Source: a virus (taxonomy: Duplodnaviria; Caudoviricetes). From it: a stretch of DNA of 64,000 nucleotides. The stretch covers positions 1 to 64,000 of IMG/VR virus record IMGVR_UViG_3300027874_000011. One strand, written 5' to 3'. Each line of letters opens with the position of its first letter. Position 1 is the stretch's first letter. Shown here one piece after another: positions 1 through 64,000 of the stretch. The position numbers were made by a program, and so were the translations under genes. The notes below the pieces were generated by a model. It ran no database searches. It worked only from the letters and a program-made list of their open reading frames with translations, and was not told where the DNA came from.

Positions 1-669
1 TACTGCACCGCCGAGCAGTACCGCAACATCATCGAGAAGCGCGACGAGTCGGACGACGTGGAAGTGACGCTCGACCTCAAGGCCGTCAGCCGCTGGCTCG
101 ACCGCAAGCTGATGCGCTTCTTCAACAAGGACGACCAGCCGGTGGCGCGCCAGTACTGGCCGCTCGGTGGTCCGAAGTGGCCGCTGCCGCTCGGGTGGGC
201 CGAGAGCGAGAACCCGTGGACGATGGGCGGCTACACGCGCATGCTGCTGACCGACGACATGGCCGAGGCACCGACCAAGGTGCTCATCGACAACGGCGGC
301 AGCGGCACGTTCACCGAGCCGGCCGACCTGATGCCGCCCGAGTGCTACGAACTGTGGCCGCAGAACGCCAACCTGGGGCCAGAGCCGAAGCCGTGGACCA
401 GCATCTACGTGCCGTACTGGTACCAGGCTCCCTGGGGCGGCTTCCCTTCGGGCAAGCGCATTCAGGTGGTGTGCCGGTGGGGTTGGCCTGCGGTGCCACC
501 CGCCATCGTCATCGCCACGGCCGAACTGTGCGGCATCTGGCGGCTGGAGTCGCCGCGTTCCACCTCGCGCGTCAACGAACTCGAACAGGTCACGGCGACC
601 TCGAACATCGCCAACAAACTGGTGGACGAACTCATCAAGCAGTACGTCCGCAGAGAGAGCCTGATTTGA
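1..669 (+). CDS. Phage head-tail connector/adaptor protein (5' truncated by window edge)
   Basis: Frame is open from base 1 (YCTAEQYR..., typical connector N-terminus). C-terminal VVCRWGWPAVPPAIVIATAELCGIW...LIKQY resembles gp6/gp15-type adaptors. Position upstream of tail genes. Confidence 0.6.
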   Translation, partial: YCTAEQYRNIIEKRDESDDVEVTLDLKAVSRWLDRKLMRFFNKDDQPVARQYWPLGGPKWPLPLGWAESENPWTMGGYTRMLLTDDMAEAPTKVLIDNGGSGTFTEPADLMPPECYELWPQNANLGPEPKPWTSIYVPYWYQAPWGGFPSGKRIQVVCRWGWPAVPPAIVIATAELCGIWRLESPRSTSRVNELEQVTATSNIANKLVDELIKQYVRRESLI

Positions 670-677
670 GGATCTCG

Positions 678-914
678 GTGGCGCTGGTGGCGAGCATGCC
701 GATCTTCGGAGGGACCGAGAAGGAAACGCTCGATCTCCTGGCCGCGACGGAGCATAGCTGCACGCCACCCGACCAGTGCGTCAAGAACGCGGCTGGTGCG
801 GTGGTGCAGATGTGCTCGGCGCACCGTGCGCTGCTCGACCAGAAGTTCCTCGACGGCGTGCTCAAGTGGCGCAGGCGGCGCGAGTACCTGTGGGAGGGGG
901 AGAACCACGGCTGA
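678..914 (+). CDS. Small hypothetical protein
   Basis: GAGGA at 668-672 precedes GTG 678 (alternative ATG 696). Stop overlaps next ATG (TGATG). Confidence 0.45.
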   Translation: MALVASMPIFGGTEKETLDLLAATEHSCTPPDQCVKNAAGAVVQMCSAHRALLDQKFLDGVLKWRRRREYLWEGENHG

Positions 915-1396
915 TGCCGGTCTACACCCTGTCGGGCTTCGACATCCCGGGCACCGTGGTGCTGGCTGACTTCCCCGAGGTGCTGCGCCAGATCAACGCG
1001 CGCGCGGCACTGATCGTCCAGCGCGAGGCGCGCGACAACGCCTTCGCTTTCCGTGACACAGGTGCGCTGGCGAGATCCATCCAGGCCCAGGTGGACGACC
1101 TGACGGTGACCATTTCAGTGCCCGCCAACCAGCCCACGGCTGCGTACGCCAACGTCATGGAGTTAGGCCGAACGGCCGGTAGACATCCACCCCGGGTGGC
1201 TCCACCTGAGCGCAATGTTCTGGCGGGCTGGATGCGGCGGCACGGTATCCCTGAGTCGGCCGCGTACGTCATCGCGCGGGCCATCGGACAGCGCGGCATC
1301 CGAGGGCGGCTGTACATGGAGCGCGCCTACCGATCCCTGGAGCAGCAGATGCCAGCCATCATCAATACGGTGATGGGCCGGATGGGGCTGACGTGA
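914..1396 (+). CDS. HK97 gp10-like neck/tail-completion protein (XkdI-like)
   Basis: DTGALARSI, YANVMELG and RGIRGRLYMERA motifs. ATG overlaps upstream stop. Synteny. Confidence 0.65.
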   Translation: MPVYTLSGFDIPGTVVLADFPEVLRQINARAALIVQREARDNAFAFRDTGALARSIQAQVDDLTVTISVPANQPTAAYANVMELGRTAGRHPPRVAPPERNVLAGWMRRHGIPESAAYVIARAIGQRGIRGRLYMERAYRSLEQQMPAIINTVMGRMGLT

Positions 1397-2442
1397 CCCT
1401 GCAGGCCGCGATCACCGCGCTGTGCGACTTGCAGAAGTCGCTGCAGATCGTGGACCCGTTCACCTCGAAGATCCGCGAGGCGTACCCGCTGCCGCCCAAC
1501 CGCAAGCAGACGACACTGCCCGACGCGCCGTGCTGGATCAACGTGTGGGGCCTGCAGGAGGTCATGAACTGGCCTCCGAACCGGATCGAGCGCTACTCGA
1601 TCACGTGCCAGCTTCTGGTCAACGACGCCGACACCTTCGTCGCGGCGCAGATGGCAACTTCGTTCGCGACCGAGTTCATCAAGGCGTGGGACGAGACGGA
1701 CTACGACCTGGGCGGCACGGTTATCGGCTCCGAGCTTCGCGGGCGCGACCCATCGGTGGTCAATCTTGAGTGGGGCGGACTGAGCTTCGCGGGCATCCAG
1801 TTCACCGTGGTCATCGACGTGCCGGTCGGCCTCAGCGACGACGGCTCGGGCGACAACTACGTCGATGACGTGATCCAGACGCTCATCAACTGGACGGCTG
1901 GCCGACTCCCGGGCTGGCAGCAGGATCTGAACAACTGGCACCCGACCAACGACTCGCCGGGCATCCTGTGGTTCTACCTGCAGATGGGCGGGCCGCTGGA
2001 CAACGAGTTCCTCGACTTCGACCACGGACTGGAGGGCGCAACGGTCGCGGCGCGCATCGTCACCCCGTCGCGCCAGGCAAGCGTGCTGGCTATCCGCAAG
2101 TTGACGCGCATGCTCGGCCACGACCGCCAGGACCACATGCTGATGCCAGACGGCACGTGGCTCTGCTACGACACGATCCGCTCCCAGGTCGATGCGACGG
2201 GCATGACGGAGGGCCAGGTGCAGATGAACGTCAAGTGGATTCTGGACGAGACGCTGGCCGACGACGTGTGGTGGGATCCGGGCCAAGGCCCTGCCGATCA
2301 ACCTGGCGGCACCACCGATGGTAGTGGCGACGGCAATGCCTTCGGACCCTTCCCGAGTGGTGGTGGCCCATCGCTGCTGTGGCAAGAAGACCCGAGTGTC
2401 GGCAACGGATCGGGGCCGACGATCAAAGAGGAGACGCCATGA
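1393..2442 (+). CDS. Tail terminator-like protein, apparently two domains (XkdJ-like position)
   Basis: GTGA overlap. Two ~150-aa alpha/beta segments followed by an acidic/Gly tail. Lies between gp10-like gene and sheath. Confidence 0.5.
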   Translation: MTLQAAITALCDLQKSLQIVDPFTSKIREAYPLPPNRKQTTLPDAPCWINVWGLQEVMNWPPNRIERYSITCQLLVNDADTFVAAQMATSFATEFIKAWDETDYDLGGTVIGSELRGRDPSVVNLEWGGLSFAGIQFTVVIDVPVGLSDDGSGDNYVDDVIQTLINWTAGRLPGWQQDLNNWHPTNDSPGILWFYLQMGGPLDNEFLDFDHGLEGATVAARIVTPSRQASVLAIRKLTRMLGHDRQDHMLMPDGTWLCYDTIRSQVDATGMTEGQVQMNVKWILDETLADDVWWDPGQGPADQPGGTTDGSGDGNAFGPFPSGGGPSLLWQEDPSVGNGSGPTIKEETP

Positions 2443-2750
2443 GCGAGACGCCGCCAGAAGAAGCCAAAGCGCCGACACCCGAACCCATCGCAACACAGAC
2501 CCCGCCGCCACCCCCGCCACCGCCTGGTCCCGCGCAGCAGGCCGCGACCGGGGGTGACGCGACCTACACCGCCGCCGAGCTTCAGGCCGCAGCAGCCTCT
2601 CTCGGGGCCTACCCGTGGGACGTTCCGAGTGTGTTCGCCCTGCGAGGTGGTGTCACCGAGATGTCCGAGGCCGACTTCAAGACCGCGCTTGAAGAATTGC
2701 GTACGCCACCCGCTGAACCAGCAGCCGATGAGAACGAGGGAGGTTTCTGA
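2439..2750 (+). CDS. YqzN/YkzM-like small tail protein with Pro-rich N-terminus
   Basis: YTAAELQAAAASLG...SEADFKTALEELR pattern. Directly before the sheath, as ykzM is in PBSX. Confidence 0.55.
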   Translation: MSETPPEEAKAPTPEPIATQTPPPPPPPPGPAQQAATGGDATYTAAELQAAAASLGAYPWDVPSVFALRGGVTEMSEADFKTALEELRTPPAEPAADENEGGF

Positions 2751-4258
2751 TGGTTGACCGACTCATCACGTCCTATCCGCCGCCGACCGCACCAGGCATC
2801 TACGGCATCATCTCGGCGGCGGGGCCGACCGCAGGACCGAGCGGCCTGGGCGTTGTTGCTATCGTCGGCAAAGCCAGCTTCGGGCCGATCAACACGGCCG
2901 TGCAGTGCGGCTCACCGTCTGCAGTCGCCACGGTCTTCGGGGACGCCTCGGCGGTGGATCGCTCCAACCAGACCTCGACCCTGGCGAACCTGGCGCGCGA
3001 GGCGGCGATTGGCGGGGCCATCGGCTTCGTCGCGGTGCGCGTGGGCGGCACCGGCTCGGCTACAGCCAAGGTCACCGCTGGCGTCATGGACAACGCCTCA
3101 ACCGTTGTCGGCAACCTGACGGCGGCTTCACCAGGCGCGTTTGGCAACAACCTGTACTGCAAGATCCAGCCCGTGGCAGGGGTGGCAACGCAGAAGGAAC
3201 TGGTGGTGCTCAAGGGGCCGAGCATGACCATCGTGCAGGACACCCGCTTCGTCATCGGCAACACGCCTGCCAACGAGCCTGACGCGCTCGCGGCGGCAAC
3301 CGTCAACGCGCCCTACGTCGTGTTCACCAAGAGTGCCCAGGGCAGCGGGCAACTCGGCAACCTGGCGCAGATCCAGATGGCGGGTGGGGCTGATCCAGCC
3401 GCCTCGTCAGGCGACTACAACGCGGCATTCGCGCCACTCTCGACGTACGCCTGGGCCACGATGGTTACCGACAGCGAGAACGCCGCCATCGTCTTCCCGG
3501 CGATCCAGGCGTTCGTGGACACCGAGACGCAGTGGGGCCGCTTCAGGACCGCGTGTGTCGGGGAGCCGACGAGCGTGTCGGTGACCACGCGCTACGCGGA
3601 TGCCAGCGCGATCAACTCGTGCCTGGTGCGCTACCAGGGCACGGGCTTCACCTACCCCAACGGTGATGGGACGTACCGTGCCGACGAGGGCTACCTGGCG
3701 GCAGCGGCCGACGCGGGCATCATGTCTACGCTCACGCCAGGCACCTCGATGACCTGGCGGGCGATTCCTGGGGCCACGGCCATCGTCACGGGCACGCCCG
3801 CGTACGACGAGCCGACCGCGATTCTCTCGGGCATGGGCTACTACAAGTTCAGCAACACCCTGGGGGTGCGCACGGGCGCGGGCATCTCGACGCTGGTCAA
3901 CCCGGCCGTCACGCCGATTTGGGCTACGGCGCTCAACACGGGCTGGCGCTATCTGGAGCACGTCGCGACGGCGTTCGGCCTGCTCGGGGACATCGGTGAC
4001 ACCTGGGAGGGCATGGTCGCCAACCCCGACCCGGCGCTGCGGCCTCCCAACACGCCTGCCGGTCGCGCCGCACTGATCGCCGCAGCCAACCGCTCGGCCA
4101 AGCAGTACACGGACAACTCGTGGATTCAGTCGGGCGACGTGATCGTGGATCCGGCGCACCCGTCCACGTCCAACACGGCCTACTTCACCTTCGAGAACCT
4201 CGTGGTCGCGCTGCGCGCCGAGAGGCTCGTCCTGGCGCTGCCGTTCGGCACGCCATAG
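2750..4258 (+). CDS. Contractile tail sheath protein (XkdK-like)
   Basis: 502 aa. N-terminal PGIYG...VVAIVGKASFGPINTAV, DYNAAFAPL, and C-terminal VALRAERL. Synteny. Confidence 0.9.
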   Translation: MVDRLITSYPPPTAPGIYGIISAAGPTAGPSGLGVVAIVGKASFGPINTAVQCGSPSAVATVFGDASAVDRSNQTSTLANLAREAAIGGAIGFVAVRVGGTGSATAKVTAGVMDNASTVVGNLTAASPGAFGNNLYCKIQPVAGVATQKELVVLKGPSMTIVQDTRFVIGNTPANEPDALAAATVNAPYVVFTKSAQGSGQLGNLAQIQMAGGADPAASSGDYNAAFAPLSTYAWATMVTDSENAAIVFPAIQAFVDTETQWGRFRTACVGEPTSVSVTTRYADASAINSCLVRYQGTGFTYPNGDGTYRADEGYLAAAADAGIMSTLTPGTSMTWRAIPGATAIVTGTPAYDEPTAILSGMGYYKFSNTLGVRTGAGISTLVNPAVTPIWATALNTGWRYLEHVATAFGLLGDIGDTWEGMVANPDPALRPPNTPAGRAALIAAANRSAKQYTDNSWIQSGDVIVDPAHPSTSNTAYFTFENLVVALRAERLVLALPFGTP

Positions 4259-4259
4259 C

Positions 4260-4273
4260 GATAACCGGTTATC
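4260..4273. promoter_or_regulatory. Palindrome GATAACCGGTTATC (putative operator, copy 1)
   Basis: Perfect 14-bp palindrome between the sheath stop and the next ATG. Recurs five more times. Confidence 0.6.
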
Positions 4274-4277
4274 AGCC

Positions 4278-4547
4278 ATGACAGACCTGACCGTCGCCAA
4301 CGACGTGAATCTGAACTCGGTCACCATCGACCCGACCATTGGCTACCACCAGACGTGGTGGCAGTGGCCGTACTACACGCCGCCCGCCAACATCCACGTC
4401 TACTACCCGTACCCGTTCACGCTTGCGCCCACCCAACGCTGCGCCTGGTGCCAGGGCCAGCACGTGGGCGCGTGTCCGCGCCTGAAGTCGGTCAGCTACC
4501 GCAAGGACGGCACCGTCGAGCGCGTTGAGTTCTTCGAGGAGGACTAG
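4278..4547 (+). CDS. Hypothetical protein with CxxC-H-C motif, inserted between sheath and tube
   Basis: 89 aa ORF filling the gap; CAWCQGQHVGACPRLKSVSY. Confidence 0.55.
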   Translation: MTDLTVANDVNLNSVTIDPTIGYHQTWWQWPYYTPPANIHVYYPYPFTLAPTQRCAWCQGQHVGACPRLKSVSYRKDGTVERVEFFEED

Positions 4548-4549
4548 AC

Positions 4550-4984
4550 ATGCCAGTAACGTCCACCCAACTCACGGCCGGCTTCCGTGGCAACTTCTAC
4601 CGCAACGGGCAGAAGTGGGCGGGTGCCTCGGGGTGGGATCTCACCCGCAACACCACCCTGACTGAAGACGGCGTGCTCGACCAGAAGGTGACCATCCCCG
4701 TCGAGCAGTCCCTGACGTACACGCTCAAGGTCAGCGAACTGATCTTGGACTCGAACTTCTCCAACGAGGTGCTGCAAGCCGACGCGCGCTCGGACCAGTT
4801 GCGCTTCCTGTTCATCGGGGAGTCGCGGCGCAACGACGGCCAGCAGGAGCGCATCCGCATGGACGGCGCGTGCATCTCGGCCGACCTGTTGCTGTCGGGT
4901 GTGACCCGTGGGTCCAGCCGCAAGCGTGACATCACCTTCCGCCTGGATACGGTGCCTGCCTTCGACAGCATGATCTCTAGCTAG
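4550..4984 (+). CDS. Tail tube protein (XkdM-like)
   Basis: 144 aa, beta-rich (GFRGNFYRNGQKWA...YTLKVSEL). Follows sheath. Confidence 0.8.
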   Translation: MPVTSTQLTAGFRGNFYRNGQKWAGASGWDLTRNTTLTEDGVLDQKVTIPVEQSLTYTLKVSELILDSNFSNEVLQADARSDQLRFLFIGESRRNDGQQERIRMDGACISADLLLSGVTRGSSRKRDITFRLDTVPAFDSMISS

Positions 4985-4995
4985 GGGTGTAGCTG

Positions 4996-5604
4996 ATGCC
5001 GCCACGTGGACAACGCGACTTATCGCTCGTCGGAGAAGACGAACTAGAGATAGTCGAAGACGCAGAAGGCGTCGAGGAGCAACTCCTCGCGGCTTTCGCC
5101 ACCACACGCGCCAAGGAAAAGGCCCAGGTCGCCGCTGTCGAGATCCAGCGCTACCAGGGCATTCCGCAGCGGGACGCTGGCGGCAAACTCGTCCGCGACG
5201 AAGAAGGCAAGACGACCGTGGGGTCGCTGATCCTGTACTTCAGGCGGCTCCAGCCCGGCACGCTGCTCAACCTGCGCCAGGAGTTCACCATCCGTAAGCC
5301 CATCAAGCGCGCGGGCCGCACCCAGTTCGAGGAGAGCTTTGACGACGAGGGCTTCGCGCTGCACGTCGCCTATCTCGCCATGATGCCGTGGTGTCGTGCG
5401 ATGTACTTCGACAACCAGAAGCTGTGGGGCGACGAGCCGGTTGGTACGGGCGAGGAGTTCCTGCGCTATCGGCTGAACCTGGGCGAGATGGGCTACTGCC
5501 TGGAAGCCGTTCAGCAGTTGGAGGGCTTGGGCGAGGAGCAGATCGAGCAATTGGGAAAATCTTCGAGGACGGGGGCGAGCTTGCCCCGTGGGACGTTTGG
5601 GTAG
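4996..5604 (+). CDS. Tail assembly chaperone (XkdN/gpG-like)
   Basis: Between tube and tape measure. Contains slippery heptamer near its 3' end. Confidence 0.75.
   Translation: MPPRGQRDLSLVGEDELEIVEDAEGVEEQLLAAFATTRAKEKAQVAAVEIQRYQGIPQRDAGGKLVRDEEGKTTVGSLILYFRRLQPGTLLNLRQEFTIRKPIKRAGRTQFEESFDDEGFALHVAYLAMMPWCRAMYFDNQKLWGDEPVGTGEEFLRYRLNLGEMGYCLEAVQQLEGLGEEQIEQLGKSSRTGASLPRGTFG
5553..5559 (+). promoter_or_regulatory. -1 programmed ribosomal frameshift site G GGA AAA
   Basis: X XXY YYZ heptamer in phase (ttG GGA AAA). The -1 frame is open to TAG 5766-5768, abutting the tape-measure ATG. Confidence 0.8.
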
Positions 5605-5768
5605 AAGTCGCGACCCTGTTCAACGTGCACCCCTGGCAACTGCTGCACATGGACGAGTATCGGCGCGTCTGGTACGAGATGGCGGCTATCACCCACCGCA
5701 AGCGCGAGCATGAGATCCGCCAGGAATTCCTGAACGCCATCGGCAGGATGTTTGGCGGCGAGGACTAG
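5553..5768 (+). CDS. C-terminal extension of frameshifted tail assembly chaperone (gpGT-like)
   Basis: -1 frame GKIFEDGGELAPWDVWVEVATLFNVHPWQLLHM...; no independent start with RBS. Confidence 0.7.
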   Translation, partial: GKIFEDGGELAPWDVWVEVATLFNVHPWQLLHMDEYRRVWYEMAAITHRKREHEIRQEFLNAIGRMFGGED

Positions 5769-8700
5769 ATGGCCGACTACGAAGTAGGGGTCCGCCTGGT
5801 CGCCAAGGACGAGACGGGTCCGGCTGTGTCCACTGCGCAGCGCGGCATGAAGGGCGTGGACGACGCCGCGAAGTCCGCCAACAAAGAGCTTGAGGGCATG
5901 GGGCCAGCCGCCAAGAAGGGCGCGGACATGGCGACCCCGGCGCTCAACGGCCTGAAGAACAGCCTGGGCGACATCCTGAAGATGGCGGCGGGCTTCTCCA
6001 TCGGTGCGTTCACTGCGCAGCTAGGCGGTTCGCTGACGGGCGCGCTGCAGGAGTCGATCACCAGCACCAAGGATCTGTACTCCCAGGTCAAGATGCTGCA
6101 GAACATCACCGGCGGGTCGGCCGAGCAGATCTCGACCACCATCGGTGCCTTCGAGCACTTCGGGCTGAGCACACAGCAGGCCGCGTCCAGCATCTCGATC
6201 TTCTCGCGCCAGATGCAGAAGGCCCCGGTCGATATGCAGGAACTGGCGACCAGCCTGGACTCGACCACGGGCAAGCCGCTCAAGGGCTTCGCGGACCAGA
6301 TGCACGACCTGGGCGTCAACACCGAGGACGCCACGGGCAAGGCGCGGCCGATGCTCGACGTGCTCATGGACACCGCCGACAAGTTCAAGGCGATGGGCGG
6401 CGGCGCGGAGGCGACGGCTGCGGCGATGACGCTGTTCGGGCGCTCGGGCCGCGACATGCTGCCGGTGCTGCTCCAGGGGTCGGAGGGCATCAAGAAGATC
6501 GCGGAAGAAGGCAAAGCGATGGGCTTCGTCCTGACCGACGACGACATGACGGCGGTCAAAGCCTTCAGCGCTGCCCAAAAAGACCTGAACGAGACGATGG
6601 ACGGGTTCAAGATCCAACTCGGCATCGCGCTCATGCCGCTGTTGACGATGCTGGCGAGTGTGGGCGACCAACTCGCGATCATGTTCAACACCCACATGCT
6701 GCCGGCGATCAAGACGGTCGCGGAGTGGATCAAGAACCTCGTCGGCAACGTGCAGGACGCCTGGAAGCGCTTCACCGAGTGGCTCGGTCCGCTCGGCATG
6801 GTCGTGGACGCGCTCAAGGACTTCATCTCCAACATCATCGACGCGGTACAGAACAACGAGGGCCTGTCGATCTCGATTCAGAACGGGGCCATCGCCATCG
6901 GCGGGGCGACAGTCGCGACTCTCGGCCTGGGTGTGGCGATGGACGCGCTGGCGAGTACGGCGAGTACGGCGACCAGCATCATCCAGACCTTCAACGCCAT
7001 CTTGGAAACCACCTCCAAGACGGGCACGCTCATCATGATCTTCTTCGCGCTGGCGGCGGTGATGGTCACGCTGTACCAGACCGTGCCCCAGGTGACGGAT
7101 GTCTTCAACGCGCTGTGGGAGGCCATTACCGGCGACCCTGGCGCGCTCGGCGTGGTCTACGACGTGATCCAGAAGACGTTCGGCACGGAGATGGCCGACA
7201 AGCTCAACCCGTTCCTGAACTGGCTCATGAAGTCCATCCCGCTCATCAAGGACTTCGGCCGCGCCGTCGTCGTCGCATTCACCGACGACGCGGGGGCGAT
7301 GGGCGTCATCTACGACGTGATTCGCAAGGTCTTCGGTGACCAGGCAGCGGAAGCCATGCAGCCGTTCCTGCAGAACCTGATGCTGTTAATCCCGCGTGCC
7401 AAGGAAGCGGGCGAGTGGATCGGGTGGGCCTTCGAGCGGCTGACCAAGGGCGACATCCGCAACGTGCTGATCGACCTGGGCATCGCCTTCGGCAAGTTGT
7501 TCAACGTCGATACCTCGGGTTTCGCGGCGACGGTCGGCAAGGTCTTCGACACGCTCGGCAAGCTGTTCGAGCAGTTCCAGAAAGATCCAGGCGGCACGCT
7601 CCAGGCGGCATGGAAGGGGCTGCAGGACATCCTCGAACCGCTGGCTCCGTCGTTCAACAACCTGAAGGACGCCTTCGAGAAGATCGTCGGCGCGGTCCAG
7701 TCGCTGTGGCCGACGCCGCTCAAGGACATCCTCGACGGCCTGGGCAAGGCCGACTTCAGCGGGGTTGCTCCGACTATCGACGCGGCCAGGATCGCCTTCG
7801 AGGGCCTGTACGCGGTGTTCATGCTCATCGCGGGGATCATCAACACGATCACGGGCTTCTTCGACTGGATCATCACCAACGTCGGCAACGCGACCCAGTT
7901 CATCAAGGACCACAAGGAGGCCCAGGGTGCGCTGGTCCTCATCCTGGGCGCGCTGGCTGGCGCAGCCCTCAACGTGGCGTTCAGCCTCGCCGTCGCGGGT
8001 GCCGCGATGCTGCTGACCGCCGGCTACGGCGGCATTCTCAACGGCATCATGACCGTCATGGTGGTCGTGGTGGACGCGGTGCGCTTCGCCTGGATGCTCA
8101 TGGACGCGGCGATGCTCGCCAACCCTATCGGCCTCATCATCATCGCCCTGGTCGCCCTGGGCGCGTATCTGGTGTGGGCCTACAACAACGTGGACTGGTT
8201 CCGCGATGCGGTCAACAACCTGTGGAAGGCGATGCAGGACTGGTGGGCCTGGTTCAGCACCGAGCTTATGCGCGAACTGCACGCCCTGGGCGACCTGTTC
8301 CAGCAACTCGGCACGTGGATCTCCGAGAACGGCGACACGATCAAGACGGTGATCGAGGCGCTCATGGGGCCACCCGGCCTGCTGCTCATCGCGTGGCAGC
8401 AGGACTGGGGCGGCATTCAGGAGAAGGTCCAGGGCTTCGTGGACTGGTTCAAGACGGTGCCAGGCATGATCTCCAGCGCGGCGCAAGCGGTCGGCAACGC
8501 CTTCTCCACGATTGGCACGGCCATCTCCAACGCGCTCAAGAACATCAACATCGACATCGGTCCGTTCCACTGGCGCGGCGGCACCTTCTCGTCGGACATC
8601 CCAGGCATCTCCGTCATCGGGGACGCCTTCAGCGCTGGCGGGACGAAGGTGCACGAGGCGCTGGACACGCTCGGCCAGCAGAACGCCCAGGCCAACGCCA

Positions 8701-9053
8701 GTAGCTACAGCCTGGTCGGTGAACTCGCGGGCGGGCCAACACCCGCCGAGGCGGGCCTCCAGATCATGCAGACGGGTGGCTGGTTGCGCGAGCCGATCAT
8801 CGGTGTCGGCCCCTCGGGGACGCAGTACAGGCTGCACGCCAACGAGTACATCTCGCCGGCTGGCGCGCACGCCGAGAACGCGGCAGCGGCGCATGCGGGG
8901 CGCGGCGGCGGTGTGACGCTCAACGTCTCGCCAGGAGCGGTGCAGATCAGTGGAGCCAACGGGCCTGCCCAGGATTGGGCGACGGCCGCAGACGCGCTGT
9001 GGGACGACCTGTACGCCAAGCTGAGCCGCGCGCTCGATAACCGGGTGTCCTGA
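5769..9053 (+). CDS. Tape measure protein
   Basis: 1094 aa, Ala/Gly-rich helical, with W/F-periodic repeats and LLANPIGLIIIALVALG-type motif. Synteny. Confidence 0.92.
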   Translation: MADYEVGVRLVAKDETGPAVSTAQRGMKGVDDAAKSANKELEGMGPAAKKGADMATPALNGLKNSLGDILKMAAGFSIGAFTAQLGGSLTGALQESITSTKDLYSQVKMLQNITGGSAEQISTTIGAFEHFGLSTQQAASSISIFSRQMQKAPVDMQELATSLDSTTGKPLKGFADQMHDLGVNTEDATGKARPMLDVLMDTADKFKAMGGGAEATAAAMTLFGRSGRDMLPVLLQGSEGIKKIAEEGKAMGFVLTDDDMTAVKAFSAAQKDLNETMDGFKIQLGIALMPLLTMLASVGDQLAIMFNTHMLPAIKTVAEWIKNLVGNVQDAWKRFTEWLGPLGMVVDALKDFISNIIDAVQNNEGLSISIQNGAIAIGGATVATLGLGVAMDALASTASTATSIIQTFNAILETTSKTGTLIMIFFALAAVMVTLYQTVPQVTDVFNALWEAITGDPGALGVVYDVIQKTFGTEMADKLNPFLNWLMKSIPLIKDFGRAVVVAFTDDAGAMGVIYDVIRKVFGDQAAEAMQPFLQNLMLLIPRAKEAGEWIGWAFERLTKGDIRNVLIDLGIAFGKLFNVDTSGFAATVGKVFDTLGKLFEQFQKDPGGTLQAAWKGLQDILEPLAPSFNNLKDAFEKIVGAVQSLWPTPLKDILDGLGKADFSGVAPTIDAARIAFEGLYAVFMLIAGIINTITGFFDWIITNVGNATQFIKDHKEAQGALVLILGALAGAALNVAFSLAVAGAAMLLTAGYGGILNGIMTVMVVVVDAVRFAWMLMDAAMLANPIGLIIIALVALGAYLVWAYNNVDWFRDAVNNLWKAMQDWWAWFSTELMRELHALGDLFQQLGTWISENGDTIKTVIEALMGPPGLLLIAWQQDWGGIQEKVQGFVDWFKTVPGMISSAAQAVGNAFSTIGTAISNALKNINIDIGPFHWRGGTFSSDIPGISVIGDAFSAGGTKVHEALDTLGQQNAQANASSYSLVGELAGGPTPAEAGLQIMQTGGWLREPIIGVGPSGTQYRLHANEYISPAGAHAENAAAAHAGRGGGVTLNVSPGAVQISGANGPAQDWATAADALWDDLYAKLSRALDNRVS

Positions 9054-9853
9054 TGGTTGCCCAGGTCAAACTCGTCAACTACGCCGACCCGACCGACGAG
9101 TTGATCTTCCCGATCACCCCGTCCGAGCTACCCGAGACGGCCGACGCGAGTGCCAAGAGCTTCAACGTCATCGGCAAGGGCAGCTACTCGTTCCCTGACG
9201 GCAGGGCCGAGTACAAGCTGTCGATTGCGGGCTACTTCCCAGGCAAGGGCCGCTGGACGCCGTTCCCCGAGAAGAAGCTCGAAAACCTGCCGCACATCCA
9301 CGACTGGCGGCACCCCGAGGAACTCACCTTCCAGCTACGCGAGTGGCTGAACAACAAGGCCAAGCTCAAGTACGTCGCGGACAGCAAGGCGGGCCTGATG
9401 CAGGTACCGGTGTTCTTGAGCAAGTACTCCTTCACCAAGAAGGGGCCGGCTGGCGACATCGTGTACCAGTTGGATTTCGTGGAGTGGCGCTCGCTGTCGG
9501 TGTTCATTGACGACGGTGGGCCGAGCGGCGGCGGCTCCAGCGGCGGCGGCAGCGATAGCTCACAGAGCGCGGGCGACGGAGACGCGGGCGAAGAAGACGC
9601 CAACCCGACGACCTACACCGTCCAGCCCGGCGACAACCTGACGTTCATCTCCAAGCGCTTCCTGGGCGACGGCGGGCGCTGGCCCGAGATCTACGACGCC
9701 AACCGCGACACCATCGGGGACGACCCGAACATGATTTCGCCGGGCATGGAGCTTCTGATCCCAGGCGGCACGGTGGCCGAGCCGAATCTGGACGGCTACA
9801 CCCCGATGGGGACTGACGCCACGGTCGGTTCAGACGTGGGAGATGGAGGCTGA
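9053..9853 (+). CDS. LysM-domain tail tube initiator (XkdP-like)
   Basis: YTVQPGDNLTFISKRFLGDGGRWPEIYDAN...ISPGMELLIP LysM. N-terminal FPITPSELP motif. Confidence 0.85.
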   Translation: MVAQVKLVNYADPTDELIFPITPSELPETADASAKSFNVIGKGSYSFPDGRAEYKLSIAGYFPGKGRWTPFPEKKLENLPHIHDWRHPEELTFQLREWLNNKAKLKYVADSKAGLMQVPVFLSKYSFTKKGPAGDIVYQLDFVEWRSLSVFIDDGGPSGGGSSGGGSDSSQSAGDGDAGEEDANPTTYTVQPGDNLTFISKRFLGDGGRWPEIYDANRDTIGDDPNMISPGMELLIPGGTVAEPNLDGYTPMGTDATVGSDVGDGG

Positions 9854-11946
9854 TGGCCCAGGTACCGCCCGACCTCGACACGCTCGAACTCACCTCCGAG
9901 GGTGGCCTCACCGACACCGGCGACCCGATCCAGATCGAGGCCAATCTCCCCGCGCAGAGCGGCGATGCCATCGTCCCGACGCCAGCGGACTGGGCGAGCA
10001 TGGCGTACGCGGTGCATGCCGACTTCGGCGGCGACGTGGGCGGCGGCAAGATCCCTGTCTCGGCGCTGTCGTGGGAGGAGCAGTCGGGCGAGCTTGCCAC
10101 GCGCATCACCCTCCAGTTCCCCGACTACCCGATGGACGGCGGGCAGCGACTGTCGAAGCTCATCCAGCTTGGCACGCCGCTGACAGTGCTCGCGGCGATG
10201 GGTAGCTCGCCGTTCCAAGAGGTCGCGCGCGGCATTGTGGAGGAGATCGCGCCCAACGACGGCACCGGCGGCACGTTCGAGGTGGTCGCCTACGACCCGA
10301 TCAAGGCCACGCTCGACTCCAAGGTGGATCGCTTCTACGAGTGGGGCAAGACGCCCAAGGATGTGATCCAAGACATCCTGGGCAGCGGCAGCGGCACGCC
10401 AGACGACCCGGACGGTGGTTGGAACGTGCCGTTCGGCCGACTCGACCCGATGCTCGATACGCCCTTCAGCGGGCCGTACACGGTCAAGGCGCAGACCATC
10501 GCGGCGGTGCTGGCCGATTGCGTCAATCAGGCCATGACGCTGGCGGGCACCGACAACAACAACCGCCTGGTGATCCGCAGCACCCTGGGCATGATCGAGA
10601 TCACCCAACCGGGTGGCAACAACCCGGTCTACTGGCTGCGCGAGGACGCCGGTCAGGATGTCTCCAGCGTCAGGGAGCACATCTCGATCACCGACATGGT
10701 GACCCGCGTCCGCGTGACGGGCAAGAGTGTCGCGGACGCCGCGCCTGGGCTGGTCGGCATCCTCGACTCATCACAGGCCAACTACGGCATCACGCGCCAG
10801 GAGATCATCACCCTGACGACGCACACGAGCATCGAGGAGGTCGAGAAGCAGGCGCGCCAGATGCTCAACCAGAAGGGTTCGCCCAAGCACGACCGTGCGA
10901 TTGAGGCTCCCGACGTGCCGATGCTGCGCAAGTACGACATCGTGCGCGTGACGGCGGGCACGATGGACGACCACTTCTACGTCGAGTCGGTGACCCACGA
11001 CGAGGCTTCGCGCAAGATGTCGCTGACGCTCTCGACGCTGCGCTCCGACACGACCAGTGGCGACTCGGGTGTGTGGCACGACGTGCACGAGGACGCCATT
11101 CCTGAAGACAGCACCACGGGCACCTCGGCGGGTGGCTCGACCGTGCTGGTGACGGGTGGCCGCGTAACCGACGCCCAGTTGTACGCGCTGGCGCGCAACG
11201 CGGGCTTCACCGGCCAGGACGCGATCATGGCCGTGGCGATCTCGCTGGCCGAGGACGGGACTTCTGATCCGCAGGCGCGCAACTTCAACCCAGGTCCGCC
11301 GCCGACGACCGACCTGGGCCTGTGGCAGATCAACTCGATCCACTGGGGTCAGGGCGGCATCGGCAGCGAGGGCGATCTGGTCGATCCACAAAAGAACGCC
11401 AACGCCGCGCACATCATTTGGGCCGAAGCCGCCAGTCGCGGACTCAACGGCTGGCAACCCTGGAGCACGTATCCCAACGCCTACAAGAAGTACATGGACC
11501 GCGCGACGGCCGCGTCTCAGGCTCCCGCCCAGGCCGCGCCGACGACCCAGGCGGCGGTGACCGGCGCGAAGGCCGCGCCCAACAGCGCGCTCATCAACGC
11601 CATGAACCAGTGGGTCAACGTGCCGTACGTCTATGGCGGCAACAGCAAGGCGGGTGCCGACTGCTCGTACTTCACCCAACAGGTCTACAAGAGCGTCGGC
11701 GTCAACCTGCCCAGGACGGCCCAGGCTCAGTGGGATGCCACGACCCATGTCAGCACACCGCAGTTCGGGGATCTGTGCTTCTTCCAGAACACCTACCCGG
11801 GCGCACCACCAGGCGTCTCGCACGTGGGCATCTACGTCGGCAACGGCCAGATGGCGAACGAGATCGAGCCGCATACCAAGCTGACCAACATCAACACCCA
11901 GGAGTGGAAGTCCAAGTTGGTCGGGTTCGGGAGGCCGCATAACTGA
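9853..11946 (+). CDS. Baseplate hub (XkdQ-like) fused to lytic-transglycosylase-like and NlpC/P60 domains
   Basis: Hub-like N-terminal ~400 aa, then [10 protein letters not shown]...GLWQINS (lysozyme-like fold), then PYVYGG...DCSYFT...HVGIYVG (NlpC/P60). Confidence 0.85.
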
Positions 11947-13565
11947 TGCCTGGTGGACGTGGCGGGCTGGTCGGCACCGGTGCCTCGGGCATCGCGGATT
12001 TGCTGCTGTCGATCCAGCCCGAGCAGCACCATCCGCCCGAGTACGCCTCGATGGTGGACGACCAGGGCATCCTGAAGCTCACCCCCGACTCGATGCCCAA
12101 CGTCAAGTTCCCGCCTGGGGATAGCTCGCCAGGTGGCTACTCGGTGCTGCAGTACCTGAATCTGGAGCCTGAATACAACACGGCCACGGCACTCACGGGC
12201 GTGACCATCCAGGGCACGCTGGTCGAGCACTACCACCAGATCCCTGGGACGGCGCTCAAGGACGGCGACCGCGTGGTCATCATGTGGACAGGCTTGTCTG
12301 CGGTGGTCATCGGCGTGATCGTGCCGAGGCCGCTCGACGGCAGTGGATCAGACCCTGGCGGTGGCGGCGGCGGCGGGGGTGGTGGTAGCCAGGGACCAGC
12401 GGGTCCGCCAGGTCCAGCCGGGCCTGCCGGACCACCAGGGCCAGCGGGGTCACCAGGCGCGCCAGGAGCCAACGGTCAGCCAGGTCCACAGGGGCCGCAG
12501 GGTGTGGCCGGGCAGCAGGGTGCCGCAGGGCCGAGCGGTGCGACCGGTGCGCAAGGGGCTGCTGGCAGCACGGGACCAGCGGGTCCGCAAGGTCCGACCG
12601 GGGCGGCTGGACCCCAGGGGCCTGCTGGACTAGGTGTCAACATGAAGGGCACCGTCGCGAGTCAGGCGAACCTGCCTGCCTCGGGCAATACGGTCAACGA
12701 CGCCTGGGTCACCAACGACACCGGCTACATGTGGGTGTGGAACGGCTCCACATGGGTCAATTCAGGCTCAGCACGTGGTCCAGCAGGCCCCACGGGTCCG
12801 CAAGGTGCCAACGGTCCGACCGGTCCGACAGGGCCTGCAGGGGCCACCGGAGCGCAAGGCGTGGCTGGTCCATCCGGACCCCCAGGTGCCACGGGCGCGG
12901 TCGGTCCAGCGGGTTCGACCGGCCCCACTGGGGCCACAGGAGCCACGGGTGCGACCGGCCCGACTGGGGCTGCGGGCGCGACTGGTCCAGCGGGTGCTCC
13001 GGGCGGGTCAGCCATCCACGAGGAGTTCCTACCGCCCAACGCTGGCACGACGGTGATCGTCAGCCAGCTACCGTCTGCCGTCATCTACGTCTCGCGCAAC
13101 GGCGTGGTGCAGTCCGTTACGGACGGCCACTACTCGCTCACCAACCAGACCTTCACCTTCACGACGGCCTTCGATGGCACCGAGCGCGTCTCGGTTGGCT
13201 ATACGGTGGGCGGTATCGGGGGGCAGGGTCCGCCAGGTCCGACAGCGGGCATGCACGAGGAGTTCCTACCCGCGAACGGGGCGCTGACGATAGGACTGGC
13301 GAACCCGGTCACGCTCATCATGACCGTGGCGCGCTCAGGCATCATCCAGTCCCAGGCGGATGGCAACTACTCGCTGTCGGGCCAGACGCTGACGTTCTCG
13401 GACGCCTTCGACGGTACCGAGCGCGTGGTGGTCGCGTACATCTCGAACACCTATGTGCCGCCCTCGTCGGTCGCGGGTGCCATCGACACCAATCTGCGGG
13501 CGTACATCATCCAACTCATGGGCACGGCCGACCCGAACGGTCCGCCACCGGTGGCGGGACCATGA
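11946..13565 (+). CDS. XkdR-like baseplate protein fused to collagen-like repeats
   Basis: N-terminal ...HYH...[19 protein letters not shown] pattern. Two Gly-X-Y blocks. Two C-terminal HEEFLP...RNG/RSG repeat domains. Confidence 0.7.
12393..13005 (+). repeat. Collagen-like (Gly-X-Y)n repeats, two blocks (~12393-12630 and ~12777-13005)
   Basis: [13 protein letters not shown]... in translation, separated by a W-rich GVNMKGTV...[12 protein letters not shown] domain. Confidence 0.9.
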
Positions 13566-15226
13566 GCCGCCAGCAAGTCCCCACGGCGATGCTGCTGAAC
13601 CTGGGCGTGACCTCGCCCAAGCTGGCGACCAGCCTGACGGTGACTAGCACCTTGTCAGTGAATGGTCAATTGGGCGTTGGCGGTGGCCCTGGGGCGGGTG
13701 CTTCGCTCTACTTCAGCGGCACACCCGCCGGTCACGTCATCTACAGCGCCGCGCAGCCCAACCCTGGTGGCAACAACTGGGAGGTCGATGCACTGGGGAT
13801 CTACGGCGTGCCGGTCAACACGGCCAGCTACACCGGTCTGGACTACCGCTCGGTGTATGTCGCGCCCATCGCTGTGCCATCGGGCTACGCCTACAACTAC
13901 GGCGTCTACATCGGCGCACCAACGGGCGGCTCGACCTCGAACATCGGCCTCTACAACGGCGGTACGACCCAACTCCAGGGCAGCATCGGCGTCGCCATCG
14001 CGCCTGTTCCTGATCGCATGCTCGTCATCTCGGGCACCACGACCACTCAGGCCACCCAGGTCGGCATCAACGTGCAGGCCACGTGCAACTCGGCCGCAAC
14101 GTCTATCGGCATCGGGGTCGCGGCGATGGTCACCACGGCAGCGGCAAGCTTCACGATGTCCCAGGGGATGGCGTTCTACGTCAACCCGCCAACGCTCGGC
14201 TCGGGGTCAGCCATCACCAACTCCTACGGCCTGTACGTCAACAACATGGGCAAGGCGGGTGTGACCAACGCCTACGGCATCATGGTGTTGGCGCAATCCG
14301 GAGCTTCGTCCGCCAACATCGGCATCTACAACCAGGGGCACAGCGTCACGGTTGGGTCGGTGTTCTGTGACGGCAGTGGGGCCAACAACGGGGCGGGCGG
14401 CTCGAACGTCAACTCGGGGACGCAGAATGGGATCTTTTTCGGCGGCAGCGTCAACCAGACGGGTGAGTACATCGCCTCCAACCGTGCAGGTACCACCAAC
14501 CAGTACGGGTTGGACTTCTTCACGGGGTGGGCGCGGCGCGTGTACATCACCAACGCGGGCAACCTGACCCTGGCGTCTGGCATGCAACTCCAGAGCGTCG
14601 ATCAGGACGGTGTGGTGCGCACGCTGATCGGACCGACTGGCGACAACGGGCACCAGATCAATAGCGGGCCGGCGGGTGTGATCTTCGCGAATGCGGCGAA
14701 CAATGTGCGCACTGGCCTTCTGACTGACGGTGGCAACTTCTCGATCAACGGTGACTTCCAGTTTACCGACACCAATCACTACCTGACGCCGGTCAGCGGC
14801 AACCACACGCGCTACGCCATCGGGCCAGGTGGTTACCTCCACTCGTTCGAGATCGCGGCGGCGAGCCACGGCAGCGGCGGGTTGGCGCTCACCCAGGCCG
14901 CAGCGTTCAACGTTGGTTCGGCGCGCGCGCTCAAGGACAACATCCGCCAGATCGAAGACCCGATCTCACTGGTCACCGACGAGAGGCTGCACGGCGTGCG
15001 CTTCGACTGGAGGGACGACGGCAGACCGGGCATCGGTTTCGTCGCGGACGACTGGCTGGAGAAAGTCCCCGAGCTTGTGCACGTCAACGACGGTGAGATG
15101 GCCGAGTATGCGCCGATGTCGATGGACTACGGCGCGCTCGGCGCGATTACCTTCCAGGCACTCAAGGCGTATATCCAGCGCACCGAGGCGCGGATAGCCG
15201 AACTGGAGGCGAAGCTGGCGGGATGA
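13562..15226 (+). CDS. Tail fibre/spike protein with C-terminal intramolecular chaperone (peptidase S74-like)
   Basis: ATG 13562 overlaps upstream stop. SARALKDNI...RFDW...GFVADD...PELV...MDYG...IAELEAKL chaperone signature. Confidence 0.85.
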
Positions 15227-16344
15227 GCGTCCAAGTCGTCCCGACCAACTCGCTCAAAGACCTGGGCGTGACCTCGCCCAAGCTCGCCGCCAGCGTTGGC
15301 GTCACGGGCAATCTGAGTGCTGGTGGCGACGTGGTGATCGGCGGCAACTACCGCTTCGGTGCGGCTAACAGTCCCGAGACGATCTGCAAGAGCGCGACTG
15401 GCATTCTGCGGGTGACGGCTGGAATGCAGATCGACAGCACGGTTGGTGTCGGTACTCCTCCCGCCAACAACGTCGGCGTCTACATCACGGGCAACCTGAA
15501 CTTCCAGCAGACGGGGCAATACGGGATCTTCTGTAACCCGACGATTACCACGGCGGCGACGGCGGGTGCCTACGGGATTTACACGTCGCTAGTGACGGCG
15601 AACAACCTCGCGACGAGTGGGTTGAACACGATTGCCGCAGGGCCTCCGACTCTCGGCTCTGGTACCAGCGCGACCAACATCAACGGTCTGTACGTCGCCA
15701 ATCAGGGTGCAGCGGGCGTCACCAACGCTTATGGCGTCTATGTCGTGTCGCAGGCTGGTGCGAGCGGCGTGAACTTCGGCATGTACGTCAACTACACCAG
15801 CGCGTTGACGGGCGGGCCGTACGCACCTGGCAGCGCGGTCTTCAACAACACTTCGACGGGCAACGGTACGGCCAGCCTCATCACCATCAGTTGTGGCGGC
15901 TACAACCAGTGGGGTGTCGGCTTCGGCACGATCTATGGCCTTTGGTGGCACGCTTTCATTGCCAGCAGCCAGATCCAGTGGGGCTTCGACGGTTCTCGCC
16001 TGCGATTGGCGAGCGACACGGGTTGGAACGCACTGACCTTCCAGAATGGCTGGACGAACTACTCGTCCCCGTATGGACCCGCTGGCTATCGCAAGATGCC
16101 TGACGGGATCGTCCTTCTCCGTGGCCTCGTCCAGGGCGGCACCGCCGGGGTGATCTGTACGTTGCCAGCCGGGTTCCGGCCGGCTCAGACGCAGCTTGTG
16201 GTGGCAGCGATAAACGGTCCCGGTGTCTTGCGTCTTGACGTTACGTCCGCCGGAAATGTCCAGACGATGGAACTGCTCTCGGGCGTCAACAGCATGACTG
16301 GTTGGATCTCGCTCAACAACATCGCGTTCCTGGCAGAAGGATGA
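15223..16344 (+). CDS. Tail fibre protein
   Basis: Shares [10 protein letters not shown]-terminus and GVTNAYG module with 13562. C-terminal NGWTNY...YRKMPDGIVLLRGLVQGG fibre-tip domain. Confidence 0.7.
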   Translation: MSVQVVPTNSLKDLGVTSPKLAASVGVTGNLSAGGDVVIGGNYRFGAANSPETICKSATGILRVTAGMQIDSTVGVGTPPANNVGVYITGNLNFQQTGQYGIFCNPTITTAATAGAYGIYTSLVTANNLATSGLNTIAAGPPTLGSGTSATNINGLYVANQGAAGVTNAYGVYVVSQAGASGVNFGMYVNYTSALTGGPYAPGSAVFNNTSTGNGTASLITISCGGYNQWGVGFGTIYGLWWHAFIASSQIQWGFDGSRLRLASDTGWNALTFQNGWTNYSSPYGPAGYRKMPDGIVLLRGLVQGGTAGVICTLPAGFRPAQTQLVVAAINGPGVLRLDVTSAGNVQTMELLSGVNSMTGWISLNNIAFLAEG

Positions 16345-17705
16345 TGGACGTAGCTGCGCCCTACGAGGTCGAGGTCCAGCCCCAGGTAGCGGTATCGCTC
16401 AACACCGTCACGTCGCTGCCGCCATCCAGCCCCAAGGCGTTCCAACTCAGCGGCGACGGAGTGTTCAACGGCAACCTGGGTGTGACCGGGCCGCAAATGG
16501 TCATCGGCACCAGTGGTGTCACGACAGGCTATGGCCTGTACGTCAGGCCGTCGCTCACGGGTGCGGCTTTCCAGATCGGCGTCAACTCCTCGCCGGTGGT
16601 GGACGCCACGGCCACGTCCTGGGGAGCAGGCGTGTACGGGGGTGTCAGGACGGCGGCGGCGAGCTTCACCCTTAGCTCGGGCTTCGCTTTGGCAGCAGCC
16701 TCACCGTCGCTCGGCGCTGGCTCCTCGATCACCTCGATGTACGGCCTGTACATCTACAACCAGGGCGCGACAGGAGTCGCCAACGCCTACGGCGTCATGA
16801 TCGCCAGCCAGTCGGGTGCGACCACGACCAACATGGGCCTGTGGAACCAGGGCACCACGCGCCTGGATGGTCAGGTCAACGTCAACGGCATGACCCAGTT
16901 CAGCCAGCCGGTCAGCATCGGCAACCAGGCCGCAGTCCAGACGGTTGGCCTGAACATGGTGGTCAACCTGCAGGGCCAGGGCGTCAGCGGCGTCGGTGCG
17001 GATCAGGTCTGCCAGAAGATCGTCGGCGTGTTCTCGTCGGTGGCGACCTCGGGCATGGGTCTGTACTTCCAGCCTACCTCGGGCAACAGCAACACCTTCT
17101 CCAGCATTTGGGCTTTCTACATCGACGGCTCGAACCTGGGCACCAGTCCCGTCACCAACTACTACGGGCTGTATGTCAGGAACCAGGCGCGGTCGCAGAC
17201 CACCAACACCTACGGGATCTACATCGAGAACCAGTCAGGCTCACCGACGACCAACCTGGGCCTCTACAACGGCGGCACAACCCTACTGATGGGGGCGGTC
17301 GGGGTCGCCATCGCGCCAGTGGCGGGCCTCACTGCACCAGCCCCCATCGCTATTCCCAACGGACTTGCGCTGGACAACAGCAACGGTCAATCGCAGGCTG
17401 GTCAGCTACTCGCTCCGGGCGCAACGTGGACGGCTGTTCCGAGCAACTTCTCGGGCCTGGTCGTCGTGGACGAGACAATCGCACTCGGCTACACAGCGAT
17501 GTTCTTGATGGGTGCTGGAGCGTCCACGCTGGTAGGCCAGAACCCGAGCAACGCCACCCAGTGGTCCGCCACGCAAGGGCATGCCGGGTCGATCAACATC
17601 TACTTTGGTGCTCCTGCAAATGGCTACCCGGTGATGGTCGAAAATCAGTTGGGTAGCAACGTCCGCGTCAGCTTGATGGCTTTCAGATTGAGGTATTCGG
17701 CCTAA
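16341..17705 (+). CDS. Tail fibre-like protein
   Basis: ATGATG overlap with upstream stop. Two copies of the YGLY..NQ...NAYG/NTYG...TTNLGL.N.G module shared with neighbours. Confidence 0.65.
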   Translation: MMDVAAPYEVEVQPQVAVSLNTVTSLPPSSPKAFQLSGDGVFNGNLGVTGPQMVIGTSGVTTGYGLYVRPSLTGAAFQIGVNSSPVVDATATSWGAGVYGGVRTAAASFTLSSGFALAAASPSLGAGSSITSMYGLYIYNQGATGVANAYGVMIASQSGATTTNMGLWNQGTTRLDGQVNVNGMTQFSQPVSIGNQAAVQTVGLNMVVNLQGQGVSGVGADQVCQKIVGVFSSVATSGMGLYFQPTSGNSNTFSSIWAFYIDGSNLGTSPVTNYYGLYVRNQARSQTTNTYGIYIENQSGSPTTNLGLYNGGTTLLMGAVGVAIAPVAGLTAPAPIAIPNGLALDNSNGQSQAGQLLAPGATWTAVPSNFSGLVVVDETIALGYTAMFLMGAGASTLVGQNPSNATQWSATQGHAGSINIYFGAPANGYPVMVENQLGSNVRVSLMAFRLRYSA

Positions 17706-18070
17706 TGGCGAACTACACGATCAGCGCGACCGACGATGAGGATGCCGCCATGCGATGGGCGACCACCGAGTACAACACGGGCAACCCGGACCAGGCCGAC
17801 CTGGGCGTCGAGCAGTTCGTGCAGCAGGCCGTGCAGATGCTGTTCGAGGGCTACGCCAGGTCGTACCAGCAGAGCCAGAGCCAGTTCACCGCCGAAGATC
17901 TCGAAGCGGCGTACCGTTCGGCCGACGCCGACATTCAGCAGGGCGCGCTGGCGCTGGCCTTCAATACCGTCACTCCTGAGATCCGCAACCAACTGGCGCA
18001 CATGCTCAAGGCCGAGGTCGGGGCGGGCGTAGCCGCCAGACCACCACTTCCAGATGAGGTCAAGTACTGA
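17705..18070 (+). CDS. Hypothetical protein (possible fibre assembly factor)
   Basis: Coupled TAATG start, GC3-rich coding pattern. Confidence 0.55.
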   Translation: MANYTISATDDEDAAMRWATTEYNTGNPDQADLGVEQFVQQAVQMLFEGYARSYQQSQSQFTAEDLEAAYRSADADIQQGALALAFNTVTPEIRNQLAHMLKAEVGAGVAARPPLPDEVKY

Positions 18071-18471
18071 TGAAACGCATCCCGATGCGCACCATCCACG
18101 ACGAGCACTTCCCGCCCGGCACACCCGAGTTCGCGCAGAGCGTCATGGTGTGGGCCGACGTGATCCGCCAGGTCATCCGCCGGCCGATGGACCCATCCAA
18201 GGGCGCGGACATCGAGGAGATGCGGCGCGGCATCCGCGTGCTTGACGCGGTGGACAGGGCCGGCCAGTACCTCGAACTCGAAGACGCCGACTACGAGCAC
18301 CTCAAGGAGAAGACCAAGCTCATGCAGTGGGCCTTCGTGGACCGTCGCCTGGTGACGTTCATTGACGACGTGAACAACGCCACCGAGGAGATCCCCGAGT
18401 CACCCAACGGCCACCCTGCCATTCTGGACACGGCGGCTCCTGGCTGGCCTGACGTGAGCACGGTCCGATAA
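18070..18471 (+). CDS. Hypothetical protein (possible fibre assembly factor)
   Basis: Coupled TGATG start; stop TAA lies inside palindrome copy 2. Confidence 0.55.
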   Translation: MKRIPMRTIHDEHFPPGTPEFAQSVMVWADVIRQVIRRPMDPSKGADIEEMRRGIRVLDAVDRAGQYLELEDADYEHLKEKTKLMQWAFVDRRLVTFIDDVNNATEEIPESPNGHPAILDTAAPGWPDVSTVR

Positions 18472-18480
18472 CCGGTTATC
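18467..18480. promoter_or_regulatory. Palindrome GATAACCGGTTATC (copy 2; extends to CGATAACCGGTTATCG)
   Basis: Perfect palindrome, 4 nt upstream of GTG 18485. Confidence 0.6.
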
Positions 18481-18484
18481 GCTA

Positions 18485-18952
18485 GTGCCCAACCTGTACG
18501 CCCCGACCTACCCGCCGACGTGGACCGTGCCAGATCCGGTCCTGCAGCGCATGACGCCCGCGCCGACGACCATCCGTGCGGTGACGTACTCGTTCAACCC
18601 GATCTTCCGCGACTTTCAGGTGGACGGCACTGGCGACGTGCCACTCACCGACGCGGGCGCAGCGGCGGTCCAGTGGGCGGCGAAGGCCGTCTCGACGCAG
18701 CGCGGGGCGCACCTGATCTACGGACGGACGTTCGGCGCTGACATTCGGACGTGCCTGCTGGCCGGCTCGCACCAGGCAACCGAGAACGCGCTCACCGTCG
18801 AGATGCGCCGCGCCGTCAAGCGTGACAACCGCATCTCCGACCTGACGGACTTCCAATTCGCCTGGCAGCAGACGATGCTAGAGGTCGCCTACCGCGTGGT
18901 GCTCACGGACGGCCGCTCCAAGCAGACCCAACTGGACATCCCACTGCAATGA
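18485..18952 (+). CDS. Baseplate wedge/sheath initiator (XkdS / DUF2634 / gp25-like)
   Basis: QWAAKAVSTQRGAHLIYGRTFG...DNRISDLTDFQF motif. Directly before baseplate J. Confidence 0.8.
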   Translation: MPNLYAPTYPPTWTVPDPVLQRMTPAPTTIRAVTYSFNPIFRDFQVDGTGDVPLTDAGAAAVQWAAKAVSTQRGAHLIYGRTFGADIRTCLLAGSHQATENALTVEMRRAVKRDNRISDLTDFQFAWQQTMLEVAYRVVLTDGRSKQTQLDIPLQ

Positions 18953-20679
18953 CCTTCACCACCAGCGTCTACACGGGCTACGACACGACTCTGCCCCAGT
19001 CGGTCATCAACCGTCAGAGCGATGCCAACTTGCGACTGGCGGCGCTCTCGGCGTTCTCGCTGCTCGCCCCAGGCATGGACACGGTGGAGGGCAGCTTCGC
19101 GTTCGACCTGATCGAGCCGTTCTGCCTGGTGCTCGCCCAGGCGTACGTGGACCTCATCGACGTGGAGCGCCGCAACTCGCTGGCGACGGCCACGGGCCTG
19201 GATCTGGACCGCATCGGGGATCTGTACGGCGTCACGCGCGGGCCAGCGGCGTTCGCCACCGGCACGGTGACCTTCACCGGCTCACCCGGCAGCGTCATCC
19301 CAGGGCCGAGCGGCAACAACGCGGGCACCGTCGTGTGCACCCAGGGACCAGGGGCGGTCTTCTTCACCACCCAGGTCGCGGCGACCATCCCTGCTGGCGC
19401 GAACCCGGGCACCGTGGACGTGCCGGTGACGGCCAACAACGTGGGGGCCAACGGCAACGTGCCGGCTGGCTCGGTAACCCTGTTTGGGGCCAGCGCGCCG
19501 ACCGGCATCGCCTCGGTCACCAACAACTCGGCCTTTATCGGCGGGGCCGACATTCAGATTGACGGCCCGCTCAACCAGTACTACTCGGGCTACCGCTCGG
19601 ACATCTACATCCTTGAGAACACGCGCGGTGAGGGCGGCGCGGCCAAGCACCTCCGCAAGTGGGCGCGCTCGGTCAACGGCGTCGGCGGCGTGCACGTCCA
19701 AGAGGTCACGCCCGCGCCAGGATGGGCGACAGTCGTACTCCTGGGCGTCAACGGTCAGCCCGCTTCGGCGGATCTGGTGCACGCGGTCGAGGCGACCATC
19801 TTGGACCCGCACTATCTGTACAACGAGATCGAGGCGGCTCCCTTCACGCTGTCGGGTTCGGGCGCGACCATCGTCACCCTGGCGGACGCCACGCCGCTCG
19901 GCGGCACCAACAATGCCGTCCGACTGACGGGCACGGTTGCCAGCGCGATTCGTCATCCGCGTCTGGACCTGATGCTGCCGCAGCCCGGTGTGTGGCGGCT
20001 CAAGCCGCGCTGCAAAGTTAGCTCGACGCTGAACTCGACGGCGCTGGTGAGCATGGGCGTGTGGGACATCAACACCGGCGCGTGGTGCTGGACGCGACCC
20101 AACAACAACGGGGCCTCGTGTCTGACGACGTTTGCGGCCAACCGCTTCTCGACGGCGTTCGTGCAGCCTGACATCGACCCGATCAGCGTGGACTTCGCCT
20201 GGAACGGCATCGACCAGATCGAGCTTCACATCGACCTGGGCACCGTGGGCGTCAACGACGGGCCGGGCACACCGGTGGATACGACTACCAGCCTGTACAT
20301 CGACCAGATCAACTACTTCGCCACCATGAGCCGCGACGACCGCGACCTCGGTCTGTCGCCAGCGGGCATGCGCGTCAACGTCATCCCCGCGCTCGGCATC
20401 ACCGTCAACATCACCGCCACGGTGACCTACCAGTTGACCACGGGTCAGACGATTGCCCAGGTCAACGCCAACATCGCCACCAACCTGCAGACCTACTTCG
20501 CGCAGATCGCCTTCGGTGCCGACGAGACGGTCAGGCGCGCCGCCGTCGAGCAGGCGATCTACACCACTGGCGGCGTGGGCGACGTGAACAACGTGCTGCT
20601 CAACGGTTCGACGGCCAACATCCAGATCGGCCCGACCCAGGTCGCGGTCATCGGCACCCTGAACTGGACGCAAGGATGA
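18949..20679 (+). CDS. Baseplate J-like protein (XkdT/gp47-like) with internal insertion
   Basis: EGSFAFDLIEP, ATATGLDLDRIG, ATGTVTFTG, KWARSVNGVG and C-terminal GVGDVNNVLLNG motifs. Confidence 0.9.
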   Translation: MTFTTSVYTGYDTTLPQSVINRQSDANLRLAALSAFSLLAPGMDTVEGSFAFDLIEPFCLVLAQAYVDLIDVERRNSLATATGLDLDRIGDLYGVTRGPAAFATGTVTFTGSPGSVIPGPSGNNAGTVVCTQGPGAVFFTTQVAATIPAGANPGTVDVPVTANNVGANGNVPAGSVTLFGASAPTGIASVTNNSAFIGGADIQIDGPLNQYYSGYRSDIYILENTRGEGGAAKHLRKWARSVNGVGGVHVQEVTPAPGWATVVLLGVNGQPASADLVHAVEATILDPHYLYNEIEAAPFTLSGSGATIVTLADATPLGGTNNAVRLTGTVASAIRHPRLDLMLPQPGVWRLKPRCKVSSTLNSTALVSMGVWDINTGAWCWTRPNNNGASCLTTFAANRFSTAFVQPDIDPISVDFAWNGIDQIELHIDLGTVGVNDGPGTPVDTTTSLYIDQINYFATMSRDDRDLGLSPAGMRVNVIPALGITVNITATVTYQLTTGQTIAQVNANIATNLQTYFAQIAFGADETVRRAAVEQAIYTTGGVGDVNNVLLNGSTANIQIGPTQVAVIGTLNWTQG

Positions 20680-21422
20680 CGCAGCCTCCCGATCCCAACG
20701 GCACGCTGATGAAGTCGTGGCTCCCGCCTATCTGGTACGACGCGGCCTACTCCGTGGACGCCGTGCTCCAATCCGAGGGCCAGGGCCTCAGCACGTTTCA
20801 GCAGGACACCTCGGACGTGGCGGCGGCGCGCATGCCGCAGACGGCTCCCGACTGGGGCATCGAGCGCTTCGAGATGGAGCTTGGCCTGCCGGTCAACCCG
20901 CCTGGGCTGACGCTCGAAGACCGCCGCGCAATTGTCCTGGCGAAGTTCCGTGGTATCGGCACGACCATCTACCGTCTGAAACAGATCGCCGCGACGTTCG
21001 GCTACGGCAACATCGCCATCCTGCCGGGCGTCGAGGACTGGACGCTGTACATCCAGTTTCTGGATGTCATCGGCGTGCCTGCGGCACTGGATGCGCACGA
21101 GGCGGCGATCCGCGAGAACGTCGAGGCGCATCTGGACATCGAGTGGAGCTTCCACTTCACGCTGTGGAACGAAGTCCGTAACACGGGCGTGCTGTGGTGC
21201 CAGCTATACACCAATGGCAATACCTGGGACTCGCTCAAGACGACGCCGTTTCAGAACATGCCGACGACGATTGAGTGTCAGGGCCTGCCGCCAGGCACGG
21301 TCAAGGTCGAGGTGCTGGACGAGACGGGCCTCGGCAACCTGGCGATCCAGTACCAGCCCGCGACCATCACGGGTAACGTCCAGCCCGGCTCGACCGATCC
21401 GTTGGGCTTCCCGCTGACATGA
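20676..21422 (+). CDS. Baseplate protein XkdU / DUF2313 (YmfQ-like)
   Basis: QTAPDWGIERFEMELGLP...LTLEDRRAIVLAK...EAHL motif. Confidence 0.8.
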   Translation: MTQPPDPNGTLMKSWLPPIWYDAAYSVDAVLQSEGQGLSTFQQDTSDVAAARMPQTAPDWGIERFEMELGLPVNPPGLTLEDRRAIVLAKFRGIGTTIYRLKQIAATFGYGNIAILPGVEDWTLYIQFLDVIGVPAALDAHEAAIRENVEAHLDIEWSFHFTLWNEVRNTGVLWCQLYTNGNTWDSLKTTPFQNMPTTIECQGLPPGTVKVEVLDETGLGNLAIQYQPATITGNVQPGSTDPLGFPLT

Positions 21423-22927
21423 CGCAGCCCGAGCAGCAGGCCGTCCAACTCATCGCGCCGAGCGGTACGCCGGTCACAGGCACGGCCGCGTCGGGTGCGA
21501 TCTTCAACATCACCGCGCCGACCGCAGCCAACGCCGGTGACTACCTCGTGCTGGTGATCGCCAACGCGGGCACCACCGGTCCTACGGCTGGCTACGGGTG
21601 GGTGCTGTGTCCAGGCGCGCCCTTCTCGGCGGGCAACGGCCAGAGTGTGACGGCTTACTACGCCGTGTACGACCCGGTGAACACCTCGCTGCAGTTCTCC
21701 AACGCGAACTCGGCGGCGGCGTGGGTGTGCGCCTCGTATGGCTCGGGTGGCAACACGGTCATCCTCGACGGCAACCCGGTCGCGGCCTACAACACCACCA
21801 ACAACTCGACGCTGCCAACCGGGGCGATGACCACGGGCAATGCGGGCGGCGACTACGAGTTGCTGATGTACGGCTGGACCTCGGCGGCGACGATCACGGG
21901 GGTCGCCGCAGGCTCGGCCATCGACGCCTCGATTGCCAACGGTTCGGCCGTCTCGGTGGCGCTCGGCCACAACACCACCACCGCGCTCGGCTCGAACGTG
22001 GCAACCGTGGCGTTTTCTCAAACGCTGAGCGGCAACAACAACCGCAAGGCGGGTGTCGCGCTGCTGATGGGGATCTTCATCCCCGCGCCCATAACGCCCA
22101 CTCCCACGGGCGGGCAGGCGAGCTTCAGCATCCCGATCCTGCTGACCGCCGTGCCGCTGCCATCGGTGGCGATCACCTCGCAGTCGGGTTCGGGCGGCTT
22201 CCCGAGCCTGTTCCAGTCGATCTACTTCGTCACGGGCGCGGTCGTGACAGCCTCGGGCACCACGGCGGCGATCACGGGCCTGCGCCTGACGCCAGGGCCG
22301 ATCACGACCCAGGCCCAGGTGGACGAGATCCCTGGCCTGAGCATGACCGTCGTCGGCTCCATCGCGACCCAGGCCAGCATCCCGCAGCCCACGCTGCGCG
22401 TCGGTCCGGCGATCTACGGCCAGACGGTCACCCAGGCCAGCACGGTCGCGCTCCAGGCGCTGAACTTCGGACCGCTGTCGCTGGCAGGTACCACGGCAGC
22501 GCGCGGCGCGACGTTCTGCCAGTCGCTGGTCCTGACCAAAGTCCCGTTGCAGGGCAACGTCGGCGGGCAGGCGTCCTCGACGGGCGTCACGGGTCAGGCC
22601 AACGCCGCTGTCATCGACCTGGGCGTGTGGCCGGCCGGTCAGTATGAACTCAAGACGATCTGCCGCACCGACGTGGGCAGCGCGGCGCAGGCGCTGGTCG
22701 TCGCAGTGACGAGCGCGGGCACCACGCTGGTGACCTCGCAGATGTACGCCACCGGCGATACGGCCTCGGCCAGCTACCCCACGGCCTACGCCAACTACGC
22801 GGCCGTGTGCGGCTTCAACCTGCAAGCACCGAGCGATGTGATGGTCACGTGGAGCAACCCCGGCTCCTACCACAACTCGGGCAAGCACCTGTGGATCAAA
22901 GGCATCCAACTCCATCGAACTTCTTAG
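21419..22927 (+). CDS. Minor tail / fibre-associated protein
   Basis: 502 aa, Thr/Ala/Ser-rich beta protein after XkdU; ATGA overlap. Confidence 0.6.
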   Translation: MTQPEQQAVQLIAPSGTPVTGTAASGAIFNITAPTAANAGDYLVLVIANAGTTGPTAGYGWVLCPGAPFSAGNGQSVTAYYAVYDPVNTSLQFSNANSAAAWVCASYGSGGNTVILDGNPVAAYNTTNNSTLPTGAMTTGNAGGDYELLMYGWTSAATITGVAAGSAIDASIANGSAVSVALGHNTTTALGSNVATVAFSQTLSGNNNRKAGVALLMGIFIPAPITPTPTGGQASFSIPILLTAVPLPSVAITSQSGSGGFPSLFQSIYFVTGAVVTASGTTAAITGLRLTPGPITTQAQVDEIPGLSMTVVGSIATQASIPQPTLRVGPAIYGQTVTQASTVALQALNFGPLSLAGTTAARGATFCQSLVLTKVPLQGNVGGQASSTGVTGQANAAVIDLGVWPAGQYELKTICRTDVGSAAQALVVAVTSAGTTLVTSQMYATGDTASASYPTAYANYAAVCGFNLQAPSDVMVTWSNPGSYHNSGKHLWIKGIQLHRTS

Positions 22928-22940
22928 GAGAGCACCGCCC

Positions 22941-25097
22941 ATGACCATGACGCAGCAATCCACCGTCACCCGCTTCAGCCTCAGCCAGATCGCGGGCAAC
23001 CAGATCGTGGACTGGGCGGTGGTGGAGGGCAACTTCGAGAACCTGGGCAACAACGCGGCGCACCTGACCCTGGGCAACTCGTTCGGTGGCGCACAGAGCT
23101 TCCTGGGCAACGTCGGCATGACGGCCCTGGGTGCGGGCGCGGTGCAGACGCACCGTCGCTTCACCATTCCCGCCCCACCCGCCAACGAGACGGATCGCCT
23201 GCACTTCCAGGCCGAGAGCGCCACGCTCAACGGCACGTTCGTGGGCCTCGCTGGTCCAGCCGCAGCAGGCGCGGGCCAGCGCAAGAGCACACTGGTAGTC
23301 CACGGCGTCGAGCCGACTGGTACGGCCACGCCAGCCGGCTTGACGCTGCTCCTCGATGAAGATCTGCACCGTGCCTCGATCCAGGCAGCGGGCAACTTTC
23401 AGGATCTGACCGCACCGATCCTGCAGCTTGGCGCAGGGGGCACCGACCGCATCACGCTGCCGGGCACTGGCCCGATCAACGTGACGGGCACGATGACGCT
23501 CACTGGCGACATCAACGCGGCCAACGCCAACTTCACGGGCACGCTCGGGGTCAACGGCGCGGCTGCGCTGCGCAGCACGGCGACCATCACCGGCCTCGCC
23601 ACGTTCCAGGGCGGTATGCAAGTCACAGGCTCCGCGACGTTTACGGGCAACCTGACCGCCGCCAACATCTCGGGTGCCAACACGACCTTCACCGGCAACC
23701 TGACGGTGACGGGCACGACCAACCTGCAGACCGGGCTGACAGTGACGGGTGGCACGACCTCACTCTCCACTCTGACGGTCACAGGAGCCTCGAACTTCTC
23801 GGGCGCACTCCAGTTCGCGGCAGGCGCGGCGTACATCCAGAGCTACGGCGCGGATACGTCCTACGTCCAGATCAGCAAGCTCTACGTCACGCCTGGGCTG
23901 GCGACGTTCGCGGGTGGCCTGAACATCGTTGGTACCGCGACGATCTCCGGTTCAGCGACCTTCACCGGGATGCTGAACGCCAACGGTGGCATCACGGGGC
24001 CGTACAGCATCAACGCTTTCAACCTCCGCGATCCAGGCGGCACGCCTCGGTCGGTCATGTGGATGGATGGTGGCAGCAACACCGTTATTCAGGCCGGTCC
24101 CGGCGAGTCGGTCAGGTGGGTCAACTCGGCCAACTCGGTCCAGCGCATGAGCCTCGACAGCGGTGGCAACCTCAGCGTCCAGGGCACGATCTACGCGGGC
24201 AGCACGATCACGGCGGGTGGCTCCGTGTCAGCAAGCTCCCAGGTGTACACCACGCCGGGTGGCTCGCTGTATCTCAGGGGCGCGGATGGTGGCGTCCATA
24301 TTGACACGGGCAACGCCAGCCTGTGGCTCGGCGGCAGTCTGTACGCGGCGGGTCGCGCCTACTTCGGCAACTGGGATCCGGGCTGGACGCTCAACGTCGG
24401 CGGCACCTTCATCACCAGCCAGCGCGCGGCCATCGGCGGGTGGGACGGAGGCCAGATGTGCAACATCAACGGCAACTGCTTTGTCAACGGCTATGTCTAC
24501 GACCGAGGCAGCACGGCCTACCGGTGTTGGGACAACGGCGACTTCAACTACTCGCCAGGGGTCTACGGCAGCTACGTCGTGCAGCGCGACGGCAACGGGT
24601 ACATCAATGCCAACTACATCAATACGACGGCCGACGTGCAAGGCGGACGCCCGGCGTACGTAGCTGGACAGAACGGGGACAACTTCCTCCGCTGGTGGCC
24701 TGCTTCTGCTGTTGGACCCCCGGCTAGCGTCGATCTCCAGGGCGGTGGCGTCGGCGGCGGAATCAACGGTGGCGGTGGGCGGCAGGCGATTGCGAATGTC
24801 ACTGCCGACCGCACAGGCCAGTGGTTCTGCTGTATGTGGGTCGAGATCAACACTCAGAACGAGAACTACGCCTATCAGGTGTACCTTGAGATCTCGGTCG
24901 GCGGCTCCACCTACGTGCACCAGCAGTGCCAGCAGAACGCGCACGAAACCAAGACGGGCGGCGGTGCCGTCTGTCAGATGGGCGTCAACGCCGGTAACGC
25001 CGTCAGCTTCTACTGCTGGAAGGACGGCTACAGCGCCAGCATCCGGGGCGGACAGGTGTACATCTGCTTCGTCCCGACCTCGGCACAACCAGGCTAG
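22941..25097 (+). CDS. Long tail fibre protein
   Basis: AGGAG RBS. N-terminal ENLG anchor-like region, (T/S)GNLTVTG-type beta repeats, Gly-rich C-terminus. Confidence 0.7.
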   Translation: MTMTQQSTVTRFSLSQIAGNQIVDWAVVEGNFENLGNNAAHLTLGNSFGGAQSFLGNVGMTALGAGAVQTHRRFTIPAPPANETDRLHFQAESATLNGTFVGLAGPAAAGAGQRKSTLVVHGVEPTGTATPAGLTLLLDEDLHRASIQAAGNFQDLTAPILQLGAGGTDRITLPGTGPINVTGTMTLTGDINAANANFTGTLGVNGAAALRSTATITGLATFQGGMQVTGSATFTGNLTAANISGANTTFTGNLTVTGTTNLQTGLTVTGGTTSLSTLTVTGASNFSGALQFAAGAAYIQSYGADTSYVQISKLYVTPGLATFAGGLNIVGTATISGSATFTGMLNANGGITGPYSINAFNLRDPGGTPRSVMWMDGGSNTVIQAGPGESVRWVNSANSVQRMSLDSGGNLSVQGTIYAGSTITAGGSVSASSQVYTTPGGSLYLRGADGGVHIDTGNASLWLGGSLYAAGRAYFGNWDPGWTLNVGGTFITSQRAAIGGWDGGQMCNINGNCFVNGYVYDRGSTAYRCWDNGDFNYSPGVYGSYVVQRDGNGYINANYINTTADVQGGRPAYVAGQNGDNFLRWWPASAVGPPASVDLQGGGVGGGINGGGGRQAIANVTADRTGQWFCCMWVEINTQNENYAYQVYLEISVGGSTYVHQQCQQNAHETKTGGGAVCQMGVNAGNAVSFYCWKDGYSASIRGGQVYICFVPTSAQPG

Positions 25098-25108
25098 AAG
25101 GAGGGCCT

Positions 25109-25489
25109 ATGCAGGACATCACTAGCAACGGGCACCAGCCATCGGGCTTCACGGTGACCATCTCGCAGTCCGACGTACGCCGCTTGGCGAAGCTCCAGGC
25201 GCGCGCCGAGGGCGCGGTTCAGGTGGCGCAGGGGGCGGTCAATCTCGCTCAGGGCTTGCAGCAGGCGCTCGCGGTCGCCATCCAAGAGGCGTGCTCCGAC
25301 GAGGGCTACAACATCCCTCCAGACAGCAACGCCGACATCAACTGGAAGACCGGCGAGATCACCATCACCCCGCCCGCGCCAGGTCGCGGCGAGCAGCCAC
25401 ACATCATCGGGGCCAACATCGGCCCAGGGGTTATCCCCGGGACGCTTGGTCCGGCTCCGCTCGATCCTCTGCCAACACCGACGAACTGA
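25109..25489 (+). CDS. Hypothetical protein, last gene of the structural operon
   Basis: AAGGAGG RBS. Helical middle, Pro-rich tail. Overlaps the convergent minus-strand gene. Confidence 0.55.
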   Translation: MQDITSNGHQPSGFTVTISQSDVRRLAKLQARAEGAVQVAQGAVNLAQGLQQALAVAIQEACSDEGYNIPPDSNADINWKTGEITITPPAPGRGEQPHIIGANIGPGVIPGTLGPAPLDPLPTPTN

Positions 25490-26096
25490 GCGAGTACAGC
25501 CCGCGCAGGGCGAGCAGTGCTTCTTGCGCTATCGCCTTGCGCTGCCCGGCGTCTCGGGTATCCGAACGCCAGTTGGTGTGCTGCAGGTAGCGGCGGTCGT
25601 TGGGCTTGATGGTGTAGACGATCAGCCCCTGGCCGGGTGCCGCCCAGGTGATCTGCGTCTGGCCCTTGAGCCACTTGGCACGGTACGGCGAGTGCGACAC
25701 ATCGCCCAGGAACGGCTCCAGTATGACGATGCCGTGCTGCGGCCGAGACGCCTGGTCGATGCTGAGATCCCACAGATAGTTGCCGTCCACGAGCAGCGCG
25801 ACGTGCAGCCCGTTGACGGATGGGTGACCCTCGAACTTCGGGTCGGGCACGCCCAGGCCAATCGCGTGCGCGCCGCTTTCGATGAACCAGCGCTCTGTCT
25901 CGGCACGGTTCCTGGGGACGTGGCCCTCGCGCTCGGCGCGCTCGATCCACTGCTGGTTGGCGAGCATGGCCTTGACCGAGACGACCTCGGAGGGGATGTC
26001 CAGGCCGTCGAGGACTAGCTTGCCGATGGAGCACGAGGCGACACAAGAATCGGGGTTGTAGTGGCGCAGGATGGCCCGTCGCAGCGGCCGACCCAT
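25431..26096 (-). CDS. Hypothetical protein, possible Cys-His-Asp (transglutaminase/papain-like) fold
   Basis: SCVASC...GLHVALLVDGNYLWDLSIDQ spacing. Start uncertain (ATG 26096 or an upstream GTG). Confidence 0.5.
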   Translation of the reverse strand: MGRPLRRAILRHYNPDSCVASCSIGKLVLDGLDIPSEVVSVKAMLANQQWIERAEREGHVPRNRAETERWFIESGAHAIGLGVPDPKFEGHPSVNGLHVALLVDGNYLWDLSIDQASRPQHGIVILEPFLGDVSHSPYRAKWLKGQTQITWAAPGQGLIVYTIKPNDRRYLQHTNWRSDTRDAGQRKAIAQEALLALRGLYSLSSSVLAEDRAEPDQASRG

Positions 26097-26124
26097 CAGC
26101 TTGAGGATCTGACTCCTGTCCTGG

Positions 26125-26823
26125 CTAGAACTTGGCACGTCGCTGCATCGTCTCCTGCCAGGTGCGCGAGGTACCGCCCGCGCCGCCGAGCAGCATCTCA
26201 CCGAAGACCTTGCGCAGGATGCGGTGGCGGTCGTCGGCGGTCAGTTCCAGGGTCAGCTTGCGCATCGCCTCCATGACCTCTGGCTCCAGGCCCATCTCGT
26301 TGGTCGTGCCGTCGATGAGATCCGTCTGGATCGTGCGCTCGATGGCCTCGATCACGAACAGCGGCCGAAAGCGCGTCTCGAAGCTGAGCATCGGGTCTTT
26401 GATCTCGGCCAGGTCGCGGATGCCGTTCGAGGCCGTCAGGATCTTCCACATGCGCACGACGCTCTCTCCCTCGGCGCTCTCGCCGTACAGGATCAGCGTC
26501 TCGTCGCGCTTGTCTTTCGGCAGATCGGACGGCTTCTTCTTGCCGCGCATGACGGCGAGGCGATCCGGGTCCGTCTCACCCGGGCGGGCGAAGACCGACC
26601 AGCCTTCGGTGACCAGCACAGCCGTCACCGGCTCGTTCATGTAGACCATCATCCGCGCGGCGCGCGCGATCTCGGTGCCAGGCCCGACCGACAGCAGCGC
26701 GACGATGCGCTCGTCGCTGGCCGTGGTCATGTACAGCTTCTGGCACTCGGACTCGTCATTGAGGGTCGTCTCGACGGAGAAGCGAGCGATCTCCTCCATC
26801 TCGTCGGTGAGTGACTGTGGCAT
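26125..26823 (-). CDS. Hypothetical protein
   Basis: 232 aa ORF, coding-like codon pattern, coupled to upstream gene. Confidence 0.65.
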   Translation of the reverse strand: MPQSLTDEMEEIARFSVETTLNDESECQKLYMTTASDERIVALLSVGPGTEIARAARMMVYMNEPVTAVLVTEGWSVFARPGETDPDRLAVMRGKKKPSDLPKDKRDETLILYGESAEGESVVRMWKILTASNGIRDLAEIKDPMLSFETRFRPLFVIEAIERTIQTDLIDGTTNEMGLEPEVMEAMRKLTLELTADDRHRILRKVFGEMLLGGAGGTSRTWQETMQRRAKF

Positions 26824-27402
26824 TTAGAAATCCAGCCTACGCGCCCGTCGAATGGGCGGCTGCGCCTCGGGGGTCTTGGGCTTCTCCGGCTCAGGCGCGG
26901 GGACCGGTCCCTTGCCACGGTTGGTTCGAGACGCGAGGTACTCGGTCAACTGTTCGACGCTCGGGGCGGGCGTCACGGCCTGCTCGATGGGATGGTCTAC
27001 GGGTGGTCGCTGCGTTTCACGGGGAACCTCGCGGACAACGGCCGTACGCGGGTCTGCCGGGGCGACCTCGCGGGTGCCGCCAGGCATCACCGACTGCGAG
27101 CCAGCGATGTTGCCCAGGCGCTGGATGGCGCGCGACAGAGAGTAGCGCGGGCTGGTCCAGTCCACGATGTCGTAGCCGTGGGCGCGCTTGTCGCGCAGCA
27201 TCTGGTCGAACTTCTGGTTGGCCCGGAAGCTCGAAGTCCGCTGCTGGTTGGCCTCACGGAGGGGGCCGAGTCGCGGCCCGTACAGAGCCACGAACTGGTA
27301 CTGGCCGTCGTCATGACGGAGGACCACGCCCGCCCACACCTTGTCAGCGTTGGCGTCCGGCGTGTAGTTGTGCATCCCGACGATGCGCGTGATGTTGGGC
27401 AC
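26824..27402 (-). CDS. WGR-like domain protein
   Basis: ADKVWAGV...FVALYGPRLG...ANQKFDQMLRDKRAHGY resembles the WGR nucleic-acid-binding pattern. AGGAG RBS. Confidence 0.55.
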   Translation of the reverse strand: MPNITRIVGMHNYTPDANADKVWAGVVLRHDDGQYQFVALYGPRLGPLREANQQRTSSFRANQKFDQMLRDKRAHGYDIVDWTSPRYSLSRAIQRLGNIAGSQSVMPGGTREVAPADPRTAVVREVPRETQRPPVDHPIEQAVTPAPSVEQLTEYLASRTNRGKGPVPAPEPEKPKTPEAQPPIRRARRLDF

Positions 27403-27429
27403 GGTGCTCCTCTCTAATCTCTGGTCCAG

Positions 27430-27627
27430 TCAGTCGGACTCGGTGGCGGTAACGTCGATGCGAAACCGTTTGCCGCCCAAGACAACCTCAAACGATGGTG
27501 GCTGCGGGATGGTCAGCGCAGAAATGGATGTGGGGTCTGGAAGAATGTTGTCGCCGTTGAGCAGATATGAACGCAGACCAATCGCGACATCTACGTCAGT
27601 CAGTGGGGTGGTGGGGGAGGTAGTCAT
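27430..27627 (-). CDS. Small hypothetical protein
   Basis: 65 aa with AAGGA RBS; lower GC than neighbours. Confidence 0.5.
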   Translation of the reverse strand: MTTSPTTPLTDVDVAIGLRSYLLNGDNILPDPTSISALTIPQPPSFEVVLGGKRFRIDVTATESD

Positions 27628-27651
27628 TCGATAAGTTCCTTTCGTGAAAGC

Positions 27652-27942
27652 TCAGTACCAGTCGCGTGAGCCTGGGTAGATCCCGCTCTCCATCATCTGG
27701 ACGCGGCGGTCAGCTTCCCTCTCGCGGTAGTCTTCCTCGTCCTGGCGCGTGACAACCCGTTTGCCGGAGCACTCGGGGCACGTCACGTCGTAGTCGCCGG
27801 CCATCATCGACTCGAAGCCGTCAGGGTCGTTGTCGCGGTCTTCGGCCGTCCAGACGCTGACGTACGGGTTGACGATGGAGCCATGCCCCTGGCACTTTGG
27901 GCAGACCCGATACTTCGGGCGACCCCGTTCTCGTTCTGACAT
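27652..27942 (-). CDS. DnaJ-type zinc-finger small protein
   Basis: CPKCQGHG and CPECSGKR motifs. Start set at ATG 27942 because the upstream ATG overlaps the -10 box. Confidence 0.65.
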   Translation of the reverse strand: MSERERGRPKYRVCPKCQGHGSIVNPYVSVWTAEDRDNDPDGFESMMAGDYDVTCPECSGKRVVTRQDEEDYREREADRRVQMMESGIYPGSRDWY

Positions 27943-27970
27943 GGGTGGTGGTGTCTCTCCTTCCGTGGAC

Positions 27971-28000
27971 ATTGTAACCGATTCTCGCACGTGAGCGCAC
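27971..28000 (-). promoter_or_regulatory. Promoter type P (GTGCGC-N4-GTGCGA-N8-TACAAT)
   Basis: Minus-strand sequence; spacing identical to six other sites. Confidence 0.65.
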
Positions 28001-28002
28001 AT

Positions 28003-28224
28003 TTACGTGAGGGCGACGATGCCCTCCTCGCGTAGCTGTTCGCGCAGTGCCAGCCGCAGCGCCTCGTGGCGGCTGAGGCCGTGGCGTCTGGCGTACACGA
28101 CCAGGCCGGCCATCAACGCGGGGTCGAGCCGCACGCTGACGACGCTCGGGTGCGCTCCCTGGGACGGCTGGCGAGGGCCGTCCACGATTGTCTCAGGGCG
28201 CACGATCTTGATCGGGCGTGTCAT
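28003..28224 (-). CDS. Ribbon-helix-helix (CopG/Arc-like) DNA-binding protein
   Basis: VVSVRLDPALMAGLVVYARRHGLSRHEALRLALREQL. Confidence 0.75.
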   Translation of the reverse strand: MTRPIKIVRPETIVDGPRQPSQGAHPSVVSVRLDPALMAGLVVYARRHGLSRHEALRLALREQLREEGIVALT

Positions 28225-30086
28225 CAGATCACCGGTCCGTCTTCGCGTCGGGCAGTGCGGATACGGCCCGCTCCTGGCGTCTCAGCCCGGTCCTGGCCGT
28301 CGCGCTGTTGCTGCCGCCGCCGCTGCTTCTCGCGCTCTGGCAGCAGCGACCAGATGTTGACCGAGCGTAGCGCGGCCTGCTCCTGGGCACGGATGGCGGG
28401 GTTGTCAGCCGGGATGATGTCTTCGATGGCGAAGCGCAGCGTCTCGATCAGATCGAGCGTCTCGTCTTCACTGCAGTCGCCGGTCGCCTGGGACACCGCG
28501 AACTCCAGATCCGAGCCGACCCAACCGTGGGTGGGCGCACCGAATTCGATCAGCGAGGCCACCGGCACGTCCGGGAACCCGTAGCGCGTCAGCAGCCGAC
28601 CCAGGATGTCTACCCGCTCCTCCTCCGTCTCGGGAGCCAGCAGCGCGGCCTTGATGTCGATGCGGCCCGTCCGCTTCATCGCCTCGGGTACCTGCTCAGG
28701 GTAGTTGCACGCCGCCATCAGGAAGATCCGACCCCGGTGCGACTCGTCACCGAGCCACTCCTGCAGCCGCTTCTGCATCGCCGCATCTACCGGGTGCTCG
28801 TCTTCGCCCTGTCCCGAGCCGAATGCTTTGTCGTACTCGTCAATGAACAGGAACGTTGGGGCGAACATCTCGGCACCCTCGATCAGCGTCTCCAGATTGC
28901 GCTCAGAGCTACCGACCCACTTCTCCTTCAAGACCTTGATCTCGATGGCGTTGACGCGCGTCTCTTTGGCGCACGCCACGGCAATGGCGCTCTTGCCCGT
29001 GCCTGGCGGTCCCGAGAGCAGCACGCCCATCGGTACACCCTTGGTGATGCCGCGCCGCATGCGCGAGATGACCTTGCGGTTCAGCACGTCTTTGAGACGG
29101 ACGTTGCCGCCGATGCCCTCGAAGCCGAACGATGGCTCCAGACGCTTGAGCACCGAGCCGTAGCGCACGTCGAGTAGCTCTTGCCCACGCTCCAGGGCCA
29201 GCCGCCGCGTGAGTGGCTGATCGCCCGCCCGCAGCGTAATGTCTTCGATGTCCCGCCGGTTCTGGCCCGCCGTGATCGCGGCGAACTCCTCAGCGGTGAA
29301 CGCCGGATCCCACCTGAGCCACGGCTTGAGGTCAATCAGGTCACGGATGAACTGCAGCCGCTCGGCCGTGTCTGGCAGCGGCACCCGAATTGGCCGCAGG
29401 CCCGACGCCTTGACGACATCCTCGTGGACCTCAGATGCCGACCGAGCCAGGAACACGATGGGGTTCTGCGCGAACTCCAGATCCGTGTCCGTCGAGGCTT
29501 CCTCGACCATCTCAAGGATCAGCCCGCGCTCCGGGGTGATCGCGTTCTTGTCAGCCGCCGGGATCATGATGTCGGCCCGCGCGATGATGACCGCCGCGCT
29601 ACCCGCACCACCTGGCACGACTGGCCCCGAGTGAGGGTCGTCGGGGTCGTTGTAGCGAGCCTTTTTCAGGAAGTCCAGGGCGAGGCGCAGCATCGCACTT
29701 GGCTCCGTGGGAAGCGGGAAATCGTCTGGATGCGCCTCAGACCACAGGTCGCCTTGCGTCAGCGCTGCGCGCTCGTCAGGGTCTGATGGTAGCTCGAAGC
29801 CCATCGTGGCCTCGAACAGACGCCGCATCCTGGGATTGGGGAAGGTGATCTTGTTGCCGTGGATGGTCAAGACCACATCGCGCCGGGGGTGCTCCTGCGT
29901 CCCCATGAACTGACCCTCGATCCATTCTTGGACCGGCCAGCCCGGGAACACGAAGTCGAAGATGTTCCCCGTCACGAGGAACATGTGCGACTCGCCCCTG
30001 GCGAAACGCTGCCGCAGGGTATCGAACCACTGTGGCGCGAGCCGCTCTGCGTCCAGAGCGTTGATAACGGTTTCGATGGCGGACAC
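28224..30086 (-). CDS. AAA+ ATPase (Ycf46/CDC48-like clade)
   Basis: Walker A GPPGTGKS, Walker B LFIDEYDK, SRH AACNYPEQVPEAMKRTGRID. N-terminal degenerate AAA-like region. GGAGG RBS. Confidence 0.92.
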   Translation of the reverse strand: MSAIETVINALDAERLAPQWFDTLRQRFARGESHMFLVTGNIFDFVFPGWPVQEWIEGQFMGTQEHPRRDVVLTIHGNKITFPNPRMRRLFEATMGFELPSDPDERAALTQGDLWSEAHPDDFPLPTEPSAMLRLALDFLKKARYNDPDDPHSGPVVPGGAGSAAVIIARADIMIPAADKNAITPERGLILEMVEEASTDTDLEFAQNPIVFLARSASEVHEDVVKASGLRPIRVPLPDTAERLQFIRDLIDLKPWLRWDPAFTAEEFAAITAGQNRRDIEDITLRAGDQPLTRRLALERGQELLDVRYGSVLKRLEPSFGFEGIGGNVRLKDVLNRKVISRMRRGITKGVPMGVLLSGPPGTGKSAIAVACAKETRVNAIEIKVLKEKWVGSSERNLETLIEGAEMFAPTFLFIDEYDKAFGSGQGEDEHPVDAAMQKRLQEWLGDESHRGRIFLMAACNYPEQVPEAMKRTGRIDIKAALLAPETEEERVDILGRLLTRYGFPDVPVASLIEFGAPTHGWVGSDLEFAVSQATGDCSEDETLDLIETLRFAIEDIIPADNPAIRAQEQAALRSVNIWSLLPEREKQRRRQQQRDGQDRAETPGAGRIRTARREDGPVI

Positions 30087-30115
30087 TCAAACCCTCCTTT
30101 GGTTTGTACAAGAGC

Positions 30116-30145
30116 ATTCTAACGTGTAATCGCACAAGTGCGCAA
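30116..30145 (-). promoter_or_regulatory. Promoter type P (TTGCGC-N4-GTGCGA-N8-TAGAAT)
   Basis: Upstream of the AAA+ ATPase start; sigma70-like -35/-10 with 18-nt spacer. Confidence 0.75.
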
Positions 30146-30148
30146 CAT

Positions 30149-30406
30149 TTAGCCAACGCGGGTGACCCAGGTCGTAGAACCATCGTTCCAGTCGAAGATC
30201 TCCACGAACGAGTACGCCTTGGAGTGGCGGCGCAGATGGCGGTAGTTGGACTGCACCCAGGTCAGGATCTCGGCCAGCGTCTCGGCCTCGAACAGCATGG
30301 CTGGCTCGGGGTCGAAGTAGCCCTTCTCGCCGTGCCGCTGGTGGTCGTGGTGCCACTGGTAGGCCGCGTACCGGCTGGTAACCGGCTCGCGGCCACAGGC
30401 GACCAT
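30149..30406 (-). CDS. Small hypothetical protein
   Basis: 85 aa, coupled TGATG start. Confidence 0.55.
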   Translation of the reverse strand: MVACGREPVTSRYAAYQWHHDHQRHGEKGYFDPEPAMLFEAETLAEILTWVQSNYRHLRRHSKAYSFVEIFDWNDGSTTWVTRVG

Positions 30407-30651
30407 CAGTCGCCCGCGTCTTTGCGGACAGCCGAGATCAGGATGCGACCGTCGCCCAGGCCCCCGACCTTCAGTTCGTAGCTCATCAGGTAGGCCACGT
30501 CCTGGGGGTTGCCCAGGCCGGAGATGGTGACCGAGCCACCCTCATCCAGCGCGATCTTGATGAGCAGCAGCGTCTTGAGCACCTGGGCGTTGTCGATCTC
30601 CACCATGCCGCGCGGCACGCGGCCGTCCGAGTCCACGTATTCGATGGGCAT
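30406..30651 (-). CDS. Small hypothetical protein
   Basis: 81 aa, operon-packed. Confidence 0.55.
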   Translation of the reverse strand: MPIEYVDSDGRVPRGMVEIDNAQVLKTLLLIKIALDEGGSVTISGLGNPQDVAYLMSYELKVGGLGDGRILISAVRKDAGD

Positions 30652-30654
30652 GGC

Positions 30655-33165
30655 CTAATGGTCCACCACAATCGTCGTCCGAATCAGCGGCAGGTTGGTG
30701 TCGCCCATCAGCGTGGCGCGCACCCAGGTCGGGCGCTCGCGCGGCGTGTCGCGGTACAGGATGCGGTTGTGGGCGCGCCGCCACCAGCAGTGCTTGCGCT
30801 CGAAGTCGCGCCCAGGCCCAGGGGCTTCCGAGCGCGCGGGCTTCGGCTCGGGCGCGCGCAGATGGATCACGAACGCGCCCAGGTCGTCGGGGATCGGGTG
30901 GTGGAACGGCTTGATGTTGCGCTCCACCTCGCGCCTGACGGCTCGATGCGCGCGGATGTGGGGCGTCTCGGTGTACTTGGAATTCAAGAAGCTGAGCCGC
31001 TTGAGCAGAAACTCGATCAGGCTGTGCTCCTCACCCTTGGCGATGTCCGGCCAGCGCGCACCGTAGGGCACGATGGCTCCGGTCAGCATGACCGTGCCGT
31101 CGCGCTTGTTGTCGTCGGCCAGCGGGCACCACACCTCGTAGCCGCGTGCCGTCTCCAGCACCAGCATCCAGTCGATGCGCGCCTCGGGCGCACCCATCGC
31201 CGCCTCGAAGCTCCAGAACATGGCCGGGTGGGGTGCCAGGCCGCGTGTGACGTGGTGGGCGGGCAGATCCGGCTCGTCGGCCAACTCATCCACCTTGGAG
31301 GTCCACAGGTACGGCACCGAGTCGTGCAGCCCGTGGGTGAGGTACAGGCCCATCGCCTCGGCCATCGTCGGGTCGTCCCAATGACGGGCGATGAACGGGT
31401 CGAAGCGCATCGAGCCGTACTTGCCCTCGGTGCCCGGGATGCCGAGCGAGGTGGCTGCGGCCAGCGTCATGCCGTACTTTTCGGCCAGCGCGTGCCACGC
31501 CTCGGTGTTGCGCCACAGCCCGTTGCGGGCCTGCTCGGAGTGGATGTGCTGCATGTAGCGCTCCAGCAGCGGATGCCGCTGGTAGCCCGCCGCGATCTGG
31601 CGGCGCTCCAGGGATTGATGCACGGCCTCGTCGCCCTCGGCCACCAGGCGCAGGTTGCCCTGCTCGTCCTCGACCATCATGGCGACCTCGCCAGTAGCAC
31701 GGACGCGCGCGGCCAGATCCGGCGGCGCGTCGGGGTGGTCGGCGGACATGACCTCGATGCGCCCGTCGTGGTTGCGCACGCCCGCTCGCCGCTCGGCTCG
31801 CTCCACGTCGGTCGCCAGCTTCTGCAGCCGCGCGCCCTCGTTCTCGCGGTAGTCCACCCGCACCCGCGCGCCCGACCGATGGCGGAAGAACTGGTTGTGC
31901 AGGCGGATGCCCCACGGCCGTACGAGGTCGTGGAATTTCCTGGGCTTGCTGCGCAGGTAGCGGTTGACCAGGCTCATGCGGTCGTTGCTCTCGATGGACA
32001 TGGCGCAGCGCTCGCACGCCGCCCACGCGCCAGCCGAGCGGTAGTCTTCGCCGTTCGGCGTGTCGAGCACGAAGTCGTCGCACGGGTATTCCCACGCCGG
32101 CTCGTCGGAGTTGCAGAAGTCGCAGCGGCCCTCGGCGGCATCCTCGATGCTGTTCGGTCGGAAGCTCGACATCAGGTCGGTGAATTCCGCCCGCCCATCC
32201 GGGTAGCGCTTGAGCAGCGCGAAGGCGTCTGCGCTGAACTGCGCCTCCTGCTCGGTGAACGCCTTGCCCTTGTAGCCCTTGCGCCGCGCGATGGCCGTGG
32301 TCGCCGCCGCGAAGTCTTTCATGTTCATCGGGCCGTTCTTCTGGCGCATCGCGGCCAGTTCCTCGGCGGCTTGCTCCAAAACGCGCGAGCGCTCGGACGA
32401 CTCGTTGGCCGCATCGACGGCGGTCGTCAGCTTGCGAGCCTGCTCGTCGCTCAGATCCGAGTGGTCGTGCTCGGCGTGGTCGGCGGGAGCCGTCTGCGCG
32501 GTATCGCGAACGAACGTTCGCAGGATGCCATCGACGCTGATCTTGCCACCCTGCCTGGTTGTCTCCTGGCGGGGTCGGCCGTACATCTCCGCGATGACCT
32601 TCGAGATGGGGTCGTTGTCAGCCGGCGGGTAGGCGTAAGTGAATTCACGGTCGCCCAGGCCGGAGGCGACCATCTCGTTGAACGTCTTCTGCATGTCCCA
32701 CCCGCGCCGCTTGCCGAACTGGATGGCAAGCTTGGCCTCCGGGTCGCGCGTGGTCAGCAGCATGCGGCGGTCTTTGTCGTCTTCGATCTCCAGCGTGAGC
32801 GGCTCGCCGTCGTCGGGGATCTTGCTCTGGACGCCAGCCTCGCGCTCGCGCTTCATCTCCTCGGGGATGAAGTCGGCCAGCTTGCTGACGTTCCACGTGG
32901 CTGACTCGCGGTAGCCGTCTTTGACGAAGTGGGGGTCGCTGGTGACCACCGTCACGTCGCGCTCGCCCAGGCCGGCCTCGACCAGGCGGTCGAGCGTCTC
33001 GGGGAGTAGCTCACCTTTGTGGTAGCTGTCGTCAAAGATCTTGATGATCTCCGAGTCGCCCGTCTCGATTATGGTGTCGTCACGGCGGCTGTCGTGGCCG
33101 CGATGGTCGGCGGACTTGTGCCCGCCGATCTCGGCCGAGAAGCGGTAGCGTCGGCGCTTTGCCAT
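30655..33165 (-). CDS. Large multidomain hypothetical protein (836 aa)
   Basis: ATG 33165 overlaps the radical SAM stop. Internal CDFC...WAACERC Zn-like domain. C-terminal HCWWRRAHNR...PTWVRATLMG motif. Confidence 0.75.
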   Translation of the reverse strand: MAKRRRYRFSAEIGGHKSADHRGHDSRRDDTIIETGDSEIIKIFDDSYHKGELLPETLDRLVEAGLGERDVTVVTSDPHFVKDGYRESATWNVSKLADFIPEEMKREREAGVQSKIPDDGEPLTLEIEDDKDRRMLLTTRDPEAKLAIQFGKRRGWDMQKTFNEMVASGLGDREFTYAYPPADNDPISKVIAEMYGRPRQETTRQGGKISVDGILRTFVRDTAQTAPADHAEHDHSDLSDEQARKLTTAVDAANESSERSRVLEQAAEELAAMRQKNGPMNMKDFAAATTAIARRKGYKGKAFTEQEAQFSADAFALLKRYPDGRAEFTDLMSSFRPNSIEDAAEGRCDFCNSDEPAWEYPCDDFVLDTPNGEDYRSAGAWAACERCAMSIESNDRMSLVNRYLRSKPRKFHDLVRPWGIRLHNQFFRHRSGARVRVDYRENEGARLQKLATDVERAERRAGVRNHDGRIEVMSADHPDAPPDLAARVRATGEVAMMVEDEQGNLRLVAEGDEAVHQSLERRQIAAGYQRHPLLERYMQHIHSEQARNGLWRNTEAWHALAEKYGMTLAAATSLGIPGTEGKYGSMRFDPFIARHWDDPTMAEAMGLYLTHGLHDSVPYLWTSKVDELADEPDLPAHHVTRGLAPHPAMFWSFEAAMGAPEARIDWMLVLETARGYEVWCPLADDNKRDGTVMLTGAIVPYGARWPDIAKGEEHSLIEFLLKRLSFLNSKYTETPHIRAHRAVRREVERNIKPFHHPIPDDLGAFVIHLRAPEPKPARSEAPGPGRDFERKHCWWRRAHNRILYRDTPRERPTWVRATLMGDTNLPLIRTTIVVDH

Positions 33166-33860
33166 CAGGCCGCGACCTCGACTTCCTCCCACAGCACCAC
33201 CTGACCGGTGGCGCGCGTGGCGCGCATGTCGATCACCCGCTGGTTGCCTGAGCCGGTCCACGGCCCCGCGCCGCCTGAGAGCGCCATGACGTACGGACCG
33301 TCGATCAGCACGTCGATCTGATCGAGCACATGCTGGACATCAGGCCCACGCCGGTTGAGCGCTTCGTAGGTGAAGCCCGAGTAGACCAGAATGTGGACAT
33401 CAGGCTCCCTGGCGCGTAGCTGCGAGACGAGCCACGACAGCGCTTCCGGCTGCGCGAACGGCTCGCCGCCCAGGATGGTCACCCCGTCGTGCGGCTCCTC
33501 CAGCAGCGACTTGGCAACGTCCACGACCGGCACGTCCGTGCCAGCCTCGAAGTCCCACGTCTCGGGCACGTAGCACCCCTGGCAGCGAATCGGGCACCCC
33601 TGCATCCGCACGACCGAGCGTCGGCCCGGTCCCTCGATCAGCGATTGGTGCCAGACGCCAGAGATGCGCAGCACTGGCCCGGTGCCAGTGACGGACGGAA
33701 GGCTCATCCCGTTAGTCGGCCGCGCGCACGCGAGGCCCTCTGGCGCACCGAGCAGGCTCGCCAGGTCAGCACCGATCTCGGAGGCGATCTCCGAGTCAGT
33801 GCTCTCGACCAGCAGGTTCCCGGCCTCCTCGTCTAACAGAGCGAGAAGGATCTCGGGCAC
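33165..33860 (-). CDS. Radical SAM protein, NrdG-like '4Fe-4S single cluster' family
   Basis: CPIRCQGC (CxxxCxxC), GVTILGGEPF, YSGFTYE, DVLIDGPY, GSGNQRVID. Confidence 0.88.
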   Translation of the reverse strand: MPEILLALLDEEAGNLLVESTDSEIASEIGADLASLLGAPEGLACARPTNGMSLPSVTGTGPVLRISGVWHQSLIEGPGRRSVVRMQGCPIRCQGCYVPETWDFEAGTDVPVVDVAKSLLEEPHDGVTILGGEPFAQPEALSWLVSQLRAREPDVHILVYSGFTYEALNRRGPDVQHVLDQIDVLIDGPYVMALSGGAGPWTGSGNQRVIDMRATRATGQVVLWEEVEVAA

Positions 33861-33862
33861 GG

Positions 33863-34075
33863 CTACTTCCTCCGCTGCGCTTGCCGCTGCGCCTGAGCGG
33901 GAGCCTTGACGACTTCCTTCTCGGTCAGTTCAGCCTTCTCGACGGTCTTCGCATCGCCGCCCAGGTCCGCGAGGTCTTTGTCGAAGTCAGACTGCAGCTT
34001 GTGCATCGACTTCGGGCCTTTGAACGACACGCTCATGCCGCCGTTCTCGTCTACTTCAAAGGTGATGGTGGGCAC
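33863..34075 (-). CDS. DUF2997-like small protein
   Basis: TITFEVDENGGMSVSFKG...DLG pattern and adjacency to a DUF1257-like gene. The usual Cys after the KG motif is absent. Confidence 0.6.
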   Translation of the reverse strand: MPTITFEVDENGGMSVSFKGPKSMHKLQSDFDKDLADLGGDAKTVEKAELTEKEVVKAPAQAQRQAQRRK

Positions 34076-34114
34076 TGAATTCTCCTTGTGTCCTGAAAGA
34101 GGAGGGCTGGCGTC

Positions 34115-34594
34115 CTAGTAGGACACCAGCACCCGGGTTGCACCATTGACCGTCTGCTTGCGCACGGTCGCGTTCGCGGGGATCTTGCCGAGCGCCTTGA
34201 GGCGCGGGATGGTCTTCGTCAGCACGGTCTTGATGGCCGTGTCGCCATTGACCTTGGCGTACGCCGACTGGATGGCGTCTTCGATCTTGACGGCCTTTGG
34301 ACCACCCTTGGGGTCCGCGACCATCGCCGGAATGTGACCATCGGTCAGCATCGTGTACGACCCGTCAGCGGTCTTCGCGAAGCCCACGTCCACGTAGGAG
34401 TAGGTACCGATGCGCGAGAACTCTGACTTGGGGATCACGATCTCGGCTGACTGCTTGTTGTCGTAGTTGTAGTAGCCCGACAGCCGGTGGGCCTTGTCGT
34501 ACACCTGGGCCTGGAGGCCGAGGGTCGCGATGGCCGCGAGCAGCACCTCTTTGTTGCGAATGCCGCTCAATGCGTAGGACGTGTAGGTGGACAG
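34115..34594 (-). CDS. DUF1257 (Ycf35-like) protein, probable CTG start
   Basis: STYT...IRNKEVLLAAIATLG...LSGYY...AEIVI...DVGF...GSYTMLTD matches the family pattern. GGAGG RBS 8 nt before CTG 34594. Confidence 0.75.
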   Translation of the reverse strand: MSTYTSYALSGIRNKEVLLAAIATLGLQAQVYDKAHRLSGYYNYDNKQSAEIVIPKSEFSRIGTYSYVDVGFAKTADGSYTMLTDGHIPAMVADPKGGPKAVKIEDAIQSAYAKVNGDTAIKTVLTKTIPRLKALGKIPANATVRKQTVNGATRVLVSY

Positions 34595-34644
34595 GGGATC
34601 ACCCTCCTCTCTTGGTTTCGCCGTTCCTTCTTCGGCTTGATTCA

Positions 34645-34674
34645 ATTCTAACGGACGTTCGCACGGATGCGCAA
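34645..34674 (-). promoter_or_regulatory. Promoter type P (TTGCGC-N4-GTGCGA-N8-TAGAAT)
   Basis: Heads the DUF1257 operon. Confidence 0.75.
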
Positions 34675-34701
34675 CCTTTTCCTGGCCGGTTCGCTCGAAG
34701 T

Positions 34702-34715
34702 GATAACGGGTTATC
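34702..34715. promoter_or_regulatory. Palindrome GATAACGGGTTATC (copy 3)
   Basis: Contains the stop codon of the upstream minus-strand ORF; 27 nt from the -35 of the 34645-34674 promoter. Confidence 0.6.
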
Positions 34716-35076
34716 GGTCACCGTGCGCCTCCCACCAGCGGCGTAGCTCGTCGGTCACTTCCTCCATAGGCGACGTGTCGTTGGGGTCGTGCTCGTGCGG
34801 CCAGCCGGTCCAGGCGATGCTGCCGTCGTAGCGGTGGACGCCGTAACGCACGATAGCCTGCTGCGCCTCCTTCTCGGTGTCGAACGAGAACACGGGTAGC
34901 GCCGAGCGCGTGGCTTGCCGCTCGCGCGGACCGGCCCACTGCGCAACCGGCTTGCCGCGTGTCCAGCGCGGGTTGGGCGGATCGCCCCGTTTGCGTCGGA
35001 CCCTGTAACTCAGGGTTCCGTCTGCTCATATGAGGACTTGGTAGTCCCGCGTCAGGTCGTCGGCGTTGTAGGTCAC
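34711..35076 (-). pseudogene. Hypothetical gene interrupted by in-frame TGA at codon 17 (pseudogene or readthrough)
   Basis: GGAGG RBS plus GTGA-coupled start: MTYNADDLTRDYQVLI*ADGTLSYRVRRK...FSFDTEKEAQQ...; TGA at 35026-35028. Confidence 0.45.
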
Positions 35077-35450
35077 TCGGTTACCTCCCAATGGGTTAGC
35101 TCGAAGCCGTGATCGCGGACCAAGTAGGCGCGCGGGCCGATCTGGATCACGTCACCGACGCTCATCGAGCGCCGCTGCTGGCCGTCTGGACGGTCGTCGG
35201 CGTTGTACTTGGCCCACAGCCGATTGCAGACGAACACGTCTTCGGGGTTGTCATCCCACCCCTCCTCGACGGGGCCGGCCTCGTACATGCCCAACTGCCA
35301 GTAGTCGCGGCACTGCTGCGCCCACTCGTCGCCCGTGTCGAACGGGAGCCACGGCATCTTCGAGCCGTCGAGCACGATCAGGTTGTTGTCGCGACTCGGG
35401 GTCTGCCCCGACAGGCGTATCCAGTCGAGGTAGTGCGTCTTCACGATCAT
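35073..35450 (-). CDS. YodL-like domain protein
   Basis: YNADDRPDGQQRRSMSVGDVIQIGPRAYLVRDHGF matches the YodL RSLSVSDV...AYYVD..GF pattern. ATGA-coupled start. Confidence 0.6.
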   Translation of the reverse strand: MIVKTHYLDWIRLSGQTPSRDNNLIVLDGSKMPWLPFDTGDEWAQQCRDYWQLGMYEAGPVEEGWDDNPEDVFVCNRLWAKYNADDRPDGQQRRSMSVGDVIQIGPRAYLVRDHGFELTHWEVTE

Positions 35451-35845
35451 CCTCGTCGTCTCTGCCGTCTCGATTTGCGCTGCTGGTCGCTGCGACGGCG
35501 CTGCTGGTCCCGAGCGTACTGCGCCAACCCCGCCTCGTAGCCAGCGTCGTACTGATGCCGCTCCTGGGCCAGCGAGCGCGTCCGCAGGATCGCTCCGCAC
35601 TCGGGGCAGGTATGCCGCAGGCGGCTCAGCCCGTCCGCGACCTGGCGCGCGGTCTTGCGCCGTTCCTCGGGAATCTCCTCGATGCCCTGGCACTCAAGTG
35701 CACACTCCTCGTTCAGGATGACGCCGTGATAGGCGCGATGCTTCTGCCACTCGTCGTGGGCGATCTGGTCGGCGTACGTCGAAGCTCGGGGCAGGCCGCG
35801 CGTCCCATCGCGGCGTCCCCGCTCGTAGGGGTTGGGGGCCGGCAT
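35447..35845 (-). CDS. Hypothetical protein with CPECG motif
   Basis: 132 aa, operon-packed. Confidence 0.55.
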   Translation of the reverse strand: MPAPNPYERGRRDGTRGLPRASTYADQIAHDEWQKHRAYHGVILNEECALECQGIEEIPEERRKTARQVADGLSRLRHTCPECGAILRTRSLAQERHQYDAGYEAGLAQYARDQQRRRSDQQRKSRRQRRRG

Positions 35846-35848
35846 CGC

Positions 35849-36433
35849 TCAGTAGCAGGTATCGCAGGCGCAATGAGCGTGGCGTCCGCCACTGGCTGGC
35901 GACCCTGAGCGGCAGTTCGGGGAGCCGTTGTGGGATGGCCCAGGTCCGCCGCGCTTGCATAGCTCGCAGTCGGGGTTGTCGGCATATGCCTTGGCGCGCT
36001 CGCGCGGCGTGCCGGGCACCAGCGGTTGAGCCGCTTGGGTCGGCTGAGACATCTGTTCGGTCAGATGCCTGGCGCGCGACGGCCGGTTGACCGGGAAGCC
36101 GTTGTCTGTGCGCGGACGTGGCGCGGGCGGCGGGGGAGGTGGCGCTGCGGGGCGCTGCATCTCGCGCTCACGCTGCATCTGCATCTGGCGCTCGATGTGG
36201 CGCTCGACCTCGCGCAACGGCTCGTCGGGGGTGACATACGGGCTGATTGACCGGCGCATGGGTGGGCGCGGTCCCTGCTGGACGCAATCGAGGTGCGAGG
36301 TGCGGCCTTTGGGTCGGCCAGCTTCGGGGTCGGCGGGCAGGAAGCTCACCGTATCCCCGGCGTTGATCGGGTTGCGGCAGTCCCAACAGCGACTGTCGTA
36401 TCGGGCGACTATCACGCGAGGTGTGGTGGACAC
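35849..36433 (-). CDS. Hypothetical Zn-binding protein (ARYDSRCWDC; C-terminal Cys/His cluster)
   Basis: AAGGAG RBS before GTG 36433. Confidence 0.6.
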   Translation of the reverse strand: MSTTPRVIVARYDSRCWDCRNPINAGDTVSFLPADPEAGRPKGRTSHLDCVQQGPRPPMRRSISPYVTPDEPLREVERHIERQMQMQREREMQRPAAPPPPPPAPRPRTDNGFPVNRPSRARHLTEQMSQPTQAAQPLVPGTPRERAKAYADNPDCELCKRGGPGPSHNGSPNCRSGSPASGGRHAHCACDTCY

Positions 36434-36452
36434 TGGTTCTCCTTGCATGCTC

Positions 36453-36482
36453 AGTGTACCCGATCAGCGCACGTCTTCGCTA
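36453..36482 (-). promoter_or_regulatory. Promoter type P variant (TAGCGA-N4-GTGCGC-N8-TACACT)
   Basis: Same spacing as the other copies; intergenic, upstream of GTG 36433. Confidence 0.6.
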
Positions 36483-36508
36483 GAATTCGCACGCCGACCG
36501 GGTGGGTA

Positions 36509-36997
36509 TCAGAAGGGCGAGTCGTCCGGCTCGGTGGCCTCGACCTCGCGCTCCAGGGCTTCTATCGGGATGGGCAGGACTTTCGGCCTGCGCGCCTCGT
36601 GCAGGATCTCCTCGATGCGGTTGAGCAACTGCCGCTCCTCGCTGACGGTGCCGAGCACGCGCCGCAACTCGCTGACGGTGTTGCCGACGAACTCCAAGTC
36701 CTCGCCGTCGAGCCGTTCCAGGGCGAAGTCTTCGAGAGCCTGCAGCAGGTTATCGACCTCGGGCTTCTCGATCAGCGTCTCGATGGTGAAGTCTTCACCC
36801 TCGCGCTCCAGGCGCTGCAAGTCGTCCAGGCGGACGCGGTACGCGCCGCCGATGCGCACGCCAGGGATGCGGCCCTGGCGAATCCATCTCCTGGCCGTGT
36901 CTTCATTCACGTCGTACCGCTCCGCGATCTGCTCGGTGTTCAGATACACGGGCGGCAGCGTCTTGGTGTTGTGGGCTAGTGCTGCGGTTTGGGTCAT
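36509..36997 (-). CDS. Excisionase-like HTH_17 (MerR-type wHTH) DNA-binding protein
   Basis: YLNTEQIAERYDVNEDTARRWIRQGRIPGVRIGGAYRVRLDDL. Confidence 0.85.
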   Translation of the reverse strand: MTQTAALAHNTKTLPPVYLNTEQIAERYDVNEDTARRWIRQGRIPGVRIGGAYRVRLDDLQRLEREGEDFTIETLIEKPEVDNLLQALEDFALERLDGEDLEFVGNTVSELRRVLGTVSEERQLLNRIEEILHEARRPKVLPIPIEALEREVEATEPDDSPF

Positions 36998-38161
36998 TTA
37001 CTCCTCCATGACCGCCACGACGGTGCCGCGTCCGGCGTACTTGTCCTTGGCCGCGTCGAGCGCTGACTGGATGTCTGAGGCCAGAACGCGGTCCTGCACC
37101 TCGGTCATGCGCACCTTGACGGTGAAGAACTTGCTGCCGGGTGGCAGTGGCGTGGCGGCTGTCTCGGTGGTGTTGTTGGTGGTGGGGCTGGTGCTGTCGG
37201 TAATCACGAACTGAACGGGGGCCTCCGTGGGGGCATTGGGCGACTTGGCAGGCGTTGCCACGGCGATCTCGCTTTCGGTGGTTTCGATGGTGACGGGCGG
37301 CTCGACCGGAGCCGGGGTCGGGGCCAATTCGATCATTGGCGTCTTGATCCAGGGTTGCTTGGGGTTGCGTACTTCGATGGAGAACCGAATGCCTGCCGCC
37401 ACCGCTGCCTCGGAGGTGCATACCTCCTCGACTCGCGCCTTGGGCATGTGCGTCCACTGCGATACGTGATACGCAGGGATCGGCCCCGGGTTGCGCTGCA
37501 AGTGCTGCACGACCCGCTGAATCCAGTACTCCTCGGGCACCCGCTCAGACACGACGTTCCAGACCGTTCCTGGCACGGTGTTGTACGTCGCGGCGATGTC
37601 ATTGACGGGTTCGCCCGTTCGCCATAGCTCGACTATTTCCTCCTGTTCGTTGTCGGGGATCTCAGGGGCTTTCATCCGACGCGGGGCGGGGATGATGCGC
37701 GCCTGTTGTTCTTCGCGCGGCATCTCACCCTCTTGGGGTGAGGTGTCTTCTGAGGTGAGCGTGCCGGGCACACCCCAAGCGTCGAGGTCAGCCTGCGTCT
37801 CGGCACGTTCGTCCGAGATGACGGCCACTCCATTGGCTACTTCTTCAGGCACTTCTTCGACTTCGGCTTCGACTTCTTCCGCTCGCTGACGTTCGACCTC
37901 GGCCATCACCCGCCGGGCTGCCTCCCAATCGCGTTTGGTGTACGGCTCGTAGTCGCGCAAAAAGCTCTGGCGGTCCGAGCGATGTGTTCCGCTGGCCTTG
38001 CCCTGCGACATGCCAGGCTTCTCCTGTACGTAGAACACGGCGATGGGTGTCGTCTTCTTGACCTTGCATATCTGCCCCGGGTGTGGCGCGGTGATCTTGA
38101 TCCAGCGTGTCCCGCCGGGAATGTTGACAACCGGCGCGTGGGATAAATCTTCGTCGGCCAC
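36998..38161 (-). CDS. Multidomain protein with central HTH; C-terminus paralogous to 62199-62669
   Basis: EQEEIVELWRTGEPVNDIAATYNTVPGTVWNVV HTH; C-terminal VLASDIQSALDAAK. AAAGGAG RBS. Confidence 0.65.
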   Translation of the reverse strand: MADEDLSHAPVVNIPGGTRWIKITAPHPGQICKVKKTTPIAVFYVQEKPGMSQGKASGTHRSDRQSFLRDYEPYTKRDWEAARRVMAEVERQRAEEVEAEVEEVPEEVANGVAVISDERAETQADLDAWGVPGTLTSEDTSPQEGEMPREEQQARIIPAPRRMKAPEIPDNEQEEIVELWRTGEPVNDIAATYNTVPGTVWNVVSERVPEEYWIQRVVQHLQRNPGPIPAYHVSQWTHMPKARVEEVCTSEAAVAAGIRFSIEVRNPKQPWIKTPMIELAPTPAPVEPPVTIETTESEIAVATPAKSPNAPTEAPVQFVITDSTSPTTNNTTETAATPLPPGSKFFTVKVRMTEVQDRVLASDIQSALDAAKDKYAGRGTVVAVMEE

Positions 38162-38194
38162 TGGTCTGCTCTCCTTTCCAACGTGTGTTGGCTA

Positions 38195-38224
38195 GTTATA
38201 GCACGGCCTCGCACGGATACGCAA
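38195..38224 (-). promoter_or_regulatory. Promoter type P (TTGCGT-N4-GTGCGA-N8-TATAAC)
   Basis: In the divergent intergenic region; TG extended -10. Confidence 0.75.
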
Positions 38225-38302
38225 AATTGGCCTCACACGCACCAGTGAGCAAACGTTGAGAAACGCACGCGCTCGGCGTTGCCTGTGTTAGGCTCGGATG
38301 GC

Positions 38303-38548
38303 GTGACGACCGAGGCAACAGTCGCCCCGAGCGCCAGGCCCGTATACCTCACCACGGAGGACATTGCGGTGCGCTACGGGGTCAACGAAGACACAGCTAG
38401 AAGGTGGATTCGCCAGAAGCGCTTACCCGCGATCAGGATCGGAGGGGCGTACCGCGTACGTCTGGATGACCTGTTGCGCCTGGAGCGCACCATCGCTGCC
38501 GAGCAGAGCAGCGGCGCACCCGCCGATACCGACAACGAGCCGTTCTAA
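38303..38548 (+). CDS. Excisionase-like HTH_17 protein, paralog of 36509-36997
   Basis: YLTTEDIAVRYGVNEDTARRWIRQKRLPAIRIGGAYRVRLDDL. Start uncertain (GTG 38303 or 38279). Confidence 0.8.
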   Translation: MTTEATVAPSARPVYLTTEDIAVRYGVNEDTARRWIRQKRLPAIRIGGAYRVRLDDLLRLERTIAAEQSSGAPADTDNEPF

Positions 38549-38704
38549 CGGTCAGGGCCGCTGGCACCGTCACTTCAACGTGCAGTGCCGGCTCTGTACT
38601 CGGATGATCTGGCCGCGCGTGACATGTGTGACCAAGACACCCGCGCGCAAGTGCCCCATCCCCGACATCGCCATCTGTCCGGAGTGTCGTAAAGTCTCGG
38701 CCGT

Positions 38705-39748
38705 GTGAGCTTGAGCCGTGTCCGCGAGCACTTACTGGCCGAGGCGTTCGCCTTCACGCTGGTGGGTGGAGTCGCGGGCGCGATCATCGGCCTTGCCAGT
38801 GCACTGCCGCCACTGGGCACCAGCGGCACGATTGAGACAGTCGCGACTGTCGAGGCCGTGCTGCCGACCGAGGAGTCGCCGCCGACGCTGGCTCCCGTTG
38901 TCGTGCTGACACCAGGCCCTGGACAGACCACGCCAGCCGTTGTCATTGTGGTCGTGCCGCCGAGTGTTATCCCCACGGACACACCCGTTGACATACCAAC
39001 TGACGTGCCCACTCAGCCACCCGCCGCAGCACCCGCGCCGACCGAGACGCCTGAGCCAACCCAGGCCCAGGTCGCGGATGTGCCCACGCCGCCACTGGTG
39101 GTTCTCCAGGCGAGCGCCAGCCGGCCCGTGCCGATCCGCGCACCGACCGTGCGGCCTCTGACGCCGCGACCGGTAGTCCGCGCCGCGCCCGTGGTTCCCA
39201 GTGTTCCCAGTTCTCAAGCTGAGCCAGTTGTGAGCGAGCCGGAACCGGAACTGGGCACGGAGCCTGACATGTCGCCGGTGTCCATCCCCACGCCCCAGGC
39301 CACGCCCGTCCCATCACAGACGCCGACGCTTCAGCCGACGCCGACTGCTGTGCCGACGAGCGCCCCAACGAGCGTTGCCCAGGTGGTGGTGACACCTCTG
39401 CCAACAGTAACCGCGACGAGCACGCCGAAACCTGCACCGAGCGCGACATCGACGCCGGTCACGCCCAGTCCGTCCCCGACGCGCAAGAAGGCGACGGGCG
39501 GCGGCAGTGCGCCCGCGCCGAGCGCCACGCCGACGCTTGCACCGCCGACCAGCGCACCGGCGACCAGCACCAGCCTGCCGACGCCCGCGCCGAGCATTGT
39601 GCCAACGCAGACGCCGCGTCCGCTGACATCTACGCCCACGCTCCTGCCAGCTACCTCCACCTCGACGGCTGGTCCGACTCGTACGCCGACCCCATGTGGC
39701 AACAACGGCATCAACTGCCGCACGCCCACACCCACGGCCACGCCTTGA
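38705..39748 (+). CDS. Pro/Thr-rich (mucin-like) membrane-anchored protein
   Basis: N-terminal hydrophobic helix, then ~300 aa of PTATP/PTSTP-type low complexity. Confidence 0.7.
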   Translation: MSLSRVREHLLAEAFAFTLVGGVAGAIIGLASALPPLGTSGTIETVATVEAVLPTEESPPTLAPVVVLTPGPGQTTPAVVIVVVPPSVIPTDTPVDIPTDVPTQPPAAAPAPTETPEPTQAQVADVPTPPLVVLQASASRPVPIRAPTVRPLTPRPVVRAAPVVPSVPSSQAEPVVSEPEPELGTEPDMSPVSIPTPQATPVPSQTPTLQPTPTAVPTSAPTSVAQVVVTPLPTVTATSTPKPAPSATSTPVTPSPSPTRKKATGGGSAPAPSATPTLAPPTSAPATSTSLPTPAPSIVPTQTPRPLTSTPTLLPATSTSTAGPTRTPTPCGNNGINCRTPTPTATP

Positions 39749-39751
39749 GTC

Positions 39752-40021
39752 ATGAACGATCCCATCGTCCTGATCGCGGCCATCATCGGCGCGCTCGCCG
39801 GTGCTGTCAGCTTCCTGTTCCGTCAGCTAGTGCTGACCAAGAACCACCGCATCAACGACCTGACTGACGAGCGCGACTACTGGCGCAAGATCGTGCTGGC
39901 GTTCTCGAAGCTGCCGGATGGCACCACCGTGCCCGACTACGACGCCTGGTTCCAGCAGCAGCACCGCGTCACACCCACCGGTCGCGAGCCATACCTCATC
40001 GACCGTCCACCGGAGGTGTGA
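39752..40021 (+). CDS. Small membrane protein (N-terminal TM plus coiled coil; holin-like)
   Basis: IVLIAAIIGALAGAVSFLF, then RINDLTDERDYWR. Confidence 0.6.
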   Translation: MNDPIVLIAAIIGALAGAVSFLFRQLVLTKNHRINDLTDERDYWRKIVLAFSKLPDGTTVPDYDAWFQQQHRVTPTGREPYLIDRPPEV

Positions 40022-40239
40022 TGCGGTCGCCACCTCCGCGTCGTCGCGCTACCCTGCGCGACATGGCAACCACGACTCCGCGCACCTACTCAACGTGGTG
40101 GATTATCAAGCTCATCTTGCTGATCCTGGCGCTCATCTGTTTCGGGGCGGCGGGCTTCTTCGGCGTCACCAGTGCTGGCCCCGTCATGCTGGTCCCGGCT
40201 GGTCTGTTCTTTGGCTTCGGCTCGATGCTGCCCATCTAG
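40018..40239 (+). CDS. Small two-TM membrane protein (holin-like)
   Basis: WWIIKLILLILALICFGAAGFFG and VMLVPAGLFFGFGSMLPI. Confidence 0.55.
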   Translation: MMRSPPPRRRATLRDMATTTPRTYSTWWIIKLILLILALICFGAAGFFGVTSAGPVMLVPAGLFFGFGSMLPI

Positions 40240-40240
40240 C

Positions 40241-40254
40241 GATAACCGGTGATC
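40241..40254. promoter_or_regulatory. Near-palindrome GATAACCGGTGATC (copy 4; AGCGATAACCGGTGATCGCT)
   Basis: One mismatch; sits at the convergence of + and - operons. Confidence 0.55.
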
Positions 40255-40427
40255 GCTTGAGGCCGTAGGCTCGCTCGAAGGCGGCTGCGCGGTCTTGCCA
40301 GCTTGTTTGGCTCGAATCGCCTCCAGGCCCTTGCGTCCGTTGCGCTTCGCCCGGCACACGCGGCACTGGATGTGGCCCTTCGAGAGAATCCGATGTGTCC
40401 TGCATCTCGGACACAGAGGGTAGTGGT

Positions 40428-40604
40428 TCAGTGGTCCGCACACGCGGTGTGGATCTCACCGAACTTGGCGGCGGCGACCAGCCACACGTCGATGCTGACC
40501 GGTAGCTGGATCTTGAGCTTCTGGCCGCAGATCGTGCAGTGCACGCTCATGTCTCGATCATGCACCACGATGTGGTCGCGGCCAACGTGGAGTGTCTCAG
40601 GCAT
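40428..40604 (-). CDS. Small Cys/His protein
   Basis: MPETLHVG...CTICGQ...HTAC; RBS GAGGAAG. Confidence 0.5.
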   Translation of the reverse strand: MPETLHVGRDHIVVHDRDMSVHCTICGQKLKIQLPVSIDVWLVAAAKFGEIHTACADH

Positions 40605-40815
40605 CTTCCTCAGAGTTCGGCGTCTCGCCGTCCTGGGTCGGCACGAACTGCCAGGTGTGGCCGTTGGGACACGTGCCGCGCCACATCGCACCGGTGCCCG
40701 ACGTGTCAAACTCGCTGTCCAGATACAGCACGTTTTCGACGGGGCACACCAGCAGCTTGGCGTCCACGCGCTTGCCGACGATCTCGACCCAGGTCACTTC
40801 GCGTTCGATGGTCAT
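40597..40815 (-). CDS. Small hypothetical protein
   Basis: ATGA-coupled start; CPVE...CPNGH. Confidence 0.55.
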   Translation of the reverse strand: MTIEREVTWVEIVGKRVDAKLLVCPVENVLYLDSEFDTSGTGAMWRGTCPNGHTWQFVPTQDGETPNSEEDA

Positions 40816-41078
40816 AGCTGTCGATCTCCCGTGCGTATTCGCGGAACTACCGGCCAGTCCACGTCGTCGCGCTCGGGGAAGCCGACCTCGGGCGTCTCGG
40901 GTTCGGGCGGCGGCGGGATCTCCAGGGTCAGCGCGTACTCGTCGTACACGCGGCCCCATCCCTGGGGCACCGCGACGTTGATCGGGAAGGCGACCTCATC
41001 CCAATCCAGCGTCGGGCGGCGCTTGGTCAGGCGACACTCGCCGCGCCCGTTGACGATCAGATAGACCCGAACGCTCAG
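40812..41078 (-). CDS. Small hypothetical protein missed by the ORF track, probable CTG start
   Basis: 88-aa open frame LSVRVYLIVNGRGECRLTKRRPTLDWDEVAFP... exactly fills the gap. CTGA overlap with upstream stop; GGAG upstream. Confidence 0.6.
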   Translation of the reverse strand: MSVRVYLIVNGRGECRLTKRRPTLDWDEVAFPINVAVPQGWGRVYDEYALTLEIPPPPEPETPEVGFPERDDVDWPVVPRIRTGDRQL

Positions 41079-41572
41079 CTTGCTGGCTCCAGGGTGATGA
41101 CGCCCACAGCAGGCGCGCCGGGCTGGATGTCGTACAGTCCGCTCTGCGCACGAACGTCCGCGCCGTCCGCTCCTGGCGTGGTCGCCACCACCCGGAACAC
41201 ACCGCTGCCCTGCAGGAAGTGGACCGTGGCCGTCTCGTCATCCGAGTCGGAATCCGAGTTGGGGTTGACGCTGACGGCGGTCGAGGCCGCGCCGGTGTCG
41301 TCCTCGGCAGTCCAGTTGGTCTGCGTTTTGTCGTGCGGGATCGAGGTGTCCAGACGGTCGTACCAGTCCACCTTGGCCGGGCAGTCGTCAGAAGGGATCG
41401 GGGTCGGGGTGGTGACGGTGGTCATGCTTTCGACTCCATTGATGAAGATGCGCCCGTAGCGAGGGAGCGCGTTCCAGTGCTCAAGTTCACGGGCAATCCC
41501 CTTGAGCGCCACGTAGATATCGGCAGCATAGTCAAGCAGGCGCGCAACCGTCTGGTCCTGCTCACTCGGCAT
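41075..41572 (-). CDS. Hypothetical protein
   Basis: 165 aa; beta-rich C-terminal half. Confidence 0.6.
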   Translation of the reverse strand: MPSEQDQTVARLLDYAADIYVALKGIARELEHWNALPRYGRIFINGVESMTTVTTPTPIPSDDCPAKVDWYDRLDTSIPHDKTQTNWTAEDDTGAASTAVSVNPNSDSDSDDETATVHFLQGSGVFRVVATTPGADGADVRAQSGLYDIQPGAPAVGVITLEPAS

Positions 41573-41765
41573 GGCTTTCCATCAGGTTCACGATCTCGCG
41601 CGCGCGCCGCCTGAAGTGCTGCAGGATGAAATCGCTGTCGCCGTTCATGGTGTCCAGAAACAGCGCGAAGTCGCGAACAGCGGTGTGCACGAGGTCGGCC
41701 TGCTGGTCGTCCAGGGTCACACCGTTGATGCTGATGTCGATCTTGAGCTTCGGCTGCAGCGGCAT
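41562..41765 (-). CDS. Small hypothetical protein
   Basis: 67 aa, operon-packed. Confidence 0.55.
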   Translation of the reverse strand: MPLQPKLKIDISINGVTLDDQQADLVHTAVRDFALFLDTMNGDSDFILQHFRRRAREIVNLMESHAE

Positions 41766-41768
41766 CTG

Positions 41769-42125
41769 TCAGTTCATCGAGATCGGGCCGAGGAAGATCT
41801 GGATCTCCTTCGACTCGCCCTCGCCCACGGTGCGCACCTTCAGCGGTGTGCGCTCCTGCAGCGCCTGCTCCTGCAGCTTGATGGTCATCGCCGCCAGAGA
41901 GATGACCTTGGTGGCCTTGGCGTGCTCGCGGTTGCGGCCCCAGGCGTAGAACGTGTACAGGCAGATCACCAGCCAGAAGCCGAACAGCAGGACGCCGAGC
42001 GAGCCGTCGTCAGCCAGCCAGTGCTTGGCGTTGAACACCAGCCACCCTACATTCCAGACCGGCAGGAACACGCCCATGCCTGGCCCCCACATCCAGCCGA
42101 GCGCGCGCTTTATCTTCCGAACCAT
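41769..42125 (-). CDS. Membrane protein (2 TM)
   Basis: AGGAGG RBS; two hydrophobic W-rich helices. Confidence 0.6.
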   Translation of the reverse strand: MVRKIKRALGWMWGPGMGVFLPVWNVGWLVFNAKHWLADDGSLGVLLFGFWLVICLYTFYAWGRNREHAKATKVISLAAMTIKLQEQALQERTPLKVRTVGEGESKEIQIFLGPISMN

Positions 42126-42466
42126 TCCCAGTGTCCTCCTGGGGGTAACGGCTTGTCATTCCAAGGGTTCTCGGGTGGTGGATTCCACTCCCCCGAGCGC
42201 GCCACGGCCTTCCCGATGTCTCGCGCGTACTTTGCCAGTGTGCGCACGATCTCGTCGTCATGGGGCGTGTCAGCGGGAAACATCATACGGGTTCGCACAT
42301 TGCCAGGGCGATGTGGATCGAGCACCAGCCAGATGGCGCAGCCGGCGGCGCGCAGATCTCTAACGAAGGCATCCGCCAGGGCTGGCGGCAGGCCCGTGTC
42401 CTCCACGAGCCAGTCGTCGGGCGGCTTCAGGATCTTGTCGCGCTCGCGCCTGCTGCGCTTGCTCAC
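42110..42466 (-). CDS. Hypothetical protein
   Basis: 118 aa coding-like ORF. Confidence 0.55.
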   Translation of the reverse strand: MSKRSRRERDKILKPPDDWLVEDTGLPPALADAFVRDLRAAGCAIWLVLDPHRPGNVRTRMMFPADTPHDDEIVRTLAKYARDIGKAVARSGEWNPPPENPWNDKPLPPGGHWEWFGR

Positions 42467-42596
42467 GCCAGAACTCTGTCATGAACGCCCGCTGCGCGGC
42501 ATCTACCTGCTCCCATGTCGGGCGGCTCGGGTCGTCCTCGTCCAGGCCAACGTGGTCGATCAGCAACCGGCGAAATCGCTCAGAAGCCTCGCTCAC
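42360..42596 (-). CDS. Small hypothetical protein
   Basis: Fills the gap below 42603 but overlaps the next ORF by ~100 nt. Confidence 0.35.
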   Translation of the reverse strand: MSEASERFRRLLIDHVGLDEDDPSRPTWEQVDAAQRAFMTEFWREQAQQARARQDPEAARRLARGGHGPAASPGGCLR

Positions 42597-42602
42597 GCGC
42601 TC

Positions 42603-43904
42603 TCAGAAGGCTAGACCGCTGCCGTCGCCCTCGGTCGTGTCTTCGGTCGTCTCCGCAGGCGGTGGGCTGGCGGGCCTGCTAGGGGCCTCTGCGGGCCGAT
42701 CCTCGTAGTTGCGCTCGAAGATCTCGCCGTAGCGACGGGCGTTCATGGTCTGGCGTGCCGCCCCGAGCGCGGCCAGTAGCTCTGCGGCCTGCTCGTCGGT
42801 GGCCGTCTGCAGGAACGCCGAGAGACTGCCGGTGCGACCGGTGTGGTGCAGGATGAACGCCGCGCGACCGGCGTCGGTCGCCAGGTCGTGCACGCGGCCC
42901 TCGTTCTCCCAGGTCACACCGCGCGCCATCGCGTGCCAGCTTCTGGTCCAGTGGGCTTGATCGGCGCGACCGCCAGCTTCGAGGATCAGCATCTGCTCCT
43001 CGGTCGGCTCCTCCACCTCGACCTCGACCGGGCCGTCGTTCGCCAACTCCTCGTACGTCGGCATGTCCGGCGCGGGCAGCATCAACTGAGCGCCCTCGCG
43101 CAGCGCCTGGGTCGCGATCTCGCGAAAGGTGCGCGATCCGAGTCGGACGCCTTCGGGCGGGGTCGTCACGATGGACCAGACTGGGATCTGACGCATGGTG
43201 CCGTCCGGCCCGCTGACGTTGGGGCGGTGCACGATCTTCAACTGGAAGGGCAGGCCCGCGATCTTGCCGTGGGTGAACTGAGACGTGAAGGCAAGCTGGC
43301 CTAAGATGTTGCGGACCGAGTGGCGGCTGGTCGTTCTTATTGCATACACGCCCAGGCCATCAGGGAAGATCACTTCGCTGCCGCCCTCGGTCCACTCGGC
43401 CAGCACGAAGAAGATGCGCGTGTCGGCCTTGCACGTGCGCACCAGGCGCTCGTACTCGGAGCTACCGGCGGGGAAGACTCGGTGCAGCGGCTGGCCGTGG
43501 TTGGCCTCCATCGTCTGCGGCCTGTTGTCGATGTAGGTAATCTGAGTCCCATCGCCATAGGCTTCCAGGCGCGTGCTGCTGTAGCGACTGAAGATGGTGT
43601 TGATGAACGCCTGCGGCGAATCGAGCGGAAAGGCAATCGTCAGGTGTCCCCAGGCGTTTTCCTCAAGGATGCGCCGCAGCCCGGGAGCCTGGTTGAGCGG
43701 GTCATGCAGATGGATCTGCTGCTCGTCGCCAGGGCGTGTAGCTCGCGGCAGGCCGACGTGACCGTCGCGGCCCTGGGCGCGATAGCCGGCTGAAATCAAC
43801 GCCAGTGGCGTGACGCGCGGTGTCTCCGACGAATAGCCGCCGGCGTACGGGTCCAGGCGTCTGAATTCAGGAGTCGCTTGCTGGATGCTGGTGGTGGTCA
43901 CCAT
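42603..43904 (-). CDS. Recombination directionality factor-like (mycobacteriophage gp3-like) recombination protein
   Basis: ISAGY...LTIAFP...AYGDG...CK...GLGVYAIRTTSRHSVRNI...IAGLPFQLKI pattern. AGGAG RBS before ATG 43904. Confidence 0.6.
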   Translation of the reverse strand: MVTTTSIQQATPEFRRLDPYAGGYSSETPRVTPLALISAGYRAQGRDGHVGLPRATRPGDEQQIHLHDPLNQAPGLRRILEENAWGHLTIAFPLDSPQAFINTIFSRYSSTRLEAYGDGTQITYIDNRPQTMEANHGQPLHRVFPAGSSEYERLVRTCKADTRIFFVLAEWTEGGSEVIFPDGLGVYAIRTTSRHSVRNILGQLAFTSQFTHGKIAGLPFQLKIVHRPNVSGPDGTMRQIPVWSIVTTPPEGVRLGSRTFREIATQALREGAQLMLPAPDMPTYEELANDGPVEVEVEEPTEEQMLILEAGGRADQAHWTRSWHAMARGVTWENEGRVHDLATDAGRAAFILHHTGRTGSLSAFLQTATDEQAAELLAALGAARQTMNARRYGEIFERNYEDRPAEAPSRPASPPPAETTEDTTEGDGSGLAF

Positions 43905-44071
43905 CGTTCTCCTACGACCAGAAAGAGCAGGCCCGCGAAGACCAGCATGGCGACGATCATCGCCACGTGGGTCCACGGATTTTCGAGCCAGCAGTAGTGC
44001 GGCTTGTCGGGGTAGAAGCCGCCGAGCAGCGGCATCTGCGGTTGCGGGTGGTGGTGTGGCTTGCGCTTCAC
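43898..44071 (-). CDS. Small membrane protein
   Basis: GTGA-coupled start; C-terminal TM helix. Confidence 0.5.
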   Translation of the reverse strand: MKRKPHHHPQPQMPLLGGFYPDKPHYCWLENPWTHVAMIVAMLVFAGLLFLVVGERW

Positions 44072-44304
44072 CGTGTCAAAAGTGTGGTCGAACCGAAGGT
44101 ACGCAGTCGGCGGTTTGCCTCGGCTCGCGCGCTGTGATGGCCGATGTGGAAGTGCTCGCCGTGATTGCCAATCAGACATGGGTACACGTCCAGCAGCACG
44201 CCGTGGCGTCCGTACGCGCCATTCGCGGCGTCCCGCGCTTCGTCTTCGGTCCAGTAGAGCTTCTTCTTGAAGCACGCTTCATACGCGCTCTGGTTGGCGT
44301 TCAT
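44068..44304 (-). CDS. Small Cys/His protein (C..K..Y.TE.EA...VYPC...HFHIGH)
   Basis: Common phage small-protein pattern; GAAAGG RBS. Confidence 0.55.
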   Translation of the reverse strand: MNANQSAYEACFKKKLYWTEDEARDAANGAYGRHGVLLDVYPCLIGNHGEHFHIGHHSARAEANRRLRTFGSTTLLTR

Positions 44305-44542
44305 TGACATCCTTTCGTGGCAGGGGCAGGGTGACGCCGCCTGTCGGCCGGTTGGCACGCCAGGCACTAAACGTTCTGAGGAACTCGGTGTCGTAGTCGC
44401 GCGAGGTGTCGCACCAGCGCGGGTCAGTCCGACACTGCGGACACTTCTGCTGGTGCTTCTCCTTGGCGATCAGCGTCTCCAGCGCGCCATTGGCGAGCAT
44501 GCACACGCGGTCGTGATTGGGCGGTAGTTGGGTGGTGGGCAC
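44279..44542 (-). CDS. Small Cys-rich protein
   Basis: CPQCRTDPRWC; AAGGAG RBS. Confidence 0.55.
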   Translation of the reverse strand: MPTTQLPPNHDRVCMLANGALETLIAKEKHQQKCPQCRTDPRWCDTSRDYDTEFLRTFSAWRANRPTGGVTLPLPRKDVNERQPERV

Positions 44543-44557
44543 TCGGATCTCCTTTGC

Positions 44558-45100
44558 TCAGTGCCAGTAGTGCTGGAGCAGGATGACGGCGACCAGCATG
44601 AGCGCCAGCAGGCCCATGCCGATCAGGTACCAGACGGTCAGGGTGCTCACACGCTCACGGAGTAAGCCGACCTCCTGTGTGCTTGCCATGTTCACCAGGC
44701 GCGCCTCGTTCTGCGTCGTGCGCTTGTCGAGTAGCTCGATGGCCGTGGGTGGCTTCGGCACCAGCGCGCGCAGCCGCTCGATCTCCTTCTCGGAGCCAGC
44801 GATGGCGGCAACGGCTGTCTCGTGCTCGGCGGTCATCTGCGCTCGCAGGCGCACGATCTCGTCCTCGATGATGGCGTAGAACGGCTCGCCCGGCGGCCAC
44901 TCCAGCCCCAGGCGCTCGACCATCCTGGCCTGGATCTCGTGCTCGACGGCCAGCCCGCCCGTGCCTGCTTCGTAGCCCTCGCGGTGGCCGGTTTCGTACT
45001 CGCTCTCGATTGGCTCATCGCCCCCAGGGACAGCCGCAGGTATCGGAGTGGTGGGTGAGGATGTGGACGGCAATCGCCCACCAGCGCCGGAGTCGCTCAC
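44558..45100 (-). CDS. Coiled-coil protein with C-terminal TM anchor
   Basis: GTGA-coupled start; heptad region, then WYLIGMGLLALMLVAVILL. Confidence 0.6.
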   Translation of the reverse strand: MSDSGAGGRLPSTSSPTTPIPAAVPGGDEPIESEYETGHREGYEAGTGGLAVEHEIQARMVERLGLEWPPGEPFYAIIEDEIVRLRAQMTAEHETAVAAIAGSEKEIERLRALVPKPPTAIELLDKRTTQNEARLVNMASTQEVGLLRERVSTLTVWYLIGMGLLALMLVAVILLQHYWH

Positions 45101-45297
45101 CCACCGGTCCCTCGGTACCCCGGTCCTCGGTCGCCACCGGCCAGCCCAGGCCCGTCGCCTGACTCGCACGCGCAGCGCGAAGTGGGTGCGCCGCAGTCTT
45201 CGCACGGTACGTTGACCGTGGTCATGCACCAGTCCCTGCGGTGCTCGGGGTGGCCGCAGTCGGCGCATGTCATACGTGTGACATGCTCGGTCACCAC
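45097..45297 (-). CDS. Small Zn-finger protein
   Basis: CADCGHPEH and CEDCG...CAC. Confidence 0.55.
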   Translation of the reverse strand: MVTEHVTRMTCADCGHPEHRRDWCMTTVNVPCEDCGAPTSRCACESGDGPGLAGGDRGPGYRGTGG

Positions 45298-45623
45298 GGA
45301 TCTGCCTCCGTGCCGCTGCCGTTGCTGCTGAGGGCAGGAAGCTCGGCGGGTTCAACGAAGCTGTCCCACTCGTCCTGCTCGTTGGGCCGTTCGTTCAACC
45401 AGATCAGGAAGTCGCTGAGCGCCGCCAGGTGCGGGCTGAGCGAGCCGGACATGCGGGCACTCCACTGCGCGCCGCGACGGAAGCCCATCTCGAAGATCTC
45501 GCGCTGGCTGTAGTCGGTCAGGTTGCGCCCGTGGATCGAAGACCACCATGCGTGCTCGATGGCCGCGTGTGGATCGCGCGTGACTTCGCGCTCGGTCACT
45601 CTCGAAGCGTACGCCAGCATCAT
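45291..45623 (-). CDS. Hypothetical protein
   Basis: ATGATG coupled to the upstream stop. Confidence 0.5.
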   Translation of the reverse strand: MMLAYASRVTEREVTRDPHAAIEHAWWSSIHGRNLTDYSQREIFEMGFRRGAQWSARMSGSLSPHLAALSDFLIWLNERPNEQDEWDSFVEPAELPALSSNGSGTEADPW

Positions 45624-45760
45624 TCCCAGTCCACCCGTACCGGCGCGCCCGAGGACGCACGGAAGCGCGCATCCCGCTCGTTGGCCCACATCACCAGCGC
45701 GACCCAGGCCAGGATGACGCCTGTCACGAACGCCAGCACCAGGCTCACTCGCCGTTTCAT
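45620..45760 (-). CDS. 46-aa single-TM peptide (below ORF-track cut-off)
   Basis: MKRRVSLVLAFVTGVILAWVALVMWANERDARF...; ATG 10 nt downstream of a -10 box (near-leaderless). Confidence 0.5.
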   Translation of the reverse strand: MKRRVSLVLAFVTGVILAWVALVMWANERDARFRASSGAPVRVDWE

Positions 45761-45770
45761 GATTTCGTAG

Positions 45771-45790
45771 TTTATAACAAACGATCACAC
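45771..45790 (-). promoter_or_regulatory. Promoter type P variant (GTGTGA-N8-TATAAA)
   Basis: Heads the 40.4-45.8 kb minus-strand operon; TG extended -10. Confidence 0.65.
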
Positions 45791-45817
45791 GAGCAGAACA
45801 GATTTGCGAGGCGTACC

Positions 45818-46045
45818 GTGACCGACATGACCAGCCCCATACACCAGCCCGTTCGCATACGTCGCGTCAAAGGCCCGCAACCCGGCGACCATCTCTTTTG
45901 TGAGATCTGCGGGGTGAGATGGCCGTGTCTGCTCGCCTCGGAAGCCGCACAGAAACGCGCACGGGAAAGTGCCCAAAATGTGCCACGCCGGGACGTACCA
46001 ACGACCCAGGGGCGGGGCTACTATGGCGGGACCGCCCCGGTCTAG
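45818..46045 (+). CDS. Small hypothetical protein (CEIC...C)
   Basis: 75 aa ORF in the divergent region. Confidence 0.35.
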   Translation: MTDMTSPIHQPVRIRRVKGPQPGDHLFCEICGVRWPCLLASEAAQKRARESAQNVPRRDVPTTQGRGYYGGTAPV

Positions 46046-46069
46046 ACCTCAACCTCAGCCCCTTAAATT

Positions 46070-46103
46070 GCAAGCGCCCGAGGCGGCAACCAGGGGCGCT
46101 TGC
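46070..46103. other. GC-rich inverted repeat GCAAGCGCCC-N14-GGGCGCTTGC
   Basis: Perfect 10-bp arms, ~130 nt upstream of the primase-helicase. Confidence 0.5.
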
Positions 46104-46234
46104 GGAAAGTGAAGAACACCTCCCATGTGTGCGTGCAGAGATGCTTCGCGCGTAATGCTATATGCACGTTCCAGACCTGACAACTGGTTCTGTGTAAATT
46201 TCTCGCATACGTTCAGTTATCTGCCGGCAACGAC

Positions 46235-48463
46235 ATGACGCTGACCGACTCGCGTACTGCCGCCGAGCAAATCCTGGCGGCGATGGAGTGCAGCCAGTCG
46301 CGATGTCGATGTCAGATCTCTACCCGTCGCGGCCACGGCAACACCCACTGCCCGGTCCATCAGGACAATAGCCCGAGCTTCGGCGTCGTCGTCCGCAACG
46401 GCTCGCTGCTGACGCACTGCTACTCGGGCTGCTCGCAGACCTCGGTCGTGGAGGCGCTCAAGGCGCGCGGGGTGTGGCCCGAGCGCGAGGCGACCTACGT
46501 CGCGGACAAAGAGATCCTGGCCGAGTACGACTACAAGGACGCGGACGGCCACGTGCTGTACCAGGCGGTGCGCTACTGGCCCAAAGAGTTCAAGCAACGC
46601 AGGCCCGCCGGTCAGCCCGGGCGCTGGACGTGGAACCTCGAAGGCGTGCAGCGCGTGCTGTACCGCCTGCCGGATCTGCTGCACGCCGAACCCAATCGGG
46701 TGCGCTGGATTCTCGAAGGCGAGAAGGACGTGGACCGCGCCTGGGCGTCCGGCCTGGTGGCGACATGCAACGTCGGAGGTGCTGGCAAATGGCGCGACGA
46801 CTACGCCGATACATTCCGTGGCAAAAAAGTGGTCATCGTTGTGGACAACGACGACCCGGGTCGCAACCACGCCCGCGACATCGCGCGCTCCCTGACCGGA
46901 GTCGCCGCTGAGATCTTCTGGCTCGAACTGCCTGGGCTGGACGACCACGGTGACCTGAGCGACTGGTTTGACGACGGCGGCACGCTCGCCCAACTGCAGG
47001 ACTTGCTCAAGCAAGCCAGCCATCCCGACGTGCAGCCGAAGCGCGGCCCCGAGATGCAAGTCACCTCCGACGAGATCCTGTACTCGTGGCCCGAGGAGCA
47101 GATCAGGTGCACCTTCTCGCGGCTGCGCGAGACGGACAGCAGCATGTTGCGCGGGTACATCGAGGTCGTCTCGCAGCGCCCCGACGCTGGCGACAATGGT
47201 CTGGTCACCTGGCAGCACATCAACCTGACCAATCAAACGGACAAGGACCGCATCGCGAAGCGTCTGGTCAAGGCCGCGCCGCGCGACGAAGACCTGTGGG
47301 TCCACGACGTGGAGATCGCCTTCCGCGAGGTGGCGCGCGCGTTCATGACCGTTCCGCCGCCGCAAGACCTGGCGGACGTAGCTGAAAGCACCGCGCAGTC
47401 AGGCTACCTGTTCCGGCCCATCGCGCCCCACGGCCAGGTGTGTGAGTTCCTGGCCGACCAGGGCACGACAAAGAGCTACCTGATCCTGTACTTGCTGATG
47501 TGCACCGCGCTCGGCCGCGAGTCGATCTTCGGTATGCCAACCGTGGTCGGACCGGCGATCTTCTTCGATTGGGAAACCGACATCGAGACGGTGCGCCGAC
47601 GCCTGGGCTGGATCTCACGCGGCATGGGCCTACTCGAACCGCCGCGCGGCCTGCACTACGTCAACATGTCAGATCGCGGCAAGCTCATGGACCGCGCCCG
47701 CGACATGCGGCACCAGATCGCCACGACCGGCGCGGTTGCCATCGGCATCGACAGCCTGACGTTCGCTACCGGCGGCGACCTGGCCGGTTCAGACATCAGC
47801 GCACCCACGATGAGCGCTATCGGTGGCCTCGGACCCGGGGTCACCAAACTGGTTAGCACCCACCCACCCAAAGCCTCGCGCAAAGGAGACGCTACCGATG
47901 TATCGGCTGTAGGCAGCGGCCTGTTTGAGTTCCGCGCTCGCGGTATCTGGCACTTGCAGCGGCCCCGAGAGTTCTCCCCCTCGTTCATTGTCAGCATGAC
48001 GCAGCACAAGAACAGCGACGACGAACGCTTCGGGCCGCTCTATTACCGTGTCAGCTTTGACCGCAACCGTCAGGCCGTGTCGTTCTCGAATGCAACTGCT
48101 GATGACGAACCTGAACTGTCCAACCGAGTCGAGAGCGCACGTTCAAAGATCCTGCGGTACCTGCAGCGCATCCCCGCGCACCAGGCCAACATCTCAAGCA
48201 TCGCACGCGAGATCGAGGAGCGACCCGACACAGTACGTAGAACCTGCAACCGAATGGAAGACGTGCTCCAGCGACTCGGCAGCGATAGCGCCACTGCAGT
48301 TTGGGCTTTACGCCAGAACACCAACGGTACCAACGGCCACGTCCGTGTTGATGTCCGGGACACTGAGATACTTGTCCCGGGACAGTCCCGGAGCACCGAC
48401 GATCCGCAGATTGGTGGCGAAAATGGCGACCAGACTGACGATGGGCAGGACTTGCCCTGGTGA
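46235..48463 (+). CDS. DNA primase-helicase (Zn finger + TOPRIM + RepA/AAA_25-type helicase + C-terminal HTH)
   Basis: HCPVHQDNSPSF...HCYSGC; EGEKDV...VDNDDPG; Walker A-like ADQGTTKS, FFDWE, IGIDS. Confidence 0.88.
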   Translation: MTLTDSRTAAEQILAAMECSQSRCRCQISTRRGHGNTHCPVHQDNSPSFGVVVRNGSLLTHCYSGCSQTSVVEALKARGVWPEREATYVADKEILAEYDYKDADGHVLYQAVRYWPKEFKQRRPAGQPGRWTWNLEGVQRVLYRLPDLLHAEPNRVRWILEGEKDVDRAWASGLVATCNVGGAGKWRDDYADTFRGKKVVIVVDNDDPGRNHARDIARSLTGVAAEIFWLELPGLDDHGDLSDWFDDGGTLAQLQDLLKQASHPDVQPKRGPEMQVTSDEILYSWPEEQIRCTFSRLRETDSSMLRGYIEVVSQRPDAGDNGLVTWQHINLTNQTDKDRIAKRLVKAAPRDEDLWVHDVEIAFREVARAFMTVPPPQDLADVAESTAQSGYLFRPIAPHGQVCEFLADQGTTKSYLILYLLMCTALGRESIFGMPTVVGPAIFFDWETDIETVRRRLGWISRGMGLLEPPRGLHYVNMSDRGKLMDRARDMRHQIATTGAVAIGIDSLTFATGGDLAGSDISAPTMSAIGGLGPGVTKLVSTHPPKASRKGDATDVSAVGSGLFEFRARGIWHLQRPREFSPSFIVSMTQHKNSDDERFGPLYYRVSFDRNRQAVSFSNATADDEPELSNRVESARSKILRYLQRIPAHQANISSIAREIEERPDTVRRTCNRMEDVLQRLGSDSATAVWALRQNTNGTNGHVRVDVRDTEILVPGQSRSTDDPQIGGENGDQTDDGQDLPW

Positions 48464-48565
48464 ACTCAAACAAACTCGACCGGGACATGTCCCGGGACAA
48501 CCCTGAGATTCGGGTAGACACCGGGACAACCAGGCCCCCCTTAAGGGGGTGGGGCCGTGTCCCGG
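48355..48565. repeat. CCGGGACA / TGTCCCGGGACA iteron cluster with CCCCCTTAAGGGGG palindrome (putative replication origin)
   Basis: Copies at 48355, 48373, 48480, 48488, 48521 and 48558, across the end of the primase-helicase gene. Confidence 0.6.
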
Positions 48566-48832
48566 CCAGGTGTCTCGGTTCGACTAGTGTCGAGGGTGGC
48601 GATGGCGAAAGCTAAACGCCGAACGCCGTCGAGCGGCCGAATGCTCAGGACGGTCGGCAAGGTGTGGGACTGTGCGAGGTGCATGGACCAGATGCTTGGC
48701 GATCTGCCGCCGGGCGAACGGTGTTGGGAGCACAACCCGACACCCGAGGAGCGCGAGGCGCATCCCGAGCGCTATTCGAGATCGAAATTCGCAGGATCAG
48801 CGACTTTGAAGGAGGACAAGGCTCCGTCATGA
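48557..48832 (+). CDS. Small hypothetical protein (CARC...CWEH)
   Basis: 91 aa; stop overlaps the methyltransferase ATG. Start uncertain. Confidence 0.45.
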   Translation: MSRPGVSVRLVSRVAMAKAKRRTPSSGRMLRTVGKVWDCARCMDQMLGDLPPGERCWEHNPTPEEREAHPERYSRSKFAGSATLKEDKAPS

Positions 48833-50118
48833 CGATTCTCGACAGTCTCGAAGCCGAGGTGGAGGTGCTCGACCTGGCGCAGGGCCTGGACACCACCGAC
48901 CTCGAAGGCAAAGACGACGACACGCTCATCAGTGAGGCCCGCTGGCACGTCGAGCAGGCGCGCTTCCATCACGGCCAGTCGCTGCTGCACGGCCAGGAGG
49001 CCGGTCGGCGGCTGCTGGTGCTGCACGCCAGGACCGCACGTCGAGGTCGCTCTGGCGAGTTCTCCAACGCGCTGGTCGAGGAAGTCGGCATCTCGCGCAG
49101 CCACGCCTACAACCTGATGGAGCTTGCGCGGCCAGAAAACGTCCAGCGCGTTGGACAATTAGCCGAAGACCCGGACGCCTCGATCCGCCAGGCACTGGAG
49201 ATGCTGCACGCCGAGCGCCGTGAGGAGCGCCGCGAAGCTGCACGCGCCGAGCGACAGGCGCGCATGCAGTTCCCGGCACCGGTGGATCTGCCCGCCAACT
49301 TCAACATCGACGTGGCTGAGATGCCAGCGCTGCCCATCCCGGACGGGTTGGCCGACTTGATCGTCACGTCGCCGCCGTACGGCCTGGGCATGGCGTACCA
49401 CGAGTCTGATGACTCTGAGGGCTACGAGACGTATCTGACGCACGCGCTCGAATGGTCCGATGAGCTATTCCGGGTGGCCGGGCCGCAGGGTCGTCTGTGC
49501 CTGAACGTGCCACTGGACATCTCACACGACGGCGGCTACTTCGCGCCGAAGCCGATCTACGCCGACTGGGTGGGCGCACTCAAGGAGGCCGGCTGGCGCT
49601 ACCGCACGACGATTGTGTGGAACGAGGACAACATCACGCGGACGACGGCGCGTGGCAGCGTGGACAGCCCCAACTCGCCGCACGCCATCGCCCGGGTGGA
49701 GATGATCGCCGTGATGTACAAGGGCATGTGGAATCTGGAGCGCCAGGGCCAGTCGGCGGACATCACCCACGACGAGTGGCTCGACTGGACCAACGGCTTG
49801 TGGACGTTCCCGGGTGCCAGCCCGATCTCGCCGGATCACTGCCCGGCCCCGTTCCCCGAGGAGTTGCCGAGGCGCTGCATTCGGCTGTTCAGCTTCCCGA
49901 ATGACGTGATCTTGGACCCGTTCGTGGGCAGTGGCACCACCGGCGTGGTGGCGTACGAGACGGGCAGGCAGTTCTACGGCTTCGACCGCTCCGCGCTGTA
50001 CATTGAGCAGGCCCGTGAGCGAGTATCAAGCGCCATCGCTCGTCTGCGCACGAACGGGCACATGGCGCAACCACGACAGCCCGCCTCTGAGTTTCAGGGA
50101 GCAGCAGCAGGTTTTTGA
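48829..50118 (+). CDS. DNA N4-C/N6-A methyltransferase (beta class) with N-terminal DUF3102-like domain
   Basis: VTSPPY (motif IV) precedes LDPFVGSGTT (motif I). N-terminal EAGRRLL...GEFSNALVEEVGISRSHAYNLMELA. GGAGG RBS. Confidence 0.9.
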   Translation: MTILDSLEAEVEVLDLAQGLDTTDLEGKDDDTLISEARWHVEQARFHHGQSLLHGQEAGRRLLVLHARTARRGRSGEFSNALVEEVGISRSHAYNLMELARPENVQRVGQLAEDPDASIRQALEMLHAERREERREAARAERQARMQFPAPVDLPANFNIDVAEMPALPIPDGLADLIVTSPPYGLGMAYHESDDSEGYETYLTHALEWSDELFRVAGPQGRLCLNVPLDISHDGGYFAPKPIYADWVGALKEAGWRYRTTIVWNEDNITRTTARGSVDSPNSPHAIARVEMIAVMYKGMWNLERQGQSADITHDEWLDWTNGLWTFPGASPISPDHCPAPFPEELPRRCIRLFSFPNDVILDPFVGSGTTGVVAYETGRQFYGFDRSALYIEQARERVSSAIARLRTNGHMAQPRQPASEFQGAAAGF

Positions 50119-50290
50119 GTGGCAGATCTATCTCCACGCGGTAAAGACTTGCGAGCAGTGCGGCTGTCTGCTGCCGGTGGAGGTCTTCGAGGGGTGGGGG
50201 TGCCAGCCCTGCAACGAGTGCGACGAGCAGAACCAGCGGGCGAAGCGGTCGGGCTGGCCTCCAAAGGAAGTCCTCGCGCTACGGCGTTGA
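50087..50290 (+). CDS. Small Zn-ribbon protein (start uncertain)
   Basis: CEQCGC...CQPCNEC; no clear canonical start. Confidence 0.35.
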   Translation: MSFREQQQVFEWQIYLHAVKTCEQCGCLLPVEVFEGWGCQPCNECDEQNQRAKRSGWPPKEVLALRR

Positions 50291-50293
50291 AGC

Positions 50294-50307
50294 GATAACG
50301 GGTTATC
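50294..50307. promoter_or_regulatory. Palindrome GATAACGGGTTATC (copy 5; AGCGATAACGGGTTATCACT)
   Basis: Between stop 50290 and TTG 50310. Confidence 0.6.
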
Positions 50308-50309
50308 AC

Positions 50310-51251
50310 TTGAGCATCACCCTGCTGGAAGGCGACTGTCGGGTGACGCTGGCGAGTGTCGAGTCTGGTAGCGTGCAGTGCGCGATTACCTCGCCGCCCT
50401 ACTACTCGCTGCGAGACTACGGCCTGTCGGATCTGGAGTGGGCTGACGGCTGGCGTGGCGCGCTCGGTCTGGAGCCGTCGCCAGATCAGTACGTCAACCA
50501 CGTGGTCGAGTGCCTCGGTCACCTCGAACGGGTGCTGCGCGAGGACGGTGTGCTGTGGCTGAACCTGGGCGACAGCTACGCCGACAAAGACTTGCGGCTG
50601 CTGCCGTTTCGCGTGGTGACGGCACTCCAGGCGCGTGGCTGGTACGTGCGCAGCGTGATCCCGTGGTTGAAGCGCAACGCGAAGCCCGAGAACGTCAGGG
50701 ATCGGCCGACGACATCGAGCGAGCACGTGTTTCTGCTGGCGCGCTCGGAGCAGTACTACTGGAACCTCGATGCGGTGCGGGTGCCCAACAGCCGTGAGTA
50801 CGCTCGCGCTGGTGGGCGGTGGGCGCTGGCGGGTGCGGACGAACTGACCGGCCTCAGACGCAACGGCACCTCGCAGAATGGTCTGGCGGCACATGCCAGC
50901 AACCCCGCTGGTCGCAATCGTCGCAACACGGACTGGTTCTTCGAGTCCTGGCAGGGGCTGATGCTGGACGAAGAAGGCGAGCCGCTGGCGCTGGTGGTCA
51001 ACGGTGCGCAGTTCAGCGGGCCGCACTACGCGACGTTTCCGCCCAGGCTGATCGAGCCGATGGTGCTCGCCAGCACACGCGCCGGTGATCTGGTGCTCGA
51101 TCCGTTCGCCGGCTCAGGGACAGTCGGCCTGGTGGCCGACCGCCTCGGGCGTAACGCCCTGTTGTGTGAGCTAAAACCTGACTACGCAAACATCGCCGGT
51201 GAACGGATCACCGGCGATGCCCCGCTGTTCGTACAGCTAGAAGCGTTCTAG
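50310..51251 (+). CDS. DNA N4-C/N6-A methyltransferase (beta class)
   Basis: ITSPPYY, WLNLGDSY, HYATFPPRLIEP, LDPFAGSGT. Confidence 0.92.
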   Translation: MSITLLEGDCRVTLASVESGSVQCAITSPPYYSLRDYGLSDLEWADGWRGALGLEPSPDQYVNHVVECLGHLERVLREDGVLWLNLGDSYADKDLRLLPFRVVTALQARGWYVRSVIPWLKRNAKPENVRDRPTTSSEHVFLLARSEQYYWNLDAVRVPNSREYARAGGRWALAGADELTGLRRNGTSQNGLAAHASNPAGRNRRNTDWFFESWQGLMLDEEGEPLALVVNGAQFSGPHYATFPPRLIEPMVLASTRAGDLVLDPFAGSGTVGLVADRLGRNALLCELKPDYANIAGERITGDAPLFVQLEAF

Positions 51252-53299
51252 CTGCGGCGTCGGCTGGTGCCGAGGACACCCCCGATGTGCGAGCCGATCA
51301 GGTGGTCTTCGGCGTACAGACCGAGTAGCGAGAAGGTGAGCCACTTGGCGTCGGTCAGATCGAGCGTGCTGGCCTCGGGACCGAGGCGTTCCCTGACTGC
51401 CAGGAAGTGGGCGATCCTTGCACAGATTTCCTGACCGTACACGTAGCGGACGGCAGTGGTGACGCGCGCCTGGGCCGAGGGATTGTCCGGGTAGCGCTGC
51501 TGCCAGTACGCGATCACGTCGGTGATGACGAAGTGGTCGGCGTTCAACTTGACGCGGTTCTGGACGTGCACGTACTCGGCCAGGATGCCCTCACCGAAGC
51601 CACCGTCGCGCGCGTTCATCCAGACCGGCTTGGGTGGCAGTGGCGGGGTTTCGGCGTCCTGGGCAACCGCTGGTCGGCCCCTGCTGGCACGCAGGCCGAT
51701 GGCGAGCGTGCGCACCACGCGGCGCGGACCGTGATGTGTCGTGCGCGTTGTGGTCGTTGTGGTGCTCGTGGTGTCGGTCGTGGTGGTGCGGTCATGCTGA
51801 CGCGGTAGCACCTGGCCGGGTTCGGTTGGCTCGCACGTGCCGTTGGCCGTTGCGGTGTTGTTGGTGACGCGCTGCTTGAGTCTGGACCAGATCATCGACC
51901 AGCGCTCACCGAACTTGTCCTGCAGCTTGTGCTGCAGATCCTTGTCCTCTGGCTCCACGCGGCGAGCGGCGTCGAGCGCCGCTCTGATCTCCTCCGGCAG
52001 TCGGCTCCAGAAGGCTTGTCCCCAATCCGCCCAGGGCAGGCTGGAGCCGGCCTTGTACGGTCCGCCCCGGGTGACCAGGCGGTTGCGCGACTGCTCGGGG
52101 AACACGCCGAAGGTACGCGGGTCGTCTTCGTCGTGGGCGACGGGCGGCTCAACAATCAGCCACAGTCGCTCGCGGACAGCCCCCTCCATGATGCCGAAGG
52201 AGTTCCAGATCGCTGGTTGCTTGCTCAGGTCGTAGAGTTCGTTGCGGAACAGGGCCGCGACGTAGCCGTTCTGCGAGCCGTAGTCGTGGATAAACGGCCG
52301 GTCGCCCTCCCACAGGAACCAGTGCGCGCGCGTGGTATCAGGCAGCACGACCGTGCCGTGTGGTCCGGCGTGGCCCTGGCGCTGGCCGGGTGAAAAGAGT
52401 TCCACCCCGTCGATGAAGTGGCGTGCACCGTTGATGGTGCGCGAGTTGGGCTTCGCGCCTTCGTCGTAGCCCGCTGCGCGACGGATCGCGATCTCCTCGA
52501 TGGTTTCCGACCGGTCGGCGCGTGAGCGCGGCCAGTAGCGCTCCTCAGCGTGGCGCAGTTCCTCGACGGTCAGGGTGATGCCTGCGGGGATCTCCCACAG
52601 GCGCGTATTCAGGTACAGGGGCAGGGCTTTGGTGGCCGAGGTATCGCGGTCAGGATCGTTGGTGATGGTGTTCTGATCCAGGCTGTTACCGAGCAGCACC
52701 ATCACCGTGCCGTGGGCGTCCGGGCCATGCGGGGCGCTGCCGTCAGCGGGTGGCTGACGCACCCACTCGGGCGCAACGGTGGACCAGTCGATGCCGCGCA
52801 GCAGATCCGGGCTGTCATCCTCGTCCTCGACGTACGGGTCGAGCACGCTCAGGTAGGTGTTGTCGTCCTCACTCCAGACTTGCTTGAGGCCGTACTCGCC
52901 GTCCTCGCCGCGCTTGATCCAGATCATCGAGGCGATGCCCTCGAAGTACGTGATGACGACGACACCCTCCTGATTCCAGGGCAGCGTCGAGGCTTTGAAG
53001 CCGACACCGTAGTTCTCGATCAAGCCACCGATGGGTTTGCCGCCGCCGCCGAAGACGTTCAGGAATTCGGGAACTTGGTCCGGGTGGATGCCGCTGCCGT
53101 TGTCGGCAATGATGCGCCGATAGATGCCGTGGAGTTCGACGCCTTGCCACTCCAGGCCGAACAGAATCTGAGTCGCGCCGGCCTCGGCGCTATTCAGGAA
53201 GCCCTCGCGCACCCACTGAAACGGACCACCCGTTTCGTACGCGCGCTGGACGAAGTACTGCAGGAGTCCAACCTGCATCGGAGACAGAGGTGTTGTCAC
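51248..53299 (-). CDS. GHKL (HATPase_c / MORC-like) ATPase
   Basis: N box WVREGFLNSAEA, G1 IADNGSGI, G2 ENYGVGFKAS, transducer-like middle, C-terminal VKLNADHFVI. GGAGG RBS. Confidence 0.85.
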   Translation of the reverse strand: MTTPLSPMQVGLLQYFVQRAYETGGPFQWVREGFLNSAEAGATQILFGLEWQGVELHGIYRRIIADNGSGIHPDQVPEFLNVFGGGGKPIGGLIENYGVGFKASTLPWNQEGVVVITYFEGIASMIWIKRGEDGEYGLKQVWSEDDNTYLSVLDPYVEDEDDSPDLLRGIDWSTVAPEWVRQPPADGSAPHGPDAHGTVMVLLGNSLDQNTITNDPDRDTSATKALPLYLNTRLWEIPAGITLTVEELRHAEERYWPRSRADRSETIEEIAIRRAAGYDEGAKPNSRTINGARHFIDGVELFSPGQRQGHAGPHGTVVLPDTTRAHWFLWEGDRPFIHDYGSQNGYVAALFRNELYDLSKQPAIWNSFGIMEGAVRERLWLIVEPPVAHDEDDPRTFGVFPEQSRNRLVTRGGPYKAGSSLPWADWGQAFWSRLPEEIRAALDAARRVEPEDKDLQHKLQDKFGERWSMIWSRLKQRVTNNTATANGTCEPTEPGQVLPRQHDRTTTTDTTSTTTTTTRTTHHGPRRVVRTLAIGLRASRGRPAVAQDAETPPLPPKPVWMNARDGGFGEGILAEYVHVQNRVKLNADHFVITDVIAYWQQRYPDNPSAQARVTTAVRYVYGQEICARIAHFLAVRERLGPEASTLDLTDAKWLTFSLLGLYAEDHLIGSHIGGVLGTSRRRS

Positions 53300-53380
53300 C
53301 TGTCCCTCCTTCGGATATGAAGATCACCAGGCCCAGGCTGTCAGCCTGGCCCATGTGTCGGGCACACTATAGGTGAAAAC

Positions 53381-53848
53381 ATGTTAGATCCACGTAATAG
53401 AAGTGTTTCCATGCCATTACAAGCGAAACCACGCAAGCCCAGGCCCGCTGAGCGCGGCGTCAGGATCGAGCCGCGCCTGGTGGTGCAGTTCGAGGTCTTC
53501 GGAGAGCCGGTCGCCAAGGCTCGCCCGCGTGTGGTCGTCAGCGGTGGCCGGCGGGCGTTCACGCCGTCGCGCACGGTGCGCGGGGAGCAGCATGTGCAGC
53601 AATGCTGCTTCGTCTCGAACCCGAGGCTCAGGCCGGTCGAAGGGTTAGTCTGCCTGAAGCTGCGCTTCTACCTGGGCGGGTTGGGTCGTGCGGATCTCGA
53701 CAATCTGGTGAAGTTGGTGTCAGATGCGCTCAACGGGATCGCCTGGCACGACGACGCTCAGGTCACGAAGTTAGATGCCGAGATGTTCCTGTTCGAGCCG
53801 AACCCCAGGACCGAAGTTGAGGTCTGGTTGCTGGCAATCCCTGCCTGA
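53381..53848 (+). CDS. rusA: RusA-family Holliday junction resolvase
   Basis: GEPVAKARPR...DLDNLVKLVSDALNGIAWHDDAQV. Start may be ATG 53411. Confidence 0.9.
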   Translation: MLDPRNRSVSMPLQAKPRKPRPAERGVRIEPRLVVQFEVFGEPVAKARPRVVVSGGRRAFTPSRTVRGEQHVQQCCFVSNPRLRPVEGLVCLKLRFYLGGLGRADLDNLVKLVSDALNGIAWHDDAQVTKLDAEMFLFEPNPRTEVEVWLLAIPA

Positions 53849-53872
53849 AGATGAGCTAACGTAAGCGTTGCC

Positions 53873-54307
53873 ATGACACAAAGTGCAGGCCCCAACCACT
53901 GGTGGGTGCCGACTGCGGCGCTTGACGCGACCCGCATTGGCGGGCAGCAGTACACCGGCAACGAGGTCCGCGAGGTGATGCAGGCGTTGCAGCACACCTA
54001 CTACGCGCGGCCCCTGAACACGGCCAGCATTGCCATCCAGACCGGCGTCCCGGGCAGGACCATCCGTCAGATCGTCTCGGACTTGGATGGTCGGGTGATG
54101 CTCGTCGGCAAGCGCGCCTCAGGCATGTTCGTGTGCCACTACGCCGACGAAGCTGCCGAGTACACCACCGCGCTCGACAAGCACTGGCGCTCAGAACGCG
54201 AGCGCGTGAGGAGGCGGCGGGCTTTCTCCGAGAACCTGCCACGCCGCCAGGGGATGATGTTCGATGACCTCGGCTATTCAGACGAGGACGAGGACGAAGA
54301 TCTCTAG
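53873..54307 (+). CDS. Winged-HTH-like hypothetical protein
   Basis: LNTASIAIQTGVPGRTIRQIVSDL...GMFVC. Confidence 0.6.
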   Translation: MTQSAGPNHWWVPTAALDATRIGGQQYTGNEVREVMQALQHTYYARPLNTASIAIQTGVPGRTIRQIVSDLDGRVMLVGKRASGMFVCHYADEAAEYTTALDKHWRSERERVRRRRAFSENLPRRQGMMFDDLGYSDEDEDEDL

Positions 54308-55864
54308 CTAGGGATCAACGACCAGAACGCACGTGTACGTGCCGGGCTTGAGGCCATTAGCAGTGACGGCATCCTGACCGGCCGGACCCTGCGGCGAGTT
54401 GCCGACGTTGTTGCCGCCCGAGTCCTTGCACGTGATGGTGGTCTGTGTGCCACCCACGGTTGCTTCGGACTTGGCCGTGGCGGTGATGTCGGTCAGCGGC
54501 GCGTCAGAAAACGTGGTGATGTTGGTGGTGTTGGCGCACGTGCTACCCGCACTCAGCACCGCGCCCTGCGAAGCGGTGTCGATGGCGAAGCCGCCGGGTG
54601 CTGCCGTCTCGGTCCACGTGTAGCTCCCCTGCACCAGATTGCCGACACAGAAGATGCCATTGGCGTCAGTCGTGCCTGAGCCAACCTGGGTGCCGCCGGA
54701 GTCCTTCAAGGTGAACGTCGCGCCAGCGAGCGCCACGCTGCCCTTGTCGGACACCTTCTTGACGGCCAGCGCACCCTTGGCCTGGTCGTGGAACGTAATG
54801 ACGAACGGCGTCGTCGGACAGCTACTCACCGCGTTGATGGTGACCGTCTGCGGCTGATCGAGGATCACGTAGCCTGGAGGCGCGGCTGTCTCGGTCCACG
54901 TGTAGGTGCCCTGGTTGAGGCTACCGACGCAGAAGGTGCCGTCTGCACCCGTGGTGCCGGAGCCGACCTGAGCGCCACCCGAGTCCTTGAGGGTAAACGT
55001 TGCGCCCGCGAGGGCAGCACCCGTCTGGCTGTCCACCTTCTTGACGGCGGTCGCGCCGCACGTGTTGATGTTGGACGGACCTGGGGCGATGTAGTCCTTC
55101 ATGGTGGCCGTGAGCGAGGTGGAGCTACGCGCCTTGCTCCACGCCTGCTGGAAGGCTTCACACGCGCCGGGTGGGACCAACTGCGAGGCGTCGAGGTCGA
55201 TGACAGCTTCACCGAACAGACCGTTGGATGAGATCGACGCCTCAAATGTCGGCGTGGCGTCGGCCTTCCAGCACGGCGTTTGCTGCGAGCCACCAGCGGC
55301 GCACAGGCTCTTGGGGCCAGTCGTCACCCACTCGAAGACGCGGATGGTTGGTGAGCCACCACCCTGGGCGAAGTCGTACAGGAACAGCAGGTCGCCAGCG
55401 GTGCGACCCAACGTGACCGTGCCTGGGGATGCCACGCCGAACTGCGCCTTGTTGAACTCGAAGTCGATGTTGGCATCACCGTTGTTCGAGGCGCGCGTCC
55501 AGCCCAGGTACAGGAAGGTGTGGGTCGCGCCACCGACAGTGCCGGTGCCGCCATCCACGTTGAACTTGGTCAGGTCGTTCTTGTTCGGTGGGATGCCGCC
55601 GAAGCCGAGTTGAACGTTCTGGAAGTCGTCTTCCTTCGCGCCCTGGGCGAAGGAGTCGTCGGTGGCGCTACCTGAGGGTAGGTCGTTGATGGCCGGTGGG
55701 AACGGTGTGGGCGTCGTGTCCAGCGTGCCGTCGTGACCGTTGAAGGGCGAACCCGTCAGGGTCGAGCCACTGTCGGCCGAAACGCTAACGACCGAGGCGG
55801 TCAGCAAGCCGGCCAGCAGCAGCGTTGCCGACAGCAAGGTCGCGAAAGTAAAGCGCAGACGCAT
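54308..55864 (-). CDS. Secreted protein with tandem SpaA/Cna-B (prealbumin-like) domains
   Basis: Signal peptide MRLRFTFATLLSATLLLAGLLTASVVSVSA. Two KKV...LAGATFTL...GTT...G...GTYTWTETAAP.GY/F repeats. AGGAG RBS. Confidence 0.8.
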   Translation of the reverse strand: MRLRFTFATLLSATLLLAGLLTASVVSVSADSGSTLTGSPFNGHDGTLDTTPTPFPPAINDLPSGSATDDSFAQGAKEDDFQNVQLGFGGIPPNKNDLTKFNVDGGTGTVGGATHTFLYLGWTRASNNGDANIDFEFNKAQFGVASPGTVTLGRTAGDLLFLYDFAQGGGSPTIRVFEWVTTGPKSLCAAGGSQQTPCWKADATPTFEASISSNGLFGEAVIDLDASQLVPPGACEAFQQAWSKARSSTSLTATMKDYIAPGPSNINTCGATAVKKVDSQTGAALAGATFTLKDSGGAQVGSGTTGADGTFCVGSLNQGTYTWTETAAPPGYVILDQPQTVTINAVSSCPTTPFVITFHDQAKGALAVKKVSDKGSVALAGATFTLKDSGGTQVGSGTTDANGIFCVGNLVQGSYTWTETAAPGGFAIDTASQGAVLSAGSTCANTTNITTFSDAPLTDITATAKSEATVGGTQTTITCKDSGGNNVGNSPQGPAGQDAVTANGLKPGTYTCVLVVDP

Positions 55865-63636: not shown

Positions 63637-64000
63637 GCCAGAAGCCGAAGCGACTGCGACCGAGGAGCACATGACCGTCGAGCAGGCCGCGCAAGTCGGA
63701 GCCGAGAGCGCTGCCGCCAAAGACGACCCCGAGCAGGCCGAAGCGATTGCCGACCAGCGCGAGGAAGCCACCGGCTCGCGGGTGGAGATGACCGGCGGGT
63801 CGAACACGCCAAGCCCGGTCGAGGTCGAAGCCGCCGCCGCGCTGCGGGCACAGGAACTCGCGGAGATGGCCCGCGCGCAGCAGGAGCAGCAGAACCAGGC
63901 CGAAGCCGCCAAGGGTGAGAGCGCGGCCAGGAGCGCACCGGCGCAACCCGGTGGTGCACCGTCACCGCCACCCGCACCGGCTCCCGCGCCACCGCCACCG
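63626..64000 (+). CDS. Ala/Glu/Pro-rich protein (3' truncated by window edge)
   Basis: GAGGAG RBS, ATG 63626, frame open to the end of the window. Confidence 0.6.
   Translation, partial: MADEPEAEATATEEHMTVEQAAQVGAESAAAKDDPEQAEAIADQREEATGSRVEMTGGSNTPSPVEVEAAAALRAQELAEMARAQQEQQNQAEAAKGESAARSAPAQPGGAPSPPPAPAPAPPPP

What the first reader, a model, noticed from the sequence alone, without database searches (positions are those of the whole stretch)
28003..34674. Phage-encoded DUF1257 / DUF2997 / radical SAM / 836-aa orphan / AAA+ ATPase module
Seen: a co-oriented, tightly coupled cluster driven by two copies of the phage's own promoter type. Order: DUF1257-like, DUF2997-like, NrdG-like radical SAM (intact CxxxCxxC and GGEP), 836-aa multidomain orphan (ATG overlaps the radical SAM stop), two small ORFs, AAA+ ATPase, RHH regulator. 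Established: DUF1257 (Ycf35), DUF2997 and a Ycf46-like AAA+ ATPase form a conserved, functionally uncharacterised gene neighbourhood in bacteria and plastids. NrdG-type activases normally act on a glycyl-radical enzyme, and none is present in this window. Inference: the phage carries a complete radical-SAM plus AAA+ remodelling machine whose substrate may be the 836-aa protein or a host protein, possibly for host takeover or counter-defence. This is the best candidate for an undescribed system here.
Basis: partly seen in the sequence, partly recalled or inferred. Interest (0 to 1): 0.8.

Follow-up and report, generated by a model that had tools for sequence, protein, structure and literature searches.

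The report
Phage AAA+/DUF1257/DUF2997/radical-SAM module
An uncultured high-GC soil phage carries a tightly packed, self-promoted gene block that joins a protein-unfolding ATPase, two small proteins of unknown function and a radical enzyme of the kind that normally switches on a partner enzyme, yet no such partner enzyme is found, so the block probably does something not yet described.

Summary
All eight minus-strand ORFs exist and are tightly coupled, including a TGATG overlap between the radical SAM gene and the 836-aa gene. An exact 30-nt promoter/operator-like motif occurs twice.

- **Confirmed directly:** the radical SAM enzyme (Fer4_12; best family NrdG, below its cut-off), the AAA+ ATPase and the RHH protein.
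- **DUF1257:** missed by the Pfam model but proven transitively. Of the 81 profile hits scanned plus the window's own protein, 63 of 82 are Pfam DUF1257.
- **DUF2997:** supported only weakly.

In 27 other viral loci with DUF1257, an AAA+ gene lies nearby in 26 and DUF2997 in 21. An NrdG-like radical SAM gene is present in 3, always just downstream of the pair. No NrdD or glycyl-radical domain was found in this record or in those three, two of which are complete genomes.

The 836-aa protein is confined to this phage clade (12 homologues). It has a hypervariable N-part, a zinc-ribbon module that stands alone beside the radical SAM gene in another phage, and a conserved C-domain. An AcrVA2-like lead for that domain failed every alignment test. 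The "RLSGY" glycyl-radical idea is not supported.

Function remains unknown. This scan has already noted the four-gene core on other DNA (142 notes, at least 91 genomes).

The parts
34645..34674 (-). Promoter/operator-like motif P1 (TTGCGC, an 18-nt spacer holding a half-palindrome TGCGA, then TAGAAT), upstream of the DUF1257-like gene
   Evidence: Exact 30-nt match. Three matches at <=3 mismatches in the window against 0 expected. Kept upstream of the homologous gene in 8 of 9 related metagenome loci.
34115..34594 (-). DUF1257 (Ycf35-family) protein, 159 aa, divergent subfamily with a C-terminal extension. Probable CTG start 8 nt after AGGAGG.
   Evidence: No direct Pfam hit. The profile search reaches 83 proteins. 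Of 82 sequences scanned, 63 are Pfam DUF1257. Alignment; start region.
33863..34075 (-). DUF2997-like small protein, 70 aa. It lacks the family's Cys; a two-residue gap sits at that site.
   Evidence: No Pfam hit. Custom phage DUF2997 profile gives 6.7-15.7 bits, aligned end to end. hhalign P 0.004-0.05. Its position directly after DUF1257 matches Pfam-confirmed pairs in phages L338C and HJ05.
33165..33860 (-). Glycyl-radical-enzyme-activase-type radical SAM protein (NrdG-like), 231 aa, with a roughly 65-aa N-terminal extension
   Evidence: Fer4_12 1.2e-31. TIGR02491 NrdG 114.5 bits, cut-off 126.1. phrog_626 3.2e-30. Nearest solved structure is PFL-AE 3C8F, 2.8e-8. CxxxCxxC and GGEP present.
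32131..33165 (-). 836-aa protein, residues 1-345: hypervariable N-part with two copies of a roughly 33-aa DPxV...GLGxR unit
   Evidence: Alignment A2. The unit occurs 0-3 times, and the zinc ribbon begins at residue 34 to 829 in 13 sequences of the family, one of them a repeat of another.
31846..32130 (-). 836-aa protein, residues about 346-440: zinc-ribbon module (CxxC...W.YPC...W.AC..C...HNQFFRHR.G)
   Evidence: Invariant Cys, Trp and Gly. The same module is a stand-alone 104-aa ORF between DUF2997 and the radical SAM gene in L219 (1.3e-12). Stand-alone relatives occur in Actinomycetota.
30655..31845 (-). 836-aa protein, residues about 441-836: conserved His/Arg/Trp-rich C-terminal domain without any detectable family
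   Evidence: No Pfam, PHROG, NCBIfam, PADLOC or PDB match. Only 12 homologues found. Atlas lead to AcrVA2-like at 0.90. Alignment tests were negative.
30406..30651 (-). 81-aa ORF of unknown function
   Evidence: ORF. ORFs of like size stand at the same place in L002, and the matching stretch of L009 is open in one frame. No family hit.
30149..30406 (-). 85-aa ORF of unknown function, one-base overlap with the 81-aa ORF
   Evidence: No family hit.
30116..30145 (-). Promoter/operator-like motif P2, upstream of the AAA+ gene
   Evidence: Exact match. A copy with one mismatch stands before the AAA+ gene of L009.
28224..30086 (-). Classical-clade AAA+ ATPase, 620 aa, with a single AAA domain at residues 355-479
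   Evidence: PF00004 1.5e-25. Best solved relatives are Cdc48/p97/VAT, 2e-43. GPPGTGKS, FIDEYD, KWVG and RTGRID are seen in the translation. hhalign 99.9% over residues 205-577 to 27 phage AAA+ proteins that neighbour DUF1257.
28003..28224 (-). Ribbon-helix-helix protein, 73 aa, probable regulator
   Evidence: RHH_1 1.2e-7, 31.9 bits against a cut-off of 20.5. One-base overlap with the AAA+ stop.
27971..28000 (-). Degenerate third copy of the promoter-like motif (3 mismatches)

Best explanation
This is a phage-borne, self-regulated variant of a recurrent four-gene core that I found described in no paper. The core is a Cdc48/FtsH-type AAA+ unfoldase, DUF1257, DUF2997 and a glycyl-radical-activase-type radical SAM enzyme.

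Shown:
- The families are present, tightly coupled, and sit behind two copies of one promoter/operator motif, with an RHH gene at the end.
- The core recurs in unrelated viral contigs.
- No NrdD or glycyl-radical-domain match was found.

Inferred:
- The radical SAM enzyme does not serve ribonucleotide reduction. It abstracts a hydrogen from, or otherwise radically modifies, a protein partner inside the module.
- The AAA+ ATPase, with DUF1257 and DUF2997 as adaptor or scaffold subunits, unfolds or remodels that partner or its target.
- In this clade a specificity or effector subunit has been added: the 836-aa protein. Its zinc-ribbon module is the likely docking site for the radical SAM enzyme. 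Its hypervariable N-part with variable repeat number likely engages a host or rival-element target during early infection.
For: - Family identities.
- Coupling and promoters.
- Synteny is kept in relatives whose DUF1257-like protein is 65-90% identical, while the large protein has diverged to 44-70%.
- Survey of 27 further viral DUF1257 loci with home-made HMMs at E<=1e-3: AAA+ 26/27, DUF2997 21/27, radical SAM 3/27. The radical SAM gene lies 0.4-2.1 kb downstream of DUF1257 and is confirmed as Fer4_12.
- In whole-record searches these are the only Fer4_12 genes above cut-off in the 27 records (3 of 27).
- NrdD: 0 of 4 records. Gly_radical: 0 of 4. Two of the records are 100% complete.
- All four module radical SAM proteins that I scanned hit glycyl-radical activase models best, and all fall below the NrdG equivalog cut-off (69.5-114.5 against 126.1 bits).
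- The zinc-ribbon module stands alone between DUF2997 and the radical SAM gene in L219.
- Pfam DUF1257 was found in 0 of 401 sampled Actinomycetota genomes, so the module is not a copy of a gene from the host phylum I assume.
Against: - Only 3 of 27 DUF1257 loci carry the radical SAM gene, so the trio works without it.
- The window's radical SAM is 30-34% identical to those three. That is not more than to ordinary phage NrdG (best listed 37.9%), so common descent of the linkage is unproven.
- The 836-aa protein occurs only in this clade.
- Zinc-ribbon relatives in 6 Actinomycetota loci have no radical SAM, AAA+, DUF1257 or DUF2997 gene in the stretch fetched (4 to 9 kb to either side).
- No shared C-terminal tail links the ATPase to other ORFs.
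- No substrate glycine could be pinned down.
- No structure could be predicted, and there are no expression data.
- The record is 81% complete and the host is unknown.
Confidence: 0.4

Rival explanations
1. Mosaic, not machine. The AAA+/DUF1257/DUF2997 trio is one unit of unknown role that is common in phages. The radical SAM gene, the 836-aa gene and the two small ORFs are unrelated accessory cargo inserted into it and merely co-transcribed.
For: - The radical SAM gene is absent from 24 of 27 trio loci.
- In phages L338C and HJ05 the trio stands beside replication genes without it.
- The large protein is clade-specific.
- An extra coiled-coil ORF sits between DUF2997-like and the radical SAM gene in L001, L005, L008 and L009 but not in the window.
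- The window's radical SAM shows no special kinship with those of L216, L217 and L219.
Against: - Whenever a Fer4_12 gene above cut-off exists in the 27 records, it lies in the module (3 of 3).
- No cognate glycyl-radical enzyme was found.
- Start/stop overlaps join the genes, and a shared promoter motif brackets the block.
- The zinc-ribbon module recurs beside the radical SAM gene in L219.
- Earlier notes of this scan report the four-gene core in many genomes. These are unchecked leads.
Confidence: 0.25
2. The radical SAM protein is a true NrdG. The phage carries it as an auxiliary metabolic gene to activate the host's class III ribonucleotide reductase under anoxia. Its neighbours are irrelevant.
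For: - Best family is NrdG, 114.5 bits, near the 126.1 cut-off.
- phrog_626, 'anaerobic ribonucleotide reductase small subunit', 3.2e-30.
- 31-38% identity to phage NrdG among the listed hits.
- Intact cluster and SAM motifs.
- NrdD is present in 73 of 301 sampled Actinomycetota genomes.
Against: - No NrdD in this record, nor in two complete phage genomes with the same arrangement.
- Among the 40 listed rows, several annotated phage NrdG genes have NrdD under or beside the match. This one sits between DUF2997-like and an unknown gene with overlapping codons.
- It scores below the equivalog cut-off and has a roughly 65-aa N-terminal extension.
- Every NrdD-positive genome listed is 1.3-3.9 Mb. 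The host of this 65% GC soil phage is unknown.
Confidence: 0.15
3. The 836-aa protein is an AcrVA2/FinQ-type anti-defence protein. Its variable N-part recognises a target polypeptide, and its conserved C-domain triggers loss of the target's mRNA. It acts on its own.
For: - Atlas features for homologue P0020: the three best clusters score 0.90, share 185-188 of 256 features, and are actinobacterial 422-434-aa proteins of which 22-49% carry PF26125. 24 of 30 hits fall in that set.
- The family architecture (variable N, conserved C) matches what the AcrVA2 preprint reports (10.1101/2022.11.29.518452, sections 5, 7 and 8 read).
- Seen by eye, in the same order as in AcrVA2 relatives: WRNT, FDP, LL..L.[FY]L.S...P.I, and H..RRAH against HxRRAH.
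Against: - No alignment statistic supports it: hhalign against phage Y11 AcrVA2 P 0.22; my 67-sequence AcrVA2 HMM gave negative scores; hhalign P 0.077 and 0.21; against two actinobacterial AcrVA2-like ORFs P 0.13.
- phrog_6160 found nothing, but it also rang in none of the controls.
- The PDB profile search did not find 7CI1.
- Shuffled proteins reach 0.9 in the Atlas 4-10 times in 100, by the tool's own text.
- Motifs picked by eye are prone to bias.
Confidence: 0.2

Closest known systems
Cyanobacterial and plastid Ycf35 (DUF1257) / DUF2997 / Ycf46-type AAA+ neighbourhood
   Same: - DUF1257 membership is shown transitively.
- The N-terminal M/L-S-x-Y start resembles the 'MSH' start of Ycf35 noted in PMC13060386 (passages read).
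- A DUF2997-type small ORF follows, and a single-domain AAA+ with a long N-region lies in the same operon.
- Cyanobacteria pair DUF2997 and ycf35 with ferredoxin fed7 (PMC4284462, passage read).
   Different: - It is phage-borne and both small proteins are too diverged for the Pfam models.
- DUF2997-like lacks the Cys.
- A radical SAM enzyme and an 836-aa protein are inserted between the pair and the ATPase.
- I compared the ATPase only with phage relatives, not with Ycf46 itself.
- The function of the cellular neighbourhood is unknown too.
AAA+ / DUF1257 / DUF2997 block of cultured phages (Rhizobium phage vB_RleS_L338C, Aeromonas phage HJ05)
   Same: These are the best database matches of the ATPase (29-32% identity over the AAA core). 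There the AAA+ gene is followed by Pfam-confirmed DUF1257 (4.8e-9, 2.4e-8) and DUF2997 (2.5e-5, 1.4e-8).
   Different: - The order there is AAA, an unknown gene, DUF1257, DUF2997. Here it is DUF1257, DUF2997, four further genes, then AAA.
- There is no radical SAM gene in those loci.
- The genes are annotated only as hypothetical or 'AAA+ family ATPase'.
NrdG / PFL-AE: activases of glycyl radical enzymes (TIGR02491; PDB 3C8F/3CB8)
   Same: Fer4_12 fold signature, CxxxCxxC, GGEP and the GSGNQRVID end. The best model hits are all glycyl-radical activases.
   Different: - Below the NrdG equivalog cut-off (114.5 against 126.1 bits).
- An extra roughly 65-aa N-terminus.
- No NrdD, PFL-type or Gly_radical match in the record.
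- Embedded in an AAA+/DUF module.
AcrVA2 / FinQ family (PDB 7CI1; Pfam PF26125, which is not in the library at hand)
   Same: Variable N-part and conserved C-part; a basic His/Arg motif near the C-terminus; carried on a mobile element; Atlas lead at 0.90.
   Different: No significant sequence or profile similarity in six tests. The C-domain here is about 400 aa and is preceded by a zinc ribbon. Membership is not established.
Cdc48/p97/VAT and FtsH-type classical AAA+ unfoldases
   Same: Walker A and B, a KWVG pore loop, second region of homology. Best solved matches 2e-43 to 1e-38.
   Different: It has one AAA domain only, no protease domain, and an unrelated 340-aa N-region. Of that region, residues 205-354 align only with phage relatives.

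Membership tests
DUF1257 (PF06868, Ycf35) | Match to the Pfam model above its gathering score | tested here: not met
   No hit at E<=0.1. No candidate in the whole record at E<=10.
DUF1257 (PF06868, Ycf35) | Homology by profile search through intermediate sequences | tested here: met
   The profile of 15 homologues finds 83 proteins at E<=1e-3. Of 82 scanned sequences, 63 are Pfam DUF1257 at E<=1e-3. Atlas gives three DUF1257 clusters at 0.89.
DUF1257 (PF06868, Ycf35) | Family motifs: N-terminal M-S start, L.GY.G, IVIR, D.GF, DG.Y | tested here: met
   Alignments. The 'MSH' start is described in PMC13060386.
DUF2997 (PF11211) | Match to the Pfam model | tested here: not met
DUF2997 (PF11211) | Similarity to a phage DUF2997 profile over the whole length, and position directly after DUF1257 | tested here: inconclusive
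   6.7-15.7 bits, E 3.8e-6 to 2.4e-3 for 7 sequences. It does not reach E<=0.01 in the full ORF set. hhalign P 0.004-0.05. The position is as in Pfam-confirmed pairs.
DUF2997 (PF11211) | Conserved G..G..C site | tested here: not met
   The profile column 'GFhGkeC' aligns to 'GP--KSIH'. There is no Cys in any of the 7 clade members.
Glycyl-radical-enzyme activase / NrdG (TIGR02491) | Radical SAM CxxxCxxC cluster motif and GGEP SAM-binding motif | tested here: met
   CPIRCQGC and GGEP in the translation. Fer4_12 1.2e-31.
Glycyl-radical-enzyme activase / NrdG (TIGR02491) | Score above the curated equivalog cut-off | tested here: not met
   114.5 bits against 126.1. Relatives score L009 110.7, L219 88, L217 81.9, L216 69.5.
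Glycyl-radical-enzyme activase / NrdG (TIGR02491) | A cognate glycyl radical enzyme (NrdD or other) encoded with it | tested here: not met
   PF13597: 0 of 4 records. PF01228: 0 of 4. The own record is only 81% complete. A host enzyme is not excluded.
Glycyl-radical-enzyme activase / NrdG (TIGR02491) | Generates a glycyl radical on a protein | not testable with these tools
   Needs anaerobic biochemistry and EPR.
Classical AAA+ (PF00004) | Walker A, Walker B, pore loop, arginine fingers | tested here: met
   PF00004 1.5e-25. GPPGTGKS, FIDEYD, KWVG and RTGRID in the translation. Cdc48/p97 matches.
Ycf46-type AAA+ | Homology to Ycf46 beyond the AAA core | not tested
   No Ycf46 sequence was at hand. 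Against 27 phage AAA+ proteins that neighbour DUF1257, hhalign gives 99.9% over residues 205-577; the first 200 residues are unmatched.
AcrVA2-like (PF26125; phrog_6160) | Match to a family model or profile | tested here: not met
   PF26125 is not in the library. phrog_6160 gave no match, and its controls were silent too. My own HMM gave negative scores. hhalign P 0.077-0.22.
AcrVA2-like (PF26125; phrog_6160) | C-terminal H-x-R-x-x-H residues needed for activity (H286, R288, H291; preprint section 5) | tested here: inconclusive
   The protein has H792-C-W-W-R796-R797-A-H799, each conserved in at least 90% of the 10 aligned sequences. It fits H-x-R-R-A-H only with a two-residue insertion. This is an alignment by eye.
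Ribbon-helix-helix (PF01402) | Match above the gathering score | tested here: met
   31.9 bits against 20.5.

The most novel reading that the evidence does not exclude
The glycyl-radical-activase-type enzyme of this module has a protein substrate that is not a classical glycyl radical enzyme. It installs a radical, or a radical-derived modification, on a small zinc-ribbon module. That module is fused here to a hypervariable targeting protein and is free-standing in other phages. The DUF1257/DUF2997/AAA+ unfoldase loads, resets or delivers this armed protein. Together they would be a new kind of phage weapon or switch that acts on host or rival proteins early in infection.
Probability: 0.15. 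Interest if true: 0.9.

Novelty: new variant of a known kind. Interest (0 to 1): 0.66.

Why it matters
Activases of the NrdG/PFL-AE type are known only as partners of glycyl radical enzymes. Here one sits in phage genomes in which no glycyl radical enzyme was found, two of them complete. It is always inside a block with a protein unfoldase and two families (Ycf35/DUF1257 and DUF2997) whose function has been open since plastid genomes were first sequenced.

If the parts work together, this offers an experimental handle on both questions:
- what DUF1257 and DUF2997 do;
- what else this radical SAM class can act on.

The phage version adds a fast-evolving large protein that may name the target. 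The module has its own promoters and a probable repressor, so it can be moved as one unit into a laboratory host.

Tried and rejected
- **Close relatives of the region.** None in the phage collection by DNA, and none in IMG/VR for the 836-aa protein, the DUF1257-like family, the radical SAM or the AAA+. None in genome contigs for the DUF1257-like family. tblastn of the DUF1257-like protein against phages found nothing at E<=10.
- **Glycyl-radical site in DUF1257.** Rejected.
- **The 836-aa protein as a divergent glycyl radical enzyme.** No NRDD, Gly_radical or other Pfam hit in any of 10 family members at E<=1, and no PDB hit of note.
- **QueE / 7-deazaguanine pathway.** QueE models hit far more weakly than NrdG, and there is no QueC in the record. 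QueD, FolE and DpdA were not searched.
- **AcrVA2 link.** Six alignment tests were negative. phrog_6160 was silent, controls included. A search of 401 Actinomycetota genomes with phage Y11 AcrVA2 gave two weak matches. I read one and it was spurious; the other held two stop codons. With a 26-sequence AcrVA2 alignment, 1 of 401 genomes matched. Those two ORFs did not bridge to the orphan. tblastn of one of them against phages found nothing.
- **Orphan profile against 401 Actinomycetota genomes.** 4 genomes matched. Four of the five matches cover only the zinc ribbon; the fifth has three stop codons.
- **Shared C-terminal 'address tail'** (lead from earlier notes e1-4729569 and e1-3982366). Only the ATPase itself ends in ...DGPVI. 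I compared the tails of the other module proteins by eye only.
- **PADLOC.** Only generic AAA similarity to IetA and TRIP13.
- **Literature.** 'DUF1257' or 'DUF2997' appears in 5 papers (4 listed), none on phages or radical SAM. 'Ycf46' with 'phage' appears in 4 papers, none relevant by title or abstract. 'Ycf35' appears in 41 papers; the 15 listed are organelle or cyanobacterial by title. Supplements were not opened.
- **Not done.** No phylogeny of the radical SAM proteins, no expression data (look-up of sequencing runs and read laying unused), and no comparison with cyanobacterial Ycf46.

Full report
**What the window is.** It is the first 64 kb of a 72,120-nt IMG/VR virus record, estimated 81% complete. 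GC content is about 65% and there are no tRNAs. Large plus-strand genes fill the left 25 kb. From about 25.4 to 38.2 kb the long ORFs are on the minus strand. The finding lies in that minus-strand block.

**Observation.** One search shows the eight co-oriented ORFs at the stated places.
- The radical SAM stop and the 836-aa ATG overlap as TGATG.
- The 81/85-aa pair and the AAA/RHH pair each overlap by one base, and the other gaps are 2-3 nt, apart from two longer spacers: about 40 nt between the DUF1257-like and DUF2997-like genes and 62 nt before the AAA+ gene (coordinates).
- Pfam confirms Fer4_12 (1.2e-31), AAA (1.5e-25) and RHH_1 (1.2e-7).
- CPIRCQGC and GGEP are in the radical SAM translation.
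- The two promoter copies are real. TTGCGCA-N4-TGCGA-N6-GTTAGAAT occurs exactly at 34645-34674 and at 30116-30145. A 3-mismatch copy lies at 27971-28000. None is expected by chance.
- The motif is kept before the DUF1257-like gene in 8 of 9 related metagenome loci and before the AAA+ gene of L009.
- The motif reads as a -35 TTGCGC and a -10 TAGAAT, 18 nt apart, with a half-palindrome between. That fits an operator for the RHH protein encoded at the end of the block. This last point is inference.

**DUF1257 and DUF2997.** The criterion turns out to be too strict.

For DUF1257:
- A profile of 15 close homologues was searched against 1.84 billion representatives. It found 83 proteins at E<=1e-3, aligned from their first residues.
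- I scanned 82 sequences (81 of these hits plus the window protein). 63 are Pfam DUF1257 at E<=1e-3.
- The Atlas lead agrees at 0.89.
- hhalign to two single phage DUF1257 proteins was only suggestive (P 2e-4 to 5e-4).
- The protein belongs to a roughly 159-aa subfamily with a C-terminal extension.

For DUF2997:
- The evidence is weaker. A 24-sequence phage DUF2997 profile that I built aligns the seven clade members end to end at 6.7-15.7 bits.
- The family's Cys site is missing there.
- Size and position match Pfam-confirmed pairs.

**The trio is a common phage block.** The best database matches of the ATPase are Rhizobium phage L338C and Aeromonas phage HJ05. In both, the ATPase is followed by an unknown gene, a Pfam-confirmed DUF1257, a Pfam-confirmed DUF2997 and then replication genes.

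I used five more distant DUF1257 proteins as bait and fetched 27 further IMG/VR loci. I scanned their six-frame ORFs with home-made HMMs at E<=1e-3.
- AAA+ on the same strand within the flank: 26 of 27.
- DUF2997: 21 of 27.
- NrdG-like radical SAM: 3 of 27 (L216, L217, L219).

The window's ATPase aligns to these ATPases at 99.9% probability over residues 205-577.

**The radical SAM link.** In L216, L217 and L219 the radical SAM gene lies 2.1, 0.4 and 0.7 kb downstream of DUF1257, after DUF2997.
- Pfam confirms Fer4_12 for all three.
- A search of the 27 whole records finds no other Fer4_12 gene above cut-off (3 of 27; one sub-threshold hit of 15.1 bits).
- Where these phages have such an enzyme, it is in the module.
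- None of the four records has a match to NRDD or to Gly_radical. Two of them are 100% complete.
- All four module radical SAM proteins scanned hit glycyl-radical activase models best and fall below the NrdG equivalog cut-off. The nearest solved structure is PFL-AE.

Against a single origin of the linkage:
- The window's enzyme is 30-34% identical to the three others, which are 44-45% alike among themselves.
- That is no more than its 31-38% identity to ordinary phage NrdG among the listed hits.
- The linkage may be ancient, or it may have arisen twice. Either would argue for function, but I made no tree.

On the host:
- NrdD occurs in 73 of 301 sampled Actinomycetota genomes, so a host target cannot be excluded.
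- Pfam DUF1257 was found in 0 of 401 sampled Actinomycetota genomes.
- That the host is an actinobacterium is my inference. It rests on GC content and on zinc-ribbon relatives in that phylum.

**The 836-aa protein.** It has no Pfam, PHROG, NCBIfam, PADLOC or PDB match. Only 12 homologues were found among 5.8 billion clustered proteins, ranging from 527 to 1303 aa. It diverges faster (44-70% identity) than the neighbouring DUF1257-like protein (65-90%).

It has three parts:
- **N-part.** Its length varies from 34 to 829 residues, with 0-3 copies of a roughly 33-aa DPxV...GLGxR unit.
- **Zinc-ribbon module.** About 95 aa with invariant Cys, Trp and one Gly.
- **C-domain.** About 400 aa, rich in invariant His, Arg and Trp.

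The zinc-ribbon module is an independent unit.
- It is a stand-alone 104-aa ORF between DUF2997 and the radical SAM gene in L219 (1.3e-12).
- Stand-alone or differently fused relatives occur in Actinomycetota genomes and Streptomyces plasmids.
- In those 6 loci there is no radical SAM, AAA+, DUF1257 or DUF2997 gene in the stretch fetched, 4 to 9 kb to either side.

For the C-domain, the Atlas points to AcrVA2-like actinobacterial proteins at 0.90. The family's variable-N, conserved-C layout matches the AcrVA2 preprint (sections 5, 7 and 8 read). I see colinear short motifs by eye. Every alignment statistic is nevertheless negative, and phrog_6160 was uninformative. I therefore keep this only as a rival at 0.2.

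**The glycyl-radical motif lead.**
- The Arg varies among the 15 close homologues.
- L-x-G-Y-x-G is a general DUF1257 motif.
- The Gly is Asp in 8 of the 13 nearest outgroup proteins aligned, and in the DUF1257 of L219, which has the enzyme.
- I reject the idea.

One curiosity remains. In L217 a 79-aa Cys-rich ORF overlaps the radical SAM start by four bases and ends in T-R-M-A-G-Y-A-P. This is a single sequence and may be chance.

**Mechanism.** What is shown is anatomy and recurrence.
- My best reading (0.4) is a functional unit. The activase-type enzyme acts on a module protein, and the classical-clade AAA+ unfoldase, with DUF1257 and DUF2997 as accessory subunits, remodels that protein or its target. 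The unfoldase carries Walker A and B, a KWVG pore loop and Cdc48/p97 as nearest solved relatives. The clade-specific large protein supplies specificity.
- The main rival (0.25) is a mosaic of unrelated cargo.
- A true NrdG acting on host NrdD follows (0.15).

The cyanobacterial pairing of DUF2997 and ycf35 with ferredoxin fed7 (PMC4284462, passage read) hints at an Fe-S or electron-transfer theme shared with a radical SAM partner. That is speculation.

**Novelty.**
- I found no paper on the phage block or on a radical-SAM-linked DUF1257/DUF2997 module.
- This scan has already noted AAA/DUF1257/DUF2997/radical SAM modules 142 times in at least 91 genomes on other DNA. These are unchecked notes.
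- My own survey confirms the recurrence only for 3 of 27 viral loci plus this clade.
- This instance adds a phage setting with its own promoter/operator pair and RHH gene, a DUF2997 without Cys, and a fused zinc-ribbon/hypervariable large protein.

**Limits.**
- The survey HMMs were home-made from few sequences.
- The loci came from pattern scans that favour certain lineages.
- The record is incomplete and the host is unknown.

Noticed in passing
window 34592-34608: The DUF1257-like gene seems to start at CTG (34594-34592), 8 nt after AGGAGG. Homologues start with M, L or V at the same residue. The upstream TTG listed as the ORF start lies inside the -10 box of the promoter-like motif.
   Followed up: partly
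window 27971-28000 and 38195-38224: Weaker copies (3 and 4 mismatches) of the promoter/operator-like 30-mer. One lies just after the RHH gene, inside the 5' end of the listed 116-aa ORF, whose true start is therefore probably further downstream. The other lies upstream of the 387-aa ORF 36998-38161.
   Followed up: no
window 27652-28002 (-): A 116-aa ORF with two CxxCxGxG-like knuckles (weak DnaJ central-domain and Anti-TRAP hits, all below their cut-offs) follows the RHH gene directly. It may belong to the same regulon.
   Followed up: no
L217:10608-10847: A 79-aa Cys-rich ORF lies between DUF2997 and the radical SAM gene, overlapping the latter's start by 4 nt. It ends in T-R-M-A-G-Y-A-P, which resembles the glycyl-radical motif R-V-x-G-Y. 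It is a single sequence.
   Followed up: partly
L001:2129-2347, L005:1019-1219, L008:1459-1659, L009:5207-5407: An extra 67-73-aa coiled-coil-like ORF is inserted between the DUF2997-like and radical SAM genes in some close relatives but not in the window.
   Followed up: no
L136, L137, L138, L140, L143, L144 (Actinomycetota genomes and Streptomyces plasmids): A zinc-ribbon family (CxxC...W.YP...W.AC..C..L[IV]E..DR, then F-[RW]-x-x-R-x-G) exists as small stand-alone proteins and inside larger ones. I found no name for it in Pfam.
   Followed up: partly
L216:13074-14138 and L219:11672-12607: A 311-354-aa protein follows the radical SAM gene in two loci. It gave a weak DUF3150 hit, 1.3e-3, below cut-off, in L216 only.
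   Followed up: no
Actinomycetota genomes (G062, G077, G091, G133, G212, G251, G238): Short open frames of 89-167 aa match only the last roughly 30 positions of the NRDD model, apart from the full-length gene. They may be GrcA-like spare-part glycyl radical proteins.
   Followed up: no
L217:7025-7705 and L218:7433-9759: The AAA+ gene next to DUF1257 appears truncated or split into two frames in these two viral contigs.
   Followed up: no
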